From positions 1-30,815 of the forward strand of contig JAHIUV010000066.1 of NCBI GenBank assembly GCA_018817035.1: DNA of 30,815 bases, given 5' to 3'. Positions 1-30,815 of the stretch are shown here, piece after piece. A program made the translations under genes and the position numbers. How positions within the stretch are numbered: position 1 is the stretch's first letter; each line of letters starts with the position of its first letter. The notes beneath the pieces are model-generated. The model searched no databases. It had not been told where the DNA came from and saw only the letters and a program-made list of their open reading frames with translations. This stretch comes from Candidatus Omnitrophota bacterium (GTDB lineage: Bacteria > Omnitrophota > Gorgyraeia > Gorgyraeales > Gorgyraeaceae).

Positions 1-19
1 TAAGATAGTAAAAGAAGTC

Positions 20-1648
20 ATGGAGAACATAGGCTTGTTGGACGAGGCAAAGATAAAAAAAGCCCTCGCTGAACAGTCGAAATCCGGCGGACGTTTTTCA
101 AGGATACTCGTTGACCTCGGATATGTATCGAATCAGGAAGTCGGCAAAACCCTTATTCCCCAGATAGGCATGTTACCTTTAGCGATAAAGCTTCAGGATA
201 TAGAGGATAATGCCAGGAAAGCCCTGCCGTCTAATATCGCGCTCCTTCATAGGCTCTGTCCCGTAAAATACGAATCCGATACCCTTGTTTTAGCGACAGA
301 TGATCCGCTTAACTTCCTTGCCGCCGAAAACCTGGAAAAAATACTCAGCACCCCCTTAAAATTAGAATTGATCTATTCCGCTGGCCTGGACGCCTTACTT
401 AAAAGTATATACGCCGCTGAAAAAAAGTCAGATGTTGACCTGGAAAAAATGTCAAAGGATATAAAGAATATAAAGGGCGGGGAGGACGCGCCTATAATAA
501 AATTGGTAAATGCCGTGATCGCCGAGGCAATGAAACGCCGCGCGAGCGATATTCACGTGGAGCCCCTTGAGAGTAAGTTCCGCATACGCTACAGGATAGA
601 CGGCGTCCTGCATGAGGTACCCGGCCCGCCCAAGAGACTGGAAGGTTCAGTGATAAGCAGGATAAAGATAATGTCAGGAATGGACATAGCTGAAAAACGC
701 CTGCCCCAGGACGGCAGGATAAAAATAGATATCGATAAAAAAAATATAGACCTCCGCGTATCCAGCCTTCCCGGAATACACGGCGAGAGCATCGTCATGA
801 GGATCCTTGACAAGACCAGTTTTCTCGTAGGCTTGGAAAATCTAGGCTTTTTGCCTGACCAGAGAAAACCTTTTGAGAAAATAATCAATCTTCCTAACGG
901 CATGGTGCTGGTTACCGGCCCTACGGGAAGCGGCAAGACGACTACGCTGTACGCGACGCTGAGCCATGTAAACCAAAAAGACCGCAAAGTCATTACCATA
1001 GAAGACCCCGTGGAATATCAGCTCGACGGTATTAACCAGGTCCAGGTAAAGCCGCAGATAGGGCTTACTTTCGCGGGAGGCCTCAGGTCAATGCTCAGGC
1101 AGGCGCCTGATATAATAATGGTAGGCGAAATACGAGACCTGGAAACCGCGGAAATATCTATCCAGTCCGCGCTCACAGGGCATTTGATCTTTAGTACACT
1201 GCATACCAATGACGCTTCAAGCGCTGTTACCAGATTAGTCGACATGGGTATCAAAACCTATCTGGTTTCCTCCACTGTCCAGGGTGTACTTGCCCAGAGG
1301 CTGGTAAGAACGATATGTCCTGCCTGCAGGGAAGCGTATAAGCCTTCAAAAGAAGAAGCGGAGTTCTTGATGCTTAAGCCTGAGGAAGAAAAGCAAATCG
1401 AGCTTTACAGGGGCAAGGGCTGTTCCGCATGCAGCGATACGGGGTTCAAGGGCAGGATGGGCATATTCGAGCTTCTGGTAATCGATGATGAGATACGCGA
1501 GTTGATATTAAATAACGCGTCAAGCTCTGAAATAAGCCTAAAGGCAAAATCATCAGGCATGAGGTCACTAAAAGAAGATGGTATTGAAAAAGTAAAAAGA
1601 GGTTATACAAGCATAGGAGAAGTATTAAGGGTAACCCAAGACACTTAA
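20..1648 (+). CDS. GspE/PilB-family secretion/pilus assembly ATPase; the frame is open to the left edge, so the true start may lie upstream
   Basis: Walker A GPTGSGKT, TIEDPVEY Asp box, Walker B region LRQAPDIIMVGEIRD, His box STLHTND, and CPAC...CSAC zinc motif. Codons from position 2 (aag ata gta aaa gaa gtc atg) contain no stop. Confidence 0.93.
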   Translation: MENIGLLDEAKIKKALAEQSKSGGRFSRILVDLGYVSNQEVGKTLIPQIGMLPLAIKLQDIEDNARKALPSNIALLHRLCPVKYESDTLVLATDDPLNFLAAENLEKILSTPLKLELIYSAGLDALLKSIYAAEKKSDVDLEKMSKDIKNIKGGEDAPIIKLVNAVIAEAMKRRASDIHVEPLESKFRIRYRIDGVLHEVPGPPKRLEGSVISRIKIMSGMDIAEKRLPQDGRIKIDIDKKNIDLRVSSLPGIHGESIVMRILDKTSFLVGLENLGFLPDQRKPFEKIINLPNGMVLVTGPTGSGKTTTLYATLSHVNQKDRKVITIEDPVEYQLDGINQVQVKPQIGLTFAGGLRSMLRQAPDIIMVGEIRDLETAEISIQSALTGHLIFSTLHTNDASSAVTRLVDMGIKTYLVSSTVQGVLAQRLVRTICPACREAYKPSKEEAEFLMLKPEEEKQIELYRGKGCSACSDTGFKGRMGIFELLVIDDEIRELILNNASSSEISLKAKSSGMRSLKEDGIEKVKRGYTSIGEVLRVTQDT

Positions 1649-1659
1649 CTTTACATTGC

Positions 1660-1684
1660 TTGTTCGAGGCTTAGCCTCGAACAA
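1660..1684. repeat. Perfect 11-bp palindrome (REP-like or terminator-like hairpin)
   Basis: TTGTTCGAGGC-tta-GCCTCGAACAA between the two ATPase genes. It shares TTGTTCGAG with the REP copies at 5297 and 16312. Confidence 0.7.
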
Positions 1685-1707
1685 ATGCTACGCAACGGCG
1701 GGAAATC

Positions 1708-3417
1708 ATGGCTGCTAATTCGCAATATGCTATATTATTAAATAAACTTGTCGATAGTAATCTTTTGACTCAGCAGATCATAGACGAGGCCTTTGAAGAG
1801 GAAAAAAAGACAGGTAAAAATATCCTGAAGGTACTCGTGGACCATGGCTATGTAAAAGAAGAGGATTTATTGGACGCCGTAGCGAATTTCCTGAGCATGG
1901 AAGTAGCTGATCTTTCCAAGCTAAGCGTGGAGAGGGACGCTATAAATAAGATATCCGCGTCCACCGCGAAGTTTTATAACATAGTCCCTGTCCGTATCCA
2001 GGGCGACGCGGTAGTGGTCGCGGTCGCTGACCCGCTGAACATGAAACTCCTTGATGACTTGCGCTTTGTCACGGGATTTAATATAAAAATAGTAATAGCC
2101 AAAAGTGTTGATATTAAAAAAGCGATAGACCGTTATTACGGCGAAGAAGAAGAATCCCTCGGGGACGTGATTGACGAGGCCGAAAAAATATCCGGTAAGG
2201 CCATTATTAAAGGACAAGGCGATGTAGATAAATTAAAGGAAATAGCGTCGCAGGCACCTGTTGTAAAATTATTAAACATGGTACTTTTGCGCGCGATAAG
2301 GGAAAAAGCATCCGACATACACTTTGAGCCTTTTGAAAAAGATTACAAGATACGATACAGGATAGACGGTATTTGCTATGACGCCGCGCATCCGCCTAAA
2401 GACCTTAGCCTGGCGGTAAGCTCCAGGATAAAGGTCATGGCTAATCTTGACGTCGCCGAGAACCGCTTGCCGCAGGACGGCAGGATTATGATAGACATAA
2501 GCGGTAACAGCGTTGACCTTCGCGTCTCGACTTTACCGACGCTGTATGGGGAGAGCATAGTAATGAGGGTTTTAGATAAGAACGTGGTAAGCCTTTCCCT
2601 TGACCAGTTGGGCATGGACGATGATATTAAATCTAAGTTAAGGGCATTGATAAAAAGGCCGAACGGCATTTTATTGACGACCGGCCCCACGGGAAGCGGT
2701 AAGACTACCACTCTTTATTCATGCCTGCGAGAGATAAATAAAGTGGAGTATAAGATAATCACTGTAGAGGACCCCGTCGAATATGACATAGACGGCATAA
2801 TCCAGGTCGCTATAAACACTAAGATCGACCTCACTTTCGCCAGGACGCTCCGTCATATGCTGCGACAGGATCCCGATGTCCTGATGGTGGGAGAGATCCG
2901 TGACTCTGAAACAGCCGAGATAGCGATCCAGTCAGCGCTGACAGGCCATCTTGTCTTCAGCACTTTGCATACCAATGATGCCCCCGGAGCCGTCACGAGG
3001 CTTACGGATATGGGCGTGGAACCGTTCCTGATCACTTCTACAGTAAGAGCTGTCATAGCCCAAAGGCTCATAAGAAAGATATGCCAGAAATGTAAAAAAG
3101 CATACGAGCCGCAGAAGCACGAATTAGCGGAATTAGGCATTTCCGGGGAAAAAGCAAAAGGCGTAAAATTCTATAAAGGAGAAGGCTGCTCAGAATGCAA
3201 TAGCTCAGGCTATAAAGGCCGCTGCGGAATATACGAACTGCTTGTATTGGATGATAAAATAAGGGAATTAGTGGTACAGCGTAAAAGCGTAGCCGCCATA
3301 AGGAACGCGGCGCGCGCAACAGGCATGAAAACACTGCGCGAGGACGGTACAGAAAAGATATTCTCCGGCATTACCACCGCCGAAGAAGTCCTGCGCGAGA
3401 CAAAAGAATACTCATAA
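1708..3417 (+). CDS. Second GspE/PilB-family ATPase with full N-terminal domain
   Basis: GPTGSGKT, TVEDPVEY, LRQDPDVLMVGEIRD, STLHTND, and CQKC...CSEC motifs. Confidence 0.95.
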   Translation: MAANSQYAILLNKLVDSNLLTQQIIDEAFEEEKKTGKNILKVLVDHGYVKEEDLLDAVANFLSMEVADLSKLSVERDAINKISASTAKFYNIVPVRIQGDAVVVAVADPLNMKLLDDLRFVTGFNIKIVIAKSVDIKKAIDRYYGEEEESLGDVIDEAEKISGKAIIKGQGDVDKLKEIASQAPVVKLLNMVLLRAIREKASDIHFEPFEKDYKIRYRIDGICYDAAHPPKDLSLAVSSRIKVMANLDVAENRLPQDGRIMIDISGNSVDLRVSTLPTLYGESIVMRVLDKNVVSLSLDQLGMDDDIKSKLRALIKRPNGILLTTGPTGSGKTTTLYSCLREINKVEYKIITVEDPVEYDIDGIIQVAINTKIDLTFARTLRHMLRQDPDVLMVGEIRDSETAEIAIQSALTGHLVFSTLHTNDAPGAVTRLTDMGVEPFLITSTVRAVIAQRLIRKICQKCKKAYEPQKHELAELGISGEKAKGVKFYKGEGCSECNSSGYKGRCGIYELLVLDDKIRELVVQRKSVAAIRNAARATGMKTLREDGTEKIFSGITTAEEVLRETKEYS

Positions 3418-3428
3418 TAGGAGGCAAT

Positions 3429-3863
3429 ATGAAAAAAAGAGGTTTTACCCTCATAGAACTTTTGGTCGTCATAGCCATTATTACTATTTTGGGCGGTATG
3501 GTTATGGGCGGTGCCCAGCAGGCGCGTAAGAGAGGGGCTATTACCAAGGTAAAAGCGCAGATCGCCACTATCGAAACTGCCATAAGCATGTACGAGACAG
3601 ATATCGGCGATTATCCGGGCACTGATAATAAGTCACTTGTCCTGGCGCTAAAAGAAGATATCGGCGACCCTGACTGGAGTGGCCCATACATGAAGATAAA
3701 AGAGAACGAACTTGATGATAACGGCGAATACATGGATGCCTGGGGCAGCCCTTTTGTATATGTAAATCCGGGTACCCATAACGACTATTCCTATGACCTT
3801 TATTCCCTTGGACCTGACGGGCAGGGAGACGGAAGCGGAAAAGATGATATTACGAACTGGTAA
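3429..3863 (+). CDS. gspG: GspG-like major pseudopilin / type IV pilin
   Basis: Prepilin cleavage site G|FTLIELLVV with Glu at +5, GspG-type C-terminal motifs (W.GPY, DAWGSPF.Y, YDLYSLGPDG), and SD GGAGG at about 3420. Confidence 0.85.
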   Translation: MKKRGFTLIELLVVIAIITILGGMVMGGAQQARKRGAITKVKAQIATIETAISMYETDIGDYPGTDNKSLVLALKEDIGDPDWSGPYMKIKENELDDNGEYMDAWGSPFVYVNPGTHNDYSYDLYSLGPDGQGDGSGKDDITNW

Positions 3864-4320
3864 GCGTTCAGCTTTTACCTTGGTTGAAATGCTCGTGGTG
3901 CTCGCAATCATGGCGATGCTTATGGGCGTTTCACTTCCTTTTACGTCCGGATTTGGTAAAGGGCTTAAGATAAAAACCACTGCCAGGGCAATACTGGGTA
4001 CCTTGCGCCTCGCGCGAAGTAACGCCATTACACACAGGGGGGAATACTCGGTTATATTTGACGCCTCCTCCGGAGAATATTGGATCGAGGATCCCGAAGG
4101 CGGGATACTTGAGAAAAAATACAGGATCACGAGCGCCATAAAATTCAAGATTCCCGACGACGAAAATGCGGACCCTATTACTTTCGAGGGAGATAAGGTA
4201 GTTTTTTATCCGACCGGCGGCGCCAAAGGTAGTACCGGCTCTATTACTATCTCGGATAAGAGAGGGCAGTCAAGGGTAATTTCGATTATCACCGGCACAG
4301 GCAAGATAACGATAGAGTAA
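3844..4320 (+). CDS. GspH/FimT-like minor pseudopilin
   Basis: SA|FTLVEMLVV N-methylation motif and C-terminal F.P.G...G.I pattern. Start moved from the ORF-track 3793 to ATG 3844 (MILRTGKRSAF), which gives a short basic leader. Confidence 0.8.
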   Translation: MILRTGKRSAFTLVEMLVVLAIMAMLMGVSLPFTSGFGKGLKIKTTARAILGTLRLARSNAITHRGEYSVIFDASSGEYWIEDPEGGILEKKYRITSAIKFKIPDDENADPITFEGDKVVFYPTGGAKGSTGSITISDKRGQSRVISIITGTGKITIE

Positions 4321-4423
4321 CGTTAAATGAAACAGAAAATTACGCGCAGGCAAAAAGACATATCCAGATTATTGCGTGATAAAAAAGCCGCGCGCGGAGA
4401 TGTGTTAAAAAATAAAAATAGCA

Positions 4424-5257
4424 ATGATAAGCGTAATAATCCCTACCTTTAACCGCGAGAGCCTCCTTAAGAAAACCATAGATTCAATACTATCCCAAAC
4501 ATATCAGGGTTTTGAATTAATTATAGTTGACGACGGCTCGACCGACGATACCCCGCGCCTGATCTCAGGAATAGGCCGTAAAATCATCTATATAAAACAG
4601 GAAAATAAAGGCCCTGCGTCAGCCAGGAACCTCGGCATTAAAAACTCTTCAAAACCTTTCATAGCGTTCCTGGATTCTGATGATAGTTGGGAAAAGGATA
4701 AACTGGAAATACAGTTAAAGGCAATGCGAGAAAACCCTGATTTTCAGATCTCCCATACCAATGAAACCTGGCATAAAAATGGACGCTTACTTAACCAGAA
4801 GAAAAAACATAAAAAATGCGGCGGCTATATCTTTGACAAATGCCTTTCCCTGTGCGCGGTAAGCATGTCGACAGTGATGATAAAAAAAGAGATATTTGAT
4901 ACAGTGGGTATGTTTGATGAAAGCTTGTCATGTTGCGAAGACTATGATTTCTGGTTGCGCGCCAGCGTAAAGCACAAATTCCTCCTAATAGAAAAACCCC
5001 TGACCCTAAAAGACGGAGGCAGGCCTGACCAGGTATCCTCTATCCATCGGACCGGCATCGATAAATTTAGGATAAAATCAATCCTAAAACTCTTGGAAAT
5101 AGCCACCCTCACTCCTAAACAACAAGAATCAGCCAAAAAAGAACTACAAAAAAAGTGCCAGATTTACGGCAAAGGCTGCCTAAAACACGGCCGCGCAGAA
5201 GAGGGCAGGCACTACCTAACCATGTCCAAACCCGCATTGGGATATGACCTGTTATAA
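4424..5257 (+). CDS. Glycosyltransferase family 2 (GT-A fold)
   Basis: SVIIPTFNR, IIVDDGSTD, ARNLGI, FLDSDD and EDYDFW motifs. Confidence 0.92.
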   Translation: MISVIIPTFNRESLLKKTIDSILSQTYQGFELIIVDDGSTDDTPRLISGIGRKIIYIKQENKGPASARNLGIKNSSKPFIAFLDSDDSWEKDKLEIQLKAMRENPDFQISHTNETWHKNGRLLNQKKKHKKCGGYIFDKCLSLCAVSMSTVMIKKEIFDTVGMFDESLSCCEDYDFWLRASVKHKFLLIEKPLTLKDGGRPDQVSSIHRTGIDKFRIKSILKLLEIATLTPKQQESAKKELQKKCQIYGKGCLKHGRAEEGRHYLTMSKPALGYDLL

Positions 5258-5262
5258 AAAAT

Positions 5263-5494
5263 GTAATCGATGAGTTATTGAGAGAGCGCGTCAAAATTGT
5301 TCGAGCGAGCCGACAAATATTCTTCTCGACTAGGCTCGAAGGATATTTGTCGGCGAGTCGAGAACCGTAAAGAGAGATCTTACGTTACCTCCCCCATAGA
5401 TCACCTGTTACTAAAAATGTAATGGGTGAGTTAACAGAGGCGCGGTAGCGACATGTCATTGCGAGAAGGAGCAAAGCGACGACGAAGCAATCTC
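5263..5494. repeat. Composite REP/MITE-like palindrome cluster
   Basis: Nested hairpin GCCGACAAATATTCTT (5309-5324) / AAGGATATTTGTCGGC (5339-5354) inside TTCGAGCG...AGTCGAGAA. Also a GTCATTGCGA...GAAGCAATCTC element (5455-5494) and GTAAT..GTGAGTTA-like ends at 5263, 5419 and inverted 5392-5411. Confidence 0.8.
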
Positions 5495-5524
5495 TTTTTT
5501 GAGATCTAAAAATATTATTTTCTC

Positions 5525-5553
5525 TTGACATAAAACATCTCGTAAAGCATACT
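5525..5553 (+). promoter_or_regulatory. Putative sigma70-type promoter of the 745-aa gene
   Basis: TTGACA (5525-5530), 17-nt spacer, CATACT (5548-5553). Confidence 0.55.
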
Positions 5554-5601
5554 ATTAGATATATTTATTAAGTTTTTACAAAGAATTCTATTCAAAAACC
5601 T

Positions 5602-7839
5602 ATGAACGCACCTAAGATAATAAAGTTTACGGCGCTATGCATGATTTTATTGCTATTAACTGGCGCTCAGGGGTATTCAAGTGAATATTCTTCGGAAATA
5701 TCAGACATGCCCCGGAATCTGAGGATTCCCGTTAATTCTTCTTCTGATGAATTCGAGAACAGATTTTCACTGGTATCTAATCAGAATATAACCACAAAAA
5801 CACGCAGGGAATTCCTGGAAGAAATCACTGCCGCGGCTATTTTTCTTCCTTTATCCCCTCAGTTAATAATGCCCGGAATATCACCTGCCCAGCAAACAAA
5901 ACCAAGCATAGTGCCGCTTATAAGCAAATGGCTTGCGCAAAACGTAGCGCCTAACACAAAAGTCCCTTTAAGTTTTAAAGTCCCTGATTATTTAGCCGCT
6001 GAAACCTGGAAACAGACCCTGAGTGAACCCGAAGGAGGAGTCCACGAGAGGATGGTCTTGTCAGAAGGCCTTGTTATTTATGACGGTGGTGCGGCGCAGA
6101 TATTCCAGGCTTTGACAGGTGATATCCAGCCCGCTAAAGTCTTGGCTCGCGTCCTGTGGGAAGCGCGCCTGGGCCAGCTTGCCAGCTTGGATGCCACGGG
6201 AGGAAGTTTTGTTTATTCGGACCAGGATAATATCTCTTATAAGGAAGGGGAAAGAGGCTTTAGATTTAAAATAATAAATTCATACGGACATTGGCAATTA
6301 AAAGATATTTATACCGGAAAAATAACTACATGGAGCCAGTGGCAGCCTGTAGCCGGAGAAAATGCCTGGGCAGGGGTTTTAGGGCCCCTCGAAATTTACC
6401 TAAAAGAACACGGTAATGTTTATAAACCTGCTGTATTGGAAATGCGGCTCGCCGAAGAGGTTGCCAGGGCAGCTATAACATTACAGGCAGATAACGGCGG
6501 CATACGAATGGCGCCGAAAGGCACATGGTCGCCTCAGGAGCCGGGCACTAATCCCATGGGATACGAATGGCTGTTCAATGAGATCTCTACGGAGAATAAT
6601 CTATCCTGGCATGCCGCGTTCAATAAACTCTATCAGCTCACCGGAAAAAGTGTATATAAAAATGCCCTGAACGGCGTGGAAAATTACCTGAAGAAAAGTT
6701 TTGACGCGCAGAAAGGCGTATTTAACCAGGGTATGCACTATGATAAAGCAAGAAAAACATGGGCCTCTAACTCCACATTCGCGACAGATTGCCAGACATG
6801 GGCAATAGATGTGCTGGGAGCCGAAACAATAGACAAATGGTTTGGCGCTAACTCAGCTTACAGGTTATGGGCAAAAACTAAAGGATTAGCCGGTATTTAT
6901 AGTGGAAATAATTTAACAGCCCTTGATTTTACATCAAGAAAACAAGTGAAGAGCATTGAATGGACAGCCGGCGGTATTATGGCGGCGGCAATATTGTCAG
7001 ACTATTACGAAAAAAGCAACGCGAAGATATCTATAGAGTGCGGGAATGACGCGATATCCATGTATACCCATATGCAGAGCCTGGCAGTTAAATCAGGAGA
7101 CACCCTGGCATGGCCTTATTCTGACAAAAGGGCTCCTACGGGCCACGGCTGGACAGCGGCAGGCAAGATTTTAAGCACTGCTTCAACGTCGTGGATGGGG
7201 TTTATAGAAATAGCAGCCAATCCTTTTGTCCTGGGAGGCAGGCAGATCCCTGGGCTGGTAAAAGTGGTAAAAGCATCCGGCAGGAATATTTCAAACAAAA
7301 GCACCCAGATTTTACCCCAGCAGGAAATAAAAGAAAACAAAGTCAATTCTACAGGAAAAGACATCTGGCAGTTAGGTACCCCGGGGCAATATTCAGATTA
7401 TACATGGAAATCTAAAGCTGTTTGGAGTGATTTTAATCCACCGGTACAATTAATAGGCGGACAACCGCTTTTAATAGAGTATGAGATACGAGGTTCTGAT
7501 GTTATGGGTATTCAGTTAATACCTGTGGGCCAGTCTGAATCATCAATAGGCGACATGATCGTAGTTAGGGGCGTTGGAAATAAAAAATCCATTACTATTA
7601 CAGTCCCATCTACGCGAAGAGTACACAGGATCGCTTTTCAGATCGGGGAAAACGCATGGGGCAGATTAGGGGGCTCTATGAATGCAGTGCTTATCATAGA
7701 TTCCATAAAGCCTATCGCGCCTGGAAGCGGAACAAGCATGGCATTACCCGCGGATGACTTTAAAAATAATAAAATAGAACGAAGTTCTTTCTTGTCAAAC
7801 ATGTTTAAAGCCGCACTTTACCTGGGAATCTCTATTTAA
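5602..7839 (+). CDS. Secreted hypothetical protein; probable six-hairpin (alpha/alpha)6 glycosidase-like domain plus C-terminal beta-rich domain
   Basis: Hydrophobic N-terminal signal (MNAPKIIKFTALCMILLLLTGAQG). Trp/Glu-rich motifs STENNLS, DCQTWA, IEWTAG, WPYS, TGHGW and STASTSW recall uncharacterised six-hairpin glycosidase-like proteins; the fold call is from memory, not a search. Confidence 0.6.
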   Translation: MNAPKIIKFTALCMILLLLTGAQGYSSEYSSEISDMPRNLRIPVNSSSDEFENRFSLVSNQNITTKTRREFLEEITAAAIFLPLSPQLIMPGISPAQQTKPSIVPLISKWLAQNVAPNTKVPLSFKVPDYLAAETWKQTLSEPEGGVHERMVLSEGLVIYDGGAAQIFQALTGDIQPAKVLARVLWEARLGQLASLDATGGSFVYSDQDNISYKEGERGFRFKIINSYGHWQLKDIYTGKITTWSQWQPVAGENAWAGVLGPLEIYLKEHGNVYKPAVLEMRLAEEVARAAITLQADNGGIRMAPKGTWSPQEPGTNPMGYEWLFNEISTENNLSWHAAFNKLYQLTGKSVYKNALNGVENYLKKSFDAQKGVFNQGMHYDKARKTWASNSTFATDCQTWAIDVLGAETIDKWFGANSAYRLWAKTKGLAGIYSGNNLTALDFTSRKQVKSIEWTAGGIMAAAILSDYYEKSNAKISIECGNDAISMYTHMQSLAVKSGDTLAWPYSDKRAPTGHGWTAAGKILSTASTSWMGFIEIAANPFVLGGRQIPGLVKVVKASGRNISNKSTQILPQQEIKENKVNSTGKDIWQLGTPGQYSDYTWKSKAVWSDFNPPVQLIGGQPLLIEYEIRGSDVMGIQLIPVGQSESSIGDMIVVRGVGNKKSITITVPSTRRVHRIAFQIGENAWGRLGGSMNAVLIIDSIKPIAPGSGTSMALPADDFKNNKIERSSFLSNMFKAALYLGISI

Positions 7840-7882
7840 CACTCTTGCCCGAACTCGTATTGGGTAAGGGTGTTGTTGTTTC
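7838..7882 (+). terminator. Probable intrinsic terminator after the 745-aa gene
   Basis: AACACTCTTGCCC-gaactcgtatt-GGGTAAGGGTGTT stem with G-U pairs, followed by GTTGTTTCT. Confidence 0.55.
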
Positions 7883-7884
7883 TA

Positions 7885-8160
7885 GTCATAATTTCCTGCC
7901 CGTCAGGTTGTTGATTGATATTCCAATCCACTAGTATACCAAAATCCAAGAAGCATTTTATTTTAATGGAACCTCGGCGAGATCATCTGGGATCCTGACT
8001 AGGCCTCAATCGACGTGCGCTCCAAGCTAATGGTACAGACTTGCTCGGGTGTCCATGGGTTGAGCATGTGATTCCTGCTGAGGTTTGTGCCTAATCCCTT
8101 AAAGAGGGATATAGGATGTTTCTTCCCATTCCCGTTACGAAAACGAGTTTAATCTTGACT
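7885..8160 (+). repeat. Composite cassette-boundary repeat, copy R1 (segments B-C-D-E)
   Basis: 7885-8038 differs from 9443-9596 at only 4 of 154 positions (manual alignment). 8039-8160 is a more diverged match to about 9597-9724. Confidence 0.95.
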
Positions 8161-8182
8161 TTTTAAAATAATCTTATATAAT
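8155..8182 (+). promoter_or_regulatory. Putative promoter of the Fic gene
   Basis: TTGACT (8155-8160), 16-nt spacer, TATAAT (8177-8182), within the tandem ATAATCTTATATAATCTTATATA. Confidence 0.6.
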
Positions 8183-8217
8183 CTTATATAGTTAAAATAT
8201 AACATTCGAGGGATGCT

Positions 8218-9276
8218 ATGAAGGATATGTTTGTTCAGAGATTTCAAAATCTGCCCGGCGAAATCATGTTAAAAATCGCCAAGATTGATGAATTAAAAGG
8301 ACAATGGATTGCAGGAGCTAAGCTGAACCCGCAGGCTTTAGGAAGACTTAAGAAGTCAGTGCTTGTTGCTTCAACAGGAGCTTCAACCCGCATTGAAGGC
8401 GCCCGGCTTCCCGATGAAGACATAGAGAAGTTAATGCGCGGGATTTCTATGCAGAAATTTACAGATCGCGATAAACAAGAAGTTAAGGGATATTATGAGT
8501 TGCTGCAGAATATCTTTGCGTCATGGAAAAGCATTAATTTTTCAGAAAGCGCCATTAAACATTTTCACAAAGAACTATTGAAATACGTTGAAAAAGACAG
8601 GCTTCACAGAGGCGAATACAAGAAAACAGAGAATAAAGTTCATATGATTGACGGGGAGGGTAAATCAATAGGCATTCTTTTTGATACCACTCCGGCATAT
8701 CTCACGCCTAAAGAGATGCAGGAGACAGTGGAACAGGCTCAGGAAGCATTAAAAAATATAAAATATCACCCATTACTTATCATAGGAAATTTTCTTGTAG
8801 AATTTTTAAAAATTCATCCTTTTCAAGATGGTAATGGCAGGCTTTCCAGGATACTTACTAATATTTTGCTATTGAAAGTTGGTTATTTATATATGCCTTA
8901 TGTTTCGCATGAGAAGTTAATAGAGGATGACAAGCCTGATTATTATATGGCATTGAGAAGAAGCCAGAAGACTTTAGGGGCTAAAAGCACGGATATCTCT
9001 CCATGGCTTGATTTTTTCTTATCAGTGATACTTAAGCAGTCTCAAATAGCTATAGGTCTTTTATCCAAGGAAAATATCGAAAAACTTTTATCTCTAAAAC
9101 AACTTGCTGTCTGGCAGTATCTGCAATCTGTCAAAGAAGCTGCCCCTGGCGAGATCGCGAAATCCGCAAAAATAGCCCGCCCAACAGTAAATCAAGTATT
9201 AAATAAGCTTTTACAATTTAAGAAAATAGAACGTATCGGGCTAGGCAGAAGTACCAGGTATAGGGTATTATCCTGA
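8218..9276 (+). CDS. Fic-family protein (class II-type) with C-terminal winged helix
   Basis: Canonical catalytic motif HPFQDGNGRLSR, N-terminal inhibitory-helix motif STRIEG matching (S/T)xxxE(G/N), C-terminal wHTH-like region ending GLGRSTRY, and SD GAGGG. Confidence 0.9.
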   Translation: MKDMFVQRFQNLPGEIMLKIAKIDELKGQWIAGAKLNPQALGRLKKSVLVASTGASTRIEGARLPDEDIEKLMRGISMQKFTDRDKQEVKGYYELLQNIFASWKSINFSESAIKHFHKELLKYVEKDRLHRGEYKKTENKVHMIDGEGKSIGILFDTTPAYLTPKEMQETVEQAQEALKNIKYHPLLIIGNFLVEFLKIHPFQDGNGRLSRILTNILLLKVGYLYMPYVSHEKLIEDDKPDYYMALRRSQKTLGAKSTDISPWLDFFLSVILKQSQIAIGLLSKENIEKLLSLKQLAVWQYLQSVKEAAPGEIAKSAKIARPTVNQVLNKLLQFKKIERIGLGRSTRYRVLS

Positions 9277-9310
9277 TAGGGCATATTCTTTGCAACACCT
9301 TCCAAAATAT

Positions 9311-9724
9311 TGACAAATATGACATTTTGTACCGTTTTGGAAATTACCTACCAATCTGTCCCAGAATTGTGCTTCAAAGTGTCCCCTGGCCCCACAAGAG
9401 GGTGATTTGCTCAGGGGATTAGTGATTCACTTTATTTCCCCGGTCATAATTTCCTGCCCATCAGGCTATTGATTGATATTCCAATCCACTAGTATACCAA
9501 AATCCAAAAAGCATTTTATTTTAATGGAACCTCGGCGAGATCATCTGGGATCCTGACTAGGCCTCAATCGACGTGCGCTCCAAGCTAATGGTACAGCCTA
9601 TACCCTCGTGTGTCCTTGGATTGAGTTTGTGATTCCCGATGGAGTTTTTGTCTAACCTCTTAAAGAGGGGGATCAGGATGTCCTCCTTCCCATTCCCGCG
9701 ATAAAAAGCATCAAATTCTTGACT
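9311..9724 (+). repeat. Composite cassette-boundary repeat, copy R2 (most complete: A-B-C-D-E)
   Basis: 9311-9596 is near-identical to 12617-12889, and 9443-9596 is near-identical to 7885-8038. Confidence 0.95.
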
Positions 9725-9746
9725 TTTGGTGTAAATTTGTTATAAT
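9719..9746 (+). promoter_or_regulatory. Putative extended -10 promoter of the 595-aa gene
   Basis: TTGACT (9719-9724), 16 nt, TG-n-TATAAT (9738-9746). Confidence 0.7.
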
Positions 9747-9759
9747 ACGCTTAAATGCG

Positions 9760-9802
9760 AAGATAGCTGAAGGCCATGGGAAAAGCGGTCTTTTTTTGTC
9801 TT
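9760..9802 (+). promoter_or_regulatory. Leader hairpin with U7 tract (attenuator/terminator-like), homologous to 13086-13126
   Basis: AAGGCC (9770-9775) pairs with GGTCTT (9787-9792), AAGATA (9760-9765) pairs with TGTCTT (9797-9802), and there is a T7 run at 9791-9797. Confidence 0.5.
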
Positions 9803-9836
9803 GTAATATAAAGAGCTTTTAAAAGAGACTAAATAT

Positions 9837-11624
9837 ATGAGAAAGATTAATAAAATAATTAATATAGCCGTAGTCATATTTTTAATTTTTTGCACTATTT
9901 TACATGCTGATAACATAAAAGAAGAAAGTTGTTTACGTCCCTCAATAGGGAAACAAAAAACTTATGCCGACATAACAGAAAGAATGAAATTAAATTCAGA
10001 TATAATTTTTTCTAATATATTTGCAGAACAAGAGTTTCTAGGGGACTTAAATTCAGAAGCTTTTAGTATTTTGAGAACTATTTACGGAAAGAGGAGGGGC
10101 GATTTACCAGAAGAGATGTTTCTTGAGCATCGAGACTATCTCCTTTCTACCTTTGGGGAAATTAAGCCATTTCCAGATTTATACGATGTAAACTGTTATA
10201 AAATTTTATTTTTAAAAATACAAGCACTTGAAGCTTATTTTGATAAAATTGTTATACATTTGAATAAATTAGAGCCTTACGATGAGCTTAATGCCAAATA
10301 CAATGTTACTCAAAAACGTTCCGGAGATTTTAAAGATGGATATAATAACAATAGAGTTTCTTGGAAGCTAAGCGAATCAATCAATAATTTAAAAGAGAAA
10401 AAGTATAAATTTTTAGAGATTCCATTTATTTTTCTTAATTCATGGGATTATGCATTTGGATTCAATACAGAAGGCTATAATGATGAAGATATAAATTTGA
10501 TGTTTGATGCTCCAACTATTGCTTTATGCAAAGAATTAAAGGGTTATTTGTTATATCTTGACGAAGTCAATAAAGGCAAAGGAATTAACACTAATATATT
10601 TTTAGAATGTATAACGTATTTAGCGCTCCGAGATAGCTTTACACATGAAGAAGCAAGTATTCTCATACAGGCCCTGTTTCCTGAAAATTATACAAAAAGC
10701 GTTGATTCAGATAAAGCTTCAGGATTGTTATATAAAGCTTTGAAGGATTTAAGAACGGTTGAGATAGCCATAGGATATTTGACGAGGCCGAGGCGTTCTA
10801 GCTGGCCACATGATAGACATTACGCTTTTCAAGAAATTGGCAGCGCTGTTATGAGTAGGGAGGTATTAAAGTACGCCCCTTTTTATAAAAGACTGCTCAG
10901 AGCAATGTTGTTATTTTCATTTACTCCTGACCATTCTGATTTGGCAGTGTATGATGGTTATATTGGAGGATTTTTGTATAGTTTAAATGCTACGGATGAT
11001 TTGGCATTAGCTACTTTGTGGGCTTTAGATAATCCGAATAACTTTGATAAATCTAAATCAGTGCAACCATATACAAATTTAGAATTAGAAGGAAAGCATT
11101 ATTACGTAGCTTCATTAATAGCAAGAAGAAATCAAAACATTGTAGAGGATAAAGAAAAACATTTTACCCATTCTGAAAAAATAGAAATTTTATTGACTAG
11201 CCTTAGATACTGCAGGGAGTCCAATTGGGATTTTTATTCTAGCGAAGAATTTGAATTTATCCCTATAAAATTGTTACCTTATTTACCTGATTTAACAGAT
11301 GAAGATATGAAACTTATATTGAACGAATTGGCTGACATAGTTGATGAGACAATAAAAAAGTCATTGTATAAGCACACAGCGGAATTCCGAAGGCTTTCTA
11401 TAATATTGAAAGCTATTGAGAATTTTATTGAAATTAGACCTGAAATTTCGTTACCTGCAAAATTAGTTAATTCAATTAATTTAATTTCTAGGGATAAAAT
11501 TCTCCAAGATAATGAGTTAACGGAAATTATACAGGTTGATTCTAATGATGAGATGCAAAAGAACACAGGAGAAGATATTTTGTCGAAGGTCAAAAAACAC
11601 CGCAATTTTTTGATACAATTATAA
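9837..11624 (+). CDS. AT-rich hypothetical secreted protein, no recognisable family
   Basis: 595-codon ORF with a basic plus hydrophobic N-terminus (MRKINKIINIAVVIFLIFCTILHA). Visibly more AT-rich than the housekeeping genes. Confidence 0.75.
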   Translation: MRKINKIINIAVVIFLIFCTILHADNIKEESCLRPSIGKQKTYADITERMKLNSDIIFSNIFAEQEFLGDLNSEAFSILRTIYGKRRGDLPEEMFLEHRDYLLSTFGEIKPFPDLYDVNCYKILFLKIQALEAYFDKIVIHLNKLEPYDELNAKYNVTQKRSGDFKDGYNNNRVSWKLSESINNLKEKKYKFLEIPFIFLNSWDYAFGFNTEGYNDEDINLMFDAPTIALCKELKGYLLYLDEVNKGKGINTNIFLECITYLALRDSFTHEEASILIQALFPENYTKSVDSDKASGLLYKALKDLRTVEIAIGYLTRPRRSSWPHDRHYAFQEIGSAVMSREVLKYAPFYKRLLRAMLLFSFTPDHSDLAVYDGYIGGFLYSLNATDDLALATLWALDNPNNFDKSKSVQPYTNLELEGKHYYVASLIARRNQNIVEDKEKHFTHSEKIEILLTSLRYCRESNWDFYSSEEFEFIPIKLLPYLPDLTDEDMKLILNELADIVDETIKKSLYKHTAEFRRLSIILKAIENFIEIRPEISLPAKLVNSINLISRDKILQDNELTEIIQVDSNDEMQKNTGEDILSKVKKHRNFLIQL

Positions 11625-11661
11625 AAAGATAATTGTCTATGAATTCTATTATAAGCTAGTA

Positions 11662-11853
11662 TACCGTTTGCAAATCTGATCTTATAAGTGTCCCCATCTC
11701 CAAGATTGAATATGCCCCATTAGGGAAAATAGAGACAGCGTCCGTTTTCCCCAGTCATAATTTCCTGCCCCACAGTCTATTCCCAGATATACCAGTCTAT
11801 TTTGAAGGTGCAGACTTGTCTATGTATCTATGTGTTGAGTTTGTGATTCCTGC
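11662..11853 (+). repeat. Degenerate boundary repeat, copy R3 (decayed A, core B, C lost, D retained)
   Basis: TACCGTTTG and AAGTGTCCCC (11686-11695) from segment A, exact GTCATAATTTCCTGCCC (11754-11770), and GGTGCAGACTTG...GTTGAGTTTGTGATTCCTGC (11807-11853). Confidence 0.85.
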
Positions 11854-11882
11854 ACCAAATGTCGCTCAATTCTAATAAGACC

Positions 11883-11910
11883 TTGAAATAGACAATTTAT
11901 ATGATATAAT
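11883..11910 (+). promoter_or_regulatory. Putative extended -10 promoter giving a near-leaderless HEPN-MNT transcript
   Basis: TTGAAA (11883-11888), 16 nt, TG-n-TATAAT (11902-11910); ATG at 11920. Confidence 0.65.
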
Positions 11911-11919
11911 AGCGCCTAT

Positions 11920-12301
11920 ATGAAGAGCGAGACAAAGAATTGGTTAGACATGGTTGATTATGATTTGATAACGGCCAAGCAAATGCTTGAGACGAGCCGT
12001 TATTTTTATGTGTCATATGGCAATCGAAAAGGCTCTTAAGGCTATAGTTTGTGAAGAGACCGATAAAGTTCCTCCCAAAACCCATGATTTAATATATTTA
12101 ACGGGTCTCGGAAAGGTAAAATTGACCCCGGATACATTAGACTTCATAGGGATGATAAACAACGCCGGCATAGTAACTAGATATCCCGAAGATTTATCAA
12201 AGCTCGTTTCCAGTTATCCCGTAGATGTAGCCAAAGAATATTTACAAAAAACTCAAGAGGTAATAAAATGCATAAAACAGAACCCCGTATTGAAGGGATA
12301 A
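11920..12301 (+). pseudogene. HEPN-domain protein (COG2250-like) broken by a frameshift near 12000
   Basis: The frame from ATG 11920 gives the HEPN N-terminus MKSETKNWLDMVDYDLITAKQMLETSRY and stops at 12039. A different frame carries VIFMCHMAIEKALKA...PKTHDL...TRYP to 12301. Confidence 0.8.
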
Positions 12302-12591
12302 TAAAAGAGTATACGCAAGGTTTAAAAAAATTAGGCATTAATGTCGAGCGTGTAATTCTCTACGGCTCTTTTGCAGAAGGGAAGCACCGAATAGACAGCG
12401 ATATTGATATAATCGTAGTATCTAAAGATTTTCAATCCATGAATTTAAGAGAGCGGTTGGAGGTTTTGGGGGTTGCTGCAGTAAGAATAATGAAACCTAT
12501 TGAAGCAAAAGGCTATACTCCGGAAGAAATAAAAGAGGCATCCCAAGCTAGTTTTTTGAAAGAGATTTTAGAAGTAGGAGTCAGCGTTTAA
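12268..12591 (+). CDS. Minimal nucleotidyltransferase (MNT), putative antitoxin partner of the HEPN gene
   Basis: GS-x10-DxD motif (YGSFAEGKHRIDSDID), 107 aa, overlapping the HEPN 3' end. Confidence 0.88.
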   Translation: MHKTEPRIEGIIKEYTQGLKKLGINVERVILYGSFAEGKHRIDSDIDIIVVSKDFQSMNLRERLEVLGVAAVRIMKPIEAKGYTPEEIKEASQASFLKEILEVGVSV

Positions 12592-12616
12592 GGATTCTCT
12601 TGAAATTTATCCCATA

Positions 12617-12930
12617 TGACAATTTGACAATTTGTACCGTTTTGGAAAGTACCTACCAATCTGTCCCAGAATTGTGCTTCAAAGTGTCCCCTGGCCTTAC
12701 AAGAGGGTGAGTTGCTCAGGGGATTAGTGATTCACTTTATTTCCCAGGTCATAATTTCCTGCCCGTCAGGCTATTGATTGATATTCCACTCCACCAGTAT
12801 ACTAAAATCCAAGAAGCATTTTATTTTAATGGAACCTCGGCGATCCTGACTAGGCCTCAATCGACGTGCGCTCCAAGCTAATGGTATAGGCTTGCTCGGG
12901 TATCCATGGATTGAGTTTGTAATTCCTGCA
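12617..12930 (+). repeat. Composite boundary repeat, copy R4 (A-B-C-D; 12-nt deletion in C)
   Basis: Near-identical to 9311-9596 but lacks GAGATCATCTGG. Segment D matches R1. Confidence 0.95.
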
Positions 12931-13046
12931 GGAGTGCTTTCTAAACCAGTTGGATTATAGGAAAACAGCAGAAACAACCAGTAGAAAGATATCAGAATTG
13001 GCAGGGTAGGACGGTTGACAGTTACCTAAAATGGGGTTAATTCCTT

Positions 13047-13074
13047 TTGACTTCTCGTTAAAGTTTGATATAAT
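13047..13074 (+). promoter_or_regulatory. Putative extended -10 promoter of the 492-aa gene
   Basis: TTGACT (13047-13052), 16 nt, TG-n-TATAAT (13066-13074). Confidence 0.7.
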
Positions 13075-13085
13075 AATCATAAATT

Positions 13086-13126
13086 GGACAAAGGCAAGAT
13101 CATGGGGAAATGGTCTTTTTTTGTCC
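13086..13126 (+). promoter_or_regulatory. Leader hairpin with U7 tract, homologous to 9760-9802
   Basis: AAGATCAT (13096-13103)-ggggaa-ATGGTCTT (13110-13117), outer GGACAAA/TTTGTCC, and a T7 run at 13116-13122. Confidence 0.55.
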
Positions 13127-13166
13127 TGTAATATTAGCAGGTTTTAAAAGGGATTTTTAACATATT

Positions 13167-14645
13167 ATGCGAAAGTTAGAAAAATTGTTTTTCCTCCTGA
13201 TATCTTTTGTGATCATGATAGATAATATACCCATCATACCTGTCTGTGCTTCAGAAACCCTTAGAGTCCCGCTTTATTTTGAAAAGAAGGAAATTGCGGT
13301 CGAAGATATCAGGAAGATTTCAAAGTCTATATTAGACGAGTTTTTTAGTGGTAAGGTTGTATCTTCACCGATTGCCAAGGCGTTCTTGCAAGAGTTAGAC
13401 CCGAAGTCCTATAGCGCAGTAATAGTCAGTATGACGGAAAAATATTTTAAAAGAGAGACATTTTTCGATACAAATAAAAATGGAATTACTGAGATAGAAA
13501 AGAGGTTAGAAGGTTACGTTAAAAGAAGACGCTCTTTGGAATCTGAAGATCTTCAAAAATTCATGGAATTATTTTTAAGCCATATAAAAAAGATAGTCAG
13601 CGAGATTGAACGGGAGCCTCCTGTTCTCACTGACAATAAAAACCGCGCTATAAGCATTGATATACTATTAAATGATGCAGAGGATTTCGTTGAAGGACAA
13701 ATCAAAGATATCGAAGTAAAAACCAGGATAGCGGAATTATCAGGCAAGATTTATGCCCATGTTGCTATTGTCGACAATAAGGAGATGGACGAGCTTTTGA
13801 GTAAAATAACAAAAAAATATCTGCAACTGTTCGACCGTTTTAAGGAAGAAGCAGATCCTCGCGAATCGCCTTTCTCATCAAGTATAATTTACACAGACTA
13901 TCATCACCCTGTCAGCGGGTGGATGTTAGAATCTTCCATGATGGTGGATGGCGAGTATAATTTTAGATTAGCGAAACAGACATCCCTGCGGACATCTGAA
14001 TTGATTTCGCTTTTGGTGTTTGTCGACAAAGGAAAAATCACGTATTTTGCCCCCGGAAATGATATAGAAAAACGGGAAGAATATAGAGAGGGTATACTTA
14101 TGTCTACTCAGCCTATTCCTGGACGCTTGAAGGTAGTTGTTATTGATCCTTTATCCGAGGAGTTCCAGCGAGACGTTGAAGAAAAGCTGTATAGATACGC
14201 AGAAAGAGAATACGAAGTGCTAAGTAGGATAGAAGAAATAAATCGAATGGGTCGTCTATTAAGAGAGATATTAAATAATAAAAAACATCCTAAAAGAAGC
14301 GCCTTTCCCTCAGATGAAGATATAAAGAAAAGCATAAAAAAAATCGAAGAAGAAAAGGCCGGCCTAAATAAAGAATTGGAAATAGGAAGCATTACTGTAG
14401 ATAAATTAGAGCTCATGATAAGGGAGCGGGTTGTTGCCATAGAGAACCTTCCATCAGGAGCTTTTGCTAATGCTGGCGCAATGTCATTCCGGGATTTAGG
14501 CTTATCTTCTCCCTTGGACTTATTGCATGGTATTGATAAGATGTACCCAATTATAGAGCAACTTTTATTAAAAGGAAAATTTCCTGACAAAATACCAGTA
14601 AATAATTTTTTATTCCTACCGCGCGACACGCAAACTTACCTCTAA
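13167..14645 (+). CDS. Hypothetical secreted protein, charged and helical, no recognisable family
   Basis: 492-codon ORF with N-terminus MRKLEKLFFLLISFVIMIDNIPIIPVCA. Confidence 0.75.
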   Translation: MRKLEKLFFLLISFVIMIDNIPIIPVCASETLRVPLYFEKKEIAVEDIRKISKSILDEFFSGKVVSSPIAKAFLQELDPKSYSAVIVSMTEKYFKRETFFDTNKNGITEIEKRLEGYVKRRRSLESEDLQKFMELFLSHIKKIVSEIEREPPVLTDNKNRAISIDILLNDAEDFVEGQIKDIEVKTRIAELSGKIYAHVAIVDNKEMDELLSKITKKYLQLFDRFKEEADPRESPFSSSIIYTDYHHPVSGWMLESSMMVDGEYNFRLAKQTSLRTSELISLLVFVDKGKITYFAPGNDIEKREEYREGILMSTQPIPGRLKVVVIDPLSEEFQRDVEEKLYRYAEREYEVLSRIEEINRMGRLLREILNNKKHPKRSAFPSDEDIKKSIKKIEEEKAGLNKELEIGSITVDKLELMIRERVVAIENLPSGAFANAGAMSFRDLGLSSPLDLLHGIDKMYPIIEQLLLKGKFPDKIPVNNFLFLPRDTQTYL

Positions 14646-14657
14646 TAAAAAGTAGAA

Positions 14658-14738
14658 AAGTATCCCCTTTTCCCCGGTCATAATTTCCTGCCCGTCAGGC
14701 TATTGATTGATCTCCTGCCTTAATAGTATAATTAATCC
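14658..14738 (+). repeat. Boundary repeat copy R5, which is the native upstream/promoter region of the beta-propeller gene
   Basis: 14677-14711 GTCATAATTTCCTGCCCGTCAGGCTATTGATTGAT is identical to 12748-12782. TTGATT (14703-14708), 18 nt, TATAAT (14727-14732); ATG at 14739 is 7 nt after the -10 box, suggesting a leaderless mRNA. Confidence 0.85.
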
Positions 14739-16262
14739 ATGAAATATTTTATTTTTCCCGTGATATTGGCTGTTTTTGCTTTTGCCCCTATAGCGATAGC
14801 CGACGAAACATGGGAGCGCGTCACAGGCATCACCGAGCCCAATATCAGGGAAATAGCCATCAGCGGCATGGCTTTATACAGCGCGTCTGCCAGGAACCTG
14901 TATCGCAGTGAAGACGACGGCAATACCTGGCACGGCGTATTTTCCGCGAGAGGCGAGGACAATGCCATAAACTTTATAGCCGCTTTAAGGAACTGCGTTT
15001 TTGTCTGCACTAACAGGGGATTATTTAAAAGCATTGACGGCAAAGCAGGATGGAAGAATATATTTAAAGGAATAGGCGCCGAAGAAAAATCAGTATTCCA
15101 CATAGCTCTTTCCGGGGACAAAAATCTCTATCTCGGCACAAAAAAAGGATTATTTACCAGCTCAGATAATGGCGCTACATGGAAAAAAGGCACAGGCCTT
15201 GCCGCGGATCTTAGCGTATCATGGGTATCTTTTTATGAAGACAGCGTACTTTTAGCCACAGAAAAAGGCATATATAAAAATTCAGGCACTGATTGGAAAA
15301 GAACATTCATCGCGTCTTCCGAGGAAACCGAATACGACATTGACTCGCAGGACGAATCCCTAAGCGCCATGAATCCGGTCAATAGCATAGCAACAGCCCA
15401 GGACAAGATCTACCTTGCCACGAACTCCGGCATATTTATAAGCGATAACAAAGGCGAATCATGGCAGAGCTTCGAGTCCACAGGCCTCGGTTCGCAAAAG
15501 ATCAACCGATTACTGGTTCTCGACTCGCAAACGCAATATCCTTCGAGCGCAGTCGAGAAGAATATATTATTTGCCGCTACTGATAATGGCGTATTTATAT
15601 TCAGTGATGACGATAAAACATGGCAAGCAGTATATAAAGGGATAGACGCAGATAAAATAAACTCTATACGCGCGGACAATAAAGGCAGGTTATGGGCTGC
15701 TACTAATAAAGGGTTATATAGATCGAAAGGGGTTCTTGGCGTTAATATTCTTCGAGCGAGTGAAACGAGTCGAGAAGAAAATATCCTGAAAGAAATCAAC
15801 CACGAACCTACCATAAGGCAAGTCCAGAATGCGGCAATCGAATACGCTGAAGTAAACCCCAACAAAATAAAAAACTGGAGAAGACGCGCAAACCTAAAAG
15901 CTTTTTTTCCGGAGGTATCAATAGATTATGACAAAACTATCAATTATGACAGCGGAGCTGATACATATTACATAGGTCCGCACGACTGGGGCGCCACCGT
16001 AAAATGGGATCTCGGCGAGCTTATATGGAATCCCGACCAGACATCAATAGACGTCAGATCAAAATTAATGGTGCAACTGCGCGACGATATACTTGACGAG
16101 GTGACAAGGGCGTATTTTGAGCGGAGAAGGTTACAGATGGAACTGCATTTCAACCCTCCGGAAAACCCAAAATCAAAGATGGAAAAAGAACTGCGCCTAC
16201 AGGAATTAACAGCCGACCTGGATGGCCTCACAGGAGGTTGCTTTTCCAGCCAACTTAAATAA
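14739..16262 (+). CDS. Secreted BNR/Asp-box beta-propeller protein with C-terminal helical domain resembling a single TolC/OEP repeat
   Basis: Signal peptide, repeated S-x-D-x-G-x-(T/S)-W Asp boxes (SEDDGNTW, SSDNGATW, SDNKGESW), and C-terminus EPTIRQVQNAAIEYA...WDLGELIW...DEVTRAYFERRRLQ. The TolC-like call is inference. Confidence 0.7.
   Translation: MKYFIFPVILAVFAFAPIAIADETWERVTGITEPNIREIAISGMALYSASARNLYRSEDDGNTWHGVFSARGEDNAINFIAALRNCVFVCTNRGLFKSIDGKAGWKNIFKGIGAEEKSVFHIALSGDKNLYLGTKKGLFTSSDNGATWKKGTGLAADLSVSWVSFYEDSVLLATEKGIYKNSGTDWKRTFIASSEETEYDIDSQDESLSAMNPVNSIATAQDKIYLATNSGIFISDNKGESWQSFESTGLGSQKINRLLVLDSQTQYPSSAVEKNILFAATDNGVFIFSDDDKTWQAVYKGIDADKINSIRADNKGRLWAATNKGLYRSKGVLGVNILRASETSREENILKEINHEPTIRQVQNAAIEYAEVNPNKIKNWRRRANLKAFFPEVSIDYDKTINYDSGADTYYIGPHDWGATVKWDLGELIWNPDQTSIDVRSKLMVQLRDDILDEVTRAYFERRRLQMELHFNPPENPKSKMEKELRLQELTADLDGLTGGCFSSQLK
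15517..15559. repeat. REP-like palindrome read in frame inside the CDS
   Basis: TTCTCGACT (15517-15525)...AATATCCTTCGAGCGCAGTCGAGAA, compared with intergenic AATATTGTTCGAGCGCAGTCGAGAA at 26301-26325. Confidence 0.75.
15744..15776. repeat. Second REP-like element in frame inside the CDS (33 nt)
   Basis: AATATTCTTCGAGCGAGTGAAACGAGTCGAGAA, compared with intergenic AATATTCTTCGAGCGACCAAAGGGAGTCGAGAA at 23724-23756. Confidence 0.85.
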
Positions 16263-16275
16263 CCATGCGGTTTTA

Positions 16276-16467
16276 GTAATCAGTGAGTTGACAGAGGAAG
16301 GTAGGTCAATATTGTTCGAGTCCCTCGACTACGCTCGGGATAAACTTAAAGAGTCGAGAACTCTCTGAACATGCTTCTCGACTACGTCCCGATACTTCGG
16401 GACTCCGCTCGAAGAATATTTACACACGGGAAAAGCTTTACAGTATCCCTGATAACTCACCGGTTAC
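16276..16467. repeat. Composite REP/MITE-like cluster
   Basis: Head-to-head TTCGAG...AGTCGAGAA units and a GTCCCGATACTTCGGGAC hairpin, bracketed by imperfect inverted ends at 16276-16297 and 16447-16467. Confidence 0.8.
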
Positions 16468-16486
16468 CGGTTTTGCTAATTTTCCC

Positions 16487-16515
16487 TTGACGCAATAAGC
16501 GCAATATGATACACT
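16487..16515 (+). promoter_or_regulatory. Putative promoter for the TPR gene and possibly polA onward
   Basis: TTGACG (16487-16492), 17 nt, TG-n-TACACT (16507-16515). Confidence 0.5.
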
Positions 16516-16523
16516 TGTGAAAA

Positions 16524-17672
16524 ATGGAGACACTGATGCGAAGGCTTTTTTCGCAATGTATTATAATAGGTTCTATTGTTCTATTAGCCACCCTTACCAT
16601 AAATACCCATTATTCATACGCTAAGACGTTACAAGAGGACGCTGAGTCTTATCGCGTTAAAGGGTATGAGGCCCAGGATGCAGGAGATATAGATTCTGCT
16701 ATTTCGTGGTACCAAAAATCCGCCAGCCTCGATCCCCGATACGCCGCGCCTCATAATGACATGGGTATTTTATTCGAGGCAAAAGGCTGGCTGGACAGGG
16801 CTGAGGGTGAATATCTTAAGGCGCTGGCGCTGGAGCCTGATTATGAAAAAGCGCACGCGAATCTCGCTCTTTTATATGAAAGAAAAGGTGAATTGGAGAA
16901 GGCCGCGTTCCATTGGATGAGGAGATATAAACTCGGCAAACCTAATGACCCGTGGACATACGAGGCCAGACGGAGACTTGAAAAGCTTGGGTTGTTGGAT
17001 AAAGAAACGAAGCAAAGACCCAGGGCTATAAAACCAGCTCCTGAAAAACGCGCCGCCTCAAAAGAGGAAAAGCCGGAAGGTTGGTTAAGATTGGACAGTA
17101 AAAAAGACACCGACAGCGCGGAACAAAAGACGAGCGGATATAAACAAAAAAAATACCCCAGCGTAAAAAAAAAGAGTAAACCCATAAAAGAAAAGAAAGC
17201 AGCGCCAAGGAAATCCGGTACTACCCGGACAAAATTTGGCACCCAGAGTTCGGCGAATGTGGACAGGCCCGCCGCGATGGATAAAGAACTTAAAGAATCC
17301 TTGAGGATGGCCGAGGAAAGACTTAAAAAAGAAAAAAGAGGTGACGCTTCTCAGGCGGTAACAAAATCTGATATAAGAGAAAAGACCCGTACGAGAGTCA
17401 TGTCTTCCGCGGGAGCAAAAGCCCAGCACGCGAAAGCTCAGGAACATTTTAAAAAAGGCGAATATTCAAACGCCTTAGACGTAATAAGGGACGCTAAGAG
17501 AGATTATCCGGGAGATCTGGATTTGCTGGAGTTAGAGCAGACGGTAAAAAACAAGATGAAGGAGGAAAGGATAAAGGACCATTACAACGAAGGTATCTTA
17601 GATTACCAGAAAGAAGATTATCCAGGGGCAAGAAAAGAATTCGAGGCGATACTTAATATTGTACCTGAATGA
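16524..17672 (+). CDS. Exported/membrane-anchored tetratricopeptide repeat protein
   Basis: Hydrophobic N-terminus, TPR patterns (AAPHNDMGILFEAKG, KAHANLALLYERKG), a Lys-rich linker, and further TPR-like helices at the C-terminus. Confidence 0.8.
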   Translation: METLMRRLFSQCIIIGSIVLLATLTINTHYSYAKTLQEDAESYRVKGYEAQDAGDIDSAISWYQKSASLDPRYAAPHNDMGILFEAKGWLDRAEGEYLKALALEPDYEKAHANLALLYERKGELEKAAFHWMRRYKLGKPNDPWTYEARRRLEKLGLLDKETKQRPRAIKPAPEKRAASKEEKPEGWLRLDSKKDTDSAEQKTSGYKQKKYPSVKKKSKPIKEKKAAPRKSGTTRTKFGTQSSANVDRPAAMDKELKESLRMAEERLKKEKRGDASQAVTKSDIREKTRTRVMSSAGAKAQHAKAQEHFKKGEYSNALDVIRDAKRDYPGDLDLLELEQTVKNKMKEERIKDHYNEGILDYQKEDYPGARKEFEAILNIVPE

Positions 17673-17728
17673 TTCTGCTGATCGGCCTAATGTGTCACAT
17701 GAACCCTTCCATTTTTAAATAGTAATCC

Positions 17729-20413
17729 ATGAAAAAAAAGAGACTTTTTTTGATAGACGGAAATGCTTTTTGTTATAGGGCTTATTACGCCATAAAAGAC
17801 CTTAAAAACTCAAAAGGCCTGCCTACTAACGCGATCTACGGCTTTATAATGATACTTAGGAAGCTGATAACGAGCGAACAGCCTGATTACCTGGCAATAG
17901 CGTTTGACCTAAAAGGCCCCACGTTCAGGCATGAAAAATTCAAAGAGTATAAAATTCACAGGAAACCCATGCCTGACGATCTTGTTTCACAGTTGCCGCG
18001 GATAAAAGAAATAGTAAATGCTTATGGGATACCTATTTTTGAAAAACAGGGCTACGAGGGCGATGATATCCTGGCCACTGTCGCTAAAAAAACAGCCGGA
18101 AAAGAAATCGAGGTTTATATAGTCACGGGAGATAAAGACGCCTTGCAGTTGGTCGGTCCTGATATAAAGGTTTACAGTACGCATAAAGAAGGACTCGTGT
18201 ATGATGATGCCGCTGTCAGGGAAAAGTTTTCAGGCCTTGGCCCGGAGAGCATAGTAGATCTGATGGCGCTTGCCGGGGATGCCAGCGATAACATACCGGG
18301 AGTGCGCGGCATAGGCAGTAAAACAGCCATTGAGCTGATAAAAGAGTTTGAGACAGTGGATAACCTATATAAAAACCTGGATAAGATAAAGAGCGAAGCC
18401 AGAAGAAAATTATTGCGCGACGGCGAGGAAAGCGCGCGCCTGTCTAAGGAGCTTGCTACCGTGGATGTTTCAGTCCCTATGGATATAGATATTTCAGCCA
18501 TGGCTACAGGCGAAGAGCCTGATACCGTGAAATTACAGGAAATATTCAAAGAACTTGAGTTCAAGAATCTCGCCAGGGAAATAAGCGCGTCAAATTCCAG
18601 GCTCCGTGACGATGCCAGGTACGAGACTATTATTGATAAAAAAGGTTTTGACGCTTTTATGAAGGATCTGGAAAAAGAAAATTCCTTTGTCTTTGATTTT
18701 GAGACCACGAGCGAAGATCCCCTTGAGGCAGTGCCGGTAGGCGTCTCTTTCTGCTGGAAAGAAGGGGAGGCCTTTTATATAGCGCTTTCTTCAGAAAAAA
18801 CTGTCACAGGCGTGGACATGGATTACGCGTTCAAGGCGCTTAAGCCTATCATGGAAAATGAAAAAATAAAAAAAACCGGACAAAATGTAAAATACGAGGC
18901 ATTGATCCTCGCGCGCCGCGGCATAAGCCTCAGGGGAATAGATTTTGACACGATGATAGCGTCTTACCTTTTAAACCCCTCTAAGATGAACCATAATCTT
19001 GACGATTTGGCGTTTGAGCACCTTGACCATAAAATGATACCCATTAAAGATCTTCTTGGATCAGGTAAAAACAGGATAACCATGGACAAGGTACCGGTTG
19101 ATAAAGTCTCTGAGTATTCCTGCGAGGATAGTGATGTTACGTTCAGGCTTAAGGAAATATTCGAGCCTGAACTCTTCACTAAAGAGCTCGACAGCCTTTT
19201 TAGGGACATCGAACTCCCGCTGGTGGACGTGCTTTTAAATATGGAACAAAACGGTATGAAAATAGATACAGGCCTTTTGAAAAAGACCTCAAAGGACATG
19301 GATAAGGAACTCTCAGGCATAGTAAAGGATATCTACGAGATAGCCGGCGGTGAATTCAATATAAACTCTCCTAAGCAGTTAAGCGAGATACTTTTTGAGA
19401 GATTAGGGCTGCCTGTGGTAAAAAAGACAAAAACAGGTTTTTCTACTGACGTGGGTGTCCTGGAGAGATTATCGGCGGCGCACCCTCTCCCAAAAGAACT
19501 CTTGAGATACAGGGAACTGACGAAACTAAAGTCTACTTATGTAGACGCCCTGCCGGACATGGTCAGCCCAAGGACCGGACGGCTCCATACTTCTTTTAAC
19601 CAGACAGTCACCGCGACGGGCAGGCTTTCCTCCAGTAGCCCAAACCTTCAGAATATCCCGGTCAAAACCAAACAAGGCAGGGAGATAAGAAGGGCTTTTA
19701 TCGGAGAGAAAGGCACGAGCATTATAGCCGCTGATTATTCCCAGATAGAGCTAAGGATCCTGGCGCATTTGTCAGGAGATGAGGAATTAATAAGCGCCTT
19801 CGAAAAAGAAGCCGACGTACACAGGCATACAGCTTCCCTGGTCTTTGACGTCAGTGAAGATGAAGTAACGCCTGATATGCGCGCTAACGCCAAGACAGTG
19901 AACTTTGGTATAATATATGGCATGAGCGCGTATGGGCTGTCCAGGGGGCTGGGCATAGATCCGGCAAGCGCCCAGCAGTTTATAGATTCTTATTTCGAGC
20001 GTTATCCCAGGGTCAAACTGTATATGAATGACACCATAGAGTCCGCGCGCGAGACAGGATTTGTGACCACGATCTTTAACAGGCGCAGGTATATACCCGA
20101 GATCACTACCGGCGCCCTCAGGGAGCAACAGCAGGCAGAGAGAATAGCGATAAATGCTCCTATACAGGGCTCAGCAGCGGATCTTATAAAAATAGCCATG
20201 ATAGATATTTACAGGGAAATAAATAAAAGGCGGCTTTCATCAATGATGATACTCCAGGTGCACGACGAACTGGTATTTGAAGTGCCGGAGAAAGAAATGG
20301 ATATAATGAGGGACTTGGTCAAGGAAAAAATGGAAGGAGCGGTAAAATTACGCGTGCCTGTAAAAATAACCATAAAACACGGCAAAAACTGGTTAGACAC
20401 CACCCCATTTTAA
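17729..20413 (+). CDS. polA: DNA polymerase I
   Basis: 5'-3' exonuclease (LIDGNAFCYRAYYA, YEGDD, GDKD), 3'-5' exonuclease-like DFETT, and polymerase motifs DYSQIELR, KTVNFGIIYG and LQVHDEL. Confidence 0.98.
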   Translation: MKKKRLFLIDGNAFCYRAYYAIKDLKNSKGLPTNAIYGFIMILRKLITSEQPDYLAIAFDLKGPTFRHEKFKEYKIHRKPMPDDLVSQLPRIKEIVNAYGIPIFEKQGYEGDDILATVAKKTAGKEIEVYIVTGDKDALQLVGPDIKVYSTHKEGLVYDDAAVREKFSGLGPESIVDLMALAGDASDNIPGVRGIGSKTAIELIKEFETVDNLYKNLDKIKSEARRKLLRDGEESARLSKELATVDVSVPMDIDISAMATGEEPDTVKLQEIFKELEFKNLAREISASNSRLRDDARYETIIDKKGFDAFMKDLEKENSFVFDFETTSEDPLEAVPVGVSFCWKEGEAFYIALSSEKTVTGVDMDYAFKALKPIMENEKIKKTGQNVKYEALILARRGISLRGIDFDTMIASYLLNPSKMNHNLDDLAFEHLDHKMIPIKDLLGSGKNRITMDKVPVDKVSEYSCEDSDVTFRLKEIFEPELFTKELDSLFRDIELPLVDVLLNMEQNGMKIDTGLLKKTSKDMDKELSGIVKDIYEIAGGEFNINSPKQLSEILFERLGLPVVKKTKTGFSTDVGVLERLSAAHPLPKELLRYRELTKLKSTYVDALPDMVSPRTGRLHTSFNQTVTATGRLSSSSPNLQNIPVKTKQGREIRRAFIGEKGTSIIAADYSQIELRILAHLSGDEELISAFEKEADVHRHTASLVFDVSEDEVTPDMRANAKTVNFGIIYGMSAYGLSRGLGIDPASAQQFIDSYFERYPRVKLYMNDTIESARETGFVTTIFNRRRYIPEITTGALREQQQAERIAINAPIQGSAADLIKIAMIDIYREINKRRLSSMMILQVHDELVFEVPEKEMDIMRDLVKEKMEGAVKLRVPVKITIKHGKNWLDTTPF

Positions 20414-20441
20414 AAAAATAAAGGACACAACCGACTCGAAA

Positions 20442-20526
20442 AATATTCTTCGAGCGGAGTCCCGAAGTATCGGGACGGAGTCGAGAAGCTAACTTCATAA
20501 AACTGCAATGCACTGTGAAGTTAAGG
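20442..20526. repeat. REP-like element plus AACTTCA...TGAAGTT hairpin
   Basis: AATATTCTTCGAGCGGAGTCCCGAAGTATCGGGACGGAGTCGAGAA, near-identical to 30351-30396. Confidence 0.85.
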
Positions 20527-20536
20527 AAAGATTAAT

Positions 20537-21121
20537 ATGATAATAGGCATTACCGGAAGTTTCGGGAGCGGCAAGACCACAGTGGCAAAGATGTTTGACA
20601 GGCTGGGCGCTTATGTCATTGACGCGGATAAAACCTGTCATTCATTAATGAAACCCGGCGGAAAGGTTTATGTTGAAATAATAAAATGTTTCGGCCGCGT
20701 TATTTTAAATAAAGCAGGCCGCATAGACAGGAAAAAGCTGGCGAGTGTTGTTTTTAAAAACAGGGCCAAAGTAGCCTTATTGAATAACATAGTGCATCCT
20801 GAGGCCATAAAAGAAATAAAAAAACTGATCCGATCTAACAAGGGCAGAGGAGTTATCGTCGTGGATGCGCCTCTTCTGATAGAGTCAGGCTTTTATAAAA
20901 AAATGGATAAGATAGTATTGGTAAAAAGTATTTTGTCAAATCAGGTCTCCAGGGCAGTATTGACAAGAGATGTGAGCGAAAAAGAAATAACCAGGAGAAT
21001 GCGGATGCAGGCGCCGCTTAAGAAAAAACTGGCGTTGGCTGATTTTATCATAGATAATAACGGTTCAAAGAAAAAAACCTTACTCCAGGTCAAAGAGATC
21101 TGGAAACACGCGGGAGCTTAA
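20537..21121 (+). CDS. coaE: Dephospho-CoA kinase
   Basis: [13 protein letters not shown]-loop, DAD, IVHP, DAPLLIE and IIDNNG motifs; polA-coaE synteny. Confidence 0.95.
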
Positions 21122-21123
21122 TT

Positions 21124-22389
21124 ATGATAACAAAAGAAAAAATGGATATTGAAAAATTAAAAGCTATGAAAATGCCGGAGTTGAATAAAGTCGCGAAAGA
21201 TATGAATATCAACGGCATAGCCAGCCTGCGAAAAGAGGAAATAATCTTTAAAGTCCTTCAGGCGCAGACTGAAAAAGACGGGCTTATTTTTGGCGAAGGG
21301 GTGCTCGAAAGACTGCCTGATGGGTTCGGATTTTTGCGTTCGCCGAATTATAGCTATTTACCGTGCCCCGACGATATATATGTTTCCCCATCCCAGATCA
21401 AGAAGTTTAACATGAGGACAGGCGATACGGTAAGCGGGCAGATACGGCCTCCGAAAGAAGGCGAAAAATATTTCGCGCTTTTAAAAGTAGAGGCTATTAA
21501 TTTTGGGAGCCCTGAGGCTTCGAAGGATAAGATCATATTCGATCATCTTACGCCTCTTTATCCTGAACAAAGGTTTGTTTTGGAGATAGACCAGAACGAG
21601 CTTACGACACGCGTCATGGACCTGTTGACGCCCCTGGGAAGGGGCCAGAGGGCAATGATAGTCGCGCCGCCATACAGCGGCAAAACAATAATAATGCAAA
21701 AGGTCGCCAACAGCATAGCGACTAATTCCCCTGATGCTATCATTATAGTCCTTCTCATAGACGAGAGGCCCGAGGAAGTCACTGATATGAAGCGTTCCGT
21801 GAAAGGCGAGGTCATCAGTTCCACGTTTGACGAGCCGGCGGAAAGACACGTGCAGGTCGCGGAAATGGTACTCGAAAAAGCAAAAAGGCTGGTCGAACAT
21901 AAAAAAGACGTAGTCATACTTTTAGACAGCATAACGCGCCTTGCCAGGGCATACAACACCGTAGTCCCTCACTCTGGAAAAATACTTTCCGGAGGCGTGG
22001 ACTCAAACGCGCTTCATAAACCTAAGAGATTTTTCGGCGCCGCGAGGAACATAGAAGAAGGCGGCAGCCTTACCATTATAGCGACAGCGCTGGTGGATAC
22101 CGGCAGTCGCATGGACGAGGTTATTTTTGAGGAGTTCAAAGGCACGGGCAACATGGAATTACAGCTGGACAGGAACCTTTTCCAGAGAAGGGTCTATCCG
22201 GCTATTGACATAAAGAGATCTAATACCAGAAAAGAAGAACTGTTGATGGAAGAAAAAGAGATCCAGAGGGTCTGGATATTAAGAAAAGTCCTTAACGAGC
22301 TGAACGGGGTCGAGGCAATGGAACTATTGCTCGGAAAACTCAAAAGAACAAAGACTAACGAGGAATTTTTAGAAACCATGAACCAGTAA
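21124..22389 (+). CDS. rho: Transcription termination factor Rho
   Basis: [22 protein letters not shown]...APPYSGKT and DSITRLARA motifs. Confidence 0.98.
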
Positions 22390-22403
22390 AAGAGGAGGCT
22401 GTC

Positions 22404-22604
22404 ATGAAGAAAAAAATCCATCCACAATACAAGGAAGCGACGATAATATGCGCTTGCGGAGAGGTCATCCATACCAGCTCCACAAAGCAGAATATCCGCG
22501 TGGAGCTATGCTCCAAATGCCACCCGTTTTTCACCGGGAAGCAGAAATTCATAGATTCCGCGGGACGCGTAGAGAAATTCCTGAAAAAATACAAAAAGAA
22601 ATAA
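22404..22604 (+). CDS. rpmE: 50S ribosomal protein L31, zinc-binding type
   Basis: [23 protein letters not shown] and GRVEKF motifs; SD GGAGG. Confidence 0.96.
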
Positions 22605-22606
22605 CT

Positions 22607-23671
22607 ATGTTCGAAAAGCTCGAAAACCTGTTAAAGCGGTACGAAGACATCCATCGCCTGATGGCTGACGGTGAGGTGGCCTCTAATAGAGAGCGTTATC
22701 AAAAACTCGCGAAAGAGGCTTCGTCTATAGAGGATACCGTAAAAAAGTACAGGGAATACAAAAAAATAATTTCCGAAATAGAAGGCGCCAAAAATCTGCT
22801 GGAGAACGAGACGCATTCAGATCTCATAGAGATGGCGGGCGCCGAGGTAAAGGATCTCGATGTTAAAAAAGAAAAACTCAGGCTTGAGCTCGAGGAGATG
22901 CTGCTCGAGGATGATCCTGACAGGGACAAGGACGTCATAATGGAAATACGCGCCGGCACAGGCGGAGCAGAGGCGTCTTTGTTCGCCGGGGACCTGTTCA
23001 GGATGTATTCTAAATATGCCGCAGGCGTAAACTGGAAAATAGATGTAATAGACAGCCATGTCGCGGAAGCGGGAGGTTTTAAGGAAATAGTATTCTCGGT
23101 CAGGGGAAAAGGCGTCTATGGTAAATTAAAATACGAAATAGGCGCGCACAGGGTGCAGAGAGTGCCGGCAACGGAAGCGTCAGGCAGGATACACACTTCC
23201 GCCGTTACGGTCGCGGTACTTCCCGAGGCAGAGGACGTGGATATAGATATCAACCAGCAGGACCTTAAGATAGATACTTACAGGTCAGGCGGAGCCGGAG
23301 GACAGCACGTTAATGTCACAGATTCGGCAGTCAGGATCACCCATATCCCCACGGGTACCGTGGTCCAGTGCCAGAACGAAAGATCCCAGCTTAAGAATAA
23401 GCAATCGGCTATGAAGGTCTTAAAAGCAAGGATCCTTGACAATCTAAAGATGGAACAACATAAAAAAATGGCGGATAAGAGAAAAAGCCAGGTAGGCACA
23501 GGAGACCGCAGCGAAAAGATACGCACGTACAATTTTCCCGACAGGCGCATAACAGATCACAGGATAGGTTTTACCATACATAAACTGGACAGGGCAATGG
23601 AAGGCGAAATAGGCGAGATATTTGACGCCCTGGCGCAAGCGGAAAGAAAACTAAAACTAAGCAACCAGTAG
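22607..23671 (+). CDS. prfA: Peptide chain release factor 1
   Basis: GGQ motif and PAT anticodon-mimic tripeptide (RF1-type). Start moved to ATG 22607, just after the rpmE stop. Confidence 0.96.
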   Translation: MFEKLENLLKRYEDIHRLMADGEVASNRERYQKLAKEASSIEDTVKKYREYKKIISEIEGAKNLLENETHSDLIEMAGAEVKDLDVKKEKLRLELEEMLLEDDPDRDKDVIMEIRAGTGGAEASLFAGDLFRMYSKYAAGVNWKIDVIDSHVAEAGGFKEIVFSVRGKGVYGKLKYEIGAHRVQRVPATEASGRIHTSAVTVAVLPEAEDVDIDINQQDLKIDTYRSGGAGGQHVNVTDSAVRITHIPTGTVVQCQNERSQLKNKQSAMKVLKARILDNLKMEQHKKMADKRKSQVGTGDRSEKIRTYNFPDRRITDHRIGFTIHKLDRAMEGEIGEIFDALAQAERKLKLSNQ

Positions 23672-23674
23672 AGA

Positions 23675-23797
23675 GTCATTGCGAGGAGTCCCGAAGTTTT
23701 GGGACGACGAAGCAATCTCAGGCAATATTCTTCGAGCGACCAAAGGGAGTCGAGAAGATAACTTCACAATCATACATCGTATGTTTGTGAAGTTAAG
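23675..23797. repeat. Composite REP cluster (three modules)
   Basis: GTCATTGCGA...GAAGCAATCTC with internal GTCCCGAAGTTTTGGGAC, then AATATTCTTCGAGCG...AGTCGAGAA, then AACTTCACAA...TTGTGAAGTT. Confidence 0.85.
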
Positions 23798-23816
23798 GCA
23801 AAAGGTTTAGACGATA

Positions 23817-24662
23817 ATGGATACCGTAAAGCAAAAAAAAGATATTTTTTATCTGCTCAATAAATATTCCGAGTGTTTTCCTCGCGCGGAGATCGAGGCC
23901 TTGTTGTCGCGCATATTCGCCTGTTCAAGGACAGCGCTTTATACCGATGACATTTTAGCGGATGATAAAACTGAGCGCTTGTGCGATTCTATGATGGAGA
24001 GGAGAGCATCAGGAGAACCCCTCCAGTACATAACGGGTTCCGCTGAATTCATGGGCTCTGATTTTAATGTGAATAACAGTGTCCTGATACCGCGTCCGGA
24101 AACGGAAATACTGGTAAGAGAAGTACTCGCTTCCGCTATGCCCGGATCAAAAATACTGGACATGTGCGCGGGTTCGGGCAATATAGCCGTTAGTTTGGCC
24201 AAGGCAATGCCTTCCCTTAACGTGACAGCTGTCGATATTTCGGGCGCGGCGATTGAGACAGCGCGCGCTAACTGTGTTTATCATTGCGGCTCCGAAAAAG
24301 TCAGATTTTACAAAAGCGATCTTTTTGACGCTTTACCCTTGGATAAAAAATATAAATTTGATATAATAGTGTGCAATCCGCCTTATGTTAAAAGCGCGGA
24401 TATGGATTTTTTACAAAAAGAAGTAACGCGTGAGCCCAGGATCGCTCTTGACGGAGGAGCCGACGGCCTGGATTTTTACAGGCGGATAGCTCAGCGCGCG
24501 GGAGATTATTTGGCGCCTAAAGGTTCGATAGCGTTAGAAGCCGGGATAGGCCAGGCGGAAAACATAAAAGCTATTTTTGAAGTCAATAATATATTTAATG
24601 TCAGCAGGATAATAAAAGATTTTGCCGGCATAGACAGGGTATTGTGGATAGATTTATTATAG
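23817..24662 (+). CDS. prmC: Release factor glutamine methyltransferase
   Basis: GEPLQYI, VLIPRPETE, LDMCAGSG, NPPY and ALDGGADGL motifs; follows prfA. Confidence 0.95.
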   Translation: MDTVKQKKDIFYLLNKYSECFPRAEIEALLSRIFACSRTALYTDDILADDKTERLCDSMMERRASGEPLQYITGSAEFMGSDFNVNNSVLIPRPETEILVREVLASAMPGSKILDMCAGSGNIAVSLAKAMPSLNVTAVDISGAAIETARANCVYHCGSEKVRFYKSDLFDALPLDKKYKFDIIVCNPPYVKSADMDFLQKEVTREPRIALDGGADGLDFYRRIAQRAGDYLAPKGSIALEAGIGQAENIKAIFEVNNIFNVSRIIKDFAGIDRVLWIDLL

Positions 24663-25909
24663 AGGGCGGAGTCAGACTGAAAGGCACTGTAGAATTGAGC
24701 GGCGCCAAAAATGCCGTGCTCCCTATTCTTGCCGCGACGTTACTGACCAACGGAAAATCAATAATAAGGAACGTTCCTCCCTTGAGTGACGTCTATACGA
24801 TGCTTCGTATCATGCGCTATCTCGGTGTCAAGGTCACTATGGAGGACGGGGCCGTGACCGTTGATCCCAGGAATTATTCGAATTATAGGGCCCCATATAA
24901 GCTCGTTAGCACCATGAGAGCGTCCATCTGCTTGCTGGGCCCGATACTGGCTAAATTAAAACACGCTGAGGTATCCATGCCCGGCGGCTGCGTTATAGGC
25001 ACGCGGCCTATCGACCTGCACCTAAAGGGCTTGCGCTCTATAGGCGCCGACATAAAGATCGAACACGGATACGTGATCGCCGACGGAAAAAATATGAAAG
25101 GCAGCCGCGTGTATCTGGGCGGAAAATTTGGTTCCAGCGTCCTGGCAACGGCTAACATTCTTATGGCAGCCACTCTTACTAAAGGAAAGACGGTCATAGA
25201 AAGCGCCGCGTGTGAGCCTGAATTGACTGACATGGCAAACTTCCTCTGTAAAATGGGAGCTAAGATAAAAGGACAGGGCACGCCTATAATAGAGATAGAA
25301 GGTGTAAGGTCCCTGAGCGGCGCCCAGCATTCCGTGATCTATGACAGGATAGAGGCAGGGACTTTTATGATAGCCGCGGCCATTACAGGGGGTGACGTAG
25401 TGATAAAACACGCTTGTGTAAACCACCTTGGAGCGGTCATAGATAGGCTGGAGAACGCGGGAATAAAAATCTCGAAGACAAAAGAAGGCCTGCGCGTAAG
25501 AAAGACAAGGTCACTTAAGCCGGTCGATGTCACCACGCTTCCTTATCCGGGTTTTCCCACTGATATGCAGGCTCAGATGATGGCGCTCATGAGCGTTACC
25601 AAGGGCATCAGCATTATCACGGAAAAGGTATATCCTGAGAGATTCATGCACGTAAGTGAACTTTCCAGGATGGGCGCGCAGATCATGCTCGAGACCCCGA
25701 ACGCGATAATCAAAGGCTCTTCTAAAATAAGCGGCGCGCCTGTAATGGCCTCTGACCTGCGTGCTTCCGCGGCATTGATCCTTGCCGGCCTTGTAGCCAA
25801 AGGTAAGACAGAAATATCCAGGATCTATCACATAGACAGGGGGTATCATAACATAGAAGAAAAGTTTGAAAAATTAGGTGCCAGGATAAAACGTGAAAAA
25901 GAATACTAA
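24644..25909 (+). CDS. murA: UDP-N-acetylglucosamine 1-carboxyvinyltransferase (GTG start)
   Basis: SGAKNA, MRAS, PGGCVIG (catalytic Cys), PGFPTD, ASDLRA and IDRGY motifs. Confidence 0.97.
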   Translation: MDRFIIEGGVRLKGTVELSGAKNAVLPILAATLLTNGKSIIRNVPPLSDVYTMLRIMRYLGVKVTMEDGAVTVDPRNYSNYRAPYKLVSTMRASICLLGPILAKLKHAEVSMPGGCVIGTRPIDLHLKGLRSIGADIKIEHGYVIADGKNMKGSRVYLGGKFGSSVLATANILMAATLTKGKTVIESAACEPELTDMANFLCKMGAKIKGQGTPIIEIEGVRSLSGAQHSVIYDRIEAGTFMIAAAITGGDVVIKHACVNHLGAVIDRLENAGIKISKTKEGLRVRKTRSLKPVDVTTLPYPGFPTDMQAQMMALMSVTKGISIITEKVYPERFMHVSELSRMGAQIMLETPNAIIKGSSKISGAPVMASDLRASAALILAGLVAKGKTEISRIYHIDRGYHNIEEKFEKLGARIKREKEY

Positions 25910-25921
25910 CAAGGAGGAGAT

Positions 25922-26164
25922 ATGTCTGTAAGAATAAGGTTAAAAAGATTGGGAACAAAGAAAAAACCGCACAACAGGATAATCGTTTGCGACAAGAGGC
26001 GCGCAAGGGATGGTAAGGCTATCGAGGAAATAGGCTATTACGATCCCTCAAAGAATCCACCCTTTGTAAAGGTAGAAAAAGAAAGGGCCCTGTATTGGAT
26101 AAGTAAAGGCGCTGTCCCGACAGAAATAGTAAAGAGCATATTAAAAAAGCAAAACATAATCTAA
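25922..26164 (+). CDS. rpsP: 30S ribosomal protein S16
   Basis: VRIRLKRLG, RDGKAIEEIGYYDP and W..KGA.PT motifs; SD AGGAGG. Confidence 0.97.
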   Translation: MSVRIRLKRLGTKKKPHNRIIVCDKRRARDGKAIEEIGYYDPSKNPPFVKVEKERALYWISKGAVPTEIVKSILKKQNII

Positions 26165-26174
26165 CTTTACATTT

Positions 26175-26360
26175 TGCGGGATTGCTTTGCTTCTCGACTC
26201 ACGAAGTTTACCCTGAGCGCAGTCGAAGGGTTCGCTCGAAGAATATTGTCCTTCGACTATGTCCCGATACTTCGGGACAAGCTCAGGACTCAGTTCAAAG
26301 AATATTGTTCGAGCGCAGTCGAGAACATTTCTTGTGTCATTGCGAAGCCGAAGCGATCTC
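26175..26360. repeat. Composite REP cluster between rpsP and trmD
   Basis: Inverted and direct TTCGAGCG/AGTCGAGAA units, CCCTGAGCGCAGTCGAAGGG, GTCCCGATACTTCGGGAC, and GTCATTGCGAAGCCGAAGCGATCTC. Confidence 0.85.
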
Positions 26361-26383
26361 AGAAATAGATATTTCTTAATGCC

Positions 26384-27088
26384 ATGGTCATAGACATATT
26401 AACCATATTTCCTAAAATGTTCGACGCCGTGCTCGGTGAATCTATCATAAAAAGGGCGCGGGATAAAAAGATCATAGAGATAAACGTGATAGATATCAGG
26501 CCTTTTACCGGGAATAAACACGGTAAGGTCGATGATAAGCCCTTCGGCGGAGGGCCCGGCATGATCATGAACGCCGAACCGTTCTTTGAAGCCGTGAATT
26601 ATGTAAGAAAAAAGACCAAAGACCTGCGGGTAAAGACCAGGGTCGTATTGATGAGCCCCAGGGGCAAGGCCCTTGATCACGAATTAGCGAAAAAAATGTC
26701 AGGATATGAACATATATTGCTTCTTTGCGGACATTATGAAGGCATAGATGAGAGGGTAAGGGATCATCTGGTGGACGAGGAGGTATCGATAGGCGATTTT
26801 ATCCTGACCGGCGGCGAACTGGCCGCGATGGTGGTGATCGATTCCGTCGTCAGGCTTGTGCCGGGCGTATTAGGGAATGATGATTCCAGCGCCGATGAAT
26901 CTTTTTCAAAAGGGCTCCTGGAATACCCTCAGTATACCAGGCCGGCAAACTATAAAGGCATGAAAGTCCCGGAAATACTGTTATCCGGGGATCATGAAAA
27001 AATAAAAAAATGGAGAGAAGGCGAGTCCTTGAAAGAAACCAGTAAGGGCCGTCCTGATCTTATGCGCAAAAAAAGGAGGAAGAAATGA
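26384..27088 (+). CDS. trmD: tRNA (guanine37-N1)-methyltransferase
   Basis: [32 protein letters not shown] and [10 protein letters not shown] motifs. Confidence 0.98.
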
Positions 27089-27474
27089 ACAGGCTATATG
27101 AGTTAGAAAAAAGTTTTATGAAAAAGGACGTTACGCCATTCAGGCCGGGTGACACCATAAAAGTCATGGTCAAGATAAGAGAAGGCGATAAGACCAGGCT
27201 CCAGGCGTTCGAGGGCATTTGTATCGCCAAAAAGGGTTCGAGTGTCAGGGAAACTTTTACCGTCAGGCGCGTATCCTACGGCGAGGGAGTGGAGAGGGTT
27301 TTTCAGGCGCATTCTCCCTCAGTAGATTCCGTGGAAGTGATAAAGCGCGGTAAGGTAAAAAGAGCTAAACTTTATTATCTTAAGAAAAAGATAGGAAAGA
27401 GCACGAAAATTGAGGAAGCAAGGGGAGTTGAAAATAAAAAAGATGCTCCTGTGGGAGAAAAAAGCGTTTCTTAA
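27085..27474 (+). CDS. rplS: 50S ribosomal protein L19
   Basis: [27 protein letters not shown] and RAKLYYL motifs. Confidence 0.97.
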
Positions 27475-28099
27475 CGGCGCGTCTCTCATTATCGGGCTTG
27501 ATGAGGCCGGCAGGGGCCCTCTAGCCGGGCCTGTCGTGGCGGGAGCGGTCACTTTGAATAAAGCTCCTTTAGGGAAATTTTCTTTTCCCCGCTACAGGGA
27601 GAGGTTGGACGATTCCAAAAAAATATCCCCGCCTCAGAGAGAAAAAGCTTTTAAGGAAATAACAAAAAGGTCTTTTTTTGCCATAGGTTCGAAAGACCAC
27701 GCGTTTATAGATAAGGAAAATATATACAGGGCCACTGTTTTCGCCATGAAAGACGCGGTCAAAAAACTCGTTAAGCAATATTGTCTTGCTATAAATAAAA
27801 AAGAAAAAGAGATCAGGCAAAGTATCCATGTACTAGTCGACGGCAACATGGAAATAGGCCTCCCTTATCATACGGTAAAAATAGTAAAAGGCGACGCTAA
27901 AAGCCTTTCGATAGCCGCGGCTTCGATTATTGCCAAGGTGACACGCGACAGGATAATGGCCGCTTACGATAAAAAATTCCCTAAATACGGTTTTTTGAAG
28001 CATAAAGGATACGGAACCAGATTACATATGCGGGCAATAGAAAAATACGGCCCATGCCCTATCCACAGGCGCAGCTTTGCGCCTATCAGGCAGGCATGA
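27443..28099 (+). CDS. rnhB: Ribonuclease HII
   Basis: [34 protein letters not shown] and KHKGYGT motifs. Start moved to ATG 27443. Confidence 0.96.
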
Positions 28100-28479
28100 C
28101 GTTCGCGAGGCTGGATTCAGGTAAAAAAGGAGAATTACTCGCGGAAGCTTTTTTAAAAAGCAAAGGATATAAGATAATAGCCAGGAATTACAGGACGCGA
28201 TTAGGCGAACTGGATATGATAGGCGAAGATAAAGGCTGTGTGGTTTTTATAGAAGTCCGCTCAGCCAATAGCCTCAGGTTTGGTTCGCCGCTATGCACCG
28301 TAAACAGGAAAAAGCAAAGCCGGATCGCCAAGGCATCTTTAGCGTATATAAAAAAGTATGGACTGCAATATAAAGATTGCAGGTTTGACGTAATAAGTAT
28401 AGAGGGAGTGGATAGCCCTGATCCCAAAATAGACCTTATAAGGGACGCGTTTGAATTAGACGCGCAGTACAGATATTAA
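28096..28479 (+). CDS. YraN/UPF0102-family predicted endonuclease
   Basis: GE..A...L...GY.I..RN, GELDMI, FIEV and RFDV motifs; ATGA overlap with the rnhB stop. Confidence 0.9.
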   Translation: MTFARLDSGKKGELLAEAFLKSKGYKIIARNYRTRLGELDMIGEDKGCVVFIEVRSANSLRFGSPLCTVNRKKQSRIAKASLAYIKKYGLQYKDCRFDVISIEGVDSPDPKIDLIRDAFELDAQYRY

Positions 28480-28499
28480 GATATAGTACTCCCAACACT

Positions 28500-28567
28500 G
28501 TCATTGCGAGAAGCAAAGCAGTCCCCGCGCTGGTCCGCCTCTGGCGGAAAAGCGGCGAAGCAATCTC
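28500..28567. repeat. REP-like element with inserted hairpin
   Basis: GTCATTGCGAGAAGC...GAAGCAATCTC carrying an internal TCCGCC-tct-GGCGGA. Confidence 0.8.
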
Positions 28568-28593
28568 AGTAAAATAGTGACCGGAGGTGCATA

Positions 28594-30303
28594 TTGAAAA
28601 AAGTGCCCAGTGACCTCGAGATAGCCCAAGCGGCAAAGTTAAAGCCTATCACCGAAATAGCGCGCCGGATCGGAATAAGAAAAGACGAGTTAGAGTTATA
28701 TGGAAATTACAAAGCTAAGATATCCCTTTCCATTTTAGACCGCATTAAAAATAAACCCAAAGGAAAATTCATAGACGTTACGGCTGTTACGCCTACGCCG
28801 CTGGGCGAGGGCAAGACCGTAACTACTATCGGCCTCAGCCTGGGCCTTGCCAAATTAGGCAAAAAAGTAATTACTACCCTGAGACAGCCTTCCATGGGGC
28901 CTGTTTTCGGGATAAAAGGCGGAGCTGCCGGAGGCGGATACTCCCAGGTCCTTCCGATGGAGGATATTAACCTGCATTTTACCGGCGACATCCATGCTGT
29001 CGGCGCCGCCAATAACCTTCTCGCGGCATTCATAGACAACCATTTGATAAAGGGGAATCCTTTGAACATAGACCCTGATTCCATAGTCACGCGACGCTGT
29101 GTCGATATCAGCGACAGGGCATTGAGACAGATAAAGATAGGCCTGGGAGGGTCCGAAAATGGCATACCCAGGGACACGGGTTTTGACATAACCGTGGCGA
29201 GCGAAGTAATGGCGATACTGGCGCTAGCGGAAAGCCTTACAGACTTAAGAAAAAGATTGAGCAGGATGGTGATCGCCTTGACCCATGACGGAAAACCGGT
29301 CACGGCAGAGGATATCAAGTGCGCGGGAGCAATGACAGTACTCTTAAAAGACGCGCTTAAGCCAAATCTCATACAGACGACAGAGAACACTCCCTGCATT
29401 ATGCATGCCGGGCCCTTCGCCAATATTGCCCACGGTAATAATTCTGTCCTGGCTGACATGATCGCCCTGCGCCTGGCAGACTACGTGGTGACCGAAAGCG
29501 GCTTTGGCGCGGATTGCGGAGCTGAAAAATTCCTGGACATAAAATGCAGGACGAGCGCGCTAAAACCTCCTGACGGAATAGTGCTCGTATGCACGGTAAA
29601 GGCGCTAAAGATGCATGGCGGCGGGTTCGAGGCCGTGCCCGGTAAGCGGCTGGACATGGAGGTAGTAAAAAAAGAAAATATAGAAGCCGTGAAAAAAGGC
29701 TCGGAAAATCTCGCAAAGCATATAGAAAACATAAAACTATTCGGCTTGCCGGTAGTAGTCGCTATAAACAGGTTTGAATACGACCTGGAAAAAGAAATAG
29801 GCCTTATAAAATCCATCGCCCTGGAATCCGGCGCGACAGACGTTGTAGTGAGCGAAGTATGGGAAAAAGGCGGCGAAGGCGGAAAAGACCTGGCAAGAGC
29901 GGTCTTAAAAATGTGCGAGCAGAAATCTGATTTCAAATTCCTGTACCCGCTTGAAGCCCCTATAAAAGAAAAAATAGAAACCATCGCTAAAAAGATCTAC
30001 GGAGCTAAAGACGTTGAATATTCCGAAGAAGCCAATAAAAAAATAGACTATTATACAAAACAGGGGTACGCTGACCTGCCGATAAATATGGCCAAGACCC
30101 ATCTTTCGCTTTCGCACGACCCAAAACTAAAAGGCCGTCCCAGGGGATTTACTCTTCCTGTAAGAGACGTCAGGATATCAGCGGGCGCTGGATTTCTATA
30201 CCCATTATGTGGTACAATGCGTACGATGCCTGGCCTACCGTCAGTTCCGGCAGGCACAAAAGTAGACATAGACAAAAACGGCAAAATAGTCGGCCTGTTT
30301 TAA
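28594..30303 (+). CDS. fhs: Formate--tetrahydrofolate ligase (TTG start)
   Basis: TPTPLGEGKT, KGGAAGGGYSQ, HAGPFANIAHG, VTESGFGAD and TMPGLP motifs; SD GGAGGTG. Confidence 0.98.
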   Translation: MKKVPSDLEIAQAAKLKPITEIARRIGIRKDELELYGNYKAKISLSILDRIKNKPKGKFIDVTAVTPTPLGEGKTVTTIGLSLGLAKLGKKVITTLRQPSMGPVFGIKGGAAGGGYSQVLPMEDINLHFTGDIHAVGAANNLLAAFIDNHLIKGNPLNIDPDSIVTRRCVDISDRALRQIKIGLGGSENGIPRDTGFDITVASEVMAILALAESLTDLRKRLSRMVIALTHDGKPVTAEDIKCAGAMTVLLKDALKPNLIQTTENTPCIMHAGPFANIAHGNNSVLADMIALRLADYVVTESGFGADCGAEKFLDIKCRTSALKPPDGIVLVCTVKALKMHGGGFEAVPGKRLDMEVVKKENIEAVKKGSENLAKHIENIKLFGLPVVVAINRFEYDLEKEIGLIKSIALESGATDVVVSEVWEKGGEGGKDLARAVLKMCEQKSDFKFLYPLEAPIKEKIETIAKKIYGAKDVEYSEEANKKIDYYTKQGYADLPINMAKTHLSLSHDPKLKGRPRGFTLPVRDVRISAGAGFLYPLCGTMRTMPGLPSVPAGTKVDIDKNGKIVGLF

Positions 30304-30312
30304 CTAACCACT

Positions 30313-30417
30313 GTCATTGCGAACACGAAGCGCCCGAAGCAATCTCGATCAATATTCTTCGAGCGGAGTCCCGAAGTATCGGGACGAAGTCGAGAAGGTA
30401 ATGGCGAGAAGTTAAGG
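30313..30417. repeat. Composite REP cluster
   Basis: GTCATTGCGA...GAAGCAATCTC, then AATATTCTTCGAGCGGAGTCCCGAAGTATCGGGACGAAGTCGAGAA, then GAAGTTAAGG. Confidence 0.85.
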
Positions 30418-30427
30418 AGACCCTAAT

Positions 30428-30815
30428 ATGTACACTAACGAAACCCTTGCTCAATACATCAAAACCTTAGCCGCCAAGACACCTGTCCCCGGCGGAGGAA
30501 GCGCTGCCGCTCTCTGCGGAGCGCTGGGCACCGCATTATTAGAGATGGCGTGTAATTTTACTGCCGGCAAGAAAGGGCATGAGGCTGATGAGGCGGATAT
30601 CCATAGCTGTCTCGCGTCCCTAAAGGCGCTACGCGAAGAATTTACCGCGCTGATCGACGAAGACTCAAAAGCATATTCGCGCATACATGACGCGTTTAAG
30701 GCTAAGGATGAAAAAGCGATCGAATCTGCTTTAAAAGCAGGTTATGAAGTTGCCCTGAATGCCTGTAAATTATCCAGGAACGCTATGTTAATAGCCTCGT
30801 CATTACCCGAAAAAA
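30428..30815 (+). CDS. Cyclodeaminase/cyclohydrolase family protein (FchA-like); runs off the window end and is absent from the ORF track
   Basis: MYTNETLAQYIKTLAAKTPVPGGGSAAALCGALGTALLEMACNFT, then LIDEDSKAY; the P.PGGGSAAA motif and position after fhs fit this family. Confidence 0.88.
   Translation, partial: MYTNETLAQYIKTLAAKTPVPGGGSAAALCGALGTALLEMACNFTAGKKGHEADEADIHSCLASLKALREEFTALIDEDSKAYSRIHDAFKAKDEKAIESALKAGYEVALNACKLSRNAMLIASSLPEK

What the first reader, a model, noticed from the sequence alone, without database searches (positions are those of the whole stretch)
7885..14738. Repeat-delimited gene-cassette array with no integrase, attC or dif site
Seen: five same-orientation copies of one composite repeat (cores at 7885, 9443, 11754, 12748, 14677) fall exactly in the gaps between unrelated genes: 745-aa | Fic | 595-aa | HEPN-MNT | 492-aa | beta-propeller gene. 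Each unit has its own promoter. The copies range from near-identical over about 150-290 bp to heavily deleted. Established: integron and pdif arrays have this one-unit-per-repeat layout and often carry TA cassettes, but use attC hairpins or Xer sites, which I could not find here. Inference: this is a different cassette-accretion or exchange platform, driven either by serial site-specific integration at one target by a recombinase acting in trans, or by RecA-mediated swapping between long repeats.
Basis: partly seen in the sequence, partly recalled or inferred. Interest (0 to 1): 0.85.

Follow-up and report, generated by a model that had tools for sequence, protein, structure and literature searches.

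The report
Gene-relic repeats bounding swappable gene cassettes
In an uncultured Omnitrophota bacterium, five same-direction repeats separating unrelated genes are decayed partial copies of the neighbouring beta-propeller gene; they mark a chromosomal hot spot where small gene units (toxin-antitoxin, Fic, secreted proteins) pile up and are exchanged between genera, most likely by ordinary homologous recombination rather than a new integron-like machine.

Summary
Five same-orientation repeat copies lie exactly in the gaps between six gene units, and each unit has a near-consensus promoter.

The repeat is not an attC or dif analogue. It is a mosaic of:
- the native promoter and first 17 nt of the downstream beta-propeller gene;
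- fused at one shared deletion joint to codons 423-446 of that gene, with a stop, a frameshift and a lost ATG;
- fused at codon 447 to module D, whose 5' part is locus-specific;
- plus two dispersed MITE-like pieces.

In relatives the GT2-to-propeller interval ranges from 0.4 to 9.5 kb. Cassettes are shared between genera at 83-95% DNA identity, while flanking core genes are 66-75% identical. A metagenome contig (L106) shows an undecayed relic: promoter plus open codons 1-447, joined to D and another TA cassette. It has a sharp identity breakpoint inside the propeller gene.

No recombinase lies in the window, and the genome's only complete tyrosine recombinase found is XerD.

Best reading: insertion or duplication with a long target duplication, then amplification, gene conversion and inter-genus exchange by homologous recombination.

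This scan has met the same general pattern before on other DNA (Fic in Patescibacteria, rpoD-end and yifB-end relic arrays). It is a well-documented new variant of a known kind, of moderate interest.

The parts
4424..5257 (+). GT2 glycosyltransferase gene: conserved left anchor of the variable interval
   Evidence: Pfam PF00535, 8e-36. Syntenic in 9 relatives.
5602..7839 (+). 745-aa secreted protein gene, first unit. No Pfam match; possibly an (alpha/alpha)6-barrel-like fold.
   Evidence: No homolog in relatives' intervals.
7877..7964 (+). Repeat 1, module B: copy of the propeller promoter region (17-mer core at 7885-7901, TTGATT-18-TATACC) and the first 17 nt of the gene, with ATG changed to AAG
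   Evidence: 78% identity to 14677-14755; alignment A1
7965..8041 (+). Repeat 1, module C: relic of propeller codons 423-446 with an in-frame TAG
   Evidence: tblastn: 79% aa identity to residues 423-446. 75% nt identity to 16003-16075.
8032..8136 (+). Repeat 1, module D. The 5' part (conserved block GTGTCCATGGGTTGAG..TGTGATTCCTGC) is locus-specific. The 3' part (8091-8136) is the 44-nt hairpin terminus of a dispersed ~196-nt element.
8155..8182 (+). Promoter of the Fic unit (TTGACT-16-TATAAT)
8218..9276 (+). Fic (SoFic-like) gene with a C-terminal wHTH
   Evidence: Pfam Fic, 4e-14. PADLOC SoFic, 6.7e-37.
9311..9434 (+). Repeat 2, module A'. It includes a 60-nt element (9325-9389) dispersed on at least 7 other contigs, often as adjacent inverted pairs (MITE or IS-end-like).
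9435..9698 (+). Repeat 2, modules B, C and D. The B-to-C deletion joint (9522/9523) is the same as in repeat 1.
9719..9836 (+). Promoter (TTGACT-16-TATAAT) and shared hairpin leader (module E) of the 595-aa gene
   Evidence: Also found on C176 and upstream of homologs in L035 and L067.
9837..11624 (+). 595-aa leader-family secreted protein gene
11746..11858 (+). Repeat 3: module B (core at 11754), then a larger deletion, the tail of C, and the 5' part of D. G024 has the same internal joint.
11883..11910 (+). Promoter of the HEPN-MNT unit
11922..12301 (+). HEPN toxin gene, frameshifted in the window (ORF 11987-12301). An 11-nt insertion after 11998 in samples X1, X3 and X4 restores the 130-aa form.
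   Evidence: Pfam HEPN; reads; G024 ortholog of 130 aa
12268..12591 (+). MNT (MntA-type) antitoxin gene
   Evidence: 84-87% identical to G005 and G024.
12617..12940 (+). Repeat 4: modules A', B (core at 12748), C (with an extra 12-nt deletion) and the 5' part of D
13047..13166 (+). Promoter and shared leader (module E) of the 492-aa gene
13167..14645 (+). 492-aa leader-family secreted protein gene
14665..14738 (+). Repeat 5: the native propeller promoter region (core at 14677; TTGATT-18-TATAAT at 14703-14732; ATG 6 nt after the -10 box)
   Evidence: Orthologous single copy in G011, G021, G024 and G014.
14739..16262 (+). Intact 507-aa beta-propeller gene: conserved core gene, source of modules B and C (C source at 16003-16075) and right anchor of the interval
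   Evidence: Found in 36 of 41 genomes searched

Best explanation
The array is a recombination-built variable islet. Its 'repeats' are scars.

Step 1 (inferred). In an ancestor, DNA was inserted or duplicated next to the conserved beta-propeller gene with a long target duplication. One copy of the gene kept only its promoter and about codons 1-447 and became fused to the control region (module D) of the adjoining unit. A complete copy was left at the right-hand end.

Step 2 (shown by sequence). The truncated copy decays. In this genome about 1.25 kb (codons 6-422) was deleted once, and the deleted version was then copied, so three repeats share one deletion joint.

Step 3 (shown as patterns, mechanism inferred). 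The same-direction relic copies and the resident gene act as long homology for RecA-type recombination. This includes unequal crossover and gene conversion within the array. It also includes single- or double-crossover import of units from other strains and genera, with breakpoints inside the propeller sequence.

Step 4 (inferred). Units that carry their own promoter accumulate, and TA modules may resist loss. The units seen are SoFic-like Fic, HEPN-MntA and other TA pairs, and secreted proteins that share only a 40-aa leader.

No dedicated recombinase or hairpin site is needed.
For: Relic nature of the repeats:
- Modules B and C match 14677-14755 and 16003-16075 back to back. The C fragment is 79% identical in protein and carries a stop, a frameshift and a lost ATG.
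- The same B-to-C deletion joint is present in copies 1, 2 and 4.

Undecayed precursor:
- L106 carries the promoter plus open codons 1-447, then module D and an MntA/HEPN-like cassette.
- G024 has GT2 directly followed by a long relic that is 92% identical to its resident gene.
- G011 has a decayed relic next to GT2.

Variable interval:
- It spans 0.43 to 9.5 kb between conserved GT2 and the propeller gene.

Exchange between genera (identity in the cassette versus in flanking genes):
- G005/G011 TA cassette: 94.9% over 706 nt, versus GT2 66-70% and TPR 73%.
- Window/G024 HEPN-MNT unit: 83% over 845 nt, versus 68% for the propeller gene.
- L106 versus the G011 resident gene: identity jumps from 63-84% to 97-100% at nt ~457.
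- G005 resident gene versus G011: identity falls from 99% to about 80% after codon ~395.

Mosaicism within the window:
- Module C is 98-100% identical among copies, B is 93-94% and the 5' part of D is 75-85%. The closest partner switches along the unit.

Indel bounded by D:
- G005 and G011 differ by one cassette-sized indel bounded by D copies.

No site-specific machinery:
-.

Precedent:
- Insertion with long target duplication, with proposed amplification via the repeats (PMC2853133).
Against: - The units hold unrelated genes, so simple amplification of one unit cannot explain the content. How each new gene first entered behind a D/promoter module is not shown.
- The codon-447|D joint is identical in seven genomes, although the adjoining relic sequences are only 57-61% alike between clades. 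This needs either gene conversion up to the joint or recurrent events at one site, and the latter would favour a site-specific process.
- The 17-mer core is invariant even in decayed copies whose -10 box is damaged, which hints at a function not yet explained.
- L106 is a 3.1-kb metagenome contig and could be chimeric.
- No reads were available to show excision, circles or copy-number variation.
- The array looks stable across four groundwater samples.
Confidence: 0.6

Rival explanations
1. Site-specific cassette platform. A recombinase encoded elsewhere (XerD or an unrecognised enzyme) recognises the invariant 17-mer or the codon-447|D joint and integrates or excises circular cassettes, as in integrons or pdif modules.
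For: - The 17-mer is exact in all five copies, with 0 expected, even where the flanks have decayed.
- The identical 447|D joint occurs in seven genomes although the adjoining relic sequences differ by clade.
- The window/G024 homology starts only 13 nt downstream of the 17-mer.
Against: - The 17-mer is the native single-copy element upstream of the propeller gene in other genera, and it lies upstream of unrelated promoters in G041.
- There is no hairpin or palindrome and no dif-like site.
- The only complete tyrosine recombinase found is XerD, and no serine recombinase was found.
- Relics can be 1.3 kb long and mosaic, with breakpoints spread inside the gene.
- Other relics end at codon ~455 or at 461 or beyond.
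Confidence: 0.1
2. Four independent insertions, each creating its own long target duplication at the same target, with no later copying of repeats by homologous recombination.
For: - The general pattern is described for addiction-type gene units (PMC2853133).
- Fic is bracketed by a 157-nt repeat pair at 97% identity.
- Relics with different ends exist in G024 and G013.
Against: - Copies 1, 2 and 4 share one internal deletion joint and one C|D joint, so they descend from a single already-deleted copy.
- The repeats are mosaic.
Confidence: 0.12
3. The repeats persist mainly as regulatory modules. Duplicated operator and promoter segments were selected to co-regulate newly arrived genes with the propeller gene and the type II secretion-like cluster. 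Mobility is incidental.
For: - The 17-mer is conserved across genera at a fixed distance from promoters.
- The 5' part of D is conserved at 83-90% between genera in non-coding DNA.
- Every unit has a strong promoter just downstream.
Against: - The relic -10 boxes are damaged in copies 1 and 2 (TATACC).
- The best-conserved module is the dead coding fragment C, which has no obvious regulatory role.
- The marginal RNA fold (z = -2.1) does not explain the gene relic itself.
Confidence: 0.1
4. Assembly artefact: the unit order, or some copies, result from mis-joining at repeats in a short-read MAG.
For: - Logan contigs break at the repeats.
- The genome is in 228 contigs.
Against: - Each copy has its own deletions, substitutions and unique flanks.
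- Depth is even across the array (8.5-12x, versus 12-14x in the flanks).
- Independent contigs confirm 10521-12679 and 12857-14711.
- Equivalent architectures are seen in four other MAGs.
Confidence: 0.05

Closest known systems
Insertion with long target duplication (Nobusato 2000; Furuta et al. 2010, PMC2853133)
   Same: - Small addiction-type gene units are flanked by direct repeats longer than 30 bp that are copies of the local target.
- No transposase or integrase is present.
- The authors proposed amplification through the repeats.
- It is seen by comparing genomes with and without the insert.
   Different: - Here the units are TA, Fic and secreted-protein genes, not restriction-modification systems.
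- The duplication can reach about 1.3 kb of a protein-coding gene plus its promoter.
- Five copies form a serial array.
- The joint and the cassettes are shared across genera, with recombination breakpoints inside the duplicated gene.
Additive flexible genomic islands and tRNA-targeting integrative-element arrays (Lopez-Perez et al., PMC4898812, PMC4033161; tycheposons, bioRxiv 10.1101/2020.12.28.424599, abstract only seen)
   Same: - A fixed hot spot lies between core genes.
- The number of cassettes varies.
- A partial repeat of the target gene marks each addition.
- Nearly identical cassettes occur in divergent genomes.
   Different: - The target is the 5' part of a protein gene, not a tRNA 3' end.
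- The repeats are long and decaying.
- No integrase is present in any array examined.
Integron cassette arrays
   Same: One gene unit per repeat, all in the same orientation, and TA cassettes are common.
   Different: There is no intI, attI or attC hairpin, and each unit has its own promoter.
pdif (Xer-dependent) module arrays
   Same: Small modules, often TA, bounded by repeats, with the recombinase encoded elsewhere.
   Different: No 28-bp Xer site was found. The repeats are all in one orientation, and the locus is chromosomal.
Displacement or 'orphan module' arrays of CDI, Rhs and MafB loci
   Same: Fragments of a main gene precede successive units and can serve as homology for recombination.
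   Different: The relic comes from the 5' part of the downstream gene. It is not in frame with the cassettes, and the propeller gene is not a polymorphic toxin.

Membership tests
Integron | IntI-type tyrosine recombinase adjacent to the array | tested here: not met
   No recombinase domain in any window ORF. The genome's only complete tyrosine recombinase is XerD on C25. It scores 155 bits against the integron-integrase cut-off of 265.
Integron | attC sites: imperfect inverted repeats that fold as single-strand hairpins at cassette ends | tested here: not met
   ssDNA folds of the core and of D, on both strands, give z from -1.8 to +0.3. No local inverted repeats were found.
Integron | Mostly promoterless cassettes expressed from a common Pc promoter | tested here: not met
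   Each unit has an 11-of-12 sigma-70-type promoter match.
pdif / Xer module array | 28-bp XerC-spacer-XerD sites flanking each module, in alternating orientation | tested here: not met
   A degenerate dif consensus (recalled from memory) gave 0 matches with up to 3 mismatches. All repeats are in one orientation.
Additive flexible genomic island | Fixed hot spot between conserved genes, with variable cassette number and content | tested here: met
   The GT2-to-propeller interval spans 0.43-9.5 kb with different contents in 9 genomes.
Additive flexible genomic island | Partial direct repeat of the target gene marking each cassette | tested here: met
   Propeller promoter and coding relics are present in repeats 1-4. 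Here the target is a protein gene, not a tRNA.
Additive flexible genomic island | Integrase or transposase within or beside the island | tested here: not met
   None in the window or in the G005 and G011 cassettes. G024 has only a roughly 1-kb stretch that I read as an IS remnant; its 113-aa ORF was judged by eye and not scanned against any family library.
Additive flexible genomic island | Cassettes far more similar between divergent genomes than the core genes | tested here: met
   94.9% versus 66-73%; 83% versus 68%.
Insertion with long target duplication | Insert flanked by direct repeats longer than 30 bp that align to a single-copy target in genomes without the insert | tested here: met
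   Modules B and C align to the single native promoter and gene in G011, G021, G024 and G014. G008 is a near-empty site.
Insertion with long target duplication | No other mobility genes in the insert | tested here: met
Insertion with long target duplication | Duplication length and end points vary between independent events | tested here: inconclusive
   The same 447|D joint occurs in seven genomes, but other relic ends lie at ~455 in G024 and at 461 or beyond in G013.
Tandem amplification by unequal crossover | All units share one novel joint | tested here: met
   The C|D joint and the B|C deletion joint are shared.
Tandem amplification by unequal crossover | Units carry the same genes | tested here: not met
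   The unit proteins are unrelated.
CDI/Rhs-type orphan module array | Relic of the constant region of the main toxin gene, in frame with a variable toxin tip followed by an immunity gene | tested here: not met
   The relic is the 5' part of a non-toxin gene, it carries stops, and it is separated from the cassettes by promoters.

The most novel reading that the evidence does not exclude
The duplicated propeller segment (promoter to about codon 447) works as a portable 'address label'. Recombination between two copies releases a circle holding one label and one cassette. After transfer, that circle re-integrates by RecA-type recombination into the propeller gene of any family member. This would be an integrase-free functional analogue of an integron, spread over several Omnitrophota genera. 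The conserved 17-mer and the 5' part of D would add co-regulation or a recombination hot spot.
Probability: 0.25. Interest if true: 0.75.

Novelty: new variant of a known kind. Interest (0 to 1): 0.5.

Why it matters
Omnitrophota are tiny, uncultured bacteria that may depend on hosts and have few recognisable mobile elements. This locus shows how such streamlined genomes can still gather and trade defence or addiction genes and secreted proteins at a fixed site, using only a duplicated piece of a core gene and general recombination.

It gives a multi-genome example in which the precursor (a long open relic), the intermediates and the decayed scars are all visible. It also extends 'insertion with long target duplication' from restriction-modification genes to TA, Fic and secreted-protein units arranged as a serial array.

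It warns against reading repeat-bounded arrays as new integron-like systems before checking whether the repeats are relics of a neighbouring gene.

Tried and rejected
- Rfam scan of the window: nothing at E <= 1, and no tRNA, so this is not a tRNA-targeted island or a known RNA.
- attC-like folding and a dif-like motif: both negative.
- Paralogy of the large proteins: rejected, since only the leader of about 40 aa is shared.
- Short direct repeats bracketing the interval in G012 and G010: these are palindromic REP-like hairpins, not att sites.
- Public reads: only Logan contigs were available. All 'joints' had 21-35-nt sides at REP elements, so circles and excision could not be tested.
- Exact-pattern scans for the D motif in genome and metagenome collections: mostly chance or unrelated coding matches. 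Only L067 and L106 were informative.
- Same-genus relative G001: no propeller, TPR or PolA gene downstream of GT2, so it is not usable as an empty-site control.
- Relic phylogeny from 72 nt: too short to place the window's relic. My 'G024 gene' turned out to be G024's own relic copy. The corrected values are 81% to that relic, 75% to G024's resident gene and 74% to the window's own gene.
- ESM Atlas for the three unknown proteins: only a weak (alpha/alpha)6-barrel lead for the 745-aa protein.

Full report
**1. Observation**

The five copies are real. The repeat finder and BLAST of the five intergenic regions against the 1.47-Mb assembly give same-orientation matches, with E-values from 1e-7 to 1e-121.
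- Copies 1 and 2 are 97% identical over 157 nt.
- Copies 2 and 4 are 88% identical over 345 nt.
- Copies 3 and 5 are shorter.

The 17-mer GTCATAATTTCCTGCCC is exact in all five copies, against 0 expected in shuffles. It occurs nowhere else in the genome.

The ORF map and Pfam place the copies exactly in the gaps between the units: 745-aa | Fic | 595-aa | HEPN-MNT | 492-aa | 507-aa beta-propeller. The four best promoter matches in the region (11 of 12) sit in front of the four internal units.

The window is the whole contig C174 of a Candidatus Omnitrophota MAG. That taxon label comes from relatives that carry names.

**2. What the repeat is made of**

It is a mosaic of modules.
- **Module B** (for example 7877-7964) is a copy of the sequence just upstream of the beta-propeller gene. 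It holds the 17-mer, a TTGATT-18-TATAAT-type promoter and the first 17 nt of the coding sequence, with ATG changed to AAG.
- **Module C** follows B without a gap (7965-8041). It is 75% identical in DNA and 79% in protein to codons 423-446 of the same gene, and it carries an in-frame TAG and a frameshift relative to B.
- Together, B and C are an internally deleted pseudogene lacking about 1.25 kb. The deletion joint is the same in copies 1, 2 and 4, so one deleted copy was later multiplied.
- **Module D** follows C. Its 5' part has a conserved block, GTGTCCATGGRTTGAG..TGTGATTCCTGC. In the genomes searched I found it only at this locus. Its 3' 44 nt are the hairpin terminus of a ~196-nt multicopy element of related genomes. 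That terminus always lies 15-25 nt upstream of a -35 box and often sits at contig ends.
- **Module A'** (copies 2 and 4) contains a 60-nt element dispersed on at least seven other contigs of this genome, often as inverted pairs.
- **Module E** is a hairpin leader shared by the 595-aa and 492-aa genes. It also occurs on C176 and in relatives.

Nothing matches Rfam, and there is no tRNA.

**3. The locus in relatives**

The propeller gene is a conserved gene, usually in a single copy. It was found in 36 of 41 genomes searched and in 22 of 24 genomes of the family.

The gene order GspE-GspE-GspG-GspH-GT2-[interval]-propeller-TPR-PolA-CoaE-Rho is conserved. The interval length differs in every relative examined:

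| Genome | Interval length |
|---|---|
| G008 | 0.43 kb |
| G018 | 0.85 kb |
| G002 | 1.2 kb |
| G010 | 2.0 kb |
| G007 | 2.2 kb |
| G012 | 3.4 kb |
| G005 | more than 5.6 kb |
| G011 | 8.0 kb |
| this window | 9.5 kb |

The intervals hold two kinds of content.
- TA-type or defence-type units: HEPN-MntA, a SoFic-like Fic, a 73-aa + DUF2204/DUF6036-like pair, and a PBECR-like nuclease + DUF2283 pair.
- Large proteins that share only an N-terminal leader of about 40 aa and have unrelated bodies (HIT + wHTH, methyltransferase + HATPase, or no Pfam match).

The 5' part of module D marks unit boundaries in G005, G011, G022, G013, G014, G024 and G053 as well. That is 9 of 38 family genomes and 6 of 17 genera. 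All the multi-unit arrays carry it, and the short intervals lack it. Related genomes are not independent samples, so this is a pattern, not a statistic.

**4. Evidence that units move between lineages**

| Comparison | Unit | Flanking or core genes |
|---|---|---|
| G005 vs G011, 73-aa + 153-aa cassette | 94.9% over 706 nt | GT2 66-70%, TPR ~73% |
| Window vs G024, D-promoter-HEPN-MNT unit | 83% over 845 nt | propeller gene 68% |

- The G005/G011 cassette is first in the G005 array and third in the G011 array.
- The window/G024 unit sits next to different neighbours in the two genomes.
- Repeat 3 of the window has the same internal joint as G024's unit.
- G005 and G011 differ by one unit bounded by D copies.

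**5. The precursor state and the recombination signal**

L106 is a 3.1-kb metagenome contig whose first 464 nt are identical to the end of G005's contig. It carries the propeller promoter and an open reading frame for codons 1-447, cut at the same point and fused to D. A promoter and an MntA/HEPN-like pair follow.

The identity profiles show breakpoints inside the gene.
- Against G011's resident gene, L106 is 63-84% identical up to nt ~457 and 97-100% identical after it.
- G005's resident 3' part is 99% identical to G011 up to about codon 395, then about 80%.
- L106 is 99% identical to G005's resident copy at 1367-1480 and 81-90% at 1480-1633. The relic and the resident gene are therefore mosaic relative to each other.

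G024 shows the same architecture. GT2 is followed directly by a long relic (contigs C110 and C62) that ends at about codon 455 and is 92% identical to the resident copy on C3. G011 keeps a decayed relic next to GT2, made of codons ~274-301 and ~417-448.

Inside the window the repeat copies are also mosaic. Module C is 98-100% identical among copies, B is 93-94% and the 5' part of D is 75-85%, and the closest partner changes along the unit.

**6. Negative controls**

- No window ORF has a recombinase or transposase domain.
- The genome (91% complete) shows one complete tyrosine recombinase, an XerD (392 bits against a cut-off of 330). There is also one fragment, and no serine recombinase was found.
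- The core and D do not fold as single-strand hairpins better than shuffled sequence.
- A degenerate dif pattern, recalled from memory, finds nothing.
- The 17-mer occurs once, upstream of the propeller gene, in G011, G021, G024 and G014.
- In G041 it lies upstream of two unrelated promoters. It therefore looks like a promoter-associated cis-element that was copied together with the gene.

**7. Mechanism**

The most economical account is as follows.
- An insertion or duplication with a long target duplication created [promoter + codons 1-447]|D ... [intact gene].
- The direct repeats then supported unequal crossover, gene conversion and import of units from other genomes by homologous recombination.
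- The relics decayed by deletion.

Shown by sequence:
- the relic nature of the repeats;
- the shared joints;
- the long open relic;
- the variable interval;
- the excess identity of cassettes over flanking genes;
- the breakpoints inside the gene;
- the mosaic repeats.

Inferred:
- the first event;
- the involvement of RecA;
- circular intermediates;
- any selective role for the TA units.

Open problems:
- How unrelated genes first came to sit behind a D/promoter module is not shown.
- The 447|D joint is identical in seven genomes, although the adjoining relic sequences differ by clade. They are 57-61% identical between the window and the G005/G011 relics, but 72-81% identical to propeller genes of their own clades.
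  - Gene conversion up to the joint explains this.
  - A site-specific process is not excluded.
  - Relics ending at ~455 (G024) and at 461 or beyond (G013) show that the end point is not universal.

**8. Reads**

Only Logan contigs were available. They show:
- the array at even depth in the best sample (8.5-12x, against 12-14x in the flanks);
- the array's presence in four groundwater samples;
- breaks at the repeats;
- independent confirmation of 10521-12679 and 12857-14711.

They cannot show circles or excision.

**9. Comparison with known systems**

The locus fails the defining tests for integrons and for pdif arrays.

It meets most features of additive flexible genomic islands (PMC4898812, PMC4033161), apart from the integrase and the tRNA target.

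It fits 'insertion with long target duplication' (PMC2853133). That comparison was a lead from earlier notes of this scan on other genomes, and I checked it in the paper.

It differs from the published cases in four ways:
- the length of the duplication (up to 1.3 kb of a protein gene);
- the serial five-copy array;
- the unit types;
- the inter-genus sharing with breakpoints inside the duplicated gene.

**10. Verdict**

The finding is a new variant of a known kind. Interest is moderate (0.5). It would be higher if circles carrying one relic and one unit were demonstrated.

Noticed in passing
window 9837-9960, 13167-13290; L012:12180-12302(-), L012:14920-15042(-), L023:3660-3786(-), L067:5879-6010: Large proteins in this interval, and some elsewhere, share only an N-terminal leader of about 40 aa: a K-rich start, a hydrophobic stretch, then ..AY(A/P)..TLR(V/P)P. 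Their bodies are unrelated (HIT + wHTH, methyltransferase + HATPase, or unknown). The locus lies just downstream of two GspE-type ATPase genes and GspG/GspH pseudopilin genes. This may be a lineage-specific secretion or sorting signal on polymorphic cargo.
   Followed up: partly
window 8091-8136, 9653-9698; L031:4006-4200, L028, L026-L035: A 44-nt hairpin sequence (CTAAMCCCTTAAAGAGGGGTATAGGATGTCTCTTCCCATTCCCG) is the 3' terminus of a ~196-nt multicopy element in related genera. It has at least 7 copies in G006 and often sits at contig ends. It always lies 15-25 nt upstream of the -35 box of a gene in the same orientation, so it may be a promoter-seeking MITE or a mobile upstream module.
   Followed up: partly
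window 9325-9389, 12631-12695; G000 contigs C19, C43, C73, C79, C133, C176, C206: A 60-nt element is dispersed in both orientations, often as adjacent inverted pairs (MITE-like). It contains GTGTCCCC. G024's interval holds a stretch of about 1 kb that I read as an IS remnant. It is flanked by GATTTGGGGACRTCCTATTTGGGGACA repeats, and its 113-aa ORF looks transposase-like by eye (not scanned).
   Followed up: partly
window 5306-5344, 15535-15559, 15744-15781, 16373-16421(-), 20435-20492, 23676-23761, 26253-26351, 30344-30401: A second repeat family is REP-like (AATATTCTTCGAGCG..GTCCCGAAGTATCGGGAC..GTCGAGAAG). It lies mostly between genes, but two copies are inside the propeller reading frame. 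In the public contigs it shows very high summed depth and many false 'joints'.
   Followed up: no
window 11922-12301 (site 11998): An 11-nt tandem-repeat indel affects the HEPN gene. Contigs of samples X1, X3 and X4 carry 11 extra bases that restore a 130-aa HEPN starting at 11922. The window and sample X2 lack them, which leaves a truncated 104-aa ORF. This is either a strain polymorphism that inactivates the toxin or an assembly collapse.
   Followed up: partly
window 14703-14741: The propeller ATG lies 6 nt after the -10 box with no Shine-Dalgarno sequence, so the mRNA is probably leaderless. Relatives have a 5' UTR of about 170 nt with GGAGG. The relics share the leaderless form.
   Followed up: no
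G012:C9:3647, G003:C42:2721, G053:C195:11582; L110 (G041:C18) 6983-7703: Near-exact copies of the 17-mer (GTCATTATTTCCTGCCC) occur at other loci in three genera. In G041 two copies lie upstream of two unrelated promoters. This suggests an operator shared by a small regulon.
   Followed up: partly
L038 (G001:C1): The same-genus relative has GspE-GspE-GspG-GspH-GT2, but no propeller, TPR or PolA gene within 12.8 kb downstream. No propeller gene was found in its 86%-complete genome.
   Followed up: partly
window 5602-7839: For the 745-aa protein, the Atlas structure neighbours are Omnitrophota hypothetical proteins and GH88/GH127/alginate-lyase-like (alpha/alpha)6 barrels (TM 0.40-0.57). It may be a secreted polysaccharide-active enzyme.
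   Followed up: no

Follow-up and report, generated by a model that had tools for sequence, protein, structure and literature searches.

Why should a damaged piece of one protein-coding gene recur between genes that are unrelated to it? The question arises from contig JAHIUV010000066.1 of a Candidatus Omnitrophota bacterium of the Gorgyraeaceae (assembly GCA_018817035.1), analysed here over a stretch of 30,815 nucleotides that we call the window. A repeat search combined with a MAFFT alignment of five intergenic regions identified one composite repeat, always on the + strand, between unrelated genes. Full same-strand copies lie at 7885-8041 (R1), 9443-9599 (R2, 97% identity) and 12748-12904 (R4, lacking 12 nt), the span 11746-11853 contains a shorter relative (R3), and the native upstream sequence is present at 14669-14735, in front of the beta-propeller gene at 14739-16262 that we designate X. 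R1-R4 are referred to below as ghost copies, and R5 is their native counterpart before X. Read 5' to 3', the full ghosts (R1, R2 and R4) consist of U (the upstream element of X), a weakened promoter, about six codons from the gene start and 72 nt resembling codons 423-446 of X; directly after codon 446, every ghost passes into D4, a conserved non-gene element of ~50 nt with an extension of ~20 nt. The features of the array, with the cargo genes between the repeats, are as follows.

5602..7839, + strand: cargo gene to the left of R1, protein of 745 aa with a signal-peptide-like start and no family match
7877..7919, + strand: R1 copy of U, including its 17-nt core (7885-7901) and TTGATT as the -35 hexamer
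7911..7966, + strand: R1 ghost promoter and start remnant, TTGATT-18-TATACC, with ATG changed to AAG at 7948-7950
7967..8038, + strand: R1 ghost block (codons 423-446), interrupted by a TAG in frame
8039..8095, + strand: R1 D4 and its extension, conserved and not gene-derived
8091..8134, + strand: solo terminal inverted repeat, IS481-like, a motif of ~40 nt between D4 and the promoter
8155..8182, + strand: cargo promoter after R1 D4, TTGACT-16-TATAAT, 11/12 matches
8218..9276, + strand: cargo gene for a Fic-domain protein with a C-terminal winged-helix domain
9316..9442, + strand: pre-U segment, common to R2 and R4 only, 95% identical to 12621-12745
9435..9698, + strand: R2, comprising U, ghost promoter, start remnant, ghost block (9525-9596), a D4 that has diverged and what is left of an IS inverted repeat (9653-9698)
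9719..9746, + strand: cargo promoter after R2 D4, 11/12 matches
9837..11624, + strand: cargo gene, protein of 595 aa with a signal-peptide-like start and no family match
11746..11853, + strand: R3, comprising a diverged U, decayed promoter region, ~codons 444-446 and D4 (11807-11853)
11883..11910, + strand: cargo promoter after R3 D4, 11/12 matches
11987..12591, + strand: cargo pair, HEPN toxin and MNT-type nucleotidyltransferase antitoxin
12621..12929, + strand: R4, comprising the pre-U segment, U, ghost promoter (TATACT), start remnant, ghost block (12830-12889, with the 12-nt deletion) and D4 (12883-12929)
13047..13074, + strand: cargo promoter after R4 D4, 11/12 matches
13167..14645, + strand: cargo gene, protein of 492 aa with a signal-peptide-like start and no family match
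14669..14738, + strand: R5, the native U and promoter of X, TTGATT-18-TATAAT
14739..16262, + strand: intact X, encoding a signal peptide, a BNR/Ycf48-like beta-propeller and a C-terminal domain

Each ghost start remnant keeps 17-19 nt of the gene start, with the ATG changed to AAG. The block at 7967-8038 matches codons 423-446 of X (16005-16076) at 53 of 72 nucleotides and 19 of 24 amino acids; nine codons are identical, ten differ synonymously and five non-synonymously (including one Gln codon that has become TAG), and the 19 nucleotide differences are distributed 7/0/12 over the first, second and third codon positions. When the 72-mer was shuffled 500 times, the best ungapped match to X reached 37/72. 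Searched in six frames, the complete 1.47-Mb assembly yielded the two full copies at E ~1e-6, with only these window copies and no second paralogue of X. Judged by these alignments, the boundary repeat derives by collapse from a copy of the first 446 codons of X with its own upstream element and promoter, and R3 is the same kind of ghost as R1, R2 and R4 with a larger deletion.

The initial annotation had described the repeat as a ghost of the beta-propeller gene with an internal deletion, and the three composite copies bear this out, as they do the claimed promoter pair (TTGATT-18-TATACC/TATACT in the ghosts and TTGATT-18-TATAAT before X) and the loss of the start codon; the search for an intact paralogue outside the window, proposed there as a check, came back empty. 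Some details of that description change. Of the gene start, only about six codons are retained; the 72-nt block stands, but the repeat does not end at 8038, since it continues into D4 (to ~8095), and the wording "gene family" has to be dropped: the other array genes have no BLASTP similarity to X, so that the "family" is a single gene. No tRNA, tmRNA or known RNA family was found at the boundaries.

X itself is kept beside a TPR protein gene and a DNA polymerase I gene across the family. In its upstream element, the 17-nt core of U is invariant in 5/5 window copies, and U is also found upstream of X in the related genomes G011, G022 and G024. Between the R2 and R4 ghosts and the resident copy, U is identical at 42 of 43 positions, while the adjacent spacer is ~50% and the coding block 74% identical. 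Near-identity of this sort fits an exchange at U in recent times, be it homologous or by a site-specific enzyme, and strong selection on U would explain it as well. We also considered whether the resident X might be chimeric at codon 446; its identity to relatives does vary along the gene, but so does general conservation, and the idea was set aside.

D4 is the part of the repeat that owes nothing visible to the gene. Local alignments of D4 to eight X tails past codon 446 were no better than those of shuffled sequences, and decayed X sequence from beyond codon 446 was rejected as its source. Across genera D4 is conserved at 85-92%, above the adjacent coding block; most copies have a predicted hairpin, and the motif TTCCTGC is common to U and D4. 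A second type of arm, seen in G011 and in the metagenome contig L221, has marginal similarity to D4 (z ~2.5-2.8). Wherever its context could be read, D4 is confined to this locus. The ghost and D4 have no inverted partner and no dispersed copies, and features of an insertion sequence or MITE were not found in them.

In R1 and R2, D4 is followed by a motif of ~40 nt (8096-8134 and 9653-9698), identified as the terminal repeat of an IS481-like element. In L053, a 1.47-kb IS has this motif at either end, and in relatives, where the element is multi-copy and breaks the assemblies, it stands at contig ends. R4 has no such remnant. The motif had been a candidate recombination site and was rejected as such; since it is an IS481-like terminal repeat, we read it as a scar outside the ghost. 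G023 likewise has this IS motif, promoter and leader, placed before a gene whose first codons, by eye, resemble the start of the 595-aa gene.

Beyond D4 lies a promoter in each of the four boundaries, and in a sequence scan of the region these post-D4 promoters took the top four places among sigma-70-like sites. The ghost promoters are poorer: those of R1 and R2 (TATACC) fail the standard -10 criterion, the final T of the hexamer being absent, and that of R4 (TTGATT-18-TATACT) has 9/12 matches.

The position of the array is itself informative. In this family the locus has a two-part backbone. One part consists of a pair of genes for secretion-type ATPases, pseudopilin genes and the gene for a family-2 glycosyltransferase (GT2); the other comprises X, the genes for the TPR protein and DNA polymerase I, and others. 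In G026 and G008, where the site is empty, 290-435 nt separate GT2 from X, and in G018, G010, G007, G012, G011 and the window the distance is 0.9-9.5 kb, with unrelated cargo in between; this variable spacing marks the sequence just upstream of X, in which the ghosts lie, as a hot spot for insertion across the family. The same-genus genome G001 offers no empty-site comparison, because X and the ghost were not found in it and giant secreted proteins follow GT2. The 745-aa cargo protein has no homologue at this site in the locus of any relative; its gene lies between GT2 and the first ghost, a position that simple one-way accretion does not predict.

Genes that could account for such an array by a dedicated enzyme were sought in several places. 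Every ORF of the window array was scanned against Pfam and NCBIfam, and no recombinase emerged; those arrays of G005, G011 and G024 that were read likewise had none. One full tyrosine recombinase (PF00589, contig C25) and one fragment (C193) are present in the assembled genome; as this is a metagenome-assembled genome of 91% completeness, a recombinase could sit in the missing part. The array is present in four groundwater metagenome runs, in which unitigs are short and break at the repeats, and no circular intermediate, excision joint or array variant was seen in them. The joints listed in these runs were REP-like palindromes or had only 21 nt on one side; in the window, the only inverted repeats are REP-like elements elsewhere in the sequence. 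Viral contigs contained neither D4 nor a relative of X. A text search of the literature returned general reports of hypervariable loci in Omnitrophota and nothing on this locus.

Ghosts with the codon-446/D4 junction are not peculiar to the window, occurring in at least seven genera of three families and in metagenomes. A degenerate D4 pattern run against all species genomes was too loose, the matches listed being mostly due to chance; a stricter pattern, applied to metagenomes, gave three contigs, among them L197. The codons of X that precede D4 differ from case to case.

Window R1, R2 and R4: codons 1-6 and 423-446
Window R3 and G024:C128: codons ~444-446
G005: codons 422-446
G013:C132: codons ~432-446
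G011: codons 274-301 and 423-445, directly after the GT2 stop codon
G032: codons 1-335
G336, from another family: the last two codons

The slot of the G011 ghost, after the GT2 stop codon, is the position that X occupies in empty-site relatives, and in G037, from a third family (f2), D4 comes right after the pseudopilin genes, which is the same slot. The undeleted form is found on the metagenome contig L197, where an ORF of 452 aa (309-1667) encodes codons 1-446 followed by an 11-residue tail read from D4; its start codon and signal peptide are present, and a nucleotidyltransferase/HEPN-type cassette comes next. Proteins P0002 and P0006 have the same ending and are followed by cargo proteins of 1304 aa and 1224 aa. 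With undeleted and variously deleted forms elsewhere, the window ghost is best seen as one stage of a decay series starting from X(1-446)::D4. The collapse by ~1.2 kb that had been proposed from the window sequence thus has direct support, from the undeleted copies of L197, P0002 and P0006 and from the differently deleted copies of G005, G011, G013 and G032. That the collapsed fragment was multiplied afterwards, as also proposed, agrees with the one deletion junction common to R1, R2 and R4, which places collapse first and multiplication second. A fresh, undecayed truncated X and an intact X downstream of it were found together on none of the contigs. Truncated copies of X also end at other points, namely at ~codon 448 in L199, at 452 in G024:C62 and P0003, and at ~460 in G013:C128, and the non-X arm of the left ghost of G011 recurs in G024:C83 (z = 9.5).

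Where did the truncated gene come from? The closest match to the 72-nt block of the window is a long X fragment in G024:C62 (58/72), followed by G012 and G023 (55/72 each) and only then by the resident X (53/72), whereas the block of L197 matches the intact X of G011 at 67/72 and the ghosts of G005 and G011 match each other at 61/72. The ghosts of other genomes belong to other lineages of X, so the D4 junction has been joined to several alleles. In both the ghost and the resident X of the window, the promoter lies 6-7 nt from the start codon, while in other genera the leader is ~110 nt or more; this common, derived spacing marks the donor as a fairly close lineage, despite ~25% nucleotide divergence. 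The initial annotation had attributed the fragment to a diverged homologue that evolved under protein-level selection and not to the resident copy, and the ten synonymous codons and the lack of second-position changes bear this out, as does the slightly better match in other genera. The promoter spacing indicates that this non-resident allele did not come from a distant donor.

The HEPN and MNT proteins of the window are 82-90% identical to those of G005, G024, G032 and L196, all of them behind D4, whereas X in the genomes that share this pair is 44-56% identical over the parts found. From this disparity, cassettes evidently move between genera. From the D4 of R3 to the HEPN start, the window is 85.5% identical to G024:C128 over 207 nt, and a 60-nt piece around U is 85% identical.

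The reading that we favour, with a probability of roughly 0.5, is repeated single-crossover entry of DNA carrying a 3'-truncated X, followed by decay and multiplication of the ghost. The incoming DNA, presumably circular, would carry X cut after codon 446 and joined to D4, then a strong promoter facing outwards and the cargo genes. A single crossover, with either X or U and probably of the homologous, RecA-type kind and not made by a dedicated recombinase, would insert it into the chromosome and give a Campbell-type product, in which truncated X::D4 flanks the cargo on the left and the whole gene flanks it on the right; as entry of this type leaves a complete X on the right, X would never be lost. 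The truncated copy would then be free to decay, and here codons 7-422 of one copy would have gone, together with its start codon and a codon for Gln. The collapsed ghost (U, promoter, six codons, 72 nt and D4; ~220 nt) would have been copied along the array, its copies supplying repeated homology between cassettes, and from then on a crossover in U could add a cassette and leave X untouched. Ghosts may thus still act as recombination handles.

The flanking pattern of the units corresponds to this layout, with a truncated X and D4 to the left of the cargo and a copy bearing the 5' end of X to the right; in the window, a truncated 5'-bearing copy, an insert and a complete copy follow one another in the same orientation. 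Partial repeats of the target flank the units, with intact X at one end, in the window and also in G011 and G032. G032 has codons 1-335, D4 and HEPN/MNT on one contig, and on another the upstream region with codons 1-24 and 336-505 in frame. The truncated X of L197 is 98-99% identical to the intact X of G011 over ~codons 53-373, ~80% identical over the upstream region and the first 50 codons, and ~85% identical near codons 375-395; in the left ghost of G011, the allele type switches inside the 72-nt block. The X/D4 junction is fixed at codon 446, and the mosaic exchanges lie at ~codon 53, at ~375-395 and inside the 72-nt block. Mosaic identity and an array free of recombinase genes favour ordinary homologous crossover, as far as alignments can tell, and the clustering of the junctions past codon 446, which is unlike random fragment capture, hints at a targeted process.

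That clustering is one reason to take seriously a second explanation, which we nevertheless hold to be doubtful: site-specific tandem islands, made by a recombinase that acts in trans or has been lost, at a fixed site after codon 446, with D4 as the element-derived left arm. Here the element would supply a replacement upstream region together with codons 1-446, which would keep X whole, and successive integrations would stack the displaced copies, as happens at tRNA and tmRNA genes. The constancy of the codon-446 junction with X alleles of at least three lineages would be expected of such a system, as would the other junction types within ~15 codons downstream, the recurrence of the non-X arm of G011 in G024:C83, a left arm conserved beyond the coding block with a predicted hairpin, a motif held in common by U and D4, and a U that is nearly identical between the ghosts and the resident copy. 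In L199, moreover, a serine recombinase gene starts 50 nt past the truncated-X junction. This recombinase is, however, a 176-aa protein of a family with more than 5000 close members; in three long contigs, recombinases of its type lie inside larger elements (with a primase and their own tyrosine integrase) and away from X, and none was found in the genome of the window. Nor is there a recombinase gene in the window array or in those read in the three other genomes, and the mosaic identity of the truncated copies speaks for crossovers at several points inside X. We know of no precedent for an element that carries 1.3 kb of its own target gene.

The repeat might instead be kept for a present function, as a small RNA (an alternative raised in the initial annotation), a read-through transcript or regulatory or insulating sites in U and D4, its likeness to X reflecting only its origin. 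This we judge improbable. It would suit the promoter-like site of R4, the conservation of U and D4 across genera and the strong predicted promoter after every D4, but the R1 and R2 promoters have an incomplete -10 hexamer, the X-derived interior varies freely among genomes, from 0 to 446 codons, no Rfam family was matched even at E up to 1, and no terminator follows the repeat. A present function is in any case compatible with insertion-duplication and does not exclude it.

An integron-like array without an integrase (CALIN), in which the repeats would be attC sites, could account for same-strand cassettes of single genes or toxin-antitoxin pairs split by a repeat, but is highly improbable for repeats that are gene remnants in direct orientation only and not imperfect palindromes, with a promoter-like site of 11/12 matches in each cassette and no integron-type integrase, the sole full tyrosine recombinase lying on another contig.

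Repeated insertion-duplication, the reading preferred here, has well-known counterparts. In Campbell-type insertion-duplication, a standard technique of genetics, a non-replicating circle with a fragment of a gene that contains the 5' end and is truncated at the 3' end yields a truncated copy, the insert and an intact copy. The units described above have the same form, X(1-446)::D4, cargo and U-X in one orientation, and repetition stacks them; what differs is that the events here would be natural, would recur at a single conserved gene in a number of families within an uncultured phylum, and join a conserved D4 and promoter to varied cargo at the junction, and that no vector or replicon was found with them.

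Islands in protein-coding genes that bring a replacement gene end are known from prophage e14 and phage 21 in the icd gene of E. coli, where a short 3' end is replaced and the integrase gene lies beside the att site. Our locus resembles them in its protein-coding target, in the mainly synonymous differences of the duplicate and in the combination of an intact gene with a displaced fragment. TIGER/Islander (PMC12424338) is a resource for genomic islands. Unlike the icd-type islands, the present array duplicates a long 5' part with its promoter (~1.4 kb), has its fragments upstream and is without an integrase.

Tandem islands at tRNA and tmRNA genes leave short duplicates of the att core, made by island-encoded tyrosine integrases. 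A likeness to them had been pointed out from the window alone, and it holds for the architecture: unrelated cargo in one orientation, partial copies of the target in between and an intact copy at one end. It does not extend to the means, as the units here are of 1-2 kb and one gene, the fragments are decayed long copies, the array holds no integrase and the crossovers inside X look homologous.

In the orphan toxin-immunity modules downstream of rhs and cdiA genes, it is the variable 3' tip that is displaced, and this tip also serves as the cargo. There as here, an allele recombines in a conserved stretch, the displaced old part persists with a stub and arrays grow; in our case the conserved 5' body is displaced, the cargo bears no relation to X, and arrays form on the upstream side. 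With integrons and CALINs the locus has in common promiscuous small cassettes, including toxin-antitoxin pairs, in one orientation and at one site, and it differs from them in having neither attC palindromes nor IntI, in the cassettes' own promoters and in a repeat that is a gene remnant.

The ghosts of the window are well established, and the family-wide pattern of ghosts and D4 is new. Variable islands are usually attributed to integrases, transposases or integrons. Here is a cassette array with none of these in sight, whose boundaries may represent successive stages in the decay of a host gene, from intact 446-codon copies to three-codon stubs. It is possible, and we put it forward tentatively, that Omnitrophota stack cassettes without an integrase, a truncated host gene and a D4-promoter module serving as the handle and the ghosts serving, much as attC sites do, for shuffling and exchange between genera. 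A cassette equipped with this handle could then enter by a single homologous crossover and leave the host gene unharmed. If the homologous reading is true, a fragment of a conserved gene would suffice, as a portable label, to address secreted and defence-type cargo to its site in uncultured bacteria with small genomes; if instead a recombinase targets codon 446, the site-specific system would be of a new kind, its target being restored by a replacement of 1.3 kb. On both readings, the codon-446 block together with D4 provides a sequence marker by which insertion events in Omnitrophota genomes can be found and ordered.

The 40-nt motif lying 3' of D4, the conserved non-gene element of ~50 nt that follows codon 446 of the beta-propeller gene X, forms the terminal inverted repeat of an IS481-like insertion sequence 1.47 kb in length.

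Window 8091-8134 and 9653-9698: IS481-like terminal repeat motif
Contig L053, 3537-5010: IS481-like insertion sequence, 1.47 kb

The element is multi-copy in related genera, with seven matches in genome G006 and five in G020, most of which lie ~100 nt from the end of a contig. Only the two solo ends occur in the window's own genome, in which no close IS481-like transposase copy was found. In the window, a leader with a T-rich hairpin (9787-9828 and 13112-13153) is common to the two cargo genes with signal-peptide-like starts. The same motif, together with the same promoter and this leader, stands ahead of a gene in another genus (G023:C32 (L056), ~6310-6423), and the first codons of that gene are, as judged by eye, similar to those of the 595-aa cargo gene.

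Another junction type is present at the same spot in G024 (G024:C62 (L029), 346-720): a truncated X copy ends at about codon 452, and after it come a palindromic element of ~300 nt, a promoter and then a UvrD-like helicase gene. REP-like palindromes and a family of 176-aa serine recombinases lie at the following positions.

Window 5333-5442, 15744-15777, 16373-16467, 20441-20489 and 30351-30397: REP-like palindromes
L199 11348-11650; L220 6634-7176; L246, L247 and L249: sites of the serine recombinase family

One of the five palindromes falls within the open frame of X. Their summed depth is very high in all four groundwater metagenome runs, with many joints and loose ends, which suggests an element repeated many times over in this community. 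Omnitrophota data contain the recombinase family in extreme abundance, with 5093 proteins at E <= 1e-25, and it is conserved, many of its members being 80-90% identical. It sits within integrative elements alongside an HTH regulator and a tyrosine integrase, and two of the three recombinase contigs read also encode an HNH protein and a primase-type protein.

Among the cargo genes, the HEPN toxin frame begins late in the window and is 104 aa long from a TTG, compared with 130 aa in G024.

Window 11998: HEPN start region (ORF 11987-12301)

Three of the four runs yield contigs with 11 additional bases after 11998. Because of these bases and the late start, the toxin gene in the window assembly may be a frameshifted or minority form.

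Two neighbouring ATPase genes of the secretion/pilus type, paralogous to each other and seen as direct repeats D6 and D7, occupy window 20-3417, and in every relative read this pair and pseudopilin genes lie immediately upstream of the hot spot, the cargo insertion site between the GT2 glycosyltransferase gene and X.

The two X copies in G032, on C283 (L229) and C128 (L250), show complementary decay: in one, codons 1-335 with the signal peptide and propeller are retained, followed by D4, and in the other the signal peptide (codons 1-24) is fused in frame with codons 336-505, the C-terminal domain. Downstream of GT2, G001, of the window's own genus, encodes three giant secreted paralogues of 1346-1643 aa; no X match was found in this genome. 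Since G003 retains only codons 438-505, between GT2 and the TPR gene (G003:C3 (L219), 4468-5349), and G001 lacks a match, X looks dispensable, at genome completeness of 81% for G003 and 86% for G001.
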